A stretch of DNA of 64,000 nt, taken from the IMG/VR virus record IMGVR_UViG_2877800095_000002, one strand, 5' to 3'. The stretch's first letter is position 1, and each line of letters starts with the position of its first letter. The position numbers were made by a program, and so were the translations under genes. The DNA comes from an uncultured virus (IMG/VR IMGVR_UViG_2877800095_000002). Lineage: Duplodnaviria > Heunggongvirae > Uroviricota > Caudoviricetes. Of this stretch, positions 1-64,000 are shown one piece after another. The notes under the pieces were generated by a model. The model was not told where the DNA came from. It was given only the letters and a program-made list of their open reading frames with translations, and ran no database searches.

Positions 1-1041
1 ATGCGGCAGGGGAAGGCAGTTTATCAGGAAAGCCAGACGTTCGACCGGAAGGCGGCGGCCCAGAACTGGCTGAAGCGCCGAGAGGCAGAGTTGGCAGCGC
101 CAGGCGCGATCGAGCGAGCCAATCGCAAGGGCGTCACTGTACGGGAAATGATCAAGCAGTATCTTGAGGAGTACGGGAAACTGCGACCGTTGGGCAGGAC
201 CAAGGAGGCGACGCTCCAGGCGATAGCTGCGACATGGCTGGGGGATGTGGTCGACCGGGACCTGACTTCCCAGGTGTTGGTCGAGTACGCAATGGATCGC
301 ATCGAGAAGGGCGGCGTGCAGCCGCAGACTGTAGGCAACGATCTTTCTCACCTCGGTGCCGTCTTGACGGTTGCGCGCCCAGCATGGGGCTACGAGGTGG
401 ATCCGGTGGCCATGGCCGACGCCAGGCGCGTTCTGCGCAAGATGGGAGGCGTTTCCAGGAGCAACGAGCGGGACAGGCGCCCAACTTTGGAGGAGCTTGA
501 CACCATCCTTGCCTACTTCGTTGAAATGCGGGAGCGTCGCAAGCAGCAGATCGACATGGTTCGGATGATCGGCTTTGCGATTTTCTCAACGCGCCGCCAG
601 GAAGAGATCACCCGGATCCGCTGGGACGCCATCGACGAAGCACGCCAGGCAGTGCTGATCACGGACATGAAGAATCCTGGCCAGAAATACGGGAATGATG
701 TCTGGTGCCACCTGCCAGATCAGGCATGGCGAATTTTGCATTCGATGCCCCGGCGCGAGGAGTTCGTGTTCCCCTACAACGCGAAGTCGGTCAGCGCTTC
801 GTTTACCAGGGCTTGCAGCTTCTTGGAGATCGATGATCTCCACTTTCACGACCTGCGCCATGACGGCATCAGTCGGCTTTTCGAGATCGGATGGGATATT
901 CCGCGCGTGGCCAGCGTCTCGGGCCACCGGGACTGGAATTCGATGCGGCGTTACACGCATCTGAGAGGGAACGGCGACAAGTACGAAGACTGGCCGTGGT
1001 TGGAGCAGATAATAGAGGGCCCCACGATCGAGGCCCGGTAG
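1..1041 (+). CDS. int: Tyrosine integrase (dusA-associated type); N-terminus probably upstream of the window
   Basis: Catalytic motifs STRRQEEI, FHDLRH, SGHRDW, MRRYTH. Confidence 0.93.
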   Translation: MRQGKAVYQESQTFDRKAAAQNWLKRREAELAAPGAIERANRKGVTVREMIKQYLEEYGKLRPLGRTKEATLQAIAATWLGDVVDRDLTSQVLVEYAMDRIEKGGVQPQTVGNDLSHLGAVLTVARPAWGYEVDPVAMADARRVLRKMGGVSRSNERDRRPTLEELDTILAYFVEMRERRKQQIDMVRMIGFAIFSTRRQEEITRIRWDAIDEARQAVLITDMKNPGQKYGNDVWCHLPDQAWRILHSMPRREEFVFPYNAKSVSASFTRACSFLEIDDLHFHDLRHDGISRLFEIGWDIPRVASVSGHRDWNSMRRYTHLRGNGDKYEDWPWLEQIIEGPTIEAR

Positions 1042-1050
1042 GCGGGAGGG

Positions 1051-1335
1051 TTAGGATGCACGGCGCAGGGTTCTGCGCCCCATGAGCTTTTCGTGCTCCT
1101 CCTTCGCCGTTCTGTGCCGTTCGTCAAGGTAATTCGCCAGGTCCGTCAGGTGTACGCCACGCGCAGACTTCTGACTGTTCTCCATGCGTACCAGCGGCAA
1201 GTCGATTTCGCCGGCCGCTACCTTCATCTTCATTTTCTCGGGGGTCAGGTGGCTGAAGTAGTCGGCGCAGACGCGTTCGAGGGGAATGATGGCGGCGCCA
1301 TCGTACTGAGCCATCAACAGAAACAGGGTGTTCAT
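1051..1335 (-). CDS. PrtN-family protein, probable excisionase
   Basis: MNTLFLLMAQYDG..IIPLERVCADYF PrtN-like signature; convergent with int. Confidence 0.8.
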   Translation of the reverse strand: MNTLFLLMAQYDGAAIIPLERVCADYFSHLTPEKMKMKVAAGEIDLPLVRMENSQKSARGVHLTDLANYLDERHRTAKEEHEKLMGRRTLRRAS

Positions 1336-1410
1336 TGGGCGTTACCTATCCCAGCTCTCCGGCTGGGCTGTTCCGCGACCCTTTCCCTTGGGCCGCGGGC
1401 ATGGATGATT

Positions 1411-1797
1411 TCAGGTAGGATGCACCGGCTCACCGGTGACGGGACCAGCCTTGGCGGGCATGTGCCCCTGATCCGGTGGGCTTTCGCTGGGCGAAGGTCT
1501 GGCCGGAAACGGCTTTCCCGCCAGGATGCCCAGGGCGTCGGTGGCGCGCTGGACGATGTTGAGCGCCACCTGCAGCGCCGCCGCGTCATCTTGCATGCGC
1601 ATGAGTGCGGTCATCTTGGGCCGGTGTTCGGCACATACTCTGTCGCGAAGCTGACCGGCGGCGCGGCGAACAGCGTCGGCCGTACCGTGGTGCTGGAGCA
1701 CCAGGGCCATGACCAGTACCACGTCGACGCTGTGCATCTGCATCGTTGTGGTCCGCAGGAGCCAGCGGGGAAGGGCGATGCCTGGTTTCTGCTTCAT
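1411..1797 (-). CDS. Phage hypothetical protein
   Basis: ATGA coupling to the upstream small ORF; start MKQKPG. Confidence 0.65.
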   Translation of the reverse strand: MKQKPGIALPRWLLRTTTMQMHSVDVVLVMALVLQHHGTADAVRRAAGQLRDRVCAEHRPKMTALMRMQDDAAALQVALNIVQRATDALGILAGKPFPARPSPSESPPDQGHMPAKAGPVTGEPVHPT

Positions 1798-1916
1798 CCG
1801 AAACACCCCGCCTGCCAGGCTGCGAGCGTGCGGATGATCGGGAATATCTCTACCAGCCCTACCACGGCCAGGCCGAGGGCGGCGATGATGCCGAGTGCGG
1901 TCAGTGCTCTACGCAT
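1794..1916 (-). CDS. 40-aa single-TM protein (not in ORF track)
   Basis: Manual translation MRRALTALGIIAALGLAVVGLVEIFPIIRTLAAWQAGCFG; stop overlaps next ATG. Confidence 0.6.
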   Translation of the reverse strand: MRRALTALGIIAALGLAVVGLVEIFPIIRTLAAWQAGCFG

Positions 1917-1990
1917 CGCGCGGCCCTCCCTGAGTCGCCACTGCCCGGTCGAGACGTTCGATCTCGGCCCTGAATTGGGATTGCTTCATT

Positions 1991-2971
1991 TCAGTCTCCC
2001 ATCGCGCCGTGGCCAGCGCATTCGCCGTTGCAGCCGTGTTCCAAGCATTCCGGGCAGGGCTCACCGTCATCTTCTTGGTCGTCGCTCTTGATGAGGACCA
2101 GGCGCCCGCCGCAGTGGTGACAGAACAGCGCACCGTTCTCTGCTGGTCCGTCCTCAATGAAGTTCCAGGTCTGGCCGCAACTTGTTTCCCAGATGCCGCT
2201 GCTTTCGGTCCATTTGCACGACGGGGATGCCAAACTGGTCGGCGCGTGCGCCAGGGCGGCGCGGGCACGCTCAATCGCCCACTCCAGCATGTCGAGCGTT
2301 TCGCACTTTTCGATCATGATGTAGGTCTGCCCAGTGTTCTTCAGCTTCTCCGGCTGTCCCCTGCGATTTTTTACCCAGTCACGCACTCGGATTAACTCCT
2401 GAAGTGCCGCCCGCTCATCCCCGCCTGCCTGCTCTACCGATGCAGGCGCGTCACGAAGCGGTGTGCCTGCCAAGCCCTTGGCTGCCAGGTAGTTGGTGGC
2501 GCGTGCCACCAGGTTGCTTTCCGGGGCATGCCGCTTCAGTGAACTGGCCAGCATGCGAACCAGCATTGCCAGTTCCTGGGTGCGCTGTCCCTCGGCGCGG
2601 CCGATGTCGTAGAACGGACGAAGCCAGTGATCCTCCGCCGGCGGCTGGCTGGCCTGGGCGCCGAAGGCTAGCGCGCCGGTGATGGCGTCCGCGGCGACCT
2701 GGCGCATATTGGCGGCGGTCATATTGTCCTGCTCAGGGCATGGGTACTCGGCGATGGTGCGGAGCGCCAGGTCCTGGGCGGCTTGCGTCGGCGCCTGGTC
2801 CTTGATCAGGGACAGCAGGCTCTCGGCTGAGGAGTGAACGTCGTCGAGGTCCGTCGACCAGCGGTGCGGGGAGCGGTGCTGGGTGCTGTCGTGGATGTTG
2901 TCCAGGGCTTCGACGATGCCGCGCAGGCGGATGGCGCACTGCTCGATCAGTTGGTGCTGGGTAGATGACAT
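1991..2971 (-). CDS. Phage hypothetical protein with Cys-rich C-terminus
   Basis: Long ORF with CHHC and CPEC motifs. Confidence 0.7.
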   Translation of the reverse strand: MSSTQHQLIEQCAIRLRGIVEALDNIHDSTQHRSPHRWSTDLDDVHSSAESLLSLIKDQAPTQAAQDLALRTIAEYPCPEQDNMTAANMRQVAADAITGALAFGAQASQPPAEDHWLRPFYDIGRAEGQRTQELAMLVRMLASSLKRHAPESNLVARATNYLAAKGLAGTPLRDAPASVEQAGGDERAALQELIRVRDWVKNRRGQPEKLKNTGQTYIMIEKCETLDMLEWAIERARAALAHAPTSLASPSCKWTESSGIWETSCGQTWNFIEDGPAENGALFCHHCGGRLVLIKSDDQEDDGEPCPECLEHGCNGECAGHGAMGD

Positions 2972-3072
2972 GGTGGTGTCTCCGGTTGCTCCGGCGCCGG
3001 CGGCCGGCAGCGGAAGCATTTGCACAGGCCTATCCGTTGGCCCGTGGTGCGGCAGATGGTGGGGCGGTTCAT
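2947..3072 (-). CDS. Small Cys-rich phage protein
   Basis: MNRPTICRTTGQRIGLCKCFRC; ATGA coupling to upstream gene. Confidence 0.5.
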   Translation of the reverse strand: MNRPTICRTTGQRIGLCKCFRCRPPAPEQPETPPCHLPSTN

Positions 3073-3575
3073 TTCGTGGCGTCTTGCTTCATGGCTTTGG
3101 CGTGGCCGACGCAGGTGCGGACTGGGTTGCCCTGGTCGTCCAGGTCGGCGTGGCAGTAGAACCGGCTGAGTTCCTGCCGGCAGTAGATGGCATCGGAGGT
3201 GGTGACCGGCGAGGTGTTCGCCGGGGTGCCGAGTCGATAGGCGCAGCCGGCGCACGTGCCGCGAGGGTTCACCGTTGCGGCCAGGACAACGCCCTGCAGC
3301 GCTCCGAACATCGTCGGCAGGTTCGCCTGCTCCGCGGTGTGCGGATGTTCGCCGTGCTCGATGAGGATCAACTCGACCATCGCTCGGCAGTTCTCGGCGA
3401 CGGCGTTGGCCATGCCCAGCACCTGGGCGAACAGGTCGAGCATGGTGGCTGGGTCGCGCTGGGCTGCCATTTTCTCCAGCACCTGACGGCGCAGATCCGC
3501 CGGCAGAAGCACGGCGCCGGCCAGTTCGTGCGCGTCGGCGGCGCTGATCTGATAGTCGACAGGGGGCTCAGCCAT
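3069..3575 (-). CDS. Phage hypothetical protein, possible Zn-binding
   Basis: CAGC..C..CH..C..H pattern; GGAGGAG RBS. Confidence 0.7.
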   Translation of the reverse strand: MAEPPVDYQISAADAHELAGAVLLPADLRRQVLEKMAAQRDPATMLDLFAQVLGMANAVAENCRAMVELILIEHGEHPHTAEQANLPTMFGALQGVVLAATVNPRGTCAGCAYRLGTPANTSPVTTSDAIYCRQELSRFYCHADLDDQGNPVRTCVGHAKAMKQDATK

Positions 3576-3762
3576 GGCTCCTCCTGGGGTTTACTCGTAA
3601 GGACCTGCCGTGGTTGAGCTGTCGAAACTCGGTGCAGATGACGATCACGTCGGGGCCGTCACGGCGGTGGACCGGCATGGCGCTGAAGTCGAGGCTCGAA
3701 CAGTCGTCCAGGCGTCGCTCGCAGGCGCGGCAGCGCCCGCCCTTGGGGTAGTAGTTGGGCAT
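3568..3762 (-). CDS. Small phage protein (CxxC..C..C)
   Basis: MPNYYPKGGRCRAC; overlaps next gene. Confidence 0.6.
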   Translation of the reverse strand: MPNYYPKGGRCRACERRLDDCSSLDFSAMPVHRRDGPDVIVICTEFRQLNHGRSLRVNPRRSHG

Positions 3763-3769
3763 GGTTGGC

Positions 3770-4531
3770 TCAGGTGAAGAGGGTGGGCTGGGCGCTCTTG
3801 TCCAGCGCCTGCTGGATCTTGGTGAAGGCCTCGGGGTGCTGCTGGTCGAACGCTGGCATGCGGGCAGACTCAACCCAGGTGCCGCGCTCGGCGCCCTTGT
3901 CGAGCCAGGATCGTGTCCAGTTCGTCGCGCTGACGCCGCATTCGGCGATCTGCTTCGTGGTGATGAAGCCCTGGCGGCGAAGCGTGGCGATCACCTTCAG
4001 CGCGCCTTCCTTCCACTCGGTGAGGCGCAGCGGCGCCGGAACGCCGGCGGGCACGTCGGGGACCACGATCGGGACGTGGCAGCGTTCAGCGGGGTTCCAG
4101 TCGAACAGTTGCGGCCCGCTCAAGTGCTGGAGCCAGTAGCGCAAGTGGAACTCGGGGAATTCGACGAACTTGCCGTCGCGCCGACGGTGTCCGCGGGACG
4201 GCGCGAGCACTGCGATGCCGCACATTTCAAGCAGGCGCGCGATTCCGTGGCTGGCCTCGGTGATCCGCCCGACAATGACCATGCGGTGATCTGGCCCGGG
4301 CGCCCCGTACCGGTCCTGCCAGTGCTGCGGCAGGATCTGGTCGGCCACCTTGGCGTTCAACTGCAATTTGGCCTCGACGCCGATCTGCCGGCCTTCCTCA
4401 TGGACAACCAGGATGTCGAACCCGGCAGTCTCCGGGTAGCAGGTCCAGCCGGGGACTCGGTTGAACTCGTCGATGAACGCCGCGCAGAGTTCGGCCTCGC
4501 TCTGCACCAGCGGCGCATTGGATCTGGTCAT
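3770..4531 (-). CDS. Putative PD-(D/E)XK nuclease-fold phage protein
   Basis: E..FDILVV..IGVEAK motif. Confidence 0.6.
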   Translation of the reverse strand: MTRSNAPLVQSEAELCAAFIDEFNRVPGWTCYPETAGFDILVVHEEGRQIGVEAKLQLNAKVADQILPQHWQDRYGAPGPDHRMVIVGRITEASHGIARLLEMCGIAVLAPSRGHRRRDGKFVEFPEFHLRYWLQHLSGPQLFDWNPAERCHVPIVVPDVPAGVPAPLRLTEWKEGALKVIATLRRQGFITTKQIAECGVSATNWTRSWLDKGAERGTWVESARMPAFDQQHPEAFTKIQQALDKSAQPTLFT

Positions 4532-5016
4532 GGCGTTACCCTCGGCGCCCAAGGCTGGAGCGCTTGATTTCCAGGCACGTACAGAGGGTGGCGCGGGTGG
4601 CCATCCTTCGTCGTGCCAAGACACCAGAGGCGCCCGCCGGCGGCGGTCAAGATGCTGGTTACGGCTTCTACTCGCTCGGGCTTCGCATTGGCGCCCCAGG
4701 CGCACACGATGTCGGTGTACTCTCGGGCGATCGCGCGCAGGCGCCAGTCGTTGTCTGGGCCTACTGGGTCGCTGTGCTGCCAGAGGTCGGCCGGGTTCGT
4801 CGCGCGCAAGGCGTACAGATTGACGACGGCGATCCCGTTGCAGCCCCAGGCCGAGGCGAAGTTGCGGCAGCGCCGGATCGTTGGATCGTCGAGCGCGGCA
4901 TCAGCGGTGCTCGGATTGAGCATTAGGAAAACCGCTGTGCCTTTGTCGGCCAGGCAGTCGCCAGGGCGAGTCAGAAGGTAACGGTACTGGCCGCATTCGC
5001 TGATGATGGCGCTCAT
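4528..5016 (-). CDS. DUF1643 family protein
   Basis: YRYLL, MLNPSTAD..DDPTIRRC, AWG, PRHPLY. Confidence 0.85.
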   Translation of the reverse strand: MSAIISECGQYRYLLTRPGDCLADKGTAVFLMLNPSTADAALDDPTIRRCRNFASAWGCNGIAVVNLYALRATNPADLWQHSDPVGPDNDWRLRAIAREYTDIVCAWGANAKPERVEAVTSILTAAGGRLWCLGTTKDGHPRHPLYVPGNQALQPWAPRVTP

Positions 5017-5645
5017 GGTGTCACCCGCTTGAACTCGACCACCCAGACCCATGGGTTGGCGTCCCATGAGGACTCGCCGTTGATCGACGACCAGAGCGAA
5101 GCAAACGACTCGCGTGGATCGGCTGCAAAGTGTTTGCTGTCCTCGACGTCGAAGGACCCTTCGCCGACATCGCGGACACCCTCGGCCTTGGCCTGCTCCT
5201 TGCTGATATCCTGTAGCCGCTCGACGCGAACAGCGGTGATTTCCAGCAGGATGCGGGAGGCCCAACGCGGCATATGGATAGAGGGGCGAACGCGGCCCTT
5301 AGAGATCATGGAGCATCCTGTCTGCCGGACGCTGAGGTCTGCCGGGTACCAGATCGGTTCACCTTGGCTGAGGTCGCTCGGCGCGATTGCGTCTACCTGG
5401 GCATCTGCTGCCCAGGCCTCCCGCACCCACAGCCGATCTCCGGGCTGGCCGTAGGGGCAGGTGATGCGTGCGTGCAGGCCGGCATCAAGCGTCTTGAATG
5501 GCGTATTGGGATCGACCATTGAGCCGAGGAAGTCGGGCTGCGGCGTCACCACTCGGCGGGTGACCGTCTTCCTACCTTCCAGGATGGCGCGGACCATCTG
5601 GTCGTTGAACAGGATTGGCCGCTCCCGCGGCTTTTCTGCGGACAT
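5013..5645 (-). CDS. ASCH/PUA-like phage protein
   Basis: ILF..MVRAILEGRKTVTRR, GDRLWVRE, PSIHMPRWASR, NPWVWVVEF. Confidence 0.75.
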   Translation of the reverse strand: MSAEKPRERPILFNDQMVRAILEGRKTVTRRVVTPQPDFLGSMVDPNTPFKTLDAGLHARITCPYGQPGDRLWVREAWAADAQVDAIAPSDLSQGEPIWYPADLSVRQTGCSMISKGRVRPSIHMPRWASRILLEITAVRVERLQDISKEQAKAEGVRDVGEGSFDVEDSKHFAADPRESFASLWSSINGESSWDANPWVWVVEFKRVTP

Positions 5646-5726
5646 AGGGAATACCTCTCGCCTGATGGCGAAATGCAATAAATTGGGATAACGTCCGGCA
5701 GCCATACGTTTAGCCAGACAAGGAGA

Positions 5727-6047
5727 GTGGGAGTGACCTATGTTGCTTGGGGTGTAGTGCTGTTTTTCGCTATCAGTTGGACGATTGGACTGCTGTTTAG
5801 GCCTGAAACTCGCTTTCTTTCAACAGTTGCTGCAGTGATTCACTGGTGGATCATGATCGGAGTTACCGCGTTTAGCGCAACTAAGGTCTGGCATTTGTTT
5901 TGGCTGATGCCGCTTGCTCTTATCGTATGCATGGTTGCCATGGGGGCACTCGTTAGCGTTGGCAACAGGAAGCCTTCTGCTGTGTTTGCCGCCGCAATTT
6001 GGATTCTCTGGCCGGCAACCTGGTTGGCTTATCAATTCTCAAAGTAA
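5727..6047 (+). CDS. Small multi-TM membrane protein (moron)
   Basis: Low GC, AGGAG RBS, about 4 hydrophobic segments, antisense to the operon. Confidence 0.75.
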   Translation: MGVTYVAWGVVLFFAISWTIGLLFRPETRFLSTVAAVIHWWIMIGVTAFSATKVWHLFWLMPLALIVCMVAMGALVSVGNRKPSAVFAAAIWILWPATWLAYQFSK

Positions 6048-6298
6048 CGATTCATGCCGGAGCCTTCTGGCGCTGAACAGTCGGAGAATGTGTGCTCCTT
6101 CTGTGAGCGGATCCAGGGATGCCGGCGCCCGGGCTTGGGCTGCTGGCGCGGGGTCGTGAGTGCGTCTCGCAAGGTCATGCCGGCGGCGAGACCCAGGCTG
6201 AACTTATGGCCCTGGACTGGGCCGTGGTGGCGGTGGTGCTGCTCTACGAACGCATTCGCCTCGGCCAGGGTGAGGGGGCAGATCTCCAGCTTGCTCAC
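6032..6298 (-). pseudogene. Truncated XF1762-like protein fused to unrelated sequence
   Basis: LTLAEANAFVEQHHRHHGPVQGHKFSLG start, then abrupt change after about 40 aa. Confidence 0.55.
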
Positions 6299-8385
6299 GC
6301 CGCCACCGCCTGTTGCGGCGTCGGCCGTAGCCGCCGCTTCCATGGGTCGTTCGCCCGGGCGTATGCGGCCATCGTGTTCGGGCTCACGCTGTTGCCGCAC
6401 ATGTGGACCTGCTGGGATAGAGTGAACCGCTGCCCGTTGTGGCCCCGCTCGATGATGTAGCTGTCGGGGAAGCCCTGGGCGCGATACAACTCACGCGGTT
6501 TCAGCATTCGCAGGCGGATGTCGACGATCACGTAGGGGCTACCGCTGATCCAGACCGTGACCAGCGCCAAGCGGTCCTTGGTGGTTACGGTGCTGACCGG
6601 CTCGTCCAGCGGACGGATGTTCTCGCCCATGCCGTGGTACTTCATCAGGAACGCCGCCACCCATACGGCGCCTTCGACCTGTTCTGGGGTTAGGCTGCCG
6701 GCGATCATTTCTGGCGTGACCAGCATGTGGTGACCGCCGGTTGCCACGGTAGGCGCCGGCTGGTCCGCCGGCGTGCTGCTGTGGCCGGTGGTATTCGTCA
6801 CCAGAAGGGCGCTGACCAGGTCGTGGTGGTCCGTGCCGGTTTGCGTGCCCAGCGGTCCGTCCACCGGGGCGCCATGCGACCCCTTCCGCAGCGTTACCAG
6901 GTGTGCCGTGGCGAGCTGCTGCTGACTGCCCTTGTTCGTGATAGTGCTAATCGGGGCGTCGGCCGGGCGGCTGTGGGTGGTGTTGTAGCCCCCGTTGGCC
7001 TGGACCATGAACGCGGTGGCCACTCCGCAGTCAGCTTTCGCGGTGATGGTGTACATCGGCTCGGCGACCGAGCGCGGCTCGGTTTGGCCGGCGCGACCGC
7101 CGACACCGACCAATACCGCGCTGGCCAAGCCCAGGGCGTGCGCCGCGCCGGCTGGGCGCTTGCACTCGCCGCCGCTCGTGATCGTCGGCATCGGCTGATC
7201 GACCGGTGCGCCGGTGGCGTCGAACCGGAACTTCACCAGATGCGCCGCAGCGACAGCGTGCTTGATGCCGCCGGCGACCACGGTGCCGAGCGGTTCATCC
7301 AGTTCAAGGACGCGCGGTGCCTGTCCGTCGCGCTCGCCGTAGCCGACTTGGATCAGCGTCGGAGTGGCAACGGAGAAAGCGCCGCCCTTCGGCCAGGCAG
7401 TGATCGTGTTCAGCGGCTGGTCCACCGGATGCACGGCCTCGCGCGACCAGTTCGCGATCGGCACGATGAAGGGCCTGGCGCGCTGGAGCACTTCTTTCTC
7501 GATCCCCTTCGCGATGCGGCGCATGGTGGCCTCCGCCAGCGGCTTCTTCCGGTTGCGGATCGTCTGGCCGAGGTCGCTCCAATCGATGCACTCTGCGGCT
7601 GTGCGGTACGGCTTCAGCCCCTTGCTGGGCTTCGCGGCATGGGTCTTCTCCGCCGCCACTGGCTCGAAACCGCCGTCGGTGGCCACCAGGTACAAGCGCT
7701 GGCGGGTGGTCGGGTCGCCGTAGTCGCAGTTGCGCTCGACCCAATAGTCGACGTGGTAGCCGAAGCCTTCCAGGGCGCGCAGGAACTGGCGCCAGGTGCG
7801 GCCCTTGCGCTTCGGATCGGGCACCAGGAACTGCTCGTGCCGTGGTACCCGCTCGCCAGGACCGGCTACAGTGCCGTCGAGGCGCACGACGCGGCCGGTC
7901 GACTTGTCGCGCTTGGCGATCAGCGGGCCCCATTGCAGGATCTGTTTCACGTTCTCCAGGCTGATCACCCAGGGGCCGCGGCCGAGCTTATGGAGCTTGC
8001 CGGCCCACTTCACAACAACCCAGGACAGGTCGCGGATCTCTTTCTTGCGCGGCTGGCCGCCGGCGGCCTGGCTGTGGTGCCGGCAGTCCGGCGATGCATG
8101 CAGCCAGCCCACGGTGGCGCCCTTGGTGGCCTCGATGGGGTCGATGCCCCAGACATCGGTCGGCAGATGCTCGGCGTGCGGGTGGTTGGCCTCGTGCATG
8201 CTGATTGCGGCCGGGTTGTGGTTGATGGCCAGGTCGACCTTGCGGCCCAGGCCCATTTCCAGACCGGTGCTGGCACCGCCGCCGCCGGCGAACAGGTCGA
8301 CGATGATCGCGTCGTCGGCGTCGTCCAGGGCCAGGCCGTACTGGGTTTTGAAGTCGAGCGGGGAGGGCTTCTTGAGGGAAGTCAT
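6295..8385 (-). CDS. Phage DNA cytosine-5 methyltransferase
   Basis: Motif I DLFAGGGG, IV SPDC, VI ENV, VIII TRQRL, IX-X ELYRAQGFP..CGNSV. Confidence 0.93.
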   Translation of the reverse strand: MTSLKKPSPLDFKTQYGLALDDADDAIIVDLFAGGGGASTGLEMGLGRKVDLAINHNPAAISMHEANHPHAEHLPTDVWGIDPIEATKGATVGWLHASPDCRHHSQAAGGQPRKKEIRDLSWVVVKWAGKLHKLGRGPWVISLENVKQILQWGPLIAKRDKSTGRVVRLDGTVAGPGERVPRHEQFLVPDPKRKGRTWRQFLRALEGFGYHVDYWVERNCDYGDPTTRQRLYLVATDGGFEPVAAEKTHAAKPSKGLKPYRTAAECIDWSDLGQTIRNRKKPLAEATMRRIAKGIEKEVLQRARPFIVPIANWSREAVHPVDQPLNTITAWPKGGAFSVATPTLIQVGYGERDGQAPRVLELDEPLGTVVAGGIKHAVAAAHLVKFRFDATGAPVDQPMPTITSGGECKRPAGAAHALGLASAVLVGVGGRAGQTEPRSVAEPMYTITAKADCGVATAFMVQANGGYNTTHSRPADAPISTITNKGSQQQLATAHLVTLRKGSHGAPVDGPLGTQTGTDHHDLVSALLVTNTTGHSSTPADQPAPTVATGGHHMLVTPEMIAGSLTPEQVEGAVWVAAFLMKYHGMGENIRPLDEPVSTVTTKDRLALVTVWISGSPYVIVDIRLRMLKPRELYRAQGFPDSYIIERGHNGQRFTLSQQVHMCGNSVSPNTMAAYARANDPWKRRLRPTPQQAVAA

Positions 8386-8500
8386 GCGGCGGGTTCCTTT
8401 TCGCGAACGTGAGGACGCACTGCGCTATGCGTGATGGCGCAGTGATGTCGTTGGAGTTAGATTTGGAAGGCCCGGCATGGGGCCGGATCAAGGAGGAGAG

Positions 8501-8827
8501 ATGCCTGACTTCAGAATCGTCGAGATCGTGTTCGATGACACCAAGGTCTATTACCGGTATGAGACGGTGGGTGCATCAACAATCGGTGGAGAGCAAACAC
8601 CTGCTTATCAACAAGACATCATCCTCAATCATTTTCGGTCTGCCGCAGGCTATCGGGGTTCTCCGACCAAGGTTGAAAGCGCTGCACTTGTTGCATCGAA
8701 GGCCGTGGGACGAGTGGTCCAAACTTTGAGCGGATCCAAGGCTCAAGCCAGGTCGACAAAGAACGCTTGGGTAACCAAGGCGCATGCAGATGGTAACTAT
8801 GAGGTTCTCAACACCCAGAGTCGTTAG
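8501..8827 (+). CDS. Moron hypothetical protein
   Basis: AGGAGGAG RBS, lower GC, antisense to the operon. Confidence 0.7.
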   Translation: MPDFRIVEIVFDDTKVYYRYETVGASTIGGEQTPAYQQDIILNHFRSAAGYRGSPTKVESAALVASKAVGRVVQTLSGSKAQARSTKNAWVTKAHADGNYEVLNTQSR

Positions 8828-8955
8828 GCTGTACGCGACCCGCTAGAAGTACGTCAGCACTCCGTGAACAGGCACTGGACGCCGCCCTGCCTGACAGGGC
8901 GGCCCACGAGGCATGGTTGAATCGCCCACAGGGCGGCGTCCGGTGCGTGCTTGCT

Positions 8956-8984
8956 GGAAGAGAAAGCGCCCCGGGTGGGGCGCT
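8956..8984 (-). terminator. Probable intrinsic terminator after the ATPase gene
   Basis: AGCGCCCC-ACCC-GGGGCGCT then TTCTCTT on the minus strand. Confidence 0.55.
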
Positions 8985-8994
8985 GTATCGAGGG

Positions 8995-10740
8995 TCAGGC
9001 CGCAGCCTGTTGCTGCTGGTCGACGAGTTGCCCGGCGTCGATCCAGACCGCCTGTAGCCATGCCGGTGTCTTCGCCATCGGCTCCTTGAGCGTGCCGGCG
9101 ACGATCAGCGTGTCGATCTCGCCGCCGGCGGCCAGGCTCTGGAACAGCTTCATCGCCTGCTGAGTGCGAGCAGGGATATCCAGCACGTCGAAGCGATCCA
9201 GCAACGCCAGGCGCAGGCCGGAGATCGTCGCGATGGTCAGGGCCAGCGTCGCGTCGCACCGCCAGCGTTCGGACTCGGACAGCAGGCCGTACAGCCGGCC
9301 GCCGAACGTGACGTCGATGTCGGCGCTGATCTGCACGGGCGACCAGCCGGCGGTGCCGGATAGGCGCTGCAGCAGCTCGTTCACCGGTCCGATCGCGTCG
9401 GCCAGGATCTCAGCCGGGATACCCGCGGGGGAAAGGGCATCGGCCAGGGCGCTCCAGGCGCAGACCTCGGCGTGGAAGCCGGCGGCCTGCTTGATGACTT
9501 CCTGGCGCTGGGCGGCGGCGTTGAACGCTTCCTGCAGCGACTGCACCTTGGCCTGCTGCCGGTCACGCGCCTGGCGCAGTTCGTTGATCGCCTGTTCGCC
9601 GTTGGCGATCGCCTCTGCGCTGGGCGCCTGGGCGGTTTCGGCTTCCAGGGCGGCGGCCTGCGCGGCGGCGTCTTCGCTCTCCTTCAGGTCCCGCTGGCTG
9701 TTGGCGACGGCCCGCTGAGCGCTGGCAAGATACCCGCGGTACTCCTCCTGGCGTTTCGCCGCCTCGGGATCGGCAACCTTCGCCGGTGGCTGGTACGCGA
9801 CCAACTGGCCGGCCTGCAGGTCCACGGCGCCCTGGCAATGAGGGCAGGTCAGCGGCTGGTGGGCGGGCTCGCCGCTGGCGGCGGCCTCGGCTGCCATCAC
9901 CTTTTCCGACCATTCGTCCTGATTGGCCTCGTCGGTTGCCAGCTTGTTGCGCCGGCGGTCGGCCAGCGCTGCGGTTTCGCGCAGAGCGGTGATGCGGCTG
10001 GCCCGCGCCTGGGCGTCGGCGTGGGCGCGCTTGCTGGAGCCCAGGGTCTGCTGGGCCTCGTCCAGGTCCTGGGCGGTGGCTCGCAGTTCCGCGCGCGCCG
10101 ATTCCAGTTCCTCCTCGCTGACGATGACCGGCGGCGCCTCCGGCTCCCACCCGTTCGCCTTCTCGCTGCCGTAGTTCTCGCCGGTGATAGCCTTCCAGGC
10201 GCCGCGCGCCTCGCTGGCGTATGACTTGGCCTGCTCGACGGCGGCCGGGAACCCGGAGCGAAGCAGGGGCTTCACCTTTTCGAACAGCGCCAGGTCCAGG
10301 CCTTTGGCTTCCAGCCGCTTGCCGACTTCGGCCGGGCTGGCGCTGGCGCCGGTCAGGTCGAACAGCACCCGGCGGCGATCTTTGGCGTCCAGAGCGGCGA
10401 AGCGGCTGGCGTCGAGCACGAACGGCAGGAACGGCGAGTCGGCGAGCGGGGAGCCTTTGCCGCTGGGCAGCGCGACCCCGCAAGCCTGAACCTCGCCGGC
10501 CTCGTCCAGCCACTCGACACGGGCCTCGCCCTTCTTGGCGCCCTCGGTGATCAGTTGGCCGATATGCTGCTTCTGCGCAACGCGGCCGGGCTTACCGGTG
10601 AAGGCGTGGCTGATGGCGTCGAGCAGCGAACTCTTGCCGGCGCCGTTGTGGCCGGCCACCAGGAGCACCGGCGCAGAAACATCAAGGGCCGCATGACGCA
10701 GCCCTTGGAAGTTGGTGATTTCGAGTTTCGTGATGCGCAT
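8995..10740 (-). CDS. Rad50/SbcC-like SMC ATPase
   Basis: Walker A GHNGAGKSS, coiled coils, CPHC hook, LSESE, Walker B LALLD. Confidence 0.85.
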   Translation of the reverse strand: MRITKLEITNFQGLRHAALDVSAPVLLVAGHNGAGKSSLLDAISHAFTGKPGRVAQKQHIGQLITEGAKKGEARVEWLDEAGEVQACGVALPSGKGSPLADSPFLPFVLDASRFAALDAKDRRRVLFDLTGASASPAEVGKRLEAKGLDLALFEKVKPLLRSGFPAAVEQAKSYASEARGAWKAITGENYGSEKANGWEPEAPPVIVSEEELESARAELRATAQDLDEAQQTLGSSKRAHADAQARASRITALRETAALADRRRNKLATDEANQDEWSEKVMAAEAAASGEPAHQPLTCPHCQGAVDLQAGQLVAYQPPAKVADPEAAKRQEEYRGYLASAQRAVANSQRDLKESEDAAAQAAALEAETAQAPSAEAIANGEQAINELRQARDRQQAKVQSLQEAFNAAAQRQEVIKQAAGFHAEVCAWSALADALSPAGIPAEILADAIGPVNELLQRLSGTAGWSPVQISADIDVTFGGRLYGLLSESERWRCDATLALTIATISGLRLALLDRFDVLDIPARTQQAMKLFQSLAAGGEIDTLIVAGTLKEPMAKTPAWLQAVWIDAGQLVDQQQQAAA

Positions 10741-10743
10741 GGC

Positions 10744-11733
10744 TCACTCCAGGGTGATGGGCTCTTCGGCCGGGGCCTTGGTGGCAACGGCGACGCGGTA
10801 GGTGTTGAGGTCGGGCGATTCGCCTTCGGTGGCGAGCGTGATCACACCGTCGTCGAGCAGCTTCAGGGCGACAGCCAAGGACTCGTCGGTGCTCAGCGCG
10901 AAGCGCGACTGCAGCCAGCCCGGGGTGATCTCGTCTTTGCGCAGCACCAGGACGGTGATGTCGTCGATGGTGTGGCCGCCGTAGGTTGTGGCGCCGGGCT
11001 CGGCGGCACTGCTCAGCAGGTCTTTTTCCGGTTCCGGCGGCGATTGCAGGATCACCTCGCGCTCGCCGTTGGAGTTCGGTGCTGATACAACGCCGGCGGC
11101 TTCCATTTCCTCGACGATGCGCGCGGCGCGGTTGTAGCCGATTTTCAGGTAGCGCTGGAGCCCGCTGATGCTGACCCGGCGTGTGTCGATGACATGGCTG
11201 ACCGCTTCAATGTAGAGCGGGTCCTGCGCGCCAGTGCCGCCGGCCTCGTCGCCATCGTCGCTTTCGTCCAGGGCCAGGGCGCTCTGGTCGGGATCGGGTA
11301 CGACGGTGTCCATGCCCTGCAGGTACTCCTCAGCGTCGGCCACCACCAGCATGCAGACCTTGCCGGCACGGTCGATTAGGTCGTGACGCAGCGGGTCGAA
11401 CTGGCTGACCTTGAAGGTCGCCTTGATGCCTTCTTTGATCGCCACCGACTCCAGGATGCCGCCGATGGCCGGGCGCTCGCCGGCGGAAATCAGCTTGACC
11501 GCATACTTCACGGTGCGCTCTACGGTGCTGCGCAGGCGGTCGATGACGTCGGCTTGTTTCTTTTCGGTCAGCTTCGGCCAGACATCCGGCAGGACGCGGA
11601 CCTCCTGCAGCAGGGCCTGGAGCAGGTCGCGGCCGAGCGTTTCGGCAGCGAGGGAAACTACGGTGGCGGGCTGTTCCTCGTCGAACTCTTCTACGAGGTC
11701 TTGAGCGATAGTTGCGGCGGTTTGGGCTGTCAT
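10744..11733 (-). CDS. FtsK gamma-domain protein
   Basis: [34 protein letters not shown]. Confidence 0.85.
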
Positions 11734-11745
11734 TGGCTGCTGTTC

Positions 11746-11946
11746 CTACTGGTTGGCGATGCGTTCGAGGGTGGTGTGCTGGGACTCGCTGAGGAACATC
11801 CGCGGGCCGTAGCGCTGGAAGTTGGCGCGCAGGTCGGCGGTGAACTCTTCTTCCCAGGTGGTGGCGGCATTCAGCTCCGCCGCGCCGAGGAGGCTGTTGA
11901 ACTCCTCGACACGGTCGAACTGCTCTTCGACGGTTCGGCTGGGCAT
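11746..11946 (-). CDS. Phage hypothetical protein
   Basis: Fills the operon gap; typical codon usage. Confidence 0.7.
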   Translation of the reverse strand: MPSRTVEEQFDRVEEFNSLLGAAELNAATTWEEEFTADLRANFQRYGPRMFLSESQHTTLERIANQ

Positions 11947-11952
11947 GGCCGG

Positions 11953-12840
11953 TTACTCGAGATTGAGCTCGTCGGTGCCGGTGTCGCCGGTGTCCGACTG
12001 CTGGCCCGGGGCGGGTTCGGTGATTTCGCCCGTCTCGGTGTTCACGCCGTCCGGGTCCTGGTCGTCAACAACGCTGTATTCGCCGGTGAGGATGGACGCG
12101 TTGTCCTGGTCCAATCCGGCGTCGGCGCGTTCGTCCAGGGTGACTGCGGTCTGCAACTCGATGCTGACCGGCAGGTACTTGAACAGCCGGCGGATGACGG
12201 TCTTCTTGGCCATCTCTTCGTAGTGGGTGACCCAAGGCCCGTTTCCGGATGCCTTGCTGGTGGCGCGTACTTTGTCGACGTCGGCCTTGCTCATGACCTC
12301 GAATTGCACGCCGCCGTCCTTCAGCTTGGCGACCGCGTAGACGTGGGTCATGACGCCGCGTTCACCTTCTCCCGGAACGTGCTGGACGTCTTCGTCGAGG
12401 CCGTAGCGATAGCTGAACTGGTCGTTCTGGTGCACGGTGCGCGCGGTGAGCGAAACGATCTGGCCGGAGCGCCGGGCAAGGTCAATCATCCCGCGGTAGC
12501 CGATGATCAACTGGACGTTCGACAGGCCATCTTTCGCCTTGCCGTTGCCGAACGGCAGCAGGTAGGCATGGCCGAGAGCGTTACCCGGTTCCAGGCCGAG
12601 CTGCGCGCATTGCATCACGGCGCCGAGGAAACTCTCCTGATTGCATTTCGCCAGGGCCGGTACTTTGCGGATCTCGGTCAGCGCGATGCGCGCGAGTCGG
12701 TCGGCGGTCATGTGCTTCGGAAGCGCCAGGGCCATCTGGGCTTTGATCTTCGGGTCAGTCATCAGGTGGGCCAGCGTTTTCGGCTGGCCATTGTTGGCGA
12801 CATTGCCGGTCGCGGCGGCTTTCAGGGCGGTTGCGGACAT
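11953..12840 (-). CDS. recT: RecT single-strand annealing recombinase
   Basis: CAQLGLEPG..LGHAYLLPF, IIGYRG, EEMAKKTVIRRLFKYLP. Confidence 0.95.
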   Translation of the reverse strand: MSATALKAAATGNVANNGQPKTLAHLMTDPKIKAQMALALPKHMTADRLARIALTEIRKVPALAKCNQESFLGAVMQCAQLGLEPGNALGHAYLLPFGNGKAKDGLSNVQLIIGYRGMIDLARRSGQIVSLTARTVHQNDQFSYRYGLDEDVQHVPGEGERGVMTHVYAVAKLKDGGVQFEVMSKADVDKVRATSKASGNGPWVTHYEEMAKKTVIRRLFKYLPVSIELQTAVTLDERADAGLDQDNASILTGEYSVVDDQDPDGVNTETGEITEPAPGQQSDTGDTGTDELNLE

Positions 12841-12852
12841 GCTGGGCTCCGG

Positions 12853-13761
12853 TTACTTGAGGCGGAAAACGCGGGATTCGCTGGTCTTCTTGAACTGCTC
12901 GAACAGCGCGGGGTGAGCTTCCTTGAAGGCGGATTGGTCGAAGCGGTTGGTGGTCTGGGACTTCCACGTCAGTACCGACTTGCCGTTGACCGTGAGTTGG
13001 GCGTGGTCCTGCATGAAGAGCTTGATGCGCTCCTCTGCGGACTCGATCTCGTACTCCAGGCCCTTGGCCTTGGCTTTCAGTTCGCGCAGGCGGTTGAACA
13101 CCTCCACGACCTTGCCATCGGCCTCGATGCTGGTTCCGGCGTCACGCTCGAACAGCCGGAGGATGTCGCTGACAGCGGTTGCTTCGGGCGGATCCAGGCG
13201 CTGGATGCGTCCCCAGAACTCGACCTCCTTCTCGCGAATCGCCGCGATGGTTTCGTCGTCCCGCTCGACGCGGTACACGCGGAAGTCGTCGCCGCCGATC
13301 AGCACGCCGAAGATGCAGACCTGGCGGCCGGTGACCATCAGGCCGTGCATGGCCTGGGCGGTGTAGTGGACTGGAATGGCATCGGTCTGAACCTCACCCC
13401 AGTCCTTTGCCTTGAATGGGCTGACCGTCTTGATCTCGATGTTTTCGCCGCTGGCGGCCTCGGCGTCGATCTCGGCGGCCATGAAGTCGTGCTGCTGGTC
13501 GCGGTAGCGGTTTCCGCGACCGATGATCTTCAGGCCGGTCTCTTCGGCCAGCAGGTCGATGACGTAGGGCTCCATCCGCTGGCCACGGGTGAAAATCTTC
13601 TGCTTCGCCGGGTCGACGGGACCGGTGCGCGGCTGGATCTTATCCAGGTACACGTCCAACGGAGTGCGCCAGGGGCTGATGCCGAGGATGCCGGCGACAT
13701 CGCTGCCGCCGAGGTACTTGGTGCGGTCGAGCGCGCCGACCGATGCGAGAGCTGCAGTCAT
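12853..13761 (-). CDS. YqaJ-like (lambda exonuclease family) nuclease
   Basis: LGGSDVAGILG.SPW, G..MEP, EIK, Y.AQ. Confidence 0.9.
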   Translation of the reverse strand: MTAALASVGALDRTKYLGGSDVAGILGISPWRTPLDVYLDKIQPRTGPVDPAKQKIFTRGQRMEPYVIDLLAEETGLKIIGRGNRYRDQQHDFMAAEIDAEAASGENIEIKTVSPFKAKDWGEVQTDAIPVHYTAQAMHGLMVTGRQVCIFGVLIGGDDFRVYRVERDDETIAAIREKEVEFWGRIQRLDPPEATAVSDILRLFERDAGTSIEADGKVVEVFNRLRELKAKAKGLEYEIESAEERIKLFMQDHAQLTVNGKSVLTWKSQTTNRFDQSAFKEAHPALFEQFKKTSESRVFRLK

Positions 13762-13771
13762 GGGGCTGGTC

Positions 13772-13981
13772 TCATTTCAGGGTGAGGGTGGTTGTTGCGT
13801 GAAGGCGGGGGTTGCGCCGGAAGCGCAGAACGCAGAGGTCGCCGCAGATGTTGGCGAAGAGCGGGTTGTGGTAGCCGTGGCGGTTGGCCAACTCGACGGC
13901 CTGGCGGATGCTCTTTCCGGCAAACTCTTCGATATCGTCGAGTTGGTCGTCGATGATCGAGCGAACGGGGCGGGTGGTCAT
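13772..13981 (-). CDS. Phage hypothetical protein
   Basis: ATGA coupling to the upstream gene. Confidence 0.6.
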   Translation of the reverse strand: MTTRPVRSIIDDQLDDIEEFAGKSIRQAVELANRHGYHNPLFANICGDLCVLRFRRNPRLHATTTLTLK

Positions 13982-14199
13982 GTGTTCGTGCTCCTGAGTT
14001 CTGCCCAGCGCGAATCCGCCGCGGCGTCGAGCCGGCGGCGCATGTCGTCGTAGAGGCGGGTGTCGATGAAGTCCACTGCGTAGGCCAGTTCGATCTGGCC
14101 GTGGAGGAAGCTCTGTTCGGGGCGCGGAAAGTGGGACCGGCGCATGGCCGTGATGCCTTCCTCAATCATCCGAACCGCGCGTTCATTGCTGAAGGCCAT
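13978..14199 (-). CDS. Phage hypothetical protein
   Basis: Start MAFSNE with AGGAGG RBS. Confidence 0.65.
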   Translation of the reverse strand: MAFSNERAVRMIEEGITAMRRSHFPRPEQSFLHGQIELAYAVDFIDTRLYDDMRRRLDAAADSRWAELRSTNT

Positions 14200-14335
14200 C
14201 GTCGTCCTCCTGCTCTTCGTCCTCGTGCTCCGGTTCCGGCTCCGGCTGGTCCCAGAGCGGGTCGACGGCACGGTCGTAAGCGAGTTGCGCGTTGCTGAAA
14301 GCCGCGCGGTTGCGGCGCTCGCGGTATGTCCACAT
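14183..14335 (-). CDS. 50-aa protein with acidic tail (not in ORF track)
   Basis: MWTYRERRNRAAFSNAQLAYDRAVDPLWDQPEPEPEHEDEEQEDDDGLQQ; GGAG RBS. Confidence 0.55.
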   Translation of the reverse strand: MWTYRERRNRAAFSNAQLAYDRAVDPLWDQPEPEPEHEDEEQEDDDGLQQ

Positions 14336-14434
14336 CGGGATGCTCTCCGTGGTTCACCTGCATTCGGCAGCACCCAGGCACACGGCAGTCGTGCCCGGTG
14401 GGGCGCCGTGGTGGGTGCTCTCGAATGGAGGTTG

Positions 14435-14458
14435 AAAAAAGCCCGGCCGGAGCCGGGC
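14435..14458 (-). terminator. Intrinsic terminator
   Basis: GCCCGGC-TCCG-GCCGGGC then T6. Confidence 0.75.
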
Positions 14459-14478
14459 AAAGAGGGGGAACGCTGCAT

Positions 14479-14688
14479 GCGCAGCGGGGAGTGATCTGGC
14501 CGGTCGCGACTCCGGCTCTGGCATCAGTGCGCTTCTCGGGTGTTTGCCGCTGCTGCGGTGACTGTGCTGATGCCCGGAACTTCATCGGCCATGGCCGCCC
14601 ACGTGCGCGCTTGTTCCCGCGCTTCCCGCGTGTCTCCAGGGAGCTTTCGGCTCCCAGCTTCCACGCCTCAAATCACTCCCCGCTGCGC
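14479..14688 (-). ncRNA. Putative structured RNA resembling c4 antisense RNAs
   Basis: Perfect 17-bp closing stem, internal hairpins, GCCGGAGTCGCGACCGGCCA arm, downstream terminator. Confidence 0.5.
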
Positions 14689-14911
14689 CCTGGCCGTGCC
14701 AGGAGCAGGAAAGAGAAGGGCGCCGCCAAGCGCCCTGTCTCCACTTACATGCACCGCCTTATGTGAAAGCGGTTGGGTACAGGCTCGACCGCATGTTGGT
14801 GATCTGCCGATTGAGGCTGGGCTACATGGTGAGGTCCCCCGTTGTACGCGCCGTTGGACCGGCGGGCGCTCGCCGTGGGTTAAACGCCCGGCAATGGGCC
14901 AGGCGCCGAAG

Positions 14912-15283
14912 TCAGGAGATCGCGGTGCAGGCCCGCAACGCCACCGGCGCCGACTGGCCTTCGATCCAGATAACCGCCGCCCCGCCAAGCGACACGCTGG
15001 CCCGGCCGACGGTGCGGGTGCGCTGCGGTTCGGCCCCTCGGTACGGGCGGTACTCGATCAGCGCTGGCGCCGGGTGCTCTCGGTTCCAGGCTTCGACCAG
15101 CTCCGCCGGCGGTACCGGTCGGACGTTGCCGATCTGCTGGTAGATCTCGGAGCGGTGGATGGCGACGTCGTCCGGGGCGGTGATGCCGAGGCGCACCTGG
15201 TCGCCTTGGCTGCCGAGGACAGTGACGGTGATGTTGTCGCCGATATGCAGGGTTTCGCCGGGTCTTCTGGTCAGGATCAGCAT
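14912..15283 (-). CDS. csrA: CsrA/RsmA-family protein with extra C-terminal domain
   Basis: [44 protein letters not shown]. Confidence 0.9.
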
Positions 15284-15318
15284 GGTGTGACTCCGTTCAG
15301 GATGCTGGACGTGCGGGC

Positions 15319-15531
15319 TCAGGCCGGTTCGCAGTGGGAAAGGGCAACGCAACCGGACACTCCGGCGAGCCAGACGACAGCGGTGTGTCCGCCGAGGATC
15401 TGGGCTTCAGTAGTGGTCCGGGTGCGCTTCGGCGTTGCGCCGCGATGGAATCGGTAGTCGACCTCGGTGCCGACGGGATATGCGGAATTCCAGGCAGCAA
15501 CGGTCGCCGCCGGGTTGGCGTTTCGCTTCAT
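15319..15531 (-). CDS. Small protein paralogous to the C-terminal domain of the CsrA fusion
   Basis: AWN..P..Y...RGA.P.RTRT...AV.W..G....VAL..C shared with the neighbour. Confidence 0.75.
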
Positions 15532-15584
15532 CGGGTGTCTCCGGATAGAGTTCGGTGATGCCCTGCTACCGGCAGGGCGGCGGG

Positions 15585-15860
15585 TTATAGGTCGGCCCAG
15601 CCTTGGATTGCTGGATCGATTGCCGGCGCCTGCTGCTTCAGCAGTTGGTCGGCGTACACGCGGGTTTCTTCCCAGGTGTCCGCATCGGCGAAGACGTGGC
15701 GCTTGTACTCGCCAGAAGTGACGCCGACGTAGCGAACAAGCGCGCCGTAGTCGCGGCAGATTTCCCGGCCGTCAGCGGCCAGCATCAGGTTGACGCAGCA
15801 GTACATGGCGCCGACTTCCAGCGGGTTGCGGTCAATGTCCAGAATCTGTTCAGTTGCCAT
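15585..15860 (-). CDS. Phage hypothetical protein, first gene of the PL transcript
   Basis: GGAGG RBS, start MATEQ. Confidence 0.65.
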   Translation of the reverse strand: MATEQILDIDRNPLEVGAMYCCVNLMLAADGREICRDYGALVRYVGVTSGEYKRHVFADADTWEETRVYADQLLKQQAPAIDPAIQGWADL

Positions 15861-16201
15861 CGTCTTGCCCTCCAGGGCGTGTTGACTTCCCAGATGCCCC
15901 TCTTGCGAAGGGCATCGAGGAAATCGGTGTTGCTGTTGCCCGGTTAGCGCTGGGCGGCGCTGCGCATCACGTGCGGGTCGTTCACACGGTTCGGGCATTT
16001 CGCCCTCGATCAGCCGTCTCTGGTCGCCCTGAGCAAGGGTCGCCATCGCGTTGGTAGGTGTTGCCTCAGCACCTATCTGATCGCCGGTCGCCGCAGAGGC
16101 GATGCGTTCTGCTGTTGATGTTGCTCACCCGACTTTCTGTCGCCCCACGGGTGATGGCCGGGGCTGCCTCGCCGCGTTGCGGCTAGCTGTTCATGGCGCG
16201 G

Positions 16202-16215
16202 GTTGTGAAAGAGCG
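16202..16215 (-). promoter_or_regulatory. boxA antitermination element
   Basis: CGCTCTTTCACAAC against lambdoid consensus CGCTCTTTAACAA. Confidence 0.7.
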
Positions 16216-16261
16216 GTCGGCTCGGTGGCCTGGCCGGCGGTGTGTTGCTGGCGTGTGTAGA

Positions 16262-16303
16262 AAAGTACACAACGTATTTATCATGGTCAATACAAAATGT
16301 ACT
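16262..16303 (-). promoter_or_regulatory. PL promoter with two operators
   Basis: TTGACC-17-TACTTT; TAC-N5-GTA at 16266-16276 and 16291-16301. Confidence 0.75.
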
Positions 16304-16353
16304 TATTTCTTCGAAAGAAAAGCCCGCTTGAGGGCGGGCTTGATGGTCAAAGA

Positions 16354-16593
16354 TCAGCGAGGGAGGTCGACGTACCAGTAAACGAATAGGCTCCCGTCAT
16401 TCCGAGCCTCGACATTTACGCCGTCGATACTGCGGAGGTCTCGCTCCAGTCGAAGCCAGGCCCATTCCGGTTCGTTGCTCGCGCGCTTGATCCGCACGGA
16501 CTGTTGGACTTGTGCCTGGGGGCTTTCAATCAGCGCCCGGACTCGGTCGACGACAGCGATATAGGTGGTTTCGGACCATGGAGAGAACAGCAT
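16354..16593 (-). CDS. DUF1654-like protein
   Basis: Aligns by eye with the divergent neighbour; terminator at about 16314-16341. Confidence 0.7.
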   Translation of the reverse strand: MLFSPWSETTYIAVVDRVRALIESPQAQVQQSVRIKRASNEPEWAWLRLERDLRSIDGVNVEARNDGSLFVYWYVDLPR

Positions 16594-16652
16594 TCCGAGT
16601 ACTCCTTGTGCTTCGATGCTGGCAGTTGCTGACAGAGTTCTGCTATAAAAAT

Positions 16653-16668
16653 ACTGTACGAATATACA
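16653..16668. promoter_or_regulatory. LexA (SOS) box
   Basis: CTGTACGAATATACAG matches CTGT-N8-ACAG. Confidence 0.85.
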
Positions 16669-16686
16669 GTGTGGAGGATTCTTTCG

Positions 16687-17001
16687 ATGGCCAAACAACA
16701 GAAGAAGCAGGACGCGAAACCGATGGCTCCGGTTGAGAAATTGGGGCTCCGCATATCGGAGATGATCAACTCACCGAAAGCCCAAGACCTGCGCACGGTG
16801 ACGATCCATCGCCTGGACACGGATCCGGATGAAGCGTGGGAGCAGGTGATGGAACTGCTGTCCGAGACCGACGGCATTGACATGGTTTTCAACGACGACG
16901 GCACGGTAACGCTGAAGTGGGAGGAGCGTGAAGGAAGTGACGACCAGGTGGAAAGCCAGAGCGAGGATATGGCGACCTATCAGGTCAAGGGGAGGATGTA
17001 G
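16687..17001 (+). CDS. DUF1654 family protein
   Basis: LGLRIS.MINSP.AQ..R.VTIHRLDTD...W..DDGTVTLKW; GGAGGA RBS. Confidence 0.8.
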   Translation: MAKQQKKQDAKPMAPVEKLGLRISEMINSPKAQDLRTVTIHRLDTDPDEAWEQVMELLSETDGIDMVFNDDGTVTLKWEEREGSDDQVESQSEDMATYQVKGRM

Positions 17002-17066
17002 GATGGAGACCACGTGGGCGGCGACCAGCCTCGTCAGCGTTGCATGGTCTGGCTCGACCGCAAACG

Positions 17067-17091
17067 AAAAGCCCCGCATCTGCGGGGCTTT
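17067..17091. terminator. Bidirectional terminator
   Basis: AAAAGCCCCGCA-TC-TGCGGGGCTTT between convergent genes. Confidence 0.8.
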
Positions 17092-17098
17092 GGGGGCG

Positions 17099-17518
17099 TC
17101 ATGATGGAAGTTGGATCAGATTGCTCTGGACGGCCGCAGCTTGGGCCTTGGTGATGTCTAGACTTTCCAAAGCACAATCCTGGATTGCGCGTGTGATTTG
17201 ATCGGAGAGCGTACAGACAGGCTTCACACGGCCAGAGAACCGTTTGTTCAGCATCTCAACGGCGTTCAGCTCATAGAACTCATTGAGGCATACCCAGCTT
17301 TCGCGTTTTAGGTAAGAGCACCCAGGTGGCAAGAAGAAGTTGTGGAACCGGTCTTTCGGCTGACAACCGAAAAGTGTGCCGCGCCCATGCTGTTGGGATG
17401 TAGTCTTAGCGACGACGGTAACAGAGTGGTCGCTTCCCAAGACTACGAAAAGCTTTTCACCGGTCTCGCCATCATGGAAATGGAACTCTTCATCGAAAAA
17501 GACCGATCCGGGTGTCAT
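17099..17518 (-). CDS. Putative toxin, PemK/MazF-like fold
   Basis: G.V....F.FHDG..GEK.FVVL...V.VAKTTS; ATGA-coupled to the Panacea gene. Confidence 0.6.
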   Translation of the reverse strand: MTPGSVFFDEEFHFHDGETGEKLFVVLGSDHSVTVVAKTTSQQHGRGTLFGCQPKDRFHNFFLPPGCSYLKRESWVCLNEFYELNAVEMLNKRFSGRVKPVCTLSDQITRAIQDCALESLDITKAQAAAVQSNLIQLPS

Positions 17519-18072
17519 CTAAGCTGTTCCAATAGCTCTTTTCGTTCGCGTGCTACCTGAAGCAGAGTTTCCGCTTCCTGGCTGCGTAGTGCGAGTTCGT
17601 ATGGGATACGTTGTTGCTTGGCGCCCTGTTGGTTGTAAACCTTGTCCCATGGCATGTTCTCAAGGTGTGTAGCCTCGACCATGTCATCAGCAAGCGCATC
17701 GGCGTACTCCTCGGCAAGACGGTGCATTAACAGCATCTCACGACGAGTAAAGTTCTGATCCGAGAACTCTATATTTGGAGTGACATCAAGCATGACCTGG
17801 CGACCATTCCTGATCGGCTTTTGGGTAAAGGTCATCGATGCCGCCATATCGGGTTGCGGCAAGTCTATTTCTGCCACCAGATCGACTGGCACCGGCCCCA
17901 TGGGCCAAGCGCTGTAATCCAGTCCGGTCACGCTTCGACCAGTATCTTTGAAGTGCTCGAAATCAAGGAAGTAGAGAAGCTTAAAGAGCTTCACCTTCCC
18001 GCAGTTTCTGGTGTTTTGGACGAAAAAAATGATCGCTTGAATCAGCTTTTCTCGTTCGTGAGTGATGAGCAT
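17515..18072 (-). CDS. Panacea (SocA/DUF4065) antitoxin
   Basis: KLFKLLYFLD..H..TGRSVTG..Y.AWPMGPVP, TH...PW. Confidence 0.88.
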   Translation of the reverse strand: MLITHEREKLIQAIIFFVQNTRNCGKVKLFKLLYFLDFEHFKDTGRSVTGLDYSAWPMGPVPVDLVAEIDLPQPDMAASMTFTQKPIRNGRQVMLDVTPNIEFSDQNFTRREMLLMHRLAEEYADALADDMVEATHLENMPWDKVYNQQGAKQQRIPYELALRSQEAETLLQVARERKELLEQLR

Positions 18073-18186
18073 GGGTCTTTCTCCTATTGCCCTCAGCTTA
18101 TCACATGCGGTCTTGACTAAGAATTGTCAAGACGCTAGGCCGCTCCGGGAGTGTTGCTCAGAATTTCTGCCCGTTCCACCCGTAGA

Positions 18187-18819
18187 TCACCTGAACTTGC
18201 GGATAGCTCGGGTGACAACGCCGACCATCTCGCAGTTGTCGTCGATGGATAGCATGCGATATGCGGGGTTCAGGGGTTTCAAGTACTTCTGGCCTGCGTC
18301 GGACACGAACTGTTTGAAGGTTGCCTCGTTGCTGTCGGCCAGCTTCGCAACCACCAGATCGCCAGGCCTCGGCTCGAGCCCGGTGTCGACGAGAATCAGC
18401 ATGCCTTCCGGAATGCTCTCGCCGGCCGGGGCCGTCATCGAATCCCCCTTCACCTCCAGCCAGAATGACCTTCCCTTACCCTTGTAGTCACTGAGTTCGA
18501 ATGTATCGAAGCCGGCCGGCTCTATCGCTTCGCGCCAAGCGCCTGCGGCGACCCAGCTAACTATCGGGTATCGATACATGCGGGTCGGCTGATCTGCTGG
18601 TGCCACGTTCTGCATTCGATCATCAGGCAACTGGATTGTGAGAGGGGGCAGATTGAGCAAGGTCAACATTTGATTGATGTCGGCAATGCTGGGCTCTCTC
18701 CGCCCGTTTAGCCAGTGCGCTACGGCCCCCTGAGTTTTCCCCATCTGCTCTGCGAGCTGCGCTTGTGTGATGTCCTGCCGCGCCATGGCATTGCGGACTA
18801 TCTGTATCCAGTTATTCAT
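18187..18819 (-). CDS. cI: CI-like repressor (HTH plus S24 peptidase)
   Basis: TQAQLAEQMGKTQGAVAHWLNG; VKGDSM; ATFKQF. Confidence 0.95.
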   Translation of the reverse strand: MNNWIQIVRNAMARQDITQAQLAEQMGKTQGAVAHWLNGRREPSIADINQMLTLLNLPPLTIQLPDDRMQNVAPADQPTRMYRYPIVSWVAAGAWREAIEPAGFDTFELSDYKGKGRSFWLEVKGDSMTAPAGESIPEGMLILVDTGLEPRPGDLVVAKLADSNEATFKQFVSDAGQKYLKPLNPAYRMLSIDDNCEMVGVVTRAIRKFR

Positions 18820-18830
18820 GGGCGGAATGC

Positions 18831-18903
18831 TACAGACCGTATTAGCAAGTGCAACGCACGTCATGTACTAATCCTTGCAAGAAATAAGTACGAAATGTAT
18901 TTT
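18831..18903. promoter_or_regulatory. OR operators and PR promoter
   Basis: TAC-N5-GTA at 18831-18841 and 18889-18899, degenerate copy at 18857-18867; TTGCAA-17-TATTTT. Confidence 0.75.
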
Positions 18904-18934
18904 TAAAAAAGGACACTTCACCTTGGAGGAAGCC

Positions 18935-19177
18935 ATGAGTGCCTTGAAAGCCATCCGCAAGCAGGCGGGTGTGACCCAGACCCAGCTTGCCGAGCGAGTT
19001 GGGCTGACCCAGGCCGCGATCGGCCACTACGAAACAGGGCGCCGTAAGCCTGGGCTCAGTGAATGCCGACGCATCGTGGCGGCACTGAACGACCTTGGTG
19101 CTGAGTGCACGCTGGCTGAAGCTTTCCCTGAGCCAGAGCATGACTCGCTTGCTGTATCCGTCCAAATGGCGTCCTGA
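18935..19177 (+). CDS. cro: Cro-like HTH regulator
   Basis: TQTQLAERVGLTQAAIGHYETG; divergent from cI; GGAGG RBS. Confidence 0.9.
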   Translation: MSALKAIRKQAGVTQTQLAERVGLTQAAIGHYETGRRKPGLSECRRIVAALNDLGAECTLAEAFPEPEHDSLAVSVQMAS

Positions 19178-19179
19178 CC

Positions 19180-19650
19180 ATGTCGACGAGCAAGTTAACT
19201 CCCGAGCAATCGAGCTCTAGCTTCGGCGGGGTGGTAGGCGGCCTTACCTTGACGCAGTCCCAGCTTGGCCTGGTGCTGCTTGCCAATCGGTGCGAGCCGG
19301 ACAGCACTGAGCTGTTCCTCCGCGTCACCGCCCACGATCTGCCCGTCCAGTTCTACACGCCGCTGCACACCAGCCATGGACCCCGGATCGGGTTCCTCCA
19401 TTTCACGCTGGGCTCAACGGAGGAGGTGGGGGGCGTCACGACAGGAACGTACGAACTATCTCGACTGCTCGAGGCAGATTGTCCATGCCCAGGTCCAGTA
19501 GTCGCGTTGTCAGGTGTTTTATGGAATCGGCGGGCAGTCCTCGAAGCGCTTGAACAAGCTGGATTTTCTCCTCCGGCGTCACCTGCTGATCACTCGCCGT
19601 GGCGAGACGTAGCTCGATCATCTGGCGGAGAGAGTCCTCATGAAACTTGA
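19180..19650 (+). CDS. Hypothetical protein after cro
   Basis: Starts 2 nt after the cro stop; coding-like codon usage in its 5' half. Confidence 0.5.
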   Translation: MSTSKLTPEQSSSSFGGVVGGLTLTQSQLGLVLLANRCEPDSTELFLRVTAHDLPVQFYTPLHTSHGPRIGFLHFTLGSTEEVGGVTTGTYELSRLLEADCPCPGPVVALSGVLWNRRAVLEALEQAGFSPPASPADHSPWRDVARSSGGESPHET

Positions 19651-19948
19651 TCGTCACCGGCCCCAGGATTGCGCTCAGACCTCCGTCGTCTGCCAGAAAG
19701 TCGATTCCCTTGGCGCTGATCTCTGCGTACAGCAGCTCGCGCCCCTCGCTCATGAGGTCAGTGATCTTCGCCCGGATCAGGCCGTGCTCGTGCAGGTAGG
19801 CGCAGCAGGCGGTGAGCATCTTGGTGTCGTCGAAGAGATCGGAGAGCCCATCGGTATGTACCGGATCGGGATACGCGTCCGCCAAGCGGTCCAGAACGGC
19901 TTTCTGAGTCGTGCGATCGATTTTCAAGTTTTCAGCCTCCTCGGCCAT
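19436..19948 (-). CDS. Hypothetical protein, wHTH-like N-terminus
   Basis: YLHEHGLI...ISAKGIDFL pattern; GC3-rich codons. Confidence 0.7.
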   Translation of the reverse strand: MAEEAENLKIDRTTQKAVLDRLADAYPDPVHTDGLSDLFDDTKMLTACCAYLHEHGLIRAKITDLMSEGRELLYAEISAKGIDFLADDGGLSAILGPVTIKFHEDSLRQMIELRLATASDQQVTPEEKIQLVQALRGLPADSIKHLTTRLLDLGMDNLPRAVEIVRTFLS

Positions 19949-20030
19949 CGCGCTGTAAGGGGAGCCAGGTATAGCGCGGTCATCCGTGCGTCATGGCGAA
20001 ATGATCCTAACCGTGTGGGAGACGCAGTGC

Positions 20031-20603
20031 ATGCGGAATGAGTCGCACACCCTGATTTCCACGCTGCTCGGCGTGGTGAACCAATGGCGCCGCCGAGAGG
20101 GGTGGAGCCGAGAGACCGTGGTCCAGCACATCGTGGAGGCGCACGAGCGCATCCAGGGAGCGCTGGTCACCGGCATCGTCTTCGACCCGCCGACGCGCGA
20201 TACAACCGAGAGGATGAAGGTCAACGCCGACCGCGTGTTCCGCTGGCTCGACGACGGAACCAAGGACACCAACCTGGTGCCGGCGAACTTCGTACCCAGC
20301 ATCCTCGCCGCGCTGCCGACTGACCTGAAGGTCCAGGCCCTGGGCGACATCCTGACGCCGCTGGGCGTGTCGGTGCGCTTGATCGGCGGCGATGCTGGCC
20401 AGCGGCCGGAGGTGCTCTGCATGCTCCGGACACTCATCAAGGAGAACGGTGAGGCGCAGCAGGCCGTGGCCAACCTCGTCGACGGCGCTGATGACCAGGA
20501 ACTGCAGGAGGCCCACCGGGAGCTCTCCGAATCCAGGGCGGCGACCGATGAGGCGCTGCGGATGATCGACCAGATGCGCCGGCCGCGCCTTGTTCAGGGG
20601 TAG
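20031..20603 (+). CDS. YdaT-like (CII-equivalent) regulator
   Basis: Position between cro and replication genes; NADRVFRWLD..PSILAALP. Confidence 0.6.
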   Translation: MRNESHTLISTLLGVVNQWRRREGWSRETVVQHIVEAHERIQGALVTGIVFDPPTRDTTERMKVNADRVFRWLDDGTKDTNLVPANFVPSILAALPTDLKVQALGDILTPLGVSVRLIGGDAGQRPEVLCMLRTLIKENGEAQQAVANLVDGADDQELQEAHRELSESRAATDEALRMIDQMRRPRLVQG

Positions 20604-20605
20604 CC

Positions 20606-21568
20606 GTGCCGTCCTTCCAGATCAACGACGAGGAGCGGGAGGCGCTCCGCGGCCTACCCATGCTTGCCCGCGAGATCTACGTGTTCGCCCTGCGCCCGTT
20701 CATGGACTTCGCAACAGGCGTTGTCGGAGAACGGCGCGGGATCTCTTGGAAGTCGATCGCCGAGGAGCTCTACGTCGAGCCGCACCAGGGCATCAAGGGC
20801 GGCGAGCCTTCCGAAAAGGAACTGCGGCGGGCGCTGGTCTGGCTGCAGAAGGTGGGCCTGGTGGGCCCCAACTTGGCCGAAAGGCGCCTGATTTTTGAGT
20901 TGCCGAAGGCTTCACGGGATCAATCCGTCCGAAAAAAAGTGGGCACTAAGTGGGCAGATGAAGCGGGCAGTTATGTGGAAGGGTCGGAGCCCAGTAACTA
21001 CGCGGCTTTCCCGGAAAAAGAGGGCAGATATGTGGGAGGGGGTGAAAGTGAAAAAGTGGGCACACCTCCGGTATCCGGTATTCCTCCTACTACTCCACCG
21101 CGCGAGGACCCGCAGCCCGGACAGCGATTCCCCATGCATGACGCCTGGCTACCCAGCGCCAGGGGCTGGCCCGCGACACTGACCCGTAACGGCATGAAGA
21201 ACTACCAGCTACGCGACGAGGATCTCCTCGAGTTCCGTAGCTACTGGATCAACCGCCCCGAGAAGTATCAGTCCCAGGGCCAGTGGGAACACGAACTTGC
21301 GCAGAACCTCCTCCGCAACCAGCGCTTCGACCAGAACAGGAGCAGCTATGGAAACCAAGCAGGAAACGCCGAAGGCCAAGCCGGCCATCGTGCCGCAAAG
21401 CGCGGCCTCTCACATCGACAAGGCCCTCGCTCAGCCGTCGACCGCGTCAACGCAATCGTCGCCGCCAACGAGGCTGCCCGACAGGCTGCTGGAACGCCTC
21501 TGGGTGAAGATGACCGAGATGTACGGGCACCGCTGGACGTCGAGTTTTGGCGACAACCCGAATCCTGA
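20606..21568 (+). CDS. Replication initiator (O-like) with DnaT-like C-terminal domain
   Basis: Internal iterons; FPMH..W.P..L.EFRSYW. Confidence 0.75.
   Translation: MPSFQINDEEREALRGLPMLAREIYVFALRPFMDFATGVVGERRGISWKSIAEELYVEPHQGIKGGEPSEKELRRALVWLQKVGLVGPNLAERRLIFELPKASRDQSVRKKVGTKWADEAGSYVEGSEPSNYAAFPEKEGRYVGGGESEKVGTPPVSGIPPTTPPREDPQPGQRFPMHDAWLPSARGWPATLTRNGMKNYQLRDEDLLEFRSYWINRPEKYQSQGQWEHELAQNLLRNQRFDQNRSSYGNQAGNAEGQAGHRAAKRGLSHRQGPRSAVDRVNAIVAANEAARQAAGTPLGEDDRDVRAPLDVEFWRQPES
20937..21062 (+). repeat. Five AAGnGGGCA iterons, probable phage origin
   Basis: Copies start at 20937, 20948, 20961, 21018 and 21054. Confidence 0.7.
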
Positions 21569-22109
21569 CGGCGCCTGGGCTACGGTGCTCCAGGGGCTGA
21601 CCGGCCAGCAATTGGCCCACGGGCTCAACATGCTGACGTTCATGGGCAGCCGGTTCGACTGGCCGCCGGCGGCGCCGACATTCCGGGAGCTCTGCTTGAG
21701 CGTCCAGCCGGAGTCGCTCGGTCTGCCGGACCACGACACCGCGTTCAACCAGGCTCTGGCGTGCCGCTACCGCCACCAGGTGGTCAAGGCCGCCGCCGAG
21801 GCCACCGGCGTTTTCGATCTGCGCACCGGCGAGGTGAACGACGATCGCCTCCGCAAGCGCTTCGGGTTCCACTACGCAGAGATGGTCCGGCGGTGGGCAA
21901 ACAACATCCCGCTGAGCCAGCCCGTCATCCACGCGATTGAGCATGACACCGGGAAGAGCCTGCTGGACCTGGCCGAGGATGAGGCCGAGCAGCAGCTCCG
22001 CCGGCGGATGCAGGCCCAGGGCCTGGATGGGCTCAGTGGCGCACAGGCGCGGGAAATGCTGCTGGCCAAGATGCGCCGGAAAGCGCCGGAGGTGCGCCGT
22101 GATGCATGA
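21348..22109 (+). CDS. Replication protein P-like; start uncertain
   Basis: MYG.RW.S.FG, W...L..L...Q...G, WPP.AP.F..LC. Confidence 0.7.
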   Translation: METKQETPKAKPAIVPQSAASHIDKALAQPSTASTQSSPPTRLPDRLLERLWVKMTEMYGHRWTSSFGDNPNPDGAWATVLQGLTGQQLAHGLNMLTFMGSRFDWPPAAPTFRELCLSVQPESLGLPDHDTAFNQALACRYRHQVVKAAAEATGVFDLRTGEVNDDRLRKRFGFHYAEMVRRWANNIPLSQPVIHAIEHDTGKSLLDLAEDEAEQQLRRRMQAQGLDGLSGAQAREMLLAKMRRKAPEVRRDA

Positions 22110-22545
22110 CCTCCGCCCGGTGATGTTCACCGTACCCGGCGAGCCGGTGGGGAAGGGGAGGCCGCGCATCGGTCGCGTCGGCGCCCACGCCAGGATGTTC
22201 ACTCCGGCGAAGACGGCGAACTACGAGGGGTTGATCGCGCACAGCGGACAGCAGGCCATGGCAGGTCGCGCGCTGTTCGAGGGCCCGGTGCTGGTCGAAC
22301 TCGACATCGCGCTGAGCATCCCTCAATCGATGTCGAAAAAGCGGAAGTCGCTGGCCCTGGCCGGCGGCCTGTACCCCACCAAGAAGCCCGACATGGACAA
22401 CGTGATCAAAGCGATCTACGACGGCCTGAACGGCGTGGTCTGGAAGGACGACGTCCAAGTCGTGAAGGCGGTGGTGGGGAAGCGCTACGGCGAAACGCCG
22501 GGCGTGCGAGTGAAAGTCGTCCCTCTCCTCGAGGGCGAGCAGTGA
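22102..22545 (+). CDS. rusA: RusA Holliday junction resolvase
   Basis: GKGRPR, KPDMDNVIKAIYDGLNG..WKDD.QV. Confidence 0.92.
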   Translation: MHDLRPVMFTVPGEPVGKGRPRIGRVGAHARMFTPAKTANYEGLIAHSGQQAMAGRALFEGPVLVELDIALSIPQSMSKKRKSLALAGGLYPTKKPDMDNVIKAIYDGLNGVVWKDDVQVVKAVVGKRYGETPGVRVKVVPLLEGEQ

Positions 22546-22573
22546 CCACAGAAAACCACAGGGGAGAGCCGAA

Positions 22574-23443
22574 ATGAAACTGACCAGCGCCCGCCAGGCA
22601 TGGCACGACGCACTTTACGAGAACCGCGATTCGGTTCTCGCCGTGGCCGCGGAGAAGGCGAAACTCGGCAAGCGGGGGCGGGTGGCCAACGAGACGCACC
22701 CGGACCGCAAGGACACCAACGGGCGCTCCGCCCACATGCTGGCCGCCGGCCTGGTGATGGCTGCCATCGGCACGCTGCCAAAGCCGCTGCAGCACTTCGG
22801 ACACACGCTGTACTCGCCGCTGGCCACTGGTGACGACGTTGCGATCGCTCACGGCCTGGTGTGGATCGGCGCCGGCCTTGGCCAGCTCACACAGCGCCAG
22901 GCCGAGCGCGCCTACTGGATGGCGCTGGCGGCGATCAACTCGCACAAGCGGGCGGTGAATGGCCGGGACACGCTGGGCCCGGGCGAGGTCTGCCTGTTCA
23001 TCGAGGAGCGCCTGGGCTGCCGCGTTGACCCCTGCAACTGGGCGCGGGACTACGCCGCCACCTGGGAGCGCCTGGCGCGCCACGTCGACAAGCTGGACGC
23101 GCAGGCGCTCAGGCCGGTTGCCGAGGTTGTGGCGAAGCAGAGTGGGCTGCGGAAAGGGCCAGGCTGGCGCTGGTTGCAGGAAGATCGCGACATTGTCGCC
23201 GAGCAGCGCGCCGAGCTTTACTCCCGCCACCGCGAGCAGATGCAGGAGCGCCTTGCCGAACGCCTGCGTAGCATGTCCAACCAGCAATTGGCAGCCTGGG
23301 CGGGCCGGATGAGGCGCTACAGTGACGCCTATCGCGCTGAGTGGAAGGACGACGTCTACGAGCAGCCGGACGTGCACCAGCGATACCACGACCGCGTGGC
23401 GGCGTACTGGGCCCAGCGGGAGCGCCTTCGGGACGTCGCATGA
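22574..23443 (+). CDS. Probable late antiterminator (Q position)
   Basis: Position before the late promoter and terminator; no clear motif. Confidence 0.5.
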   Translation: MKLTSARQAWHDALYENRDSVLAVAAEKAKLGKRGRVANETHPDRKDTNGRSAHMLAAGLVMAAIGTLPKPLQHFGHTLYSPLATGDDVAIAHGLVWIGAGLGQLTQRQAERAYWMALAAINSHKRAVNGRDTLGPGEVCLFIEERLGCRVDPCNWARDYAATWERLARHVDKLDAQALRPVAEVVAKQSGLRKGPGWRWLQEDRDIVAEQRAELYSRHREQMQERLAERLRSMSNQQLAAWAGRMRRYSDAYRAEWKDDVYEQPDVHQRYHDRVAAYWAQRERLRDVA

Positions 23444-23479
23444 AGACGCCGCCTCGCAGGTGGGCGAGGCGGCGTCTTC
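23442..23479. terminator. 16-bp stem hairpin between convergent genes
   Basis: GAAGACGCCGCCTCGC-6-GCGAGGCGGCGTCTTC. Confidence 0.6.
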
Positions 23480-23502
23480 GGCGCGAGCTTCATGCGAAGG
23501 GT

Positions 23503-23811
23503 TTACTTCTCATAGTGGTAGCGGCAGGAGATCACGAACAGCTGGTTGTTTTCGTACAGGTAGACGAAACGATGCTCGCGGGTGATGCGACGCGACCAGA
23601 AGCCAGAGAGGCTGCCCTTGAGGGCTTCGGGCTTTCCGGTGCCAGTGAAGGGAGTGCGGGTGCACTCTTCGACGAAGTCGTCGATAGCCTGGGAGATCTT
23701 GGCATCGGTGGACTTCCAGTGCTGGTAGTCTTCCCAACCGTTGGTTGTGAAGGTGACCTTTGCGGTGGTGCGGGCTTGCTCTTTGTTACTTTCTTTCTTC
23801 TTGCTGGACAT
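23503..23811 (-). CDS. yoeB: YoeB/Txe toxin
   Basis: WEDYQHW..PFTGTGKPEALK..LSGFWSRRITREHRFVY..SCRYHY. Confidence 0.95.
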   Translation of the reverse strand: MSSKKKESNKEQARTTAKVTFTTNGWEDYQHWKSTDAKISQAIDDFVEECTRTPFTGTGKPEALKGSLSGFWSRRITREHRFVYLYENNQLFVISCRYHYEK

Positions 23812-24061
23812 TGATCGGTATCTCCCGTTCGACGACTTGGCCGGACCGAAGCTGATCAATGGACTCGCGTAGGCGCTGAGCGTTAACCGGAGACTCCAAC
23901 AAGTAGAGTGTTTCCTTCATGCCGTTATAGTCCTCGAGAGAGATCATAACGACTGGCTCGCCGCGTTGCCGTGTGATGACTGCGGGCTCATGGTCCCGAC
24001 AGACATCGTCCATCGTCTGCTTTAGACCGGCGCGAGCCTGGCTAAAGTTGAGTATTTGCAT
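23786..24061 (-). CDS. yefM: YefM/Phd antitoxin
   Basis: FSQAR..L..MD.V..DHEP.VITRQ..V.ISLEDY..MKETLYLL.SP.NA.RL. Confidence 0.95.
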   Translation of the reverse strand: MQILNFSQARAGLKQTMDDVCRDHEPAVITRQRGEPVVMISLEDYNGMKETLYLLESPVNAQRLRESIDQLRSGQVVEREIPINVQQEERK

Positions 24062-24168
24062 AGCTTTTTTCCTTCTTGGCACCGCCAAGTTAGGGGGGCT
24101 TCCTTAGGCCCTGGTAATTTGCCGGCACAGCCGGCAGCGAAGCTGTCAGTTACAAACTGACGGCGATC

Positions 24169-24196
24169 ATTGTACCTAAATCTGTACCTATGTCAA
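24169..24196 (-). promoter_or_regulatory. yefM-yoeB promoter and operator
   Basis: TTGACA-16-TACAAT overlapping two TAGGTACA direct repeats. Confidence 0.75.
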
Positions 24197-24203
24197 GGCC
24201 CTA

Positions 24204-24306
24204 TTGCGCTTTGAAGAGCATTTGGGTACTGTTCCACCAATGTGCACAGTTGCACCCGCACGAATAAACACACCGAAACCCGGCCATCGCGCCGGGTTTT
24301 TTGTTT
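24204..24306 (+). promoter_or_regulatory. Late promoter PR' and terminator tR'
   Basis: TTGCGC-17-TACTGT, then AAACCCGGC-CATCGC-GCCGGGTTTTTT. Confidence 0.65.
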
Positions 24307-24322
24307 CCAGCCGGAGGACCAG

Positions 24323-24646
24323 ATGGAACCCACGACCTCCATCGGTATTGGCGCGCTGTTTGCCAAGTACAGCGTGACCATCGCCGGGTTCTGGGGCTCC
24401 ATCCTCTCGCTCGGCTTCTTAAAGGACCTAACTCGCTTCCAAGCAGCCTTGGCGGTCGCCACCGGCTTCGGCTGCTCCACCTACTGGACCCAGCCTGTTG
24501 CTGGCTGGCTCTCCCGAACCTACCTCATCCCGTTGGATGATGCCTTCCTCGCTGGCGTCGCGTTCACCATCGGCCTGCTGGCCATGAACGTGATACCCGG
24601 CCTGAAAGCCTTTGCGGAGCGCTTCCTGACGCCCCGAGGTGCCTGA
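24323..24646 (+). CDS. Holin
   Basis: Three TM segments; first late gene; GGAGG RBS. Confidence 0.75.
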   Translation: MEPTTSIGIGALFAKYSVTIAGFWGSILSLGFLKDLTRFQAALAVATGFGCSTYWTQPVAGWLSRTYLIPLDDAFLAGVAFTIGLLAMNVIPGLKAFAERFLTPRGA

Positions 24647-24648
24647 CC

Positions 24649-24942
24649 ATGATGAACTCGATCCTCATGGGCTTGGACGCCGTGCTGTGCATTCTGGTGG
24701 TACTGGCCGCGCTGGAGTTCCTGCGCGCCGTTCACCTGTTCGAGCATCCAATCCTGAGCCTGTCGTTCTACCTGGTCGCAGTCGGAGCCTTCGGCTTGCT
24801 GAATGAGCTGGCAAAAGGCTACTGGGTCAACCCATGGGCTGTGGTGATGCACCTTGGCGTGGTTGGCTACGCCTGGTCGCGCCGCAAGCAGATTTTCCAG
24901 CAGGACTTGCAGTGGAATGGGGCGGAACGGCGTGGACGCTAG
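24649..24942 (+). CDS. Second holin-like membrane protein
   Basis: Three TM segments, basic C-terminus. Confidence 0.65.
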   Translation: MMNSILMGLDAVLCILVVLAALEFLRAVHLFEHPILSLSFYLVAVGAFGLLNELAKGYWVNPWAVVMHLGVVGYAWSRRKQIFQQDLQWNGAERRGR

Positions 24943-24996
24943 TGCCCTTCCGTACGTTGGTGGCACACTGCCTTCTCCAACCACGGAAAGGAGCTG

Positions 24997-25458
24997 GTGA
25001 TGTCTTTTGAGAAAACGACCGACGCACTTCGTAGTGCGCTGAATCGTGGCCCACAGGGGCGAGAAAACGCATCCAACACTCTGGATAGGACCGAGAACAC
25101 CATTTTCGGCGTTCTTGAAAGCGACAATGCGAAAGAACACTGGGAGACTAAGCTCCTGCGCGATTCTGAAGGAAAAGTCGTTGCCATCGAAACGCCATTC
25201 GGAGAAGCCCGTGTCGTCCGGCGAAACTATCTCAGCGAAGAAGGAACATTCGCGAAGGCAGTGATCGAGAAGAAGCTCGAGGACAAGCATGGGAATGCCT
25301 ACTGGAAACCTGTTTGGTCCCTTGAGGGAACCTCACGCGGATATTCACGCGTTGGCGGCGATAATACCGATGTGGAATTTGATCCGAACTTTCACCCTGG
25401 CGAAGTGATGAGGGCAGCAGCCGACATTATCATTGCTATCGGAAGGTGTACCGAGTAA
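24997..25458 (+). CDS. Moron hypothetical protein
   Basis: Lower GC, AAGGAG RBS, own terminator at about 25473-25498. Confidence 0.75.
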   Translation: MMSFEKTTDALRSALNRGPQGRENASNTLDRTENTIFGVLESDNAKEHWETKLLRDSEGKVVAIETPFGEARVVRRNYLSEEGTFAKAVIEKKLEDKHGNAYWKPVWSLEGTSRGYSRVGGDNTDVEFDPNFHPGEVMRAAADIIIAIGRCTE

Positions 25459-25512
25459 CCCGCAGCGCGTCAGAGCCCCGCCTAGAGCGGGGCTTTTCAT
25501 TTGAGGTCCAAC

Positions 25513-26109
25513 ATGGCGCTGAACAAAAAGCGGCGCCTGTTCGTCGAGGAGTACCTGGTCGACCTCAACGCGACGCAGGCAGCCATCCGAGCCGGCTACG
25601 CACCGAAGCGTGCGGCCGAGATGGGCTACGAGCTGCTCCGCATCCCCGAAGTGGCCGAGGCGATTGCCCAGGCTATGGCCGAGCGGTCGAAGCGCACCGA
25701 GGTATCGGCCGACTACGTCGTCCGCCGCCTGCGCGAGATCGACGAGATGGACGTCCTGGACATCCATGAGGACGACGGCAGCTTCAAGCCGATCCGCGAA
25801 TGGCCAAAGGTCTGGCGCCAGTTCCTTTCCGGCATCGAGGTCGCCGAGCTGTTCGAAGGCCGTGGTGATGACCGGCGCATTGCCGGCGTTCTCCGGAAGG
25901 TCAAGTGGCCGGACAAGCTCCGCAACCTGGAGCTGCTGAGCCGGCACGTCGGCACCGAGTCCGCCGCCCTGGACATCGAGCTGAAGCGCCTGGAAGTGGC
26001 GAAGAAACGCGCCGAGCTGAAGCTGCTGGAGAACCCCGAGGACGATGCGCCGCCGACCAGCGTCGCGGTGACCATCATCGACGCGAGGGTGCGCGATGCC
26101 GACGCTTAA
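25513..26109 (+). CDS. terS: Terminase small subunit
   Basis: FVEEYLVDLNATQAAIRAGY. Confidence 0.93.
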   Translation: MALNKKRRLFVEEYLVDLNATQAAIRAGYAPKRAAEMGYELLRIPEVAEAIAQAMAERSKRTEVSADYVVRRLREIDEMDVLDIHEDDGSFKPIREWPKVWRQFLSGIEVAELFEGRGDDRRIAGVLRKVKWPDKLRNLELLSRHVGTESAALDIELKRLEVAKKRAELKLLENPEDDAPPTSVAVTIIDARVRDADA

Positions 26110-27391
26110 CGTGCCGCAGGCGAAGTTCCTGGCCCTGCCGCACAAGTTCTGCGGCTTCGTCGCGGGGTTCGGCTCCGGCAAGACGTGGGTGGGCTGCTCG
26201 GGCCTTGCCCAGCACGCCTGGGAGTGGCCGCGCATCAACGCCGGCTACTTCGCCCCGACCTACGCCCAGATCCGCGACATCTTCTATCCGACGATGGAGG
26301 AGGTGGCTTTCGACTGGGGCCTGCGCACCAAGATCAACCAGGCGAACCACGAGGTTCACCTCTACAGCGGCAGCGCCTACCGCACGACGATCATCTGCCG
26401 CTCCATGGAGAAGCCCCAGACCATCGTCGGTTTCAAGGTCGGTCGGTCCCTGGTGGACGAGCTCGACGTCCTGTCGCTGGTCAAGGCCCAGCAGGCCTGG
26501 CGCAAGATCATCGCGCGGATGCGCTACAAGGTGGACGGCCTGCGCAACCGTGTCGACGTCACCACCACCCCGGAAGGCTTCAAGTTCGTCTTCCAGCAGT
26601 TCGTGAAGCAGTTGCGCGAGAAGCCGCACCTGCAGGACCTGTATGGACTGGTCCAGGCCAGCACCTACGACAACGAGGCGAACCTGCCGGACGACTACAT
26701 CGATTCGCTGATGGAGTCGTACCCGCCGCAACTGATCGCGGCGTACCTGCGCGGCCAGTTCGTCAACCTGACGTCGGGCACGATCTACACCGCCTACGAC
26801 CGCACCCTCAACGCCTCGCAGGAGACCGTACAGCCCGGCGAAACGCTGTTCGTGGGCATGGACTTCAACGTCGGCAAGATGGCCGCCGTGGTGCATGTGA
26901 AGCGCCTGGGCCTGCCGCATGCGGTCGACGAGATCGTCAACGGGTACGACACCCCGGACATGATCCGCCAGATCAAGGAGCGGTTCTGGCTGTACGCCGA
27001 CGGTGACTACCGACCGACCCGCCAGATCAGGATCTACCCCGACGCCTCCGGCGACTCTCGCAAGTCCGTCCGGGCCAGCGAGACCGATATCGCGCTGCTC
27101 AAGCAGGCCGGCTTCGTCGTATCGGCTCCGGCCGCCAACCCGCCGGTCAAGGACCGGATCAACTCCATGAACGCCATGTTCTGCAACGCCAAGGGCGAGC
27201 GGCGGTATCGGGTCAATCCCGACCGCTGCCCGACCTACGCCGATGCCCTCGAGCAGCAGGTGTGGGGCACCAACGGTGAGCCGGACAAGTCCGCCGACAT
27301 CGATCACCCCAACGATGCTGCGGGCTACTTCATTCACAAGGAATTCCCGGTCGAGCGACCTGCGGCCGTTGTTACCACCCTGAGGTTCTGA
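26096..27391 (+). CDS. terL: Terminase large subunit
   Basis: Walker A GFGSGKT, LVDE, TTTPEG, nuclease GMDFN, DHPNDA. Confidence 0.95.
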   Translation: MPTLNVPQAKFLALPHKFCGFVAGFGSGKTWVGCSGLAQHAWEWPRINAGYFAPTYAQIRDIFYPTMEEVAFDWGLRTKINQANHEVHLYSGSAYRTTIICRSMEKPQTIVGFKVGRSLVDELDVLSLVKAQQAWRKIIARMRYKVDGLRNRVDVTTTPEGFKFVFQQFVKQLREKPHLQDLYGLVQASTYDNEANLPDDYIDSLMESYPPQLIAAYLRGQFVNLTSGTIYTAYDRTLNASQETVQPGETLFVGMDFNVGKMAAVVHVKRLGLPHAVDEIVNGYDTPDMIRQIKERFWLYADGDYRPTRQIRIYPDASGDSRKSVRASETDIALLKQAGFVVSAPAANPPVKDRINSMNAMFCNAKGERRYRVNPDRCPTYADALEQQVWGTNGEPDKSADIDHPNDAAGYFIHKEFPVERPAAVVTTLRF

Positions 27392-27393
27392 CC

Positions 27394-28749
27394 ATGAGCG
27401 ATTCCGTTTGCCAGTGCTGCGCTGCTGTCGAGGAGATGCGCGAGCACTGGAAGCTGATCGATTGCATCAAGGGCGGCACCTCGGCCATGCGCGAGGCGGG
27501 GGAGGCGTACCTGCCCAAGCGGCAGCTCGAGACGAGGGAGGACTATGAAGCGCGGCTGAAGCTGGCGACGCTGCACCCCGCGTTCGAGGAAACGGTCGGC
27601 GCCATGGTGGGGCGAGTGTTTGCGAAGCCGGTCGTGATCGGCGATGACGTGCAGCAGGAGATCGCCGACCTGCTGACCGACGTGGATACGGAGGGACGTG
27701 ACCTGCAAGTGTTCGCCCAAGACTGGTTCCGCGGCGGGCTGGAGTATGGCCTGAAGTTCGCCCTGGTCGAGATACCGCAACGGCCAGAGGATCTGCCGAA
27801 CACACGACAGGCCGAGCAACAGGCCGGCTTCAGGCCCTACGGGGTGCTGATCGAGCCTGGCCAGGTGCTGGGATGGAAGACCGGCAAGGTTGCTGGTGTC
27901 GACAGCCTGACCCAGTTCCGCTTCCGGACGTGCCGGGTTGAGGAGGTGGACGAGTTCACCAACGAATCCGTTGAGCAGATCCGCGTCATCGAGCCCCGCC
28001 GGCATCGCGTGTTCGAGGAGGGCAAGGATGGATGGGAGATGGTGTCGGACACGCCGAACACGCTCGGCTTCATTCCCTTGGTGCCGTATTACACCGCGCG
28101 CACTGGATTCCTCACGGCGAAGCCACCGCTGCTCGAGCTCGCCCACCTGGTGGCGAAGCACTGGTGGCTCCAGTCCTCTCTGGACAGTCTGGTTGATGTC
28201 GCCTGCGTGCCGATCCTGGTGATGACTGGCGTAGACTCCGGCGACGAGCTGGCCATCGGCGCGCGCTCCGCGGTGAAGTTGCCTCGGGAAGCCGACATGA
28301 AGTACGTCGAGCACACCGGCGCCGCCATCAAGACCGCGCGGGAACAGCTTGACTCACTGCAAGAGGAGATGAGGCAGGCCGGTGCGAAGCTGGTGGAGAA
28401 GTCCACCCAGGTCATGACGGCGAAGCAGTCTGGCGAGGAATCGGCGAAGGAGACCAGCAAACTGGCGATGATGTGCCAGGGCCTGCAGGACAGCCTGGTG
28501 CTGTTCCTGTCGTACTTCTCCCTCGCACTGAACAACCGCGCCGAGGGCGGCACCGTGCAGCTCCAGCCGAATCTCGACCCGGATTATGCTCCGGCCGAGA
28601 CCATGGGTGTGCTGCAGCATATGCGTGACGGCGGCTCGTTGTCAGACCAGACCCTGTTCAACGAGGCCCAGCGCCGCGGCATGCTTGCCGAGGACCTGGA
28701 CTGGGAGTCGGAGCAGGAGCGGATCCGCAACCAGGAACCTGCGATATGA
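27394..28749 (+). CDS. Portal protein (DUF4055-like)
   Basis: Follows terL; GG..AMR.AGE.YLP..Y.ARL. Confidence 0.85.
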   Translation: MSDSVCQCCAAVEEMREHWKLIDCIKGGTSAMREAGEAYLPKRQLETREDYEARLKLATLHPAFEETVGAMVGRVFAKPVVIGDDVQQEIADLLTDVDTEGRDLQVFAQDWFRGGLEYGLKFALVEIPQRPEDLPNTRQAEQQAGFRPYGVLIEPGQVLGWKTGKVAGVDSLTQFRFRTCRVEEVDEFTNESVEQIRVIEPRRHRVFEEGKDGWEMVSDTPNTLGFIPLVPYYTARTGFLTAKPPLLELAHLVAKHWWLQSSLDSLVDVACVPILVMTGVDSGDELAIGARSAVKLPREADMKYVEHTGAAIKTAREQLDSLQEEMRQAGAKLVEKSTQVMTAKQSGEESAKETSKLAMMCQGLQDSLVLFLSYFSLALNNRAEGGTVQLQPNLDPDYAPAETMGVLQHMRDGGSLSDQTLFNEAQRRGMLAEDLDWESEQERIRNQEPAI

Positions 28750-29825
28750 CTCGCTTGGAGGTGCTGCTGGCGGAGTTGTATACCGACCATGGTATCGACC
28801 TGATCAGGACCACGGCGGGTATGTCGAAGGAAGTCGAGGAGAAGATCACCGAACTCGCCGAGGAGTTGGTGAAGCTGCTGCAGGGCCGCCGGTTGCCGCT
28901 GAAGAACGTCAAGGAGGTCAACGCGATCCTCGACGAGGCGGCCAAGGCAATCAAGGCGCAGTACACCGAGATCGCTGCGGCACATGATGCCAACCTGCGG
29001 CAACTCGCGGTCATCGAAGGAGGCTTCGCGTCGAACTCAGTCAACAGTCTGGTGAGCCGGCCAATCATGCTCGGCGTCGGCAAGAACCGACTCAGCGCTG
29101 TGGTTGCGAATACGCTCATCGAGGGCGCGCCGACCAAGCAATGGTGGCTCAAACAGGCTGCGGATGTGTCGTTCCGGTTCGCCGGTGTGGTGCGCAATGG
29201 CTTCGTGAACGGCGAGACTACGGAACAGATGGTCACCCAGATCGTCGGCCGCCGGGCTCGGGGCGACCAACCACCGGTGAAGGGCTTCATGGATGTCAGC
29301 AAGCGCGCGGCCCGGACCTTGGTCCACAACAGCGCCCAAGCGGTGGCCAATGGCGCCAGGATGGAGGTCTACAAGGCCAATTCTGGCGAGAATGGACCGG
29401 TGAAAGGGTATCGCCAGCTCAGCACATTGGACTCGCACACCACTGAAATCTGCATGGTCTACGACCAGAAGACTTGGGATCTGCAGTTCAGGCCTGTGGG
29501 GCACTCGTTGCCGTACAAGCAAGGTTGCCCGCGGCACTGGGGGTGTCGCAGTACCACTCTGCCTTGGCTCAAGACGATGCGTGAGCTAGGTATCGACGTC
29601 GACGAGGTGAAGAGCACCCGGGCGTCGATGGACGGCCAGGTGCCGGCCAGTCTGAACTTCGAGACATGGCTCAAGGGTAAGTCGAAGGCCTTCCAGGACG
29701 AGAAGCTGGGGCCCGGTCGCGCCGACCTCTGGCGCCGAGGCGTCATCACCTTGAGCGACCTGCTGGACCAGCGGGGCAACCCGCTGAGTCTGGCGCAACT
29801 CAAGTCGCTGTACGCGCCCGACTGA
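28746..29825 (+). CDS. MuF/SPP1 gp7-like minor head protein
   Basis: STLDSHTT.IC..D, PRHWGCRS. Confidence 0.88.
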   Translation: MTRLEVLLAELYTDHGIDLIRTTAGMSKEVEEKITELAEELVKLLQGRRLPLKNVKEVNAILDEAAKAIKAQYTEIAAAHDANLRQLAVIEGGFASNSVNSLVSRPIMLGVGKNRLSAVVANTLIEGAPTKQWWLKQAADVSFRFAGVVRNGFVNGETTEQMVTQIVGRRARGDQPPVKGFMDVSKRAARTLVHNSAQAVANGARMEVYKANSGENGPVKGYRQLSTLDSHTTEICMVYDQKTWDLQFRPVGHSLPYKQGCPRHWGCRSTTLPWLKTMRELGIDVDEVKSTRASMDGQVPASLNFETWLKGKSKAFQDEKLGPGRADLWRRGVITLSDLLDQRGNPLSLAQLKSLYAPD

Positions 29826-29954
29826 TCTGATCACCAATTCGTGTAGGCCCCGGCAATGTCCGGGGCTTTTTTTATGCCTGCGTTTCGGATGGAGCGGGGC
29901 GCCTTCCGGGCCGGATGGCCCATCGCAATGGCCGGATGGCCGGAGAAAGACGAG

Positions 29955-30698
29955 ATGAAACTGAAGACTGTCGAAGTCGAAGGCAAGCAATACGCCGAGG
30001 TCCAGGATGGCAAGCCGGTCTACGTGGAAGATGACGGTAAGGAGATCGCTTTCGATGCGGTCGGTACCCGAGCCACCATCACCCGCTTGAACGGAGAGGC
30101 CAAGCAGCACCGCGAGCGGGCGGAGAAGGCCGAGAAGATCGCAAAAGACTTCGAAGGCATCGAGGACCCGGCCGCAGCGCGCAAAGCCCTGGAAACCGTC
30201 GCCAATCTCGACGCGAAGAAGCTGGTGGATGCCGGCGAGATCGAGAAGGTAAAGGCTGAAATCGGCAAGGCTTACGACTCCAAGCTGACCGAGGCCACCA
30301 CGCGCGCGGAGCAGTTGGAGCAGCAGCTCTACGCCGAGAAGATCGGCGGCAGCTTCTCCCGCTCGAAGTTCGTGGCCGACCGCCTGGCTGTTCCGGCCGA
30401 CATGGTGCAGTCCGTGTTCGGCAAGCACCTGAAAATCGAGGACGGCAATGTCGTGGCCTACGACGCCCACGGCAACAAGCTGTACAGCAAGGCCCGTCCC
30501 GGCGAGGCCGCCGACTTCGATGAAGCGCTGGAGATTCTCGTCGACCAGTACCCCTACCGCGACCAGATCCTGAAGGGCTCTGGCCACTCTGGCGGCGGAA
30601 CGCCCCCGGGCGGCAAGCCCTCCGGCAGCACGGCCAAGTCGCTCGCCGACTGCAAGACCGAGGCCGAGAAGGTCGCCTACCTCGAAACGATCAAGTAA
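29955..30698 (+). CDS. Capsid scaffolding protein
   Basis: Coiled-coil protein just before the capsid gene. Confidence 0.75.
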   Translation: MKLKTVEVEGKQYAEVQDGKPVYVEDDGKEIAFDAVGTRATITRLNGEAKQHRERAEKAEKIAKDFEGIEDPAAARKALETVANLDAKKLVDAGEIEKVKAEIGKAYDSKLTEATTRAEQLEQQLYAEKIGGSFSRSKFVADRLAVPADMVQSVFGKHLKIEDGNVVAYDAHGNKLYSKARPGEAADFDEALEILVDQYPYRDQILKGSGHSGGGTPPGGKPSGSTAKSLADCKTEAEKVAYLETIK

Positions 30699-30707
30699 GG
30701 AGGCCAC

Positions 30708-31679
30708 ATGCCTTTTGATCTCGCTGTATTCAACAAGCAGACCTACACGGCTCTGACCGAAACCGTCGCCCAGGCGATCGACAAATTCAACCAGGCATCC
30801 GCCGGCACCATCGTTCTGCAGAACGCGCCGGCGCAGGGCGACTTCGACATCAAGGCCAGCTTCAAGCTGATCGCCAATCTGGTGCGCCGCCGCAACGTCT
30901 ACGGCAACGGCGACGTGGCTGCGACTCGTCTGACGCAGTTGCTCAACGCCGCGGTGAAGGTCGCCGCCGGCACGCCACCGATCGAGTATGAAGCGGCCCA
31001 GTACAACTGGGTGTTGCAGAACCCGGCGTTGGCGGCCCTGACCATCGGTGAGCAACTGGGTAAAGCACGGGTCGCGGACATGCTGAACACCGCCATCCGC
31101 GGCGCGGTGGCTGCAATCAGCGGTCACTCCGACGCGACCCATGGCAGCGCCACCGAGACCGCAACCTTCCGCACCCTGAACAAGGCGGCGTTCAAGTTCG
31201 GTGACCGCGCCAACGCCATCGCGGCCTGGGTGTTCCATTCCAGCGTGGTCAGCGATCTCTACGACAACGCTCTTGCGAACGCCGAGAACCTGTTCACCTA
31301 CGACGGCGTGAACGTGATGCGCGACCCGTTCGGCCGTCTGTTCGTGGTGACCGACGCCGACTCGCTGATCGTGCCGGCTGGCGCCGACCCCGAGGCCAAC
31401 CCAGCTTCGTTCCGTTCGCTGGGCCTGGTGCAGAGCTCGGTGCTGGTGACTGGCAACAACGACTTCGACGCTGTTCTGAACCGCACTACCGGCAAGGAGA
31501 ACCTGGGTTCGGTCTACCAGGCCGAATGGAGCTACAACCTGGGCGTGCTCGGTTACACCTGGAAGACCGGTACGGGCGGCGCTTCGCCGAACGATACCGC
31601 GATCGGCACCGCGGCGAACTGGGAGCGCACCGCCACCAGCGTCAAAGACACCGCCGGCGTTCTGGTGCTGAGCAAGTAG
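30708..31679 (+). CDS. Major capsid protein
   Basis: Position, 323 aa, AAGGAGG RBS, following terminator. Confidence 0.85.
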   Translation: MPFDLAVFNKQTYTALTETVAQAIDKFNQASAGTIVLQNAPAQGDFDIKASFKLIANLVRRRNVYGNGDVAATRLTQLLNAAVKVAAGTPPIEYEAAQYNWVLQNPALAALTIGEQLGKARVADMLNTAIRGAVAAISGHSDATHGSATETATFRTLNKAAFKFGDRANAIAAWVFHSSVVSDLYDNALANAENLFTYDGVNVMRDPFGRLFVVTDADSLIVPAGADPEANPASFRSLGLVQSSVLVTGNNDFDAVLNRTTGKENLGSVYQAEWSYNLGVLGYTWKTGTGGASPNDTAIGTAANWERTATSVKDTAGVLVLSK

Positions 31680-31720
31680 CCGCAGAGGGGCCGCCAGGCC
31701 CCCTTTTCATGAGGTGGACA

Positions 31721-32206
31721 ATGACCAAGAAGATTCTGTGGTTCGTAGCTGGCCCGGCGACCTCGGACCAGATGGAGTTCGCCCAGCGCAATGGGCTGAC
31801 GATTCGGGATCCGCTCGCCTATCGCCAGGGTGACTTCCTCGAACAGGCCGATGCGGTGGCCGGCGAGGTGCCGCGGGCATACTCGGTGGCCTACGACCTG
31901 ATCGAACTGCAAACCAACGGTGCTGCGAAGGCTCCGGGCATCCATGACGGCGAGCCCACCCTCGACGAAATCAAGGCTGACCTGAAGGCCCTCGGCGTCG
32001 CGTTCGATGGGCGTGCAGGCAAGGCTGCGTTGGCGAAACTGCTCGCCGAGGCGAAGGCGGCCCAGGAGCCCTCGCAGTTGAACGACGAGCAGGTGCTGGC
32101 GCGTCTCGTTGAACTGGGTGTCGAGGTGCCGGAAGGCGCCACGTCCGATTCGCTGCGCGAGCTCCTGAAGGCGACCGAGGAGAAAGCCAATGGCGGTGGT
32201 GACTGA
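31721..32206 (+). CDS. Virion-associated protein with two HeH/LEM-like repeats
   Basis: EIKADLKALGV.F...A.KA.L and L.ELGVE.PEGAT...L. Confidence 0.6.
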   Translation: MTKKILWFVAGPATSDQMEFAQRNGLTIRDPLAYRQGDFLEQADAVAGEVPRAYSVAYDLIELQTNGAAKAPGIHDGEPTLDEIKADLKALGVAFDGRAGKAALAKLLAEAKAAQEPSQLNDEQVLARLVELGVEVPEGATSDSLRELLKATEEKANGGGD

Positions 32207-32654
32207 GGGTGACAGCGCCAACAGTTACGTCTCCGTCGACCAGGCTACCGAGTATCACGCTCAGCGCGGCAATGCTGCCTGGGCGTCGGCCTCCAATGAC
32301 AGCCGCTCCTCGGCACTGATCAGGGCGACCGACTACATCGACCGCAGCTATCAATTCCGAGGCTCGAAGGTCGACCCGGACCAGCCGCTGGAGTTTCCAC
32401 GCACCGGCCTGGCCTGGCCGAACCGGAAGCTGCAGGCCGCAACGTGCGAACTGGCCCTGCTGGCGCTCGACGGGCCGCTGGATAAGGTACAGCAGGCCTC
32501 CGCTGTGAAATCCGAGACGGTGGGGCCCCTCACCACGGTCTACGCCGATCCGGTGAACCAGGGGCAGCCGCGCTACGTTGCAGTGGATCGGCTTCTGGAG
32601 GCGCTGACCGTCGGCGGCGGCATGTTCAACGTCAGGGTGTCGAGGATGAGCTGA
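32190..32654 (+). CDS. Head-tail adaptor
   Basis: ANSYVSV..A..Y, AL.RATDYID, Q.L.FPR. Confidence 0.75.
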   Translation: MAVVTEGDSANSYVSVDQATEYHAQRGNAAWASASNDSRSSALIRATDYIDRSYQFRGSKVDPDQPLEFPRTGLAWPNRKLQAATCELALLALDGPLDKVQQASAVKSETVGPLTTVYADPVNQGQPRYVAVDRLLEALTVGGGMFNVRVSRMS

Positions 32655-33043
32655 TGGCTGATATCTACGACCGTTCCCGGGCGATGGCCATTCGTATGCT
32701 GGCACCGCGGAGCAAGGGCGGTAGGGGGCTTGAGCTACGCCTGACCAAGTTCGAGCAGGGCGAGTACGACCCGGCGACCGGTGGAAGTCCAACCATCGAG
32801 CGCCGCTTCGATGGTTCCGGCATGCGCCAGGACTACGATGTGCGGGTTATCGACGGTTCGCTGATCCAACAGGGTGATGTCGAGATCATCATGTCTCCAG
32901 TGCAGCTTGGGGGGCAGGACATGCCGGCGCCGAGGAACGGCGACCGTATCGAGTTCGACGGCGAGGCCTTCAAGGTGGTGACTGCGAAAGCCTGGAATTA
33001 TGCCGGCCTGGGCATCGGCTTCGTCGCGCAAGCGAGGAGGTAG
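32654..33043 (+). CDS. Head closure protein
   Basis: Synteny; YDPATG motif. Confidence 0.7.
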   Translation: MADIYDRSRAMAIRMLAPRSKGGRGLELRLTKFEQGEYDPATGGSPTIERRFDGSGMRQDYDVRVIDGSLIQQGDVEIIMSPVQLGGQDMPAPRNGDRIEFDGEAFKVVTAKAWNYAGLGIGFVAQARR

Positions 33044-33046
33044 CGC

Positions 33047-33721
33047 ATGGCCCGTGGCTCTCGCATGCGTCAACGCTACTCGGGGCGCCAGGGCAGCTTC
33101 GCTGCAGCGGTGGCGCAATTCCGCGACCAAGCCTTGGCTGCCGGCGATGCGATCTACCAGCGGATCATGTTGGACCTGTCGGTCAAGGTGATCGAGAAAT
33201 CTCCAGTCGGTGACCCGGAGCGGTGGGCCGCGAACGTCGCCTACCGCCAGCGAGCGAGTGCTGCGGCGGACCGCTACGACGAGAACGTTGCGATTCGCAA
33301 CACCCTGATCAACCTGAATCCGAGCAACTTCACCAGGAACGGGAAGCTACGTCGAGGCGTGAAGCACGCGAAGCCGCTGACCAAGGCGGAGCGTGACCAG
33401 AACTTCGACGTCAACGGGATGGTGGCCGGGCGCGGGTATGTTGGCGGGCGCTTTCGGGCCAACTGGCAGTTCAGCATTGGCACGGCCGCACCGGGAGAGA
33501 TTGATGACGTCGACCCGACTGGCAGCAAGGCAATTTCTGCAGTGACCGCTGGGGTCCAGCCGCTGAAGCTCGGTGATACCGCCTACCTGGTGAACAACCT
33601 GCCGTATGCGGTACCGCTGGAGTACGGGCACTCCAGCCAGGCGCCGGCTGGCATGGTCCGGGTGACCATCGCCGAATTCCAGCAGATTGTGGAGGCCGCC
33701 GTCAGGGCGAACCAGGTATGA
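33047..33721 (+). CDS. HK97 gp10-like tail completion protein
   Basis: SPV..GRFRANW, NNLPYA.PLEYGHSSQAP.GMV. Confidence 0.8.
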   Translation: MARGSRMRQRYSGRQGSFAAAVAQFRDQALAAGDAIYQRIMLDLSVKVIEKSPVGDPERWAANVAYRQRASAAADRYDENVAIRNTLINLNPSNFTRNGKLRRGVKHAKPLTKAERDQNFDVNGMVAGRGYVGGRFRANWQFSIGTAAPGEIDDVDPTGSKAISAVTAGVQPLKLGDTAYLVNNLPYAVPLEYGHSSQAPAGMVRVTIAEFQQIVEAAVRANQV

Positions 33722-34128
33722 GTCACGAGATCATTCAGCAACTGTTCGAGGCTAGCCTGGACGTCTGGGCGAAGGCCAAGGGGATCCCGGTCGCGTACCC
33801 GAATGTGACGTTCGAACCGACGCCGGGTGCCATCTATCTACGCTGCTTCACGCTGCCCGCTGGCACTACCAGTAGCGACTTGGGCGGCTACCACCGGGGC
33901 TTCACAGGTGTGTTCCAGATCAGCATCGTGGTCCCAGGCGGGCAGGGCACCGGCGTTGCCGCAGACATCATCGCCGAGTTAGGTCAGCAGTTCCCTCTCT
34001 ACAGCGAGTTGTCTCGTCCCGGTTTCTCTGTGCAGGTGGTGAGCCCACCAGCGCCGGGACCCTGGATATCGGGGGACATCGCCGATACCAAACCAGTCTC
34101 CATCGGCTATCGCGCCGACATCTTCTGA
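33718..34128 (+). CDS. Tail terminator
   Basis: Synteny; G.FQISI..P.G.G. Confidence 0.7.
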   Translation: MSHEIIQQLFEASLDVWAKAKGIPVAYPNVTFEPTPGAIYLRCFTLPAGTTSSDLGGYHRGFTGVFQISIVVPGGQGTGVAADIIAELGQQFPLYSELSRPGFSVQVVSPPAPGPWISGDIADTKPVSIGYRADIF

Positions 34129-34195
34129 TCGCCCGCATGGGCACACCAGCACCCGCCATGAGCGGGTTTTTTCATTTCCACACGAGGAAAACTCC

Positions 34196-34849
34196 ATGTC
34201 CGCAAGCCTCCCCAACGGCGCGCTGCTGGCCATTGCTGCCACCTACGGCCCGGCTATTCCGATTACCGCTGTCTCCAACGCCAAGCCAGCGGTTGCTACC
34301 GCAGATGCTCACGGCCTGCTGGTCGGTGACGTCGTGTCGCTGGTGTCCGGCTGGACTGGCCTGAACGGCCGAGCCGTCAAGGTCGCAGTTTCCACCGAGG
34401 ACACCTTCTCCCTGGGCAATATCGATACCACCGATGTGATCCGCTACCCGGCCGGCGGCGGTATCGGCTCGGCGAAGAAGGTCCTCACCTGGCAGCAGAT
34501 CCAGCAGGTGATGAACCCGACCACCTCCGGCGGCGAACAGCAGTTCGTCCAGTACCAGTACCTCGAGGACGATGACCAGCGCCAGTTGCCTACCTTCCGC
34601 AACGCTCAGTCGTTCTCGATGCCGATCGCCGACGACCCCAACTTGCCGCAGTGGGCGGTGATTGAGGCGGCGGACCAGAGTAAAGCGCTGCAGGTGATCC
34701 GCCTGACGCTGCGCAACGGATCGGAGGTTTTCTACAACGGCTACGTCTCGGTCAGCGACACCCCGACCCTGAACGTCAACGAAATCATGACCCGGACCCT
34801 GACCATCGCTCTCGATGGCCGCCCGGTTCGCTACAACCCGGCCCCCTAA
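34196..34849 (+). CDS. Major tail tube protein
   Basis: LPNGA start, GGEQQF..YLED..Q.PT. Confidence 0.85.
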   Translation: MSASLPNGALLAIAATYGPAIPITAVSNAKPAVATADAHGLLVGDVVSLVSGWTGLNGRAVKVAVSTEDTFSLGNIDTTDVIRYPAGGGIGSAKKVLTWQQIQQVMNPTTSGGEQQFVQYQYLEDDDQRQLPTFRNAQSFSMPIADDPNLPQWAVIEAADQSKALQVIRLTLRNGSEVFYNGYVSVSDTPTLNVNEIMTRTLTIALDGRPVRYNPAP

Positions 34850-34858
34850 GGAACTGTC

Positions 34859-35239
34859 ATGGCGAAGAAGTTCAGTATCGCGCAGGCGCCTACCTTCGAA
34901 TCCAGTGTGGAGATTCCCCGTCTCGGCGGGGAGTCCATCAAGGTGCCATTCACCTTCAAGTACCTGGATCGTGAAGATCTGGCCGACCTCTACAGCAGTT
35001 GGGGAGAGCGGTTCAAGCGCTTGGTCGAGGAGACTCGTGAGCAGTCTCTGGAAGCGTTCACCACGGCTCAGATCGACCTCCAGGTTGAGCAGGTACAAGC
35101 CGTTGTGGCCGGGTGGGGGTTCGACGAGGCGTTCACCGAGGCCAACGTCCGGCTGCTGGTGTCCTCCCTGGTCAGCGTGCCCGAGGCCATCCTCGAGGCT
35201 TACCAGAGCGCCTACAGCAGAGGGCGCTTGGGAAACTGA
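34859..35239 (+). CDS. Tail assembly chaperone (G)
   Basis: Position; ends in slippery G GGA AAC. Confidence 0.85.
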   Translation: MAKKFSIAQAPTFESSVEIPRLGGESIKVPFTFKYLDREDLADLYSSWGERFKRLVEETREQSLEAFTTAQIDLQVEQVQAVVAGWGFDEAFTEANVRLLVSSLVSVPEAILEAYQSAYSRGRLGN

Positions 35240-35565
35240 AGCGCGCCGCACAGGAACTCTATCGGCCTGTAGCCAGCCCCCAGGAGCTGGCGCAGTTCGG
35301 ATTGTCTCCAGATGACTTCGACGAAAGCGACGAGCAGATGGAGCTTTGGCCCTGCAACTGGACGGCATTCATCGTCTTCGAGGCGATGAGCACCCAGTGG
35401 CGGGCTGGCATGTGTGGCGCAACAGGCCTGGATTACACCGCATTGCCGGTGGTGATGCAGATGTGCGGCGTAGCCGCTGGTGAGCAACCCGCGGTATTCG
35501 CGGATATCCGGGTGATGGAAGACGCTGCGCTGAAGGCCTTCCGCGAGCAGAGGGAGTCGGGATGA
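35230..35565 (+). CDS. Tail chaperone GT extension via -1 frameshift (DUF1799-like)
   Basis: GGGAAAC at 35230-35236; -1 frame open with TQWR..G..GLDY. Confidence 0.8.
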   Translation, partial: GKLKRAAQELYRPVASPQELAQFGLSPDDFDESDEQMELWPCNWTAFIVFEAMSTQWRAGMCGATGLDYTALPVVMQMCGVAAGEQPAVFADIRVMEDAALKAFREQRESG

Positions 35566-38500
35566 GCAACTTCGCCGAACTGGGCATCAAGGTCGATTCG
35601 AGCCCGGCCGTAAAGGCGGCCGAGGACCTCGACAAGCTGGTCGACTCCGCCGATCAGGCCGAACAGGCAATCGACAACCTGTCCGACGCCAGCAAGGGCC
35701 TCGAGCAGGCCACCAAGGGAGTGTCGCGCGCGGAGGAGGACGCTGCCCGCAGTGTCGACAAGGCGGCCGGTGCGCGTGAACGCCAGGCTGCTGCCAGCCG
35801 GAAGGTATACGACAGTGCCGCTGGCGAGATATCCATCATCAGCCAGTTGGAACGGGCGCTCTCCGGCAACGTCGCCAATATCGACGATCTGATTCGCGCC
35901 GAGAGCTTGCTCGAGCGGGCGCGCAAGGCCGGCCTGACCACGCTGCAGGACGAAGCTCAGTATCAGGATCGCCTGGGTGCGGCCTATGACCGGTTGCAGA
36001 AGGCGGAAACCAAGGAGGCCGCCGAGAAGCAGCGCCTGGTTGCGGCGCAGAACCGGCAGATCGAAGCGATGCAACGCACGGTCAACAGCATCGATCCGGT
36101 GACCGCCGCGTTGGCCAGGCTTGAGAAGCAGGAAGCCGCGTTGCGTGGTCTGCGCGCCGCCGGCGGGCTGGATGACGCCGGGCTGGCCGCCGGCCTGGAG
36201 AAGATCGCGGCGAAGCGGCGGGACATCGAAGGTACCGGCGGCGCGATCAACAAGCTCGGGCTGACCAGCAAGGAAGCGCGCGAGAACGTGCTGCAGTTGG
36301 GTAACGCCCTCTCAACCGGTAACTGGCGGGTCGCCGCCCACAACATCGCCGAGATCGGTGTGAACGCCGGCGGCGCCGCGTCTGGCGTGGTTGGTGTCTT
36401 GGCACCAATTGGGTTGCTGGCAGCGGCGATCGGTGGCTTGAGCGTCGCTTATCTTGCTGGACAGCGCCAAGCTGATGATTTCAACAAGGCGATCATCAGC
36501 ACCGGCAATGCCTCTGGACTGACAGCTCAGCAACTGACCGACATGCTCGGCCGACTTGGCAAAAGCGGAAACTTCTCAGAGGCATCTGAGGCTCTTCTGG
36601 CGCTGGTTCGGTCAGGGCGGCAAGTAGGAAGCGCTTTCGAGGATGTCGCGCGCGCGGCTACGGAGATGTCTGCCGTAACCGGGCGGAGCGCTGGGGACAT
36701 CGCAACTGAACTGGCGGGTGCCAAGGGTAAGGTTGCGGACTTGGCGGCTGAATACAACCGCCAGTACCACTTCATGAACGTCGACACCTTCGCTCAAATC
36801 GAAGCTCTGGAGCGGCAGGGACGTTCAATGGATGCCCTGAAGCTGCTTGCAGGGACGCTGGCCTCGGAGATGAGCGCTCGAAACCGAGAGATTGAGGCGT
36901 CGACCCGCGGAATCGTAAAAGCCTGGGACGATGCGACGAAAGCTGTAAAACGGTATTGGCAGGAACTTAAAAGCCGGACCGCTGCAGACCCTGAGACATT
37001 CAAGCTTCAGGTTTTGCAGGGCCAACTGGAGGACTCACGGAAGCTCCCGGATTCCACGCTGAACCGGAAGAACATTGAGTTCCTCGAAAAAGAGATTGCC
37101 TTGCTTCAGAAGCGGATCAGCGTCCGTGAGGAGGGGCGACGGGCTCAGGCAGAAGGTCAAGAGGACCAAGATAGCTTCATTCAGGCCAGCAAGGACCTGA
37201 ATGCTCAGCTTGATAACGTATCGCCTGCGAAGAAGCGGGCAGCAGCCATTCGCGAGCTCAATGCGCAGTTTCTTGAGCTGCTGAAATCATCGGAACGGCT
37301 TGGTAAGAGGAGCCCTCTGCTCGAGGGGGTTCAGTACGATGGGCGTTCTTTCTCTGGCGGTGCGTACGACCAACTGCGCAAGGGGATTGAGGAGCGCCTG
37401 AAGGACCAGAAGGGCTCCGCCGGTTCGGTGGACCTACGCGCGGCCAACGCCGCGAAGAACAGCTTGGCCGAGATCACCGCGACCTACCGTAACGCGCAAA
37501 AGGAATTGGAGGCATCCCAACGCGCAGGCGTGATCAGCGCGGAAAGCTACGCGCAGCAGCGCATCTCGATCATCCAGCAGGAGCGGGATGAGGTCACCCA
37601 TGCCTACGAGCGTGAAATCGCAGCGCTGGAGGCTGCCAGGGCGAAGCAAGGAACGTCGGCAGCCCAGCGAATCCAACTCGACCAGAAGATCGCCGACGCC
37701 AGGTCGGCCATGGTCAAGGCGCAGAAGGACGCGGACACGGAATTGGCTATTCTGGCTGCGAACGAGGATGGCAGGCTCGCCCGGCAGAAGGCCGCCACTA
37801 AGGCCTATGTCGATCAATTGGAGCGGCAGCGGGCTGCGCTTGCGGCAGCCGGGACTCGAGCGGCGAACTCCCTTGGGCTTGGTGATCGCCAGGCTGGGCT
37901 TCAGAGCAGTCTGGATGGCGCAACGGACCGCTTCAATGACGAGCGCGCCAAACTGCTGGACCGCCGCCGCACAGCGCCGGACAAGTACTCGCAGGAAGAC
38001 TACAAACGTGACTTGGTGATCTTGGCGGAAGCCGAAGACAAGTACCGGGATACGGTGATCTCGAACTACGACAAGATAACCAAGGCCCAAGGGGATTGGC
38101 GCAGCGGTGCTTCCTCTGCCTTCCAGACCTATCTGGAGAGTGCTCGGGACGTGGCGGGTCAAACCAAGAGCCTGTTCACCAGCGCGTTCAGCAGCATGGA
38201 GGACTCAATCGCCAACTTCGCCACGACCGGCAAGTTGTCGTTCTCCGACTTCGCCAAGAGCATCCTGGCCGACATGGCGCGGATTGCAACGCGCGCCGCT
38301 GCTTCGCAGGCCCTTTCGTCCCTCTTCGGTGGCTTCTTCGGGGGTGGAAACGCTGCCGCGCAGTCTGGTGTCGACAATCTGGTGAGCAACAGCGGGCTGT
38401 TCGCCAACGGTGGTGCGTTCGCCGGCGGGGTGCAGATGTTCGCCACTGGCGGGGCCTTCACCAACAGCGTGGTCAGCACGCCAACTGCGTTCGGCATGAG

Positions 38501-38786
38501 CGGCGGCCGCATGGGTGTGATGGGCGAAGCGGGGCCAGAGGCAGTGATGCCTCTGACCAGAACCTCGTCCGGCGCCCTCGGTGTGCGCGCTATGGGCGGT
38601 GGTGGTTCGCAGATCAACGTCGAGGTGAACATTGCCTCGGATGGTTCGGCCAACGTCTCCAGCAGCCAGCCTGGCCTGGACCAGTTCGGTCGCGACATCG
38701 GGACGTTCGTCGAGCAGAAGTACCGACAACTCCTGGCGCGTGATCTGCGGCGTGACGGTGCGATCGGCCGCGCCATCAACAGGTAG
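35562..38786 (+). CDS. Tape measure protein
   Basis: 1074 aa, Ala-rich helical, lambda-H-like C-terminus with GEAGPEAVMPL. Confidence 0.95.
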   Translation: MSNFAELGIKVDSSPAVKAAEDLDKLVDSADQAEQAIDNLSDASKGLEQATKGVSRAEEDAARSVDKAAGARERQAAASRKVYDSAAGEISIISQLERALSGNVANIDDLIRAESLLERARKAGLTTLQDEAQYQDRLGAAYDRLQKAETKEAAEKQRLVAAQNRQIEAMQRTVNSIDPVTAALARLEKQEAALRGLRAAGGLDDAGLAAGLEKIAAKRRDIEGTGGAINKLGLTSKEARENVLQLGNALSTGNWRVAAHNIAEIGVNAGGAASGVVGVLAPIGLLAAAIGGLSVAYLAGQRQADDFNKAIISTGNASGLTAQQLTDMLGRLGKSGNFSEASEALLALVRSGRQVGSAFEDVARAATEMSAVTGRSAGDIATELAGAKGKVADLAAEYNRQYHFMNVDTFAQIEALERQGRSMDALKLLAGTLASEMSARNREIEASTRGIVKAWDDATKAVKRYWQELKSRTAADPETFKLQVLQGQLEDSRKLPDSTLNRKNIEFLEKEIALLQKRISVREEGRRAQAEGQEDQDSFIQASKDLNAQLDNVSPAKKRAAAIRELNAQFLELLKSSERLGKRSPLLEGVQYDGRSFSGGAYDQLRKGIEERLKDQKGSAGSVDLRAANAAKNSLAEITATYRNAQKELEASQRAGVISAESYAQQRISIIQQERDEVTHAYEREIAALEAARAKQGTSAAQRIQLDQKIADARSAMVKAQKDADTELAILAANEDGRLARQKAATKAYVDQLERQRAALAAAGTRAANSLGLGDRQAGLQSSLDGATDRFNDERAKLLDRRRTAPDKYSQEDYKRDLVILAEAEDKYRDTVISNYDKITKAQGDWRSGASSAFQTYLESARDVAGQTKSLFTSAFSSMEDSIANFATTGKLSFSDFAKSILADMARIATRAAASQALSSLFGGFFGGGNAAAQSGVDNLVSNSGLFANGGAFAGGVQMFATGGAFTNSVVSTPTAFGMSGGRMGVMGEAGPEAVMPLTRTSSGALGVRAMGGGGSQINVEVNIASDGSANVSSSQPGLDQFGRDIGTFVEQKYRQLLARDLRRDGAIGRAINR

Positions 38787-38791
38787 GGCAC

Positions 38792-39130
38792 ATGGCAATC
38801 GAAACCTTCACCTGGGCCACCGAGAGCGGTGGCGAGGGCGACATCACCTTCGCCACCAGGTCTGCGCAATTCGGTGACGGCTACAAGCAGTTGGTGAGCG
38901 AAGGTCTGAACAGCAAGTCCCAGAGCTGGCCTGTGTCCATCACCGGGCCGGCGGCGACTATCAAGGCCGCGATGGACTTCCTGGACCGCCACGCTGGAGC
39001 GCGGGCGTTCCTCTGGACGCCGCCCCTGGGTGGCCTGGGCTTCTACACCTGTGCGGGCTACCGGCCCGTCAACCTTGGCGGCCGGGTCTACCGGCTGACC
39101 GCGACCTTTGAACAGGCATTCCATCCATGA
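38792..39130 (+). CDS. Minor tail protein M-like
   Basis: FGDGY.Q..GLN, FL..H.G..AF.WTPP. Confidence 0.88.
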   Translation: MAIETFTWATESGGEGDITFATRSAQFGDGYKQLVSEGLNSKSQSWPVSITGPAATIKAAMDFLDRHAGARAFLWTPPLGGLGFYTCAGYRPVNLGGRVYRLTATFEQAFHP

Positions 39131-39876
39131 CACTGATCACCGATATCCAGAAGCTGGAGCCCGGCGGCGAGGTCGTGCTGTTCGAACTCGACGGCAGCGA
39201 CTTCGGCGCCGACGTGGTCCGGTTCCACGGACACGCTATCCCGCACAGCCCGCAGGAACTGGCCGCCGCCGGTGCCAACGCCGACCAGTTACCGGCGAAA
39301 CCGATCTGGTGGCAGGGCCACGAATACGCGGCCTGGCCGGTGCAGATCGAGGGCATCGAGGCGAACAGCGATGGTACTGCGGCGCGGCCGAGCTTCACCG
39401 CCGGCAACGTCAATGGCCGGATTACGGCGCTCTGCCTGGCGTTCGAGGACCTGCTCCAGTTCCGCCTCACCATCCGGACGACGCTGGCGAAGTATCTGGA
39501 CGCGGCGAACTTCCCTGGCGGCAATCCCGACGCTGATCCCTCCCAGGAGATCGTCGAGATCTGGTACTTGGACCAGAAAACCAACGAGGACGGCCAGTAC
39601 GTGGCCTGGGAACTGGCCTCGCCAGGTGACGTTGGCGGCGAGCAGGTCGGCCGGCAGATGACCACCCTGTGCCACTGGGCGATGACGGGCGGGTACCGCG
39701 GGCCCGACTGCGGCTACACCGGCCCGTACTTCGACATCGACGGCAACCCCACCGATGACCCAGCCCGGGACGAGTGTGATGGCTGCCTGGGCACCGGTTG
39801 CATCCCGCGCTTCGGTGAAGGCAACCAACTGCCCTTCGGCGGCTTCCCTGCCGTCTCGATCATCGCCAGGAGCTGA
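39127..39876 (+). CDS. Minor tail protein L-like
   Basis: C.W..YRG.DCGY..C..C..RFG..FGGFP. Confidence 0.9.
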   Translation: MTLITDIQKLEPGGEVVLFELDGSDFGADVVRFHGHAIPHSPQELAAAGANADQLPAKPIWWQGHEYAAWPVQIEGIEANSDGTAARPSFTAGNVNGRITALCLAFEDLLQFRLTIRTTLAKYLDAANFPGGNPDADPSQEIVEIWYLDQKTNEDGQYVAWELASPGDVGGEQVGRQMTTLCHWAMTGGYRGPDCGYTGPYFDIDGNPTDDPARDECDGCLGTGCIPRFGEGNQLPFGGFPAVSIIARS

Positions 39877-39878
39877 CC

Positions 39879-40634
39879 ATGCTCAAGCACATCCTGTCTG
39901 CCGTGCAGAAGCAGGCTGCGGCAGAGTATCCGCGCGAGTGCTGCGGACTGATCATCCGTTCTGGCCGGAGCCAGCGATACGTTCCCTGCGAAAACACCGC
40001 TACCGACGCCGGCGAGGAGTTCCGCATCGCGCCGGAGGCGTATGCAGAGGCAGAGGACCAGGGAGAGATCGTCGCCGTGGTGCACAGCCACCCCGACGCC
40101 ACCAGCCGACCAAGTGCCGCAGACGTCGCTATGTGCAACGCATCGGGTCTGACTTGGCACATCCTGAGCTGGCCGGAGGGCGACCTGCGTACCATCGAGC
40201 CCGTCGATCAGGTGCCGCTGCTCGGGCGCGCGTTCGTGCATGGGGTGCAGGACTGCTGGCAGGTCTGCGCCGACTGGTACCAGAGGGAGTGGGGCATCGA
40301 GTTCCCGCACTTCGAGCGTGCCGATGGCTGGTGGGAGCGGGCAGACGGTCCAAGCCTCTACGAACAGCGGTTCGAGGCTGCTGGCTTCATCCGGGTGGAC
40401 CGGCCGCAGCGCGGCGACATGATCGTGATGGCGGTGGGGCGCACCGCGCACCCGAACCACGCCGGAATCTACCTGGCGGACGATCCATCACTACCTGGCG
40501 AGGATATGCAACACTTCGGCGCCGGGCCGTTCCTGTTGCACCACCTGTACGGCAAGCCCAGCGAAATCATCGTGTTCGGTGGGCCGTGGCTCGACCGGAT
40601 GCGCTTGGTGCTGCGGCACTGGCACGCGAAATGA
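39879..40634 (+). CDS. Tail assembly protein K (JAB plus NlpC/P60)
   Basis: YP.ECCG, HSHP..PS..D, DCW, NHAGIY. Confidence 0.9.
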   Translation: MLKHILSAVQKQAAAEYPRECCGLIIRSGRSQRYVPCENTATDAGEEFRIAPEAYAEAEDQGEIVAVVHSHPDATSRPSAADVAMCNASGLTWHILSWPEGDLRTIEPVDQVPLLGRAFVHGVQDCWQVCADWYQREWGIEFPHFERADGWWERADGPSLYEQRFEAAGFIRVDRPQRGDMIVMAVGRTAHPNHAGIYLADDPSLPGEDMQHFGAGPFLLHHLYGKPSEIIVFGGPWLDRMRLVLRHWHAK

Positions 40635-40659
40635 AGCGGCTGTGCCGCGGGAGGAGAGT

Positions 40660-40908
40660 ATGCAGCAGCGCTATTTGCTAACCATCCATGACCTTTTTAC
40701 GGTGCGCGATGGCGTGCGGTGCGGCGGCGAGGCGTTCGTGGCAATCCTCGACGATCAGGATGAAATCGACCGATTGAGATTCGCCGGCATGACGAGTCCA
40801 GGTAGCGCTGGGTATCGTCGTAGCTATTCCGGGAAGCCTGGGCTCACCGCACGACTGGTTTCTGGTCCAGGGCGTATCACCTTTGAAGCGATCAGCTCGG
40901 CGGCGTGA
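40660..40908 (+). CDS. Moron hypothetical protein
   Basis: GAGGAG RBS; between K and I. Confidence 0.55.
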   Translation: MQQRYLLTIHDLFTVRDGVRCGGEAFVAILDDQDEIDRLRFAGMTSPGSAGYRRSYSGKPGLTARLVSGPGRITFEAISSAA

Positions 40909-41122
40909 GTCCGCCGACAAAGTTGTCAGTGCCCACCTCGTGCGAGCCGTATTCGACGCCGAAGCCTTCGCCGTGCAGTAACGCCTCAGCGTCCACTGCT
41001 TCCTTGGACGCATAAATATCCATGAATCTCCAAGGTGCGCTCTGGGCAACCGCCCAGCCTGGAACCCAGCCGGGATTGCTCGGGTCTTTAGGCAGATTGT
41101 GGACGAGACTTCTAATGATCAT
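40892..41122 (-). CDS. Moron hypothetical protein
   Basis: GGAG RBS, lower GC. Confidence 0.6.
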   Translation of the reverse strand: MIIRSLVHNLPKDPSNPGWVPGWAVAQSAPWRFMDIYASKEAVDAEALLHGEGFGVEYGSHEVGTDNFVGGLTPPS

Positions 41123-41158
41123 GTGATCTCCATTGTCAGGTGAATACCTTCCGGTGTC

Positions 41159-41410
41159 TTACGGCAGGGCACGCAGTACGTGTCCTATCTCATAGTCGCC
41201 CAGGTTCACCACCCAGCTTCCTTCCAATGGAGCCAGATAGCCGAGCCTGGTGCCGTCAGGGGCAAAGAGCACAGAGTCAATAATGCTGAAGGGTGGCTGT
41301 CCAGGCACCGTCGTTTGTCCAATGCCATCCACGATATAACCAAGCACCTCCGTCGAGGCTCTGCTCTTGAAAATTGCCCACTTCCCAGTTAGATACGACT
41401 TTTCGGCCAT
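41159..41410 (-). CDS. Moron hypothetical protein
   Basis: AAGGAG RBS, lower GC. Confidence 0.6.
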   Translation of the reverse strand: MAEKSYLTGKWAIFKSRASTEVLGYIVDGIGQTTVPGQPPFSIIDSVLFAPDGTRLGYLAPLEGSWVVNLGDYEIGHVLRALP

Positions 41411-41688
41411 AAAATGCTCCTTGTAGCTGTGGCAGATATCCATTGCGGCCTCGTGGTCTGTTTTGACGAGGCTGTTCAAGATTACGGGACCTGAGTTTCT
41501 GGTGGCACTGTGATTCTATCCAGCCTTGAAACGACTGAGGTAGACCCAGCGGTACGGCAGGATGCGTCTGGTACTGCGTTATCGAGAACGCTCCTTGTCC
41601 GCTTGAGTCCAGCTGTGTGCCGGGTTCTCGTGCTGGCGTGGTGATGGTAGAGTCCGTCCCTTTCCAAAGTCGCTGCGGAGAGCAATGG

Positions 41689-42252
41689 ATGCGCATCCTG
41701 GGAATTCTTGCGCTGGTGGTTGGGGCCGTGCTGCTCATCAGCGCGCTCGCCATGGACACTACTGTTGGCACCATGTCTGGCGATCGAGTGAACAACATAG
41801 GCCTCATTGCTGCCAGAGAACAGAGAACAATCATTGCTGGCATTGCACTCATTATTGGCGTACTGCTTGTAGTGCTTGGAAAAAGGAAGGTGCTTACGCC
41901 GACGCCTGCAGTTGCCTTTGACTCTCGGCCATGTCCGTATTGCGCAGAAACTATTAAGTGTGCCGCCGTCAAGTGTCGATTCTGCGGCGCGGACGTGGAC
42001 GCGACCCCGGCTCCCGAGGGGCCGCCTCCTCTAACTCATGGGTGGACAGTGAATATCGCATGTAAGCCCGGAGAGGAATTTGATGGGCATCTTGCGAAGC
42101 TCGAAGAACTTCAGTTGCCAATATTCTCCAGTGCTGAATCGACAATTGTGGTCGGACCATACGCGGAGAAGAAAAAGGCAGACTCGGTTAAAAGAAGGCT
42201 TAGTGCAGTCCACTATATGCATGGAAAACTGGACTGGATAGAGAAGAAGTAG
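41689..42252 (+). CDS. Membrane protein with Zn ribbon and SPOR-like C-terminus
   Basis: Two TM segments, CPYC..CRFC, VVGPY....A...K.L. Confidence 0.7.
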   Translation: MRILGILALVVGAVLLISALAMDTTVGTMSGDRVNNIGLIAAREQRTIIAGIALIIGVLLVVLGKRKVLTPTPAVAFDSRPCPYCAETIKCAAVKCRFCGADVDATPAPEGPPPLTHGWTVNIACKPGEEFDGHLAKLEELQLPIFSSAESTIVVGPYAEKKKADSVKRRLSAVHYMHGKLDWIEKK

Positions 42253-42322
42253 ATACCCCCGCTGTTTATCGATTTCAGTGCAGAACCGCCTCCGGGCGGT
42301 TTTTTATTACCTGGAGAAAAAC

Positions 42323-42907
42323 ATGACCATCGCAGCGCACCACACTCCGATGACCACCATCAAGCTCTATGGCGCGCTCCGGCAGTTCGGCCGGGAGTAC
42401 CGTATGCTCGTCGGGTCGACTGCTGAAGCGATCAAGGCCTTGTGCGTGCAGATTCCAGGCCTCGAGCGCTTCCTCGCCAATGCCCACCTGCGAGGTATGG
42501 AGTTCGCTGTATTCCGTGGGAAACGGAACATTTCCCAGGATGAACTGCAGTTCGGGGGCGCCGAGGAAATTCGCATTGCTCCGGTCATGCGTGGCCGGAA
42601 GCGTGGCGGGTTGGTGCAGACGATAGTCGGGGCCGCCTTGATAGCTGCTTCCTACGTTTCCCCCGTCATAGCCCCGTATGCGCTGCCAGCAGGGATAGGG
42701 ATGGTTGCCGGCGGCGTCATCCAAATGCTCAGCCCCCAAGCCAAGGGCCTGAGCCAGTCAGCCGCCCCGGAGAACCTGCCCAGCTACGCCTTCGGCAGCG
42801 CCAGAAATACTACCGCCAGCGGGAACCCGGTGCCGATCTGCTACGGGAAGCGCCGTTGGGGCGGGGCGATTATCTCGGCATCGATTTATTCGGAAGACAA
42901 AATTTAA
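42323..42907 (+). CDS. Tail assembly protein I
   Basis: I.LYG.L..FGR, EAIKALC.Q.PG, SYAFG..NT.A.G.PVP..YG. Confidence 0.92.
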   Translation: MTIAAHHTPMTTIKLYGALRQFGREYRMLVGSTAEAIKALCVQIPGLERFLANAHLRGMEFAVFRGKRNISQDELQFGGAEEIRIAPVMRGRKRGGLVQTIVGAALIAASYVSPVIAPYALPAGIGMVAGGVIQMLSPQAKGLSQSAAPENLPSYAFGSARNTTASGNPVPICYGKRRWGGAIISASIYSEDKI

Positions 42908-43437
42908 TTAGGAATGTTTTCTTGCTTGTTTAGAGAGTATCTGTAAGAGAATTTTTTGCCATATATAGAGCTGAAGTCTATTTGATAGTCGAAACTTGTG
43001 TTTGGTGGCTGTAATGTTGTGAATATAAGCCTGGGGGTCGTGCACTCTTTGTTGTCGTGGATGTCTACAAGGACGATCTCCTCACCTGTTTTTAGTGAGT
43101 CGTTAGGACGAGGCGTTCCGGCAGTTGCGCAATATGGGGGGATTCCTTGTTTGGCTAGTGCGTGTAGAATGTTTCCGTCTATTTCCTTGCCATTCTCGTA
43201 GAATGTTATTTTGTCTATATATGCTGGTCCTAGCCCGTTATTGAATATTATCATTTGGTAATTATCTTTAAGGGATAGGTATGAGTTTACTCTTGGTTCG
43301 ACGCTTATGTAGTTGTGTTCCTTAAGAGTATAGGCTTGATATGCGCTTAGGGTTACGGCAGTTATTGAAGTTATCAGGGCGCACCACTCAATCCAATGTG
43401 ATCGTGAGGCCTTCTCTTGGTTGCTCATGATTTTCAT
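42904..43437 (-). CDS. Very AT-rich membrane-anchored moron protein
   Basis: N-terminal TM, N.GLGPA motif; antisense between I and J. Confidence 0.8.
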   Translation of the reverse strand: MKIMSNQEKASRSHWIEWCALITSITAVTLSAYQAYTLKEHNYISVEPRVNSYLSLKDNYQMIIFNNGLGPAYIDKITFYENGKEIDGNILHALAKQGIPPYCATAGTPRPNDSLKTGEEIVLVDIHDNKECTTPRLIFTTLQPPNTSFDYQIDFSSIYGKKFSYRYSLNKQENIPN

Positions 43438-43552
43438 TCCTTGAAAGTGAAGTTGAATTTCCAATTTATATAGATAAACCCGCTAAGTGAATTTCTACTA
43501 GCACTTTAGATAGCCCGCTTATGTGCGGGCTATTTCATGCCCGGAGGAAAGC

Positions 43553-46500
43553 ATGGGCGCAGAAAACCAGCACCTGACCGGCCGCAAGGGCGGCAGTAGC
43601 AAGCCGAAACAGCCGGTCGAGGCACCCGACAGCCTGCGCTCGGTCGCGATGGCCAAGATCCTGCTTGCCGTGGGCGAAGGCGAGTTCGCCGGCGTTCCGA
43701 GCGAGCGCGATATCTACCTCGACAACACCCCACTGATGGACCCGAGCGGTAACCTGAACTTCCCCAACGTTAAGTGGGAGTGGCGCGCGGGGGCGGTGGA
43801 CCAGGACTACATCCCTGGCATCCCTGCCGTTGAGAACGAAACCAGCGTCAACGTCGAGTTGCGCAGCGATACGCCCTGGGTGCGCTCGCTGAGCAATACC
43901 CAGCTTTCCGCAGTGCGTCTGCGCTTCGCCTGGCCAGCGCTCCAGCAGCAGGACACCAACGGCAACATCGGCGGGTACCGGATCGAATATGCCGTAGATC
44001 TGGCCACCGACGGCGGCGCCTATCAGGAGGTGCTGCGCGAGGCCGTCGATGGCAAGACCACCACCCGCTACGAGCGTTCCCGCCGGATCGACCTGCCGGC
44101 GGCCACCAATGGCTGGCAGGTGCGCGTCCGCCGCCTGACGCCGAACCAGAACAACAACCGCATCGCCGACACCATGCTGATCGCCGGCTACACCGAGGTG
44201 ATCGACGCGAAGCTGCGCTACCCGAACACGGCCCTGCTGTACGTCGAGTTCAGCGCAGAGCAGTTCAGCAACATTCCGGCTGTCACAGTCGACTGTCGCG
44301 GGCGGAAGGTCCAAGTGCCGAGCAATTACGATCCGGAGACCCGGGCCTACCTCGGCATCTGGGACGGCACGATGAAACAGGCCTGGACCGACAACCCGGT
44401 CTGGCACACCTACGACATCGTGACCAACGATCGCTTCGGTGTGGGTAAACGCATCAAGGCCTGGATGGTCGATCGCTGGGAGATGTACCGGATTTCCCAG
44501 TACTGCGACCAGTTGGTGCCGGATGGGAAGGGTGGCCAGGAGCCGCGACACACCTGCAACCTGAACCTGCAAAGCCGCGCCGGGGCCTGGGAGCTGCTGC
44601 GTGACCTCACCGCGATCTACCGTGGTATGGCGTACTGGGCCCAGGGCCAACTGAAGATCCAGGCGGATATCCCGCGCGCCACCGACGTCGATTTCGCCTA
44701 CACCCGGGCCAATGTCATTGACGACCGCTTCAGCTACGGCTCGGCCAGTGAGCGCACTCGCTACAGCCGTGCCTTGGTCAGCTACGACAATCCGGCGAAC
44801 AACTACGACACCGACGTGGCTGTGGCCACCGATAAGCGCCTGCAGCGGCGTTACGGCGACAACCCGGTCGAGGTGGCAGCCATTGGCTGCACCCGCGAGA
44901 GTGAGGCCCAGCGGCGCGGAAAATGGGCGATCCTGACCAACAGCCAGGATCGCACGATAACGTTCCGTACCGGGATGGACGGAGCAATCCCGCTGCCGGG
45001 ATGGGTGATTCCGGTGGCTGATGCGCTGTTGGCTGGACGGGAGATCGGCGGGAGGATCTCGGCGGTTGCTGGCCGAGTGATCACCTTGGATCGCGATACT
45101 CAGGCGAAGGCTGGCGACCGGCTGCTCCTGAACCTGCCCAGCGGTAAGGCTGAGGCGCGAACCGTGCAGTCGGTAACCGGGCGCGCGGTGACCGTGACGA
45201 CAGCCTACAGCGAGACCCCGCTACCGGAACTGGTCTGGACCCTCGATGCCGACGACCTGGCGGTGCCGCTCTACCGTGTGATGAAAGTCAGCCAGCCGGA
45301 GCGGGGTGTCTTCGAGATCACCGCTCTGCAGTATGAGCCCGGGAAGTTCTCGGCGATCGACACTGGTGCCAAGTTGGAGAGCCGGCCGATCAGCGTTATC
45401 CCGATCACCACAGTTGCGCCGCCGGCGAGCGTCACGCTGACCTCGCACTACCAGTTCGATCAGGGGTTGGCGGTCAGCACGATGACCATCGCCTGGCCTG
45501 TTGTAGAAGGGGCGGTGGCATACGACGTCGAGTGGAAGAAGGACAGCGGCAACTGGATCCGCCTGCCGCGTGCCGGCACCACCAGCGTCGATGTGACCGG
45601 CATCTACGCAGGAGGCTATCTGGCGCGGGTGCGCGCGGTGTCGGCGTTCGACATCACGTCGGTCTGGAAGAGCTCGATCCTGACCCAGCTCAGCGGTAAG
45701 ACCGGCGCGCCACCGGCGCTGGCGTTCCTGCGTACCACCAGCGGACCGTGGAAGATCGGCCTGGAGTGGGCATTCCCGGCCAGTGGCGCGGCGGACACCG
45801 CCTACACCGAGATCCAACAGTCGGTTACCCCGGGCGGCAGCGAACAGAACGCAACTGCCCTGGGCTTGTTCGCATACCCGACCGACACCCACACGCTGAC
45901 CTCGCTGGCGGCCGGCGCTCGCCTGGCCTTCCGCGGGCGGCTGATCGACCGGACCGGCAACGTCGGCCCCTGGTCGGCCTGGGTCGACGGTATCAGCTCG
46001 ACGGATGCGAGCGAGTACAACGAACTGATCACCAAGGAGTACGTCGAGTCCGCGCTGGGCGAGCAGTTCTTCGCCGACATCGATCAGATGCAGGTCGATA
46101 TCAGTGGCCTGCAGGACCAGATCGACAATCTGACCGATGTGCTGGCCTACGACCCGACGAAGACCTACGCGAAGAACGATATCGTGCGGGTCGGCAACCG
46201 GCTGTATCAAGCGAAGCAGGCGGTGCCGCTCAACGCCTCTCCGCCGAATGCGACCTACTGGGCCGACATCGGACAGTCGATCGAGACGGCCAACGGCCTG
46301 GCCCAGCAGGTGGCCACCAACACTGCGGATATCACCGAGCTCGACGGTAAGGTCGAAGCGGCGGCTTCGAGCCTGGATGTTCTGCAGGCTGCCGCCCGCC
46401 GGGAGCCGGCGACCGGAGAGAAGGCCGATGCGCTGAAGGGCTGGGACACCATTGCTCGAGCCGCCACCGAAGTCACCGTGCGGGCGAACGAGGACGAAGC

Positions 46501-47119
46501 GCAGGCGAAGCGGACGAGCTTGCTTGAAGCGCGGACTGCAACTGCGGAGGGGCGCATTACCACGGTCGAGCAGGTGACCGCGAGCGACAGACAAGCCACT
46601 GCCCAGCGCATCGACCAACTTTCAGCGGAGGTGGGTAGCAACAGTGCGGCAATCCAGACGACGTCCCAGGCAGTGGCCTCTCTGGATGGGAACGTTCAGG
46701 CGCTCTACAGCGTAAAGCTCCAGGCCCATGCCAATGGGCAGTCGTACGCCGCTGGCTGGCAACTGGGCTTCGACAGCGGCACGAGCGTGACGACCATGGC
46801 GTTCCAGGCTGATCGGTTCCTCTGGTTCAACAGTTCCAGCGGGCAGACCGTGGCGCCGGTCTCGATCGTCGGAGGCCAGATGTTCATCAACAACGCGATG
46901 ATTCAGGACGGTTCGATTACGAACGCGAAGATCGGCAACGTGATTCAGTCGACCGCACTCGGTGCCAACGGCGAGCCGCTGTGGAAGCTTGATAAAGCAG
47001 GGAGTTTGACGATGAACAGCGCAACGTCCGGAGGCTTCATGAGGCAGACAGCGGAGGCCGTTAAAGTCTACGACGCGAACCTGGTGTTACGGGTACAGAT
47101 CGGGAATCTCGACGCATGA
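43553..47119 (+). CDS. Tail tip / host specificity protein J
   Basis: Lambda J motifs YPNTAL, WTDNP.W, GCT.ESEA.R.GKW; FnIII-like region. Confidence 0.95.
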   Translation: MGAENQHLTGRKGGSSKPKQPVEAPDSLRSVAMAKILLAVGEGEFAGVPSERDIYLDNTPLMDPSGNLNFPNVKWEWRAGAVDQDYIPGIPAVENETSVNVELRSDTPWVRSLSNTQLSAVRLRFAWPALQQQDTNGNIGGYRIEYAVDLATDGGAYQEVLREAVDGKTTTRYERSRRIDLPAATNGWQVRVRRLTPNQNNNRIADTMLIAGYTEVIDAKLRYPNTALLYVEFSAEQFSNIPAVTVDCRGRKVQVPSNYDPETRAYLGIWDGTMKQAWTDNPVWHTYDIVTNDRFGVGKRIKAWMVDRWEMYRISQYCDQLVPDGKGGQEPRHTCNLNLQSRAGAWELLRDLTAIYRGMAYWAQGQLKIQADIPRATDVDFAYTRANVIDDRFSYGSASERTRYSRALVSYDNPANNYDTDVAVATDKRLQRRYGDNPVEVAAIGCTRESEAQRRGKWAILTNSQDRTITFRTGMDGAIPLPGWVIPVADALLAGREIGGRISAVAGRVITLDRDTQAKAGDRLLLNLPSGKAEARTVQSVTGRAVTVTTAYSETPLPELVWTLDADDLAVPLYRVMKVSQPERGVFEITALQYEPGKFSAIDTGAKLESRPISVIPITTVAPPASVTLTSHYQFDQGLAVSTMTIAWPVVEGAVAYDVEWKKDSGNWIRLPRAGTTSVDVTGIYAGGYLARVRAVSAFDITSVWKSSILTQLSGKTGAPPALAFLRTTSGPWKIGLEWAFPASGAADTAYTEIQQSVTPGGSEQNATALGLFAYPTDTHTLTSLAAGARLAFRGRLIDRTGNVGPWSAWVDGISSTDASEYNELITKEYVESALGEQFFADIDQMQVDISGLQDQIDNLTDVLAYDPTKTYAKNDIVRVGNRLYQAKQAVPLNASPPNATYWADIGQSIETANGLAQQVATNTADITELDGKVEAAASSLDVLQAAARREPATGEKADALKGWDTIARAATEVTVRANEDEAQAKRTSLLEARTATAEGRITTVEQVTASDRQATAQRIDQLSAEVGSNSAAIQTTSQAVASLDGNVQALYSVKLQAHANGQSYAAGWQLGFDSGTSVTTMAFQADRFLWFNSSSGQTVAPVSIVGGQMFINNAMIQDGSITNAKIGNVIQSTALGANGEPLWKLDKAGSLTMNSATSGGFMRQTAEAVKVYDANLVLRVQIGNLDA

Positions 47120-47400
47120 GCTATGGCATCCGAATTCGAAACGCAGCCGGAGGGATCGTGATGGACCTCACCGGCCAGTCGGCGCGGACTGTATATCGAC
47201 AATCGATTGGAGCGATCACAGGAGGAATGGCAGTGAGTATTCCCGGCTTTGATCCCGCTCGTGGTGTAGTTTTCTTAATCTCAAGCGGCTACCCATTTGG
47301 AAACGTCCCTTCCTATAGAATATCTGGAAATGTAATTACGTTTTTGCGAGACGGATCTCCAAATGTTACCTATGTCCTGCATGCGGTAATGTTCTCATGA
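47116..47400 (+). CDS. Small tail-associated protein
   Basis: MSYGI.I start, ATGA-coupled to J. Confidence 0.7.
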   Translation: MSYGIRIRNAAGGIVMDLTGQSARTVYRQSIGAITGGMAVSIPGFDPARGVVFLISSGYPFGNVPSYRISGNVITFLRDGSPNVTYVLHAVMFS

Positions 47401-48062
47401 GCTACGGTATCCTTGTTCGAGGGAACAATGGGCAAACAATTATCGATGACTCAAACCCCTGCATGCATATTGTTGAAGGTGGGGTGTATGGCGTTCAAGG
47501 AGCGGTGGAAATTGTTGTAAACTACTCGGCGCCAATTAATTCGCCCTACGAGCCATATGTATACTTCTGTCCTAATGGGCCTCACCAGATTTATAGATTT
47601 CGACATCTGGGAGGGGCTGGGGCTTGGTCTGGATTTGCGTTTTACCAGTCTAGTTTCCAAGATACCGACCCGCCGGTATATGGAGGAAAGTGGAAGGCCG
47701 CAGCAGTCATGCTACCCCGTATAGGAGGGTGGGGCATGCATGTATTCGATGCTCAGTCGCGTGTCATGTTCGACAGTAATCGCGAGATTATACGGTTTGT
47801 TGGAGGGGCGCAGGAGTGGGAGTTATACGCACATAACCCTAATTGGCCCGGAGGTATGCACATGCAAACATGGGCACTTCCATATCCATATGGGTTGTCC
47901 ACCTATTTTCTGGTGAGTCATTTTAATCTAAAGCATATCTATACTCTGGAACCCCCTCGTATAGGGTTCTTGTACAATTCCCGGGTCATGATTTTCGTCT
48001 CCTCGTTAGTTCCGGATGAGATCGGATTTAAGTTCAACTGGCCACTCATTGTTGTCGCGTAA
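47397..48062 (+). CDS. Tail-associated protein
   Basis: MSYGI..N..Q.IIDD, WGM.VFD....MFDS repeat. Confidence 0.7.
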   Translation: MSYGILVRGNNGQTIIDDSNPCMHIVEGGVYGVQGAVEIVVNYSAPINSPYEPYVYFCPNGPHQIYRFRHLGGAGAWSGFAFYQSSFQDTDPPVYGGKWKAAAVMLPRIGGWGMHVFDAQSRVMFDSNREIIRFVGGAQEWELYAHNPNWPGGMHMQTWALPYPYGLSTYFLVSHFNLKHIYTLEPPRIGFLYNSRVMIFVSSLVPDEIGFKFNWPLIVVA

Positions 48063-48078
48063 TTTGATGGAGGCTTAA

Positions 48079-49203
48079 ATGGCATGGTATTCAACCGGCA
48101 CCGTCGCGGTGACAGAAAATAGCCCGACCGTCACCGGCACCGGAACTCAGTTTTCTTCTAATGTCCGGGTAGGCGACGCCTTTATTGCCCCTGACGGGCG
48201 CCTCTACGAAGTGAGCAACGTCGCCAGTTCGACGGTCATGTCGATAAAGCCCAACTACCGGGGCAGCACGGCTAGCGGCCAGCCCTATGCGGTGGCGCCA
48301 ATCCTGGGTTACGACAAGGAGCTGAGCGATCGATTCAACCTGATAGCGAACCAGTGGGGAGGGACGCTGGCCGGCATTCAGCCGTGGGCAACGGCACCGA
48401 CGCCGGCCCAGGCGAGGAACTCGCTCGAGTTGCGCAGCGCCGCCCAGGCCGATATCGGTACAATGCTTGGAAACGCCATGCCGGTCGGCGCATTCGGGAT
48501 TGGTTCTGAGCGTCCTGACCGAGCACCATCGATTCATCGTTATGCGACAAGCGTCGAGATATTCGATTCGACAACTGTTGACTCCGTGGCAACTGGCATT
48601 AGCAACGGATCTGTGTTGACGATCGGCTACGACGGATCCGACTTGCGAGGAGCGCAGATGTTTTTCGGCCAGGTGCCGGCATCTACGGTCAAAGGTCGGT
48701 GCGGGAAATTCTCGTCTGCCCCTATTTTCGAGTTCTACACGACTATAAACACGACGAGAGCAACCGACGGGACGCTTCGTGCTGCATCGCCGGTCGTGCG
48801 TATCGCCAACGTTGATGGGAGCTTGAGACCGGACCTCAACGAACTGGACTTCGAGCCTGCGGGGGCTTGGGGTGTAGCCAACGCAGAGGCCCGCGGCGTT
48901 ACTGTTCAACGGCTCGCCGTTGGCGTCTACAAGGTCTCTGGTAGCCTGGGGCTAGCGAAAGAGGGCTGGCGCGTGATCGACCCTGCGTCTCCCGACGGCG
49001 GTCGCCCACTCGGTATCACTGATAGCGAACAGGCTGAGGATGGGACGGTCACCATCCGGCTCTTCAAACAGCGCTGGACACTCAGTGACGACGGCGAAAT
49101 GGTGCTCGGGAAGGGCGCCCCACTGGATGTCCCGCTCAACAGTTGGATCGATGTCCGATTGTCGATGCCGGCACCTCCCGAGATGCAGCCCGAGACTCTA
49201 TGA
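48079..49203 (+). CDS. Tail fibre protein
   Basis: WY..GTV.VT..S.TVTG.GT.F N-terminus; DGTL.AASP..WIDVRL C-terminus. Confidence 0.8.
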   Translation: MAWYSTGTVAVTENSPTVTGTGTQFSSNVRVGDAFIAPDGRLYEVSNVASSTVMSIKPNYRGSTASGQPYAVAPILGYDKELSDRFNLIANQWGGTLAGIQPWATAPTPAQARNSLELRSAAQADIGTMLGNAMPVGAFGIGSERPDRAPSIHRYATSVEIFDSTTVDSVATGISNGSVLTIGYDGSDLRGAQMFFGQVPASTVKGRCGKFSSAPIFEFYTTINTTRATDGTLRAASPVVRIANVDGSLRPDLNELDFEPAGAWGVANAEARGVTVQRLAVGVYKVSGSLGLAKEGWRVIDPASPDGGRPLGITDSEQAEDGTVTIRLFKQRWTLSDDGEMVLGKGAPLDVPLNSWIDVRLSMPAPPEMQPETL

Positions 49204-49205
49204 CC

Positions 49206-49231
49206 AGCCCGCACTCTGCGGGCTTTTTTTT
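49206..49231 (+). terminator. Intrinsic terminator
   Basis: AGCCCGCA-CTC-TGCGGGCT then T run. Confidence 0.8.
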
Positions 49232-49247
49232 GTGCCTGGAGATCAGC

Positions 49248-49877
49248 ATGCCTATCACTGAGCAGCAACTGCTGCAAATCCTCCCGAACGCCGGCCCTCG
49301 CGCCGGCGTTTTTGTTGGTGCGCTGAACCGCGGGATGACGCGCTTCGGTATCACGTCGCCTGTGCGAGTCGCCGCGTTTCTGGCCCAGATCGGCCATGAA
49401 AGCGGCCAGTTGACCCGCCTGGTGGAGAACCTCAACTACAGCGCGCGCGGCCTGGCTGCGACCTGGCCGATTCGCTACCTCGGCGCCGACGGGCAGCCCA
49501 ACGCGTTGGCGCAGCGCCTGGCGCGCAATCCTCGGGCCATCGCCAACAACGCCTACGCCTCGCGCAACGGCAATGGCGACGAGGCCTCCGGCGACGGCTG
49601 GCGGTACCGCGGGCGCGGGCTGCTACAGATCACCGGCCGGGCGAACTACCGCGCCGCCGGCGCCGGGCTGGGCCAGCCGCTGGAGCAGGAACCAGAGCTG
49701 CTCGAGCAGCCGGAATTCGCTGCGCTGTCGGCGGCCTGGTGGTGGGCCAGTCACGGCTTGAACGACCTGGCCGACCGCGGCGAGTTCGCCGCCATCACTC
49801 GGCGCATCAACGGCGGCACGAACGGCCAGGCGGAGCGCCTGGCGCTGTGGGAGCGGGCGAAGAGGGTGCTGTCGTGA
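49248..49877 (+). CDS. Endolysin, glycoside hydrolase family 19
   Basis: FLAQIGHES, ENLNY, YRGRGLLQITGR.NY, RINGG.NG. Confidence 0.95.
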   Translation: MPITEQQLLQILPNAGPRAGVFVGALNRGMTRFGITSPVRVAAFLAQIGHESGQLTRLVENLNYSARGLAATWPIRYLGADGQPNALAQRLARNPRAIANNAYASRNGNGDEASGDGWRYRGRGLLQITGRANYRAAGAGLGQPLEQEPELLEQPEFAALSAAWWWASHGLNDLADRGEFAAITRRINGGTNGQAERLALWERAKRVLS

Positions 49878-50242
49878 TCTCCGCCCGTCCTTTATCGGTC
49901 GCGCTGGCCTGCCTGCTACTGCTCGGCCTCGGCGCCGCCGGCGGTGTCTGGCTCGGCGCGCGGCACTACCGGCCGCAGCTTGATGCTGCGCTGGCGGATC
50001 TGGTCGCCTGCCGCGCCGCCAGGGGAGGCCTGGAGGACGCAGTGGCGGAGCAGGTCCGGCAGGTTGCCGCGCTGCGTCAGGCTGGCGAGCAGCGCGCCCG
50101 GGATGCCGCGCAGGCTGTGGATCGGGGACGGCAGCAGGCCGCGGAGCAGTATGCCGAAGCCCAGCGCCTGGTACGTGAGCGAACCGCCGGCGGGCAGTGT
50201 GCGGCCGCCGAGGCGGTCATTGATCAGGAGTTGGGTCTATGA
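49874..50242 (+). CDS. Rz-like i-spanin
   Basis: N-terminal TM plus coiled coil after the endolysin. Confidence 0.75.
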   Translation: MISARPLSVALACLLLLGLGAAGGVWLGARHYRPQLDAALADLVACRAARGGLEDAVAEQVRQVAALRQAGEQRARDAAQAVDRGRQQAAEQYAEAQRLVRERTAGGQCAAAEAVIDQELGL

Positions 50243-50502
50243 GGGTGGTGCTAATGCTGGTGATGGGCGCGCTGGCGGGATGCGCCGGCCAGGTCGAGCC
50301 TGAGCCGCGCACGGTGCGCGTAGAAGTGCCTGTTGCGGTGCCGTGCCGAGTGCCGGCGGTAGAAGTGCCGGCCTGGGCAGCGGCTGGGCTGAAGAAGAGC
50401 GACGACCTACAGACCAAGGTCCGTGCGCTGCTGGCCGAGCGGCGGCAGCGGATTGGTTACGAGGCGCAACTCCTGGCTGCGAACCAGGCCTGTCAGAATT
50501 AG
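50239..50502 (+). CDS. Rz1-like o-spanin lipoprotein
   Basis: Lipobox LAGC, Pro-rich. Confidence 0.8.
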   Translation: MRVVLMLVMGALAGCAGQVEPEPRTVRVEVPVAVPCRVPAVEVPAWAAAGLKKSDDLQTKVRALLAERRQRIGYEAQLLAANQACQN

Positions 50503-50537
50503 GAGTAGACTACGGCCTTTTCCTACGGAGCAGGGCG

Positions 50538-50801
50538 ATGCTGGTCATTCGATTCAAGGGCTGGTCGGTGAAACTCGACCACCAGGTGGGTGGAGCAGGG
50601 AAGTTCGGCATCTGGTCATTCCACGGCTCGGAGAGCAGCTACGTCCCAGACATGCAGACGATTCTCCGGCATGCAGCGATCCGGCCGGCGGAGCCGAAGG
50701 AAAGCGGCGAAGTCGAGGTATTCATCTGCGACGCGCGCATGCCGCAGAATGAGTGGCGTGCCATAGGGACGGGCGTTGCTGCCTATGAGGCGGAGCGCTG
50801 A
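50538..50801 (+). CDS. Phage hypothetical protein
   Basis: GGAG RBS; start MLVIRF. Confidence 0.6.
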   Translation: MLVIRFKGWSVKLDHQVGGAGKFGIWSFHGSESSYVPDMQTILRHAAIRPAEPKESGEVEVFICDARMPQNEWRAIGTGVAAYEAER

Positions 50802-50905
50802 GTCTAACTCCGTCTGGGTGTGGATGTTGAGAGCTAGCTGTTTTGCTAGTGGTTGCGGTGTTGTTGGCTACCGAAACTGCGCGCTCGAAGCACGGAAGGA
50901 ACGCC

Positions 50906-51394
50906 ATGGATATCGAACGGACGCATATTCACAGCCAGCACGGCATCAACTTCAGCTTGGCGATCATTCGCCTCGCATGGGCGGAGCGCAGCCGGCTGCT
51001 TCACATGAAGTACTGTCCGTCAGTGAAAGCCAGTCACGCGACTGCTGATCTTGCGGTTGAGGTTTTCGACCGGATGCAGGCAAAGGACCGACCTTGCATA
51101 CTGAGGGTTTTTGTCTCGCTGCCCCTGACCCGAGCTCAGGCTGACTCTCTGAACCAGCAGCGTGTCACCGTTGCTGGCATGGTCGGTATGCTTGCGGGTG
51201 TAGCCGGTAAACGCATCAACACTTTTGTTGGAGTTGGCAGCGGCCTTGCAGTTCGTTGGGCGACTCAAGAGAGTCTGCCGACTTACCACTCCGGTGATGT
51301 CGTAATCAGCGTTGAAGGGGAGGTGTCCGGCGGGATTGGGCCTCAGCATTCGGTCAAGTCGGAGATCGTCCAGAGCGCGGGAGAGCCCGCATGA
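50906..51394 (+). CDS. Glycine-zipper protein, candidate membrane toxin
   Basis: VAGMVGMLAGVAG..VGVGSGLAV; AAGGA RBS. Confidence 0.6.
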   Translation: MDIERTHIHSQHGINFSLAIIRLAWAERSRLLHMKYCPSVKASHATADLAVEVFDRMQAKDRPCILRVFVSLPLTRAQADSLNQQRVTVAGMVGMLAGVAGKRINTFVGVGSGLAVRWATQESLPTYHSGDVVISVEGEVSGGIGPQHSVKSEIVQSAGEPA

Positions 51395-51636
51395 ATGATG
51401 TCATCCAGTTCGCCATCTGGACTGTAGTCATTGTTGCGGTCGGTCACCTAGTGCGCAACAGGGAGGTCCGTAAGTGGCTTGGGATCGCTGTGTTTGTTGC
51501 GGCTTGGGTGCTTATTCTTCGCTTCTCCTCGGTCAAGTTGGCAGGCTTTGGTCTTGACATCTTGGGGATTTGCCTTGGCATCCTCGGGGTTGACCTTTTC
51601 GTTCGTAGAGACCGCTTCTCGAAAGCTGACGAGTAA
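51391..51636 (+). CDS. Small 3-TM protein, candidate immunity protein
   Basis: ATGA-coupled to the upstream gene; hydrophobic. Confidence 0.65.
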   Translation: MNDVIQFAIWTVVIVAVGHLVRNREVRKWLGIAVFVAAWVLILRFSSVKLAGFGLDILGICLGILGVDLFVRRDRFSKADE

Positions 51637-51773
51637 GAGTTGTTGGCTAATAAGAAAAATATGTTTGTTCGAGTGCTAACGTAAGTTGAGTTTGTTGAGC
51701 AGCTTCGTGCGCTTAGTACGGTGCTGTCGGCTAGGTAAATGTCAAGTTTCTATAAGTTTGAGAGATAAATTCT

Positions 51774-52271
51774 GTGGAAATAGACCTGACTCCTGAGGTA
51801 AGAAAAGCACTGCACTCAGTTTACGAAGAGGTTATGTGGCTAGCTGGCCGGCCGAATGTGACACCAAGTCGGGCGAGAGCTTGGTATACCCATGTCATGG
51901 CAGAGAGCTTAAAGCGTCACATTCGGAGGTTTACGGGAATGGTGTCGCATAAAGCTGTCGTGGATAGTGGAGCGGACTTACGCTTGGAGCATTATATGCG
52001 GATCCAGACCACGCTGACGCAACTAGTTGATCTTCATCGAAGTCGGAAAGTGTACGATGTGGACGGGTTTGTACGTACACTAATAGATTGCGAGTCTGTT
52101 CATATTGTAACGAAGGATGAGAACTATGCGGCTATGCGTGCAAAAGGGTGCTACGAGACGGCTAAGATTCAGCTTGTAGCATGGGGTGAGATTCACAAGC
52201 AACGCCGGGATGAGCTTTGGCGATTGATGTTGCGAAATAAAGTTTCAAACTACAATAGCTTTCGAGACTGA
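51774..52271 (+). CDS. AT-rich hypothetical protein, possible His-Me (HNH-like) nuclease
   Basis: LRLEH...VHIVTKDEN spacing. Confidence 0.55.
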   Translation: MEIDLTPEVRKALHSVYEEVMWLAGRPNVTPSRARAWYTHVMAESLKRHIRRFTGMVSHKAVVDSGADLRLEHYMRIQTTLTQLVDLHRSRKVYDVDGFVRTLIDCESVHIVTKDENYAAMRAKGCYETAKIQLVAWGEIHKQRRDELWRLMLRNKVSNYNSFRD

Positions 52272-52420
52272 CGGGAGTGCTCTGCCGAGAAATACTTGTT
52301 TAAAGCGAGGTTGTTCTTTTCTCCAAACGCCTTGGTCGGCTCGCCGACTAGCTTGGCCCGCATCGACAGCGCGTCGACGAACTCGTGAAGTGCCGCGTAC
52401 TGCGAAAGCCTGCCGTACAT
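52250..52420 (-). pseudogene. SOS response-associated peptidase (SRAP) remnant
   Basis: MYGRLSQY..LHEFVDALSM against the family start MCGR; truncated. Confidence 0.65.
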
Positions 52421-52616
52421 CGCATCGTTCCAGCCGGAGTGATGCGGTAAGTGGAGTTCAGGTGGGCCAGCGCCACGGCCGGAAGTCACCGGGGATCTGC
52501 TCGGCGAGTTGCAGCGTCCCGCCGGCCTCGAGTTCGATCACGAGGTGCGAGGTCGTAGTGGCGGATTGTGGGGAGGAAAGCGCTAGCTTCCCTCTCCGCC
52601 CGGTAAGTCCGTGTAC

Positions 52617-53822
52617 CTACCGACTTGGGAACTGCAAAACTGCCGAGCCTTTCTTTTCGTCGGAGGTGGATTTATTTTGTTCCTTCTGCCTCAGGCGAAT
52701 ATCTACAACCCTATCTTTATCGTCTGCAGAAAAATACCCCGAAGGCAAACAGCAAAGCTCTTCAAGGATACTAGTTGGAACTCCTAGAACGTCTCTCAAG
52801 GCATTTTTAGAGAGTATCTTATGCTCAATAAGCATCATGACACTCCTCTTAAGAAGCTTGGGGGTCTCAAACTCAAACTCTTCGTCCAACGGCTCTTTTT
52901 TAACCCACCCCCTGGCCGATCTAGCCTTCCACAGCCGAAGAGTAACTTCAGGACTTGATATCTCCAAGTCCTGGCTTCTCTTTATCATCGCTGCAATGGA
53001 AACCTTCCATCGAGGCTTGAGAGAGAGAAAAGCATCCAAGGTTGGCCACTTTATCTCATTAGAAAAGCTCTCGGCCGGCATCAGAAATGCGCTAGCAAAT
53101 CTATGTGCCTGAGATTCAAGTAGGTGATAATTTGCCTTGTACTCGTCGGCACCTATTCCTCGATGAAGAACCAGGTGACCTAGCTCATGCGCAGCATCAA
53201 ATCTGCTTCTAGCTGGAGCAGCCTTGTCAGAAGCCAGCAAAATATACGGCCTGTTGTCTACATCAGACCACCGAGAAACGCCATCCATTTTCACGTAGCC
53301 GATTTCCGATCTGGCTACTACGGCGCCATAGCTCTCCAGAACATGGACTACATCAGAGATAGGCCCCCTGCCCAGCCCCCACCTGTCTCGACACTCTTCC
53401 GCTAAATGCTCAATCTCGCAATCTTGGATCAGCCGGACGTCGCCACCATCATAGGCGGGGATATTGATATCCGGGAACTCAAGGCTTTCTTGGAGTTTAT
53501 ATGAAACTTCTTCAACCCATTCAAGCCTAGCTTCGGCGGAATCTTTTGCTCCTCGACAAGTGGATACTTGGGATCGGAAGAACCCAGGTCTAGTAACTCC
53601 GGACCTAATTGGCGATTCAAGCAGCCATTTTTCTGGAACACCAAACGTCTCACAAATCTTCTTGAAGCTAGAAGACTCAGGAAAGCTATCCCCCTTCTCC
53701 CACTTCGAGATATTACTGGTGGAGCAAGAAAGAAGCTCGGCAAGCTTGGCTTGAGTCATCCCAGTAGACGCGCGCAATTGTTTTAGGCGTGCTGACTGAA
53801 ATCCTAAAATACCTGTTCGCAT
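52617..53822 (-). CDS. XRE-HTH plus ImmA/IrrE Zn-peptidase (RmrA-like antitoxin)
   Basis: TQAKLAELL..S.ISKWEKG; RFDAAHELGH; E.QA.RFASAFLMP. Confidence 0.9.
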   Translation of the reverse strand: MRTGILGFQSARLKQLRASTGMTQAKLAELLSCSTSNISKWEKGDSFPESSSFKKICETFGVPEKWLLESPIRSGVTRPGFFRSQVSTCRGAKDSAEARLEWVEEVSYKLQESLEFPDINIPAYDGGDVRLIQDCEIEHLAEECRDRWGLGRGPISDVVHVLESYGAVVARSEIGYVKMDGVSRWSDVDNRPYILLASDKAAPARSRFDAAHELGHLVLHRGIGADEYKANYHLLESQAHRFASAFLMPAESFSNEIKWPTLDAFLSLKPRWKVSIAAMIKRSQDLEISSPEVTLRLWKARSARGWVKKEPLDEEFEFETPKLLKRSVMMLIEHKILSKNALRDVLGVPTSILEELCCLPSGYFSADDKDRVVDIRLRQKEQNKSTSDEKKGSAVLQFPSR

Positions 53823-53843
53823 AACCTGCTGCCTCTATTAATC

Positions 53844-54512
53844 TCACTCTTGATTATCTGCCTCATTGCCCTCATCTTCGCGCATGCGCTGACGAAGCTT
53901 AGGCCATACTCCATCGAAATCAGTGGGGCTAGCCGCTTCATTATATCCAGCCATAAAGTCACTCATACTTTGCCATACATGATAATGGCTGGTGCTGCTG
54001 TAATAAGGAACAGCAATCAATATATCCAACGGCCTGGACTGATCCATGTGGGGGGAGGGTGAAAAAGGAATAATTACAGCATTCAAAGTATCGTCTGCCG
54101 AAAGAGGCTCAGAATTCTCATCAAGGAGACTCATTTGTGGTGAGGTGAGAAATTTATTTAATCGAGAGTTATTCAGTCTGTACTTCGCAGGCCTGACTGT
54201 CTTTTTCCATGGCTTGATGGCAGCAGTGATTTTTATGTTTCCCATAGTCATGAGAGTATAAAACTCACCCGCAGGCTGAGTAGTAGTCACTGAGGAAGAC
54301 CACGTCCTAGACAGGCCCGCTAACCCGTCTTGAAGAAAACTATATCGGTCTTGGGCGCGCTTGCGACCTTTAGGTATGTTGACCAACTCGCCAGCAGCTT
54401 GGTGAGCCTTCTGAAATGCTTGCGGGATGATCGTAAGGATCTCTTCAAAATGCCCGCGCGGTACCTGGTTGCGGATAAAGGTCAAAATCTCATCTTGAGT
54501 CTTCATTGACAC
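53844..54512 (-). CDS. Hypothetical protein, candidate RmrT-like toxin
   Basis: Low GC; 21 nt upstream of the HTH-peptidase gene, same strand. Confidence 0.7.
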   Translation of the reverse strand: MSMKTQDEILTFIRNQVPRGHFEEILTIIPQAFQKAHQAAGELVNIPKGRKRAQDRYSFLQDGLAGLSRTWSSSVTTTQPAGEFYTLMTMGNIKITAAIKPWKKTVRPAKYRLNNSRLNKFLTSPQMSLLDENSEPLSADDTLNAVIIPFSPSPHMDQSRPLDILIAVPYYSSTSHYHVWQSMSDFMAGYNEAASPTDFDGVWPKLRQRMREDEGNEADNQE

Positions 54513-54687
54513 TCCGAAATCGCCAATATTCCTAAAGCGGATTTTATAGCTTATTTTTTTCCTTTTGACCAGAGTCTCGCCCGACGAAATCGAGGGATCC
54601 GGATCCCAAAAAATGCCCGCACCCGCGGGGCTTTAATGAGTGGTCACCTCCACACCCTGCCAGTCCACACCCTGCCAGGGCTAGGCT

Positions 54688-54752
54688 TTGGCGACATTCG
54701 GGCATGAAGTGAAGCTGATTGCTCCGTATTTCGTACGCCCTTTCGTCAAGGG
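54688..54752 (+). pseudogene. IS110-family transposase fragment
   Basis: GHEVKLIAPYFVRPFVKG motif. Confidence 0.6.
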
Positions 54753-54790
54753 CGTGGGAGTCTCCGGCGAACGAGCGGGCCGGAACCAGG

Positions 54791-54806
54791 CTGCGTGGAT
54801 ATACAG
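54791..54806. promoter_or_regulatory. LexA box
   Basis: CTGCGTGGATATACAG matches CTG-N10-CAG. Confidence 0.6.
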
Positions 54807-54899
54807 TCATCCGGGGGAGGCGACGAGTGGAAAGCTGGTCGGAGGAGAAGCGGTCGTGTCAGTGGAGGGACTGGTAAAAAATGCTCGCCCTGGAAGGTC

Positions 54900-55000
54900 T
54901 TGCTACGAATTTGCTACAGCAAATTGAATTTGTTTCGTAACTATATGATTTTATTAGGTAATTTTTTCTAGTTTGACCGATCCATCATCGGCGCAACGGA
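54900..55000. other. attR region with arm-type repeats, IHF-like site and junction in dusA
   Basis: TTGCTAC at 54900 and 54911; AATCATATAGTTA (minus) at 54938-54950; dusA similarity ends at about 54980. Confidence 0.75.
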
Positions 55001-55048
55001 GAAGCGGCGGGAGAGGGCGGCGGGGGCGTTGGTCGGTTCTGGGCGCAT
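54968..55048 (-). pseudogene. dusA: Detached 5' end of tRNA-dihydrouridine synthase A
   Basis: MRPEPTNAPAALSRRFSVAPMMD then RSN-stop; DusA normally continues APMMDWTD. Confidence 0.9.
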
Positions 55049-55285
55049 CGGGACTTCGGCAGGGAGAGCGGAGCAGGGCGAGGGATTTTATCAGGGATGG
55101 GGGGTGGCGGGGGCTTGGGAGTGGTTGTTCCTCGTTTATGGGCCCACAAGATGGAACCTACCGGCTCCTTTCTGCGGCAGCGGTGCGGCTCGACATCTCC
55201 TGGCCAGTTGTTCTGCCGCCTGTAGTGGTCTACTGATCCCGGACACCGATTTAGGCGAGAATCCTCGCCGTGAGAGAGGTGTCTG

Positions 55286-56448
<1,163 letters not shown>

Positions 56449-56611
56449 CCACTACAGCCGGCCAGCCAGCAGGAGTCGCCGGCATGGATGATGGGGCCAT
56501 TCACCCAGCATCTCCTTCGACGGATCTTGCCTATCTCGCAGCCGACATCCACCAGTGCGCCTTAGAACTCTCGGCTTTCAGAGGGGAGAACAGGCTACTT
56601 CGTCTTTAGGA

Positions 56612-56642
56612 AAATTCTCAATTGAATTGATAATCATTCGTG
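56612..56642. promoter_or_regulatory. Fur-box-like site
   Basis: TGATAATCATT at 56628-56638 plus an inverted TGAGAAT half-site upstream. Confidence 0.55.
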
Positions 56643-56684
56643 TTTAACGTGTTGTGAAATACGATGCAAGTAGGGGAATGAGAA

Positions 56685-58157
56685 ATGAGTAAGGCACCTC
56701 TAAATCTAGTTTCTACTACGATCTACGGCGACAACACCTCTATAGATGGGCTTGGAGATCCTGCTGGAGGTGGCACTGGAAAGGGAAGGCGTGTTCCTGG
56801 TGTCGAGGCTAGCGAACGTCCATTTCTACAAGTCATGCAGGAAGAGTCAATTATTCGTAGTGGTATTGAGAAAGATGGATACCCAGAGGTCAAGAAGAAA
56901 ATAGAGAGTAAGATGAGGTCCGCTGCTGCCAAAGCGCGCAAGGCAGCGAGAGATAAATATAGTACGGCACTGGAGAAGCTGGTTGGTGAGGTTTCGGGCT
57001 TCCTAAGTTTCATTGACTCCCAATTTGGCCTTATGGAGGAAAAAATTGCTGAAGGTAGTAAGTCGTACGGCTCGAATCCTATCTACATGGTTGCGGATTT
57101 TTCTACGCGTGAGCTGATGAAGGCACGTGAAGAGGCGAAGAGAACAAATGATAACTCTTCGTATGTGGCGTTCTGGGATAACATGTCTAAAAGTTATAAG
57201 GCTATCTATGAGGGGAAAGCGTACTCTGAAAGTATCAAGAAGGTAGGGGAAGATTTTGATAGTCTAGCGCTTCAGATGTTAGATTCAACGGCTGCTTCCT
57301 TGAGTGATGACCTGGCGGTTGTTCTTAGGAGAGTTAGTGCTCAAGGTGCTATTTTTGATCAGCAAAGAGATATTCTTCTTCGTGAGTTGCCCAAGGATTT
57401 GCGGGGAAGAGTCCAGGTAAAAGCTGGTGATATCTCTAAAGATACGCGTTTGAATGGTGTGAATAGACTGCGAAGGGCTGCTCAACAGATTTCCGAGGAA
57501 AGTAAGGTCGCTGCTGTTGGTTATAAGTACAGGTTTGCCAATGGAAATATAACTCCTCCGCTGAGTTCAATGGAAATTGATGAGCTAAATGTTCTGGTTG
57601 TAAAGCAGGAGACGACAGATATAGGGAAGAAGTGGCTCGACTACCATCAGGCAACGCTGAACTCCGAGAATGCTAGGGTTGCAAGTGATTTTGCTAATGA
57701 AATCGGCCGACTCGCTGATTACATAAAACGGTCGGAGTCTCTTGGGGGACAGGCGCAAGCAAGAATCGATGTTAAGAAAGGTATCCCGCAAAGCCCGCCT
57801 GGTGTGGATGTTGTTAGTAACATGGAGCTTTCCAAAAAGCAGAGAGGGATTCTTAAGAGCAATGTACTAGTGCTGTCATGGTTCTATGGTCAGGTTAAAA
57901 ATAATAGTCCATGGGACTACAAGCAGCAAGGTGCACAGTATGAGGCTTTCGGAAACTTCAATTACGGTGCTACGGGCGCTGCCGCGGGATTGTCGGAGCA
58001 GATTTTATTGAGAGCGGCAGGTGCTGCTCAGACTCTAGCAGGAACCTCTGATAAAGATTTTGGGGCTTGGTGGGCGGGGACTCCGTATGGCGACGATCCC
58101 GTTGATCAGATATGGATTAAGGCGGGAATAGACTATGCGAAGTCGAAAGGGTACTAA
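56685..58157 (+). CDS. Pyocin-like polymorphic toxin with C-terminal Ntox44 domain
   Basis: WDYK, FGNFNYGA.G, PYGDDPVD motifs; Gly-rich N-terminus and helical middle; low GC. Confidence 0.8.
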   Translation: MSKAPLNLVSTTIYGDNTSIDGLGDPAGGGTGKGRRVPGVEASERPFLQVMQEESIIRSGIEKDGYPEVKKKIESKMRSAAAKARKAARDKYSTALEKLVGEVSGFLSFIDSQFGLMEEKIAEGSKSYGSNPIYMVADFSTRELMKAREEAKRTNDNSSYVAFWDNMSKSYKAIYEGKAYSESIKKVGEDFDSLALQMLDSTAASLSDDLAVVLRRVSAQGAIFDQQRDILLRELPKDLRGRVQVKAGDISKDTRLNGVNRLRRAAQQISEESKVAAVGYKYRFANGNITPPLSSMEIDELNVLVVKQETTDIGKKWLDYHQATLNSENARVASDFANEIGRLADYIKRSESLGGQAQARIDVKKGIPQSPPGVDVVSNMELSKKQRGILKSNVLVLSWFYGQVKNNSPWDYKQQGAQYEAFGNFNYGATGAAAGLSEQILLRAAGAAQTLAGTSDKDFGAWWAGTPYGDDPVDQIWIKAGIDYAKSKGY

Positions 58158-58563
58158 TTTTGCTCTGATAGGGCTCTCGTGTTTGGCTCTGGGGCTGTTT
58201 GGTTATATATATTTCACTTCGCCAAGTATGCCTTCTCCAACAAGGATTGTCTCTGTTAAAGTGGTTGGAAATGGCGGGGCTATATACGAGGTCCTGTATG
58301 ACTCTGGTGGGGCTACAGTTCCGTTTGTCTATCGCTATTTTTTGATGGAGTTCCAGACTGATGATGCTGAGGCTCTGAAGAAGCTGAGAGGTGCAGAGCC
58401 CTTTCTGGTAACGAAGAGTCCTAATGCTGTGCGTGAAATTCATGGTGATCGAGCAGATTTGTATGTCACGGATACTATCTATAAATATAGGAGTCAGGGA
58501 TTCTTTATTATCGAAGGGCGACTGGTACCCATTAGGTTCAACCTGAAGGCTACCATGCCTTGA
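58135..58563 (+). CDS. Putative immunity protein with N-terminal TM
   Basis: Overlaps the toxin stop by 23 nt; similar low GC. Confidence 0.7.
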   Translation: MRSRKGTNFALIGLSCLALGLFGYIYFTSPSMPSPTRIVSVKVVGNGGAIYEVLYDSGGATVPFVYRYFLMEFQTDDAEALKKLRGAEPFLVTKSPNAVREIHGDRADLYVTDTIYKYRSQGFFIIEGRLVPIRFNLKATMP

Positions 58564-59213
58564 CAAATGAAGCGCCGTCACCGCAGGGATGGGAGTGTGG
58601 TGGCGAAGTTTTTGTGCTTTAGGATGCAGCAGTCTCTGGTCACATAGGAGTTCCAACACCTCTGCTGGACACCATTCCCTGCCTGCTGAAAGCGCGACTC
58701 CCATTATGCGTAGCCGGTCGAGTATCGTTGCCTGTGCCATATCGTCGGTGGCGAGCAATTCCAACTGTCTACCATGGGCGTCCGAGAACCCAAGACCTTC
58801 CAGCGAGGCTCGTATACTGTTAGCCAATCGCTCGATGCGGATGACATCCCCATCAGCCTTCTTGACATAGGCTGCCACCGTTTTTCAGTCACTGACAAAA
58901 CCTCCGTAATATAGTGCTTACACCTGGTACATCTGGATACTCTCCGAAGAGACTGGCGTGGCCTCAATGCGCGCGGGACCCACTCTTCCGGATGTGCACG
59001 TTTCCCGAGCCTGGCCTGCCAGACAACGCCGGTCCTAACGCCTGGAGGTCTGCGTAGGCGTAGAACCAACGAGGGCCGGCGGGCTGTGGCGGCTCCTGGC
59101 CCTGCTGGCGCGTCTTTGCGGGTCCTAGTCCATTTGAAATATTGCGATCCTGGCATGGGCCAGTAAGATGGGCCGTTCGACGACCCGCACCAGCCTCTAT
59201 CAAGGATCGATAC

Positions 59214-60254
59214 ATGAGACTGTCCCGCCCGCGTTTTACCCTTTCCGCCGCCTTGCTGCTTTCTCTTTCCCTTTCCGGTTGCGTGTCGGAACTCGATTCG
59301 GGCGCCTATGGCAGCATGGACGATCCGCGCAACGCGCAGATGCTGGACCTGGTGGACCAGGCGCTGAAAGGGAACATGGCCGTGGTACTGGTGGCCGACG
59401 TGATGCCGCACAAGTCCCTGAGCGATGCGCTGACCATGACCCAGTGGACGCCAACGGCGATCTGGGAGTACGAGAAGGACCCGAAGGTGACCTTCGGCCG
59501 CAAGTTCCAGACCAACGCGCTGCAGCGGAAGCCCGACGAGACCTATCTGTTCAAGGCCTTCGAGGTGCATATCCTGCCGCCCGGCAAGTACCTGCTGACC
59601 GGCGGCGACGACTACCAGATCCATGGCTTGCTCGACCAGGTCGGCGCCCGCGGCGGTCCGCCCGGTTCGGGCCATGGCGCCAACGGCACCGCGTACCTGT
59701 CCCCCGAGCTGTATCGCGAGTACTACCGGGAAGAAGTCTGGAAAGATGCCACCTATGGCAGCGAGATCAAGACCGAGAAGGTCTGCACCGCCGTGCATGT
59801 GGCCTCGGGCGCCTGCGTGAGCTGGGGCGAGCAGCAATACACGCAGACGACCCAGGGCTCCCAGGCCGGCTATTACCAGCAGACCGACTCCCGCGACGTA
59901 CCTTCGATCAAGATCCAGGCACGCTTGCCGGTCGACAAGGCGCTGGCCAGCTTCAGCGTGCAGGGCGGGCAATTGCTGCTGGCCCCGCGCATGCACCTGA
60001 AGACCCCCGGCTACAAGTACCAGCAGTCGAAGTGCCGGGCGATCGATCCGAAGAAGATCGAATGCCCATTGGAAAACCTGACCGTCTACACCTGGCCGGC
60101 GCCGATGGACTTCAGCCAGTCCCTGATCGCCCAGCGGGCCCTGAGCGACAAGCACCGGCAACTGCTGTCCAGGCTGCAGCCCCTGCAGATCACACCGCTG
60201 CGCAAGCAGGGCATGGAAGACCCGGTCTGGGGCGTGCCGCTGTCATTGAAATAG
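59214..60254 (+). CDS. Lipoprotein (PA2793-like)
   Basis: Lipobox LSGC; core-like GC and codons. Confidence 0.8.
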   Translation: MRLSRPRFTLSAALLLSLSLSGCVSELDSGAYGSMDDPRNAQMLDLVDQALKGNMAVVLVADVMPHKSLSDALTMTQWTPTAIWEYEKDPKVTFGRKFQTNALQRKPDETYLFKAFEVHILPPGKYLLTGGDDYQIHGLLDQVGARGGPPGSGHGANGTAYLSPELYREYYREEVWKDATYGSEIKTEKVCTAVHVASGACVSWGEQQYTQTTQGSQAGYYQQTDSRDVPSIKIQARLPVDKALASFSVQGGQLLLAPRMHLKTPGYKYQQSKCRAIDPKKIECPLENLTVYTWPAPMDFSQSLIAQRALSDKHRQLLSRLQPLQITPLRKQGMEDPVWGVPLSLK

Positions 60255-60334
60255 CGGGTGTTCGCTCAGGGGCGCGCCGGGTGCCGCCCCTATCCACGAT
60301 CGGCAGGGAAGCATTTCCCCACAAGGAAGGTGAC

Positions 60335-60931
60335 ATGAACGTCTATCGCAAGGTTTCCCGCAGTGCCGTGACTTGGCTGTGCTCCGCGCTGCTGGCCGCA
60401 TCCGGCCATGCCTGGGCCGAAGACTGGTGGGTGGTACACAAGGGCGACGACCCTGCCGAGCTTGACGTGTTCCTGGCCGATGCCGATTCGCTGGCACCGG
60501 TGCCGGGTATCGAAAACGCCTGGCAGGTGCAGATCGCCATGCTGTTCGACTCTTTCCATCTGCTCAGCGCGCATCAGTACCGCTGCGATACGCGAGAGGT
60601 GAAGGTGGTCAACGCCAAGACCTTCTCCAACAACGGGCAACCCACGGACCTCCAGTTCACCTTCGCCAAGGGCTGGACCCCGCTGCCCAACGAAAGCCAT
60701 GAGGCTGTCCTCCAGTTCATCTGCGCGCCGCAGCAACGCGAACGCAACGGCATGCGCTCCACCGGCAGGGGCGTGCCATTGCAGGCGGTGATCACCGCCG
60801 TCGGCATGGTCGAGATGGAGCGCGCCCAGGCCAATCTCGCCGAGGCCCGGCGCAAGCTCGAAGAGGCCAAGAGCGATCGCGTCATGGGCGAACTCGATCG
60901 TCTGCTCGGCAACGAGCCCCGGAAGCCCTGA
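60335..60931 (+). CDS. Exported hypothetical protein (PA2792-like)
   Basis: Signal peptide ending AWA; AAGGAAGG RBS. Confidence 0.75.
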   Translation: MNVYRKVSRSAVTWLCSALLAASGHAWAEDWWVVHKGDDPAELDVFLADADSLAPVPGIENAWQVQIAMLFDSFHLLSAHQYRCDTREVKVVNAKTFSNNGQPTDLQFTFAKGWTPLPNESHEAVLQFICAPQQRERNGMRSTGRGVPLQAVITAVGMVEMERAQANLAEARRKLEEAKSDRVMGELDRLLGNEPRKP

Positions 60932-61024
60932 GCCGCTCTGACTGAAGCAGGGTGAAGCGAGGCGGATCGGGCCGTTTTCCGGGACGATCGGCGTAGGTCC
61001 GGAAGGCGCGTCGGGAGGGTATCG

Positions 61025-61315
61025 ATGAAGTGGTATAGCCGCATCAGCCTGGGGCTCAGCCTCGCGGTCGCGAGCGCTTTCCTGGTGGCGTACTGGCGAT
61101 CGCTCGACAGCCATGGCTATCCCAATATGAATGCGCCTGGGCTGTTCGCCTACCTGCTGGTCTTTCCTGCCTGCGCCCTGTTGCTGCATTCCACTGCGTT
61201 GGCATTCGTGCTCCAGCAGCGAAAGCTGGGGAGCGCTCGCGAAAGAGCGCTGCAATGGGCGATCAACCTGGTGCTGTGGATGGCGCCGCTTTGTTATGTC
61301 CTTGCCAGCGTCTAG
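61025..61315 (+). CDS. Small membrane protein
   Basis: Three hydrophobic segments; GGAGG RBS. Confidence 0.7.
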   Translation: MKWYSRISLGLSLAVASAFLVAYWRSLDSHGYPNMNAPGLFAYLLVFPACALLLHSTALAFVLQQRKLGSARERALQWAINLVLWMAPLCYVLASV

Positions 61316-61643
61316 CCCGATGTACTTCCTCTCAACCCGCAGAGCGACAAGCCATGAGGGCCGTTTCATCATTTTCCTGGGGGCAATGAGTGTGTTGTCC
61401 ATTTCAATGGGTGGACGTTCAGCCGGCCCCGCCAGTAGACCGTGTAGCGTAGCTTCGTTTTCGCAGGAATGATGCCGAGCTTGGGACGGAAGTTGATGTC
61501 ACGGTGCGATGGGGCTCAGAGGACTTGGGGCGGTGGGGCTTTGTCACGATCCCGGTCATATCATGGGCTGCTGACAAGGGAGCATGGCGATTGCGGCTGC
61601 CCTTTTCCTGGTGAAGTGCGAAACGGATTTTTCAGGAGGAAGC

Positions 61644-63575
61644 ATGAGCTACGACACGACCGGTTCCATGGTGGGGGCCACAGTAGGAGACCCTAGCGAT
61701 GAGCGATGGAATGCGTTGATTGACGAAACCGACCTCGTAAAGGGCGCATCACTTATAGGCAGATCGGCAATGGTTTTAGCCAGCCTGGCCGATCTTCCAG
61801 ATGTTCCGCAAAGCTACACCCATGAGTACATCGTTCAAGGCCACAGACCCGGTATTACCACTGGTGGTGGCAGGTTCTACTGGGATGGGGCGGTTGCGCG
61901 GAATCGCCACAACGGCGGGACTATCATCAGCCCCACTGTTCCTGCGTACACTGCCCAGACGGGGTTGGCTGGCTATCTGGATGGCTCGGGGGAAACTGAG
62001 CCGTCCGCCTTTGGCTGCTTTGTCCGCAAAATCGAAGGCCATGGCATTCGCCTCGAATGGTTCGGCTGGCTGCCAGGGGAACTCGCCACCGCGCCAGCGC
62101 AAAAGCTTCTGCAACAAACCCGTTCGAACGAAGGCTCTGCGGCCCACATCGGTTACACGGCCATGTTTCCCCCGGCGACCGTTCGCTCCGGTCCATTAGT
62201 TATCGGTTCGGACCAGATCATCGCCGGAACCAGCCGGACTGTCATTCTCCAGGAGCCCGGTACGGTGACGATGGATGTCCAGCCGTTCATCAGCATGGCC
62301 GGACAGAGCAATGTGTTCATCTTCGGCAATGGAATGCAGATCAATGGACAGAAGAACGAGGCACGCAGCGGCGAAGGTCGATATGGACTTTTCATCTATG
62401 GCTCGAAAAAAGTCCTGGTCCAGGACCTGACAATCAACGCGTTCTCCGGTGATGGATTGGCCGTTACCGGCGATGCGGGGCGACCAAGCGAAGATGTACG
62501 CATCGACCGAGTCCTTTGCAACTTCAATGGACGCAATGGCTTTTCGGTCATCAATGCCAGGCGCGCGACGCTGCTGAATTGCCGAGCGACTAACACGAAT
62601 ACCAATGGACTTGGTGCATCAGCCAATGGACCCTGGGCGGCCTTCGACATAGAGCCCAATGAAGGAAGCGGTTACTTCATCGAAGATATCAACCTGATCG
62701 GTTGTTCGAGCGAGGGCAATGCTGGGAACGGACTCCAGTTCACCATCCCGAATACGGACTCCCCTGTCTCCGTCAGGGTCTCCGGATTCCAGTCCCGACG
62801 AGACGGTTCGGCTACTCAATACGGGGCGAAGAATGGCGGAGTGGGTTTCATATATGGAGGGGGCGTCTCTCCGAAAAACACTATGTCGGGTCTGATCCAA
62901 CTGGTTGGCATCGTTGTCGACGAGCCTTTTGGCAGCGCTATGCGTTTCCGCAACTGGAGTGCCAGAAACGCGCCGGTACTCATCAGGGATGTCACGATAA
63001 GAAATGTGAACTTCGGCGTGGCCACGGGAAACATAAATCGATGCGGAGTCTGGCAGGACTCTTCTGACTCCATGGAAGTGATTGAACCAAAGGGCAATTT
63101 CGAAGTGGATGGGCTGACCGTCTTCGACGATAACCAACAGCTCATTCGACCCGTGTGGACCATGGGAATAGTGGCGGCTCCTACAATCGCCAAGGTGAGG
63201 AATGTCTACGTCAACCGACATGGCTATCCTGCTGTTTTGCCGTTACGTACGAAAGTACAAGGAGGCGTAGGGTGGAGCGAGCTGCCGATGGTGTCCTTGT
63301 CCTCGTCCTCAGCAATCGCAGGAACGGATTATGTCGGACAAATGGTCGAGTTGACGGGGAGCGGAGGATTCGTACTGCCGGAGGCCGCTCTTGCCTCGGG
63401 CTGTGTCTTCAGGATCAGGAATGGTTCGAGCGGCAGCATCAACGTCACGGCACTGGCTGGAGGAATCACGGGCAGTACCTACGGTAGCTACACCAACACA
63501 GGAAGCAGCCTGACCTTGATCAATGGGCAGTATGCCGAGCTATGGAGCAATGGAAGCACCTGGGTCCTGAAATGA
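61644..63575 (+). CDS. Right-handed beta-helix protein, tailspike/depolymerase-like
   Basis: GGGRFYWD..HNGGTII motif, repeats such as GDGL.V, N.RNG.SV, FDIEPN, GNGL; AGGAGG RBS. Confidence 0.8.
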   Translation: MSYDTTGSMVGATVGDPSDERWNALIDETDLVKGASLIGRSAMVLASLADLPDVPQSYTHEYIVQGHRPGITTGGGRFYWDGAVARNRHNGGTIISPTVPAYTAQTGLAGYLDGSGETEPSAFGCFVRKIEGHGIRLEWFGWLPGELATAPAQKLLQQTRSNEGSAAHIGYTAMFPPATVRSGPLVIGSDQIIAGTSRTVILQEPGTVTMDVQPFISMAGQSNVFIFGNGMQINGQKNEARSGEGRYGLFIYGSKKVLVQDLTINAFSGDGLAVTGDAGRPSEDVRIDRVLCNFNGRNGFSVINARRATLLNCRATNTNTNGLGASANGPWAAFDIEPNEGSGYFIEDINLIGCSSEGNAGNGLQFTIPNTDSPVSVRVSGFQSRRDGSATQYGAKNGGVGFIYGGGVSPKNTMSGLIQLVGIVVDEPFGSAMRFRNWSARNAPVLIRDVTIRNVNFGVATGNINRCGVWQDSSDSMEVIEPKGNFEVDGLTVFDDNQQLIRPVWTMGIVAAPTIAKVRNVYVNRHGYPAVLPLRTKVQGGVGWSELPMVSLSSSSAIAGTDYVGQMVELTGSGGFVLPEAALASGCVFRIRNGSSGSINVTALAGGITGSTYGSYTNTGSSLTLINGQYAELWSNGSTWVLK

Positions 63576-64000
63576 CGCGTAAACCTTTTATTTGGCTTGC
63601 CTCCGACTGTCATGGCGTATGGTCGGTATGCCAGGACAGCTTTTCGAGCGGCTCAGCGCTTCGGCGCAAAGACCATCTTCACCGGCGCATCGTGCTTCAG
63701 GCGCGAGCCGTCCGCTTGGTTTCCGGGCTCGAAGCTAGGGTGCCAGGCCCTGAGTTCCGTATCGGACAGCCACTCCAGTTGCAATTCGTCCGCGGATGCG
63801 CGCAGGTCGAATTGCGCCAGCGACTGCACGACTGAATGGCACTTTTCCGATTTCCCGGTTTCGAGGAGGGAGACCTGTATTTCTTCGCCCCAGGTGATCG
63901 AACCTTTCTCCGGGCATTTCCGAACCTCGACGTGGTATTGCCCGTTCGGCGACGGCAGGTCGGAAATCAGCTTGTCGGGGCCGCAGGCGGCGAGGAGTAC

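Follow-up and report, generated by a model that had tools for sequence, protein, structure and literature searches.

As judged by sequence comparison, the 123-amino-acid (aa) protein encoded here is shown to be RsmM/Bci, a phage-borne version of RsmA, the translational regulator of the host, and its C-terminal tail is predicted to be a small beta-barrel paralogous to the product of the gene immediately upstream. We consider it reasonably probable that RsmM/Bci is a phage Rsm regulator that engages in cross-talk with host RsmA and carries the barrel in cis, and that the free upstream gene is an optional gene of the ancestral donor type. The window, by which we mean the whole stretch of 64,000 nucleotides that was analyzed, is a temperate Pseudomonas phage with a virion region resembling those of OQ658365, D14H, and AUS531phi. 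The features discussed below are collected in Table 1.

Table 1. Features of the rsmM/bci locus and the evidence on which each was placed
Feature	Position	Strand	Basis
rsmM/bci, 123-aa CsrA/RsmA-barrel fusion	14912..15283	-	phrog_5527 match (1.9e-70) over full length; identity with Bci
CsrA/RsmA core, residues 1-52	15128..15283	-	Pfam and NCBIfam profiles, residue alignment
Fused small beta-barrel (predicted), residues 55-121	14921..15121	-	Alignment to free ORF, predicted structure
Free 70-aa barrel protein, phrog_9165, F116 gp25-like, optional gene	15319..15531	-	PHROG match, AlphaFold2, locus scans
10-nt word common to both copies in codon phase	15419..15428 and 15015-15024	-	Longest shared word
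Ribosome-binding site of fusion, ANGGA in predicted 6-nt loop	15291..15296	-	Motif scan and fold
Intrinsic-terminator-like hairpin, about 175 nt past fusion stop	14717..14736	-	Consensus match only

The fusion gene is a known gene of Pseudomonas phages

Both open reading frames (ORFs) lie on the minus strand; the 70-aa ORF comes first, and the 123-aa fusion follows 35 nt downstream. The fusion protein is 98.4% identical to the 123-aa Bci protein of phage AUS531phi (QGF21359.1), 98.4% identical to the phi297 protein, and 63.4% identical to the F116 protein, and five GenBank records contain a protein that is 100% identical. A full-length fusion was present in 46 of the 81 matching GenBank phage records, all 46 of them Pseudomonas phages. 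The genome scan returned full-length fusions at two loci, one in P. paraeruginosa and one on a 3.2-kb contig of a Devosia MAG, which we infer to be mis-binned. By pattern, the ORF was intact at 149 of 152 loci.

The gene is therefore already known: Bci was knocked out in 2020 and is a member of the RsmM subfamily, and Bci and F116 YP_164288.1, together with phi297, appear among the phage rsmM alleles in Table 3 of PMC7366521. An earlier note on this DNA had described a phage CsrA protein with an intact RNA-binding arginine and a beta-rich tail, paralogous to the adjacent ORF, and had proposed that the two proteins form a module. The description is borne out by the analysis below; the two-protein module is not, and the identity of the protein as Bci/RsmM had been missed.

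The CsrA core retains the RNA-binding residues

Residues 1 to 51 of the fusion match the Pfam CsrA family (PF02599) at 86.6 bits (cutoff, 27), and the protein lies above both NCBIfam csrA equivalog cutoffs (NF002469, 88.7 against 73; TIGR00202, 77.5 against 70.1). Aligned to the RsmA-type chain 7yr6_E, which we take to be P. aeruginosa RsmA, the core is identical at 35 of 52 residues and retains L2, L4, R6, R7, R31, H43, R44, and E46. The arginine of the IHRSEIY motif singled out by the earlier note is intact in this alignment and corresponds to Arg44. Across the fusion alignment R44 is invariant and H43 nearly so, and L4 and R44 have been described as critical for RNA binding by CsrA (PMC7652899).

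At five positions the K, N, K, E, and R of the RsmA-type chain are replaced by Q26, D28, D38, S45, and Q50, respectively. The core has 4 K/R and 6 D/E residues, compared with 7 K/R and 6 D/E in the RsmA-type chain; because the core is less basic, its RNA binding may be weaker. K38 is described as one of four basic interface residues close to the RNA site (PMC5864733). Asp38 is also found in 11 of 83 other CsrA matches, and two divergent fusions keep K38. In the monomer model of the fusion, residues 1 to 60 form three strands and a helix, with pLDDT values of 55 to 76.

The tail is predicted to be a remodelled member of a common phage barrel family

AlphaFold2 predicts the free 70-aa protein to consist of a helix and a five-stranded barrel (pLDDT 93). 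The fused copy is predicted with pLDDT values of 89 to 95 over residues 61 to 123 and likewise contains a helix (residues 59 to 69) followed by strands. These models suggest for the RsmM tail a small beta-barrel of five strands, capped by a helix and of the SH3/Tudor/KOW-like type, in agreement with its earlier description as beta-rich.

Structure searches with the predicted models suggest a fold class for the barrel but no family. The best match, 9g6k_LS, had a Z score of 6.5 and an rmsd of 3.0 over 61 aligned residues (VIA-align, same best Z in two runs), many families tied, and none of 48,161 chains reached a Z of 8 or more. Foldseek returned no match to the barrel in the PDB at an E value of 0.001 or better. 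An assignment of the barrel to any one named fold family was set aside, given the blank Foldseek search at threshold and the best VIA-align Z of 6.5. Pfam searches with 90 family members gave nothing convincing (10 weak matches; best E value, 0.0075); the KOW, Tudor, and chromo models were absent from these matches, and MLVIN_C appeared once, at an E value of 0.075. The named Atlas neighbors of the barrel (DUF7205 and DHFR_2) scored 0.75 to 0.80 and are taken as leads only, and a viral library gave two significant matches, both to uncharacterized proteins. The only clear sequence relative among solved entries is PDB 3G87, in which the barrel profile matches residues 334 to 393 of chain A (E value, 1.7e-10); despite this sequence match, 3G87 was absent from the structural match lists. 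As a separate observation, 3G87 is a malonyl-CoA:ACP transacylase that carries the barrel family at its C terminus, outside any phage context.

A search with a 19-sequence profile placed 3,270 clusters at 50% identity in the barrel family. Of 216 family proteins that were scanned, 103 had an extension of more than 40 residues and the other 113 were stand-alone; the barrel is fused N- or C-terminally to many unrelated proteins. The partners in 44 longer matches included exonuclease-like, MerR-like, and nucleoside deoxyribosyltransferase-like proteins, and most were unnamed; one family member (P0102) contains three tandem copies of the barrel. Of 401 genomes sampled from the family of the host, 5 contained the barrel.

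The fused copy has departed from this family. The free ORF matches phrog_9165 over its full length at an E value of 1.9e-51 and has the complete family signature (N15, G21, T39, A43, L46, G48, H49, T50, and C61), whereas the fused copy matches phrog_9165 at an E value of 1.9e-13, and G21, L46, H49, T50, and C61 (free-protein numbering) are absent from all seven fusion types examined. These five residues are conserved at 93 to 99% in 87 other family members, a figure inflated by the choice of members, which relied on a profile started from the free type. Within the fusions, W66, N67, Y78, A95, W106, and C119 are invariant down to 56% identity.

The fused and free barrels are old paralogues

Residues 55 to 119 of the fusion align without gaps to residues 3 to 67 of the free protein, with 29 of 65 positions identical (45%; E value, 7e-18). 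The pairwise comparison that the earlier note had proposed as a check was thus highly significant: the Smith-Waterman score of 142 compared with a mean of 24.5 and a maximum of 63 for shuffled sequences, and none of 5,000 shuffles scored as high. The two ORFs match their own PHROG families (5527 and 9165) over their full lengths, in addition to a cross-match. In two maximum-likelihood trees, one Pseudomonas nitroreducens protein grouped with both the free and the fused copies, with branch support of 97/93 (86 rows) and 92/92 (43 rows); the alignments are short, the 86-row tree is a selection from about 200 sequences, and the first bootstrap was still unsettled. Since both trees join these three sets, the term paralogue is justified. 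For the P. nitroreducens relative (P0095), the viral-locus scan gave only one distant locus.

The stem branch of the fused copies is long (1.3 to 1.5 changes per site), and the fused copy scores 55.6 bits against the family profile, compared with 106.8 bits for the free copy. A recent tandem duplication was rejected, as the two copies are only 49% identical in DNA and 32% identical at third positions. Between distinct alleles, rough pairwise dN/dS was about 0.18 in the free gene, 0.28 in the CsrA core, and about 0.26 in the fused barrel, where it was 0.04 within the main allele class and 0.42 within the F116 class. By these ratios the fused barrel is under purifying selection despite the loss of the His/Thr/Cys signature, and so is the free gene. 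In our reading, an old duplicate was captured by CsrA and remodelled, and has been retained since. Three database proteins (P0010, P0012, and P0340) are natural chimeras in which the first half of the free protein is joined to the second half of the fused one, with the CsrA core deleted; the position of the junction fits the in-phase 10-nt microhomology listed in Table 1.

The free gene is an optional neighbor of the fusion

The proposal of a two-protein module was poorly supported by the distribution of the free gene. Of 142 fusion loci, the best 80 were examined for the free gene. It was missing at 45, at least 2 kb of upstream sequence being in view at 44 of these, and it was present at 35, three of them partial or split. 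Likewise, it was missing from 11 of the 46 GenBank phage records with a full-length fusion, including AUS531phi. In the opposite direction, the fusion lay within 2.5 kb at all 72 close free-gene loci among the best 80 of 229 viral barrel loci. At loci with both genes, the spacing was 490 to 1,079 bp at 29 of 94, a count that pools two overlapping scans, so that some contigs are counted twice. No CsrA gene was detected at 13 of 13 loci outside the P. aeruginosa type, made up of 8 distant viral loci (by phmmer and by motif) and 5 others (by motif); at four of these 5, the flanks extend only about 1.5 kb.

Identical or near-identical free proteins accompany both main allele classes of the fusion, with no sign of matched pairs. 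Five signature residues of the free copy are absent from the fused one, so the two barrels are unlikely to share a ligand. The link of the free gene to the fusion is one-way and is explained by their ancestry, although dependence, or a role of the free gene as a dispensable modulator, is possible. Taken as a whole, the two genes are probably not a required pair.

Locus context and expression signals

On one side of the fusion and the free gene is a cI-like repressor gene (18187-18864), and on the other a block encoding RecE-like exonuclease, RecT-like, and SbcC-like proteins. Judged by gene content and order, the two genes belong to the early-left region of a temperate lambdoid phage and would, from that order, be transcribed from a pL-type promoter; no match to the sigma-70 promoter consensus was found in 13700-17100. 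Among expression data, one run contained the whole stretch as a single contig, which may represent DNA, and two raw-read runs yielded no reads. Reads of a further run (X24) matched only two pieces of leader hairpin (15554-15587 and 15868-15927), from another strain and in a different sequence context, which suggests that these pieces are reusable leader cassettes.

The ribosome-binding site of the fusion is one of only two ANGGA motifs on the minus strand of 13750-16330. The motif was present upstream of the fusion at all of the best 80 of 142 loci, and the stem was not conserved. The site is a candidate for autoregulation, as a lead only; any GGAG site can look so. Rfam searches of 8000-22000 gave nothing near gathering scores. 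An adjacent phage sponge resembling RsmY/Z was considered and rejected: the RsmY matches at 17066-17092 cover model positions 96 to 121 only, and 13750-16330 has just the two minus-strand ANGGA motifs.

The site upstream of the fusion is a hotspot for gene exchange. In OQ658365 an oppositely oriented acetyltransferase gene (L003:2186-2770) sits between the free gene and the fusion, and in AUS531phi a GNAT gene (L002:1648-1842) lies upstream of bci. Elsewhere in the window, a low-GC two-gene insert (17099-18072, minus strand) follows the repressor, in which a SocA/Panacea antitoxin-like gene (17515-18072) overlaps a 139-aa ORF without a family; the insert is possibly a toxin-antitoxin or defense pair. 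Two DUF1654 paralogues stand head to head (16354-16698, minus strand; 16669-17001, plus strand), forming a second paralogue pair near that of the fusion and the free gene. The RecT-like gene is followed by a gene (10744-11733) whose product has a short FtsK-like stretch, and by a gene for an SbcC-like ATPase (8995-10740, minus strand).

A candidate structured RNA cassette lies downstream of the fusion

Downstream of the fusion, a conserved 20-bp inverted-repeat stem encloses a multibranch interior (14479-14688, minus strand; z, -5.5), followed by a terminator-like hairpin at 14441-14458. Both stem arms were found at 125 of 169 loci from overlapping scans, with nine types of interior (122 to 218 nt) that are mostly unrelated in sequence. 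Among 30 variants of the stem arms, four positions have changes on both sides that preserve pairing. The cassette was also located at L007:4221-4362, L029:1314-1435, L059:2222-2354, L015:4151-4349, L026:1367-1526, L071:3506-3658, and L162:3091-3237. No Rfam family or tRNA was detected in eight variant cassette loci, and no antisense target of more than 12 nt was found in the flanks. The cassette is a candidate for a processed noncoding RNA with exchangeable cargo and may merit study of its own. Its connection with the CsrA protein is one of adjacency only.

Function of RsmM/Bci

In the explanation that we favor, the CsrA core would most likely dimerize, forming homodimers and probably heterodimers with host RsmA, and would bind ANGGA loops in host mRNAs and in RsmY/RsmZ, shifting quorum sensing, motility, and biofilm formation to the advantage of the phage. 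Dimerization and ANGGA binding are proposed on the strength of the conserved residues, RsmQ, and the bci knockout already published. By analogy, host RsmA is a plausible partner for heterodimers, given the identity of 35 of 52 residues and the RsmQ precedent; that identity to 7yr6_E, the retained RNA-binding residues, and the behavior of RsmQ make cross-talk with the host the most likely mode of action. The tail would have been captured long ago through duplication of the upstream gene, a proposal for which the paralogy comes from trees and the fold from prediction. The barrel would since have been remodelled and kept by selection, and we infer that it serves in cis as an additional surface for contact with RNA or protein. 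The free 70-aa protein would represent the ancestral-type donor, an accessory gene with a CsrA-independent role of its own rather than an obligate partner.

Several observations run against this explanation. The fusion lies near the free gene at all 72 close free-gene loci, and purifying selection also acts on the free gene (dN/dS, about 0.18). RNA binding is perhaps weaker than that of the RsmA-type chain, given the lower basicity of the core, and the bci phenotypes of less motility and more pyocyanin resemble loss of RsmA rather than gain. The best fold match of the barrel reached a Z of only 6.5, and no ligand for it was found. The main rival explanation, which we rate as rather unlikely, is that RsmM/Bci acts mainly as an antagonist: a subunit weakened in RNA binding that would join RsmA in heterodimers and poison it, while its barrel would block or reroute the second RNA site. 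Phage carrying bci cause less motility, more biofilm, and more pyocyanin (PMC7546807), and rsmA mutants are described as being without swarming and overproducing pyocyanin (PMC3791407). The fusion has Q, D, and Q in place of K26, K38, and R50 of the RsmA-type chain, K38 being at the RNA-site interface (PMC5864733), and Rsm heterodimers have been shown for RsmQ (PMC9928087). However, RsmQ binds RNA and yet gives a motile-to-sessile switch (PMC9928087). The invariance of R44 and near invariance of H43 also speak against antagonism, as do the presence of Asp38 in 11 of 83 other CsrA matches and the retention of K38 in two divergent fusions. Lower levels of quorum-sensing (QS) regulator transcripts in the presence of bci fit repressor activity, with which, in RsmA biology, such lowered transcripts are consistent.

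We regard as improbable a module in which, in the phages that carry it, the free barrel would titrate or retarget the phage Rsm protein, either by attaching to the fused barrel or by competing with it for a partner. The two copies are true tandem paralogues, the fusion is present at all 72 close free-gene loci, and P0102 shows that three copies can stand in tandem; C-terminal extensions of CsrA bind FliW (PMC7652899), and a scaffold role has been suggested for the RsmM tail (PMC7366521). Against this, the free gene is missing from 45 of the best 80 of 142 fusion loci, the same free sequences accompany both main fused allele classes, the barrel family occurs elsewhere without CsrA, and the five signature residues kept by the free copy are gone from the fused one, which makes a common ligand unlikely. 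It is similarly improbable that capture of a Tudor/KOW-like barrel has retargeted the CsrA protein RsmM/Bci, such that heterodimers with RsmA would be brought to a new RNA or protein partner and the free ancestral barrel, where kept, would be a dispensable competitive tuner; mRNAs of defense genes, or the structured RNA cassette just downstream, are examples only of what such a partner might be. Least likely of all, in our estimation, is that the barrel is a passenger, left behind when genes of the early region were shuffled, and contributes no more than stability to the CsrA core. Such an origin would suit the 103 of 216 scanned proteins with extensions of more than 40 residues, fused at N or C termini, the loss of the signature residues, and the natural chimeras, which show that the copies recombine. 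It sits poorly with the dN/dS of the fused barrel (0.04 in the main allele class and 0.26 overall), with the confident prediction that the barrel folds, and with the six residues, W66 to C119, that are invariant across fusions down to 56% identity.

Comparison with known systems

The closest described system is Bci itself, which was deleted in the P. aeruginosa prophage AUS531phi (Ambroa et al. 2020, PMC7546807). With bci present, transcripts of QS regulators were near 1- to 1.5-fold, compared with 5- to 13-fold without it; host growth and motility were lower, biofilm and pyocyanin were higher, and infection curves were altered (PMC7546807). The words "complement" and "polar" are absent from the main text of that paper, so polar effects of the knockout are possible. 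AUS531phi resembles the window in the placement of the gene upstream of small ORFs and recombination genes and in its virion region (67% of a 24-kb query at 96.6%), but it is without the free 70-aa gene, and the knockout phenotype was thus seen in a phage without it. F116 resembles the window in having gp25 followed in tandem by gp24.

Sobrero and Valverde (2020, PMC7366521) class RsmM as a subfamily that is specific to P. aeruginosa and its phages and whose C-terminal extension is structured, and the fusion agrees with it as a P. aeruginosa-specific, phage-borne CsrA protein with such an extension. In the sections of PMC7366521 that deal with the tail, an extra helix and short sheets are predicted and a scaffold role is guessed, and neither a separate barrel nor a paralogous neighbor is recognized. 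The portion of PMC7546807 describing Bci notes a CsrA domain at residues 1 to 51 and does not identify the tail, and the available text of PMC9144972 adds nothing on RsmM/Bci. In the literature searched, in which subscription journals are thinly covered, we did not find the tail identified as a barrel paralogous to the upstream gene.

We take RsmQ of plasmid pQBR103 as the functional model, as another Rsm homologue of a mobile element. Its binding of ANGGA RNA requires H43 and R44, and it binds RsmY/Z and forms heterodimers with host Rsm proteins (PMC9928087). It differs from the fusion in being plasmid-borne in P. fluorescens and in having no fused barrel in the description given in PMC9928087. 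FliW, which acts via the C-terminal extension (PMC7652899), and CesT provide precedent for proteins that modulate CsrA; the free ORF showed no homology to either, having no Pfam or NCBIfam match at E values up to 1. Small beta-barrels, such as the KOW domain of uL24, Tudor, chromo, and PWWP domains, and the retroviral integrase C-terminal domain, are alike in predicted fold (Z, 5 to 6.5).

Because the protein has been named and a knockout published, the gene itself is not new. The useful addition is anatomical: RsmM/Bci has two domains, and its tail appears to derive by remodelling from an unnamed barrel that is very common in phages; a function for this barrel would annotate thousands of phage protein clusters. 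This anatomy allows one to ask whether the phage Rsm protein mimics or antagonizes host RsmA, a question that arises because the published phenotypes are partly like RsmA loss, and whether it dampens CRISPR-Cas, a suppression by phage RsmA homologues that is proposed, but not shown, in the relevant text of PMC8450108.
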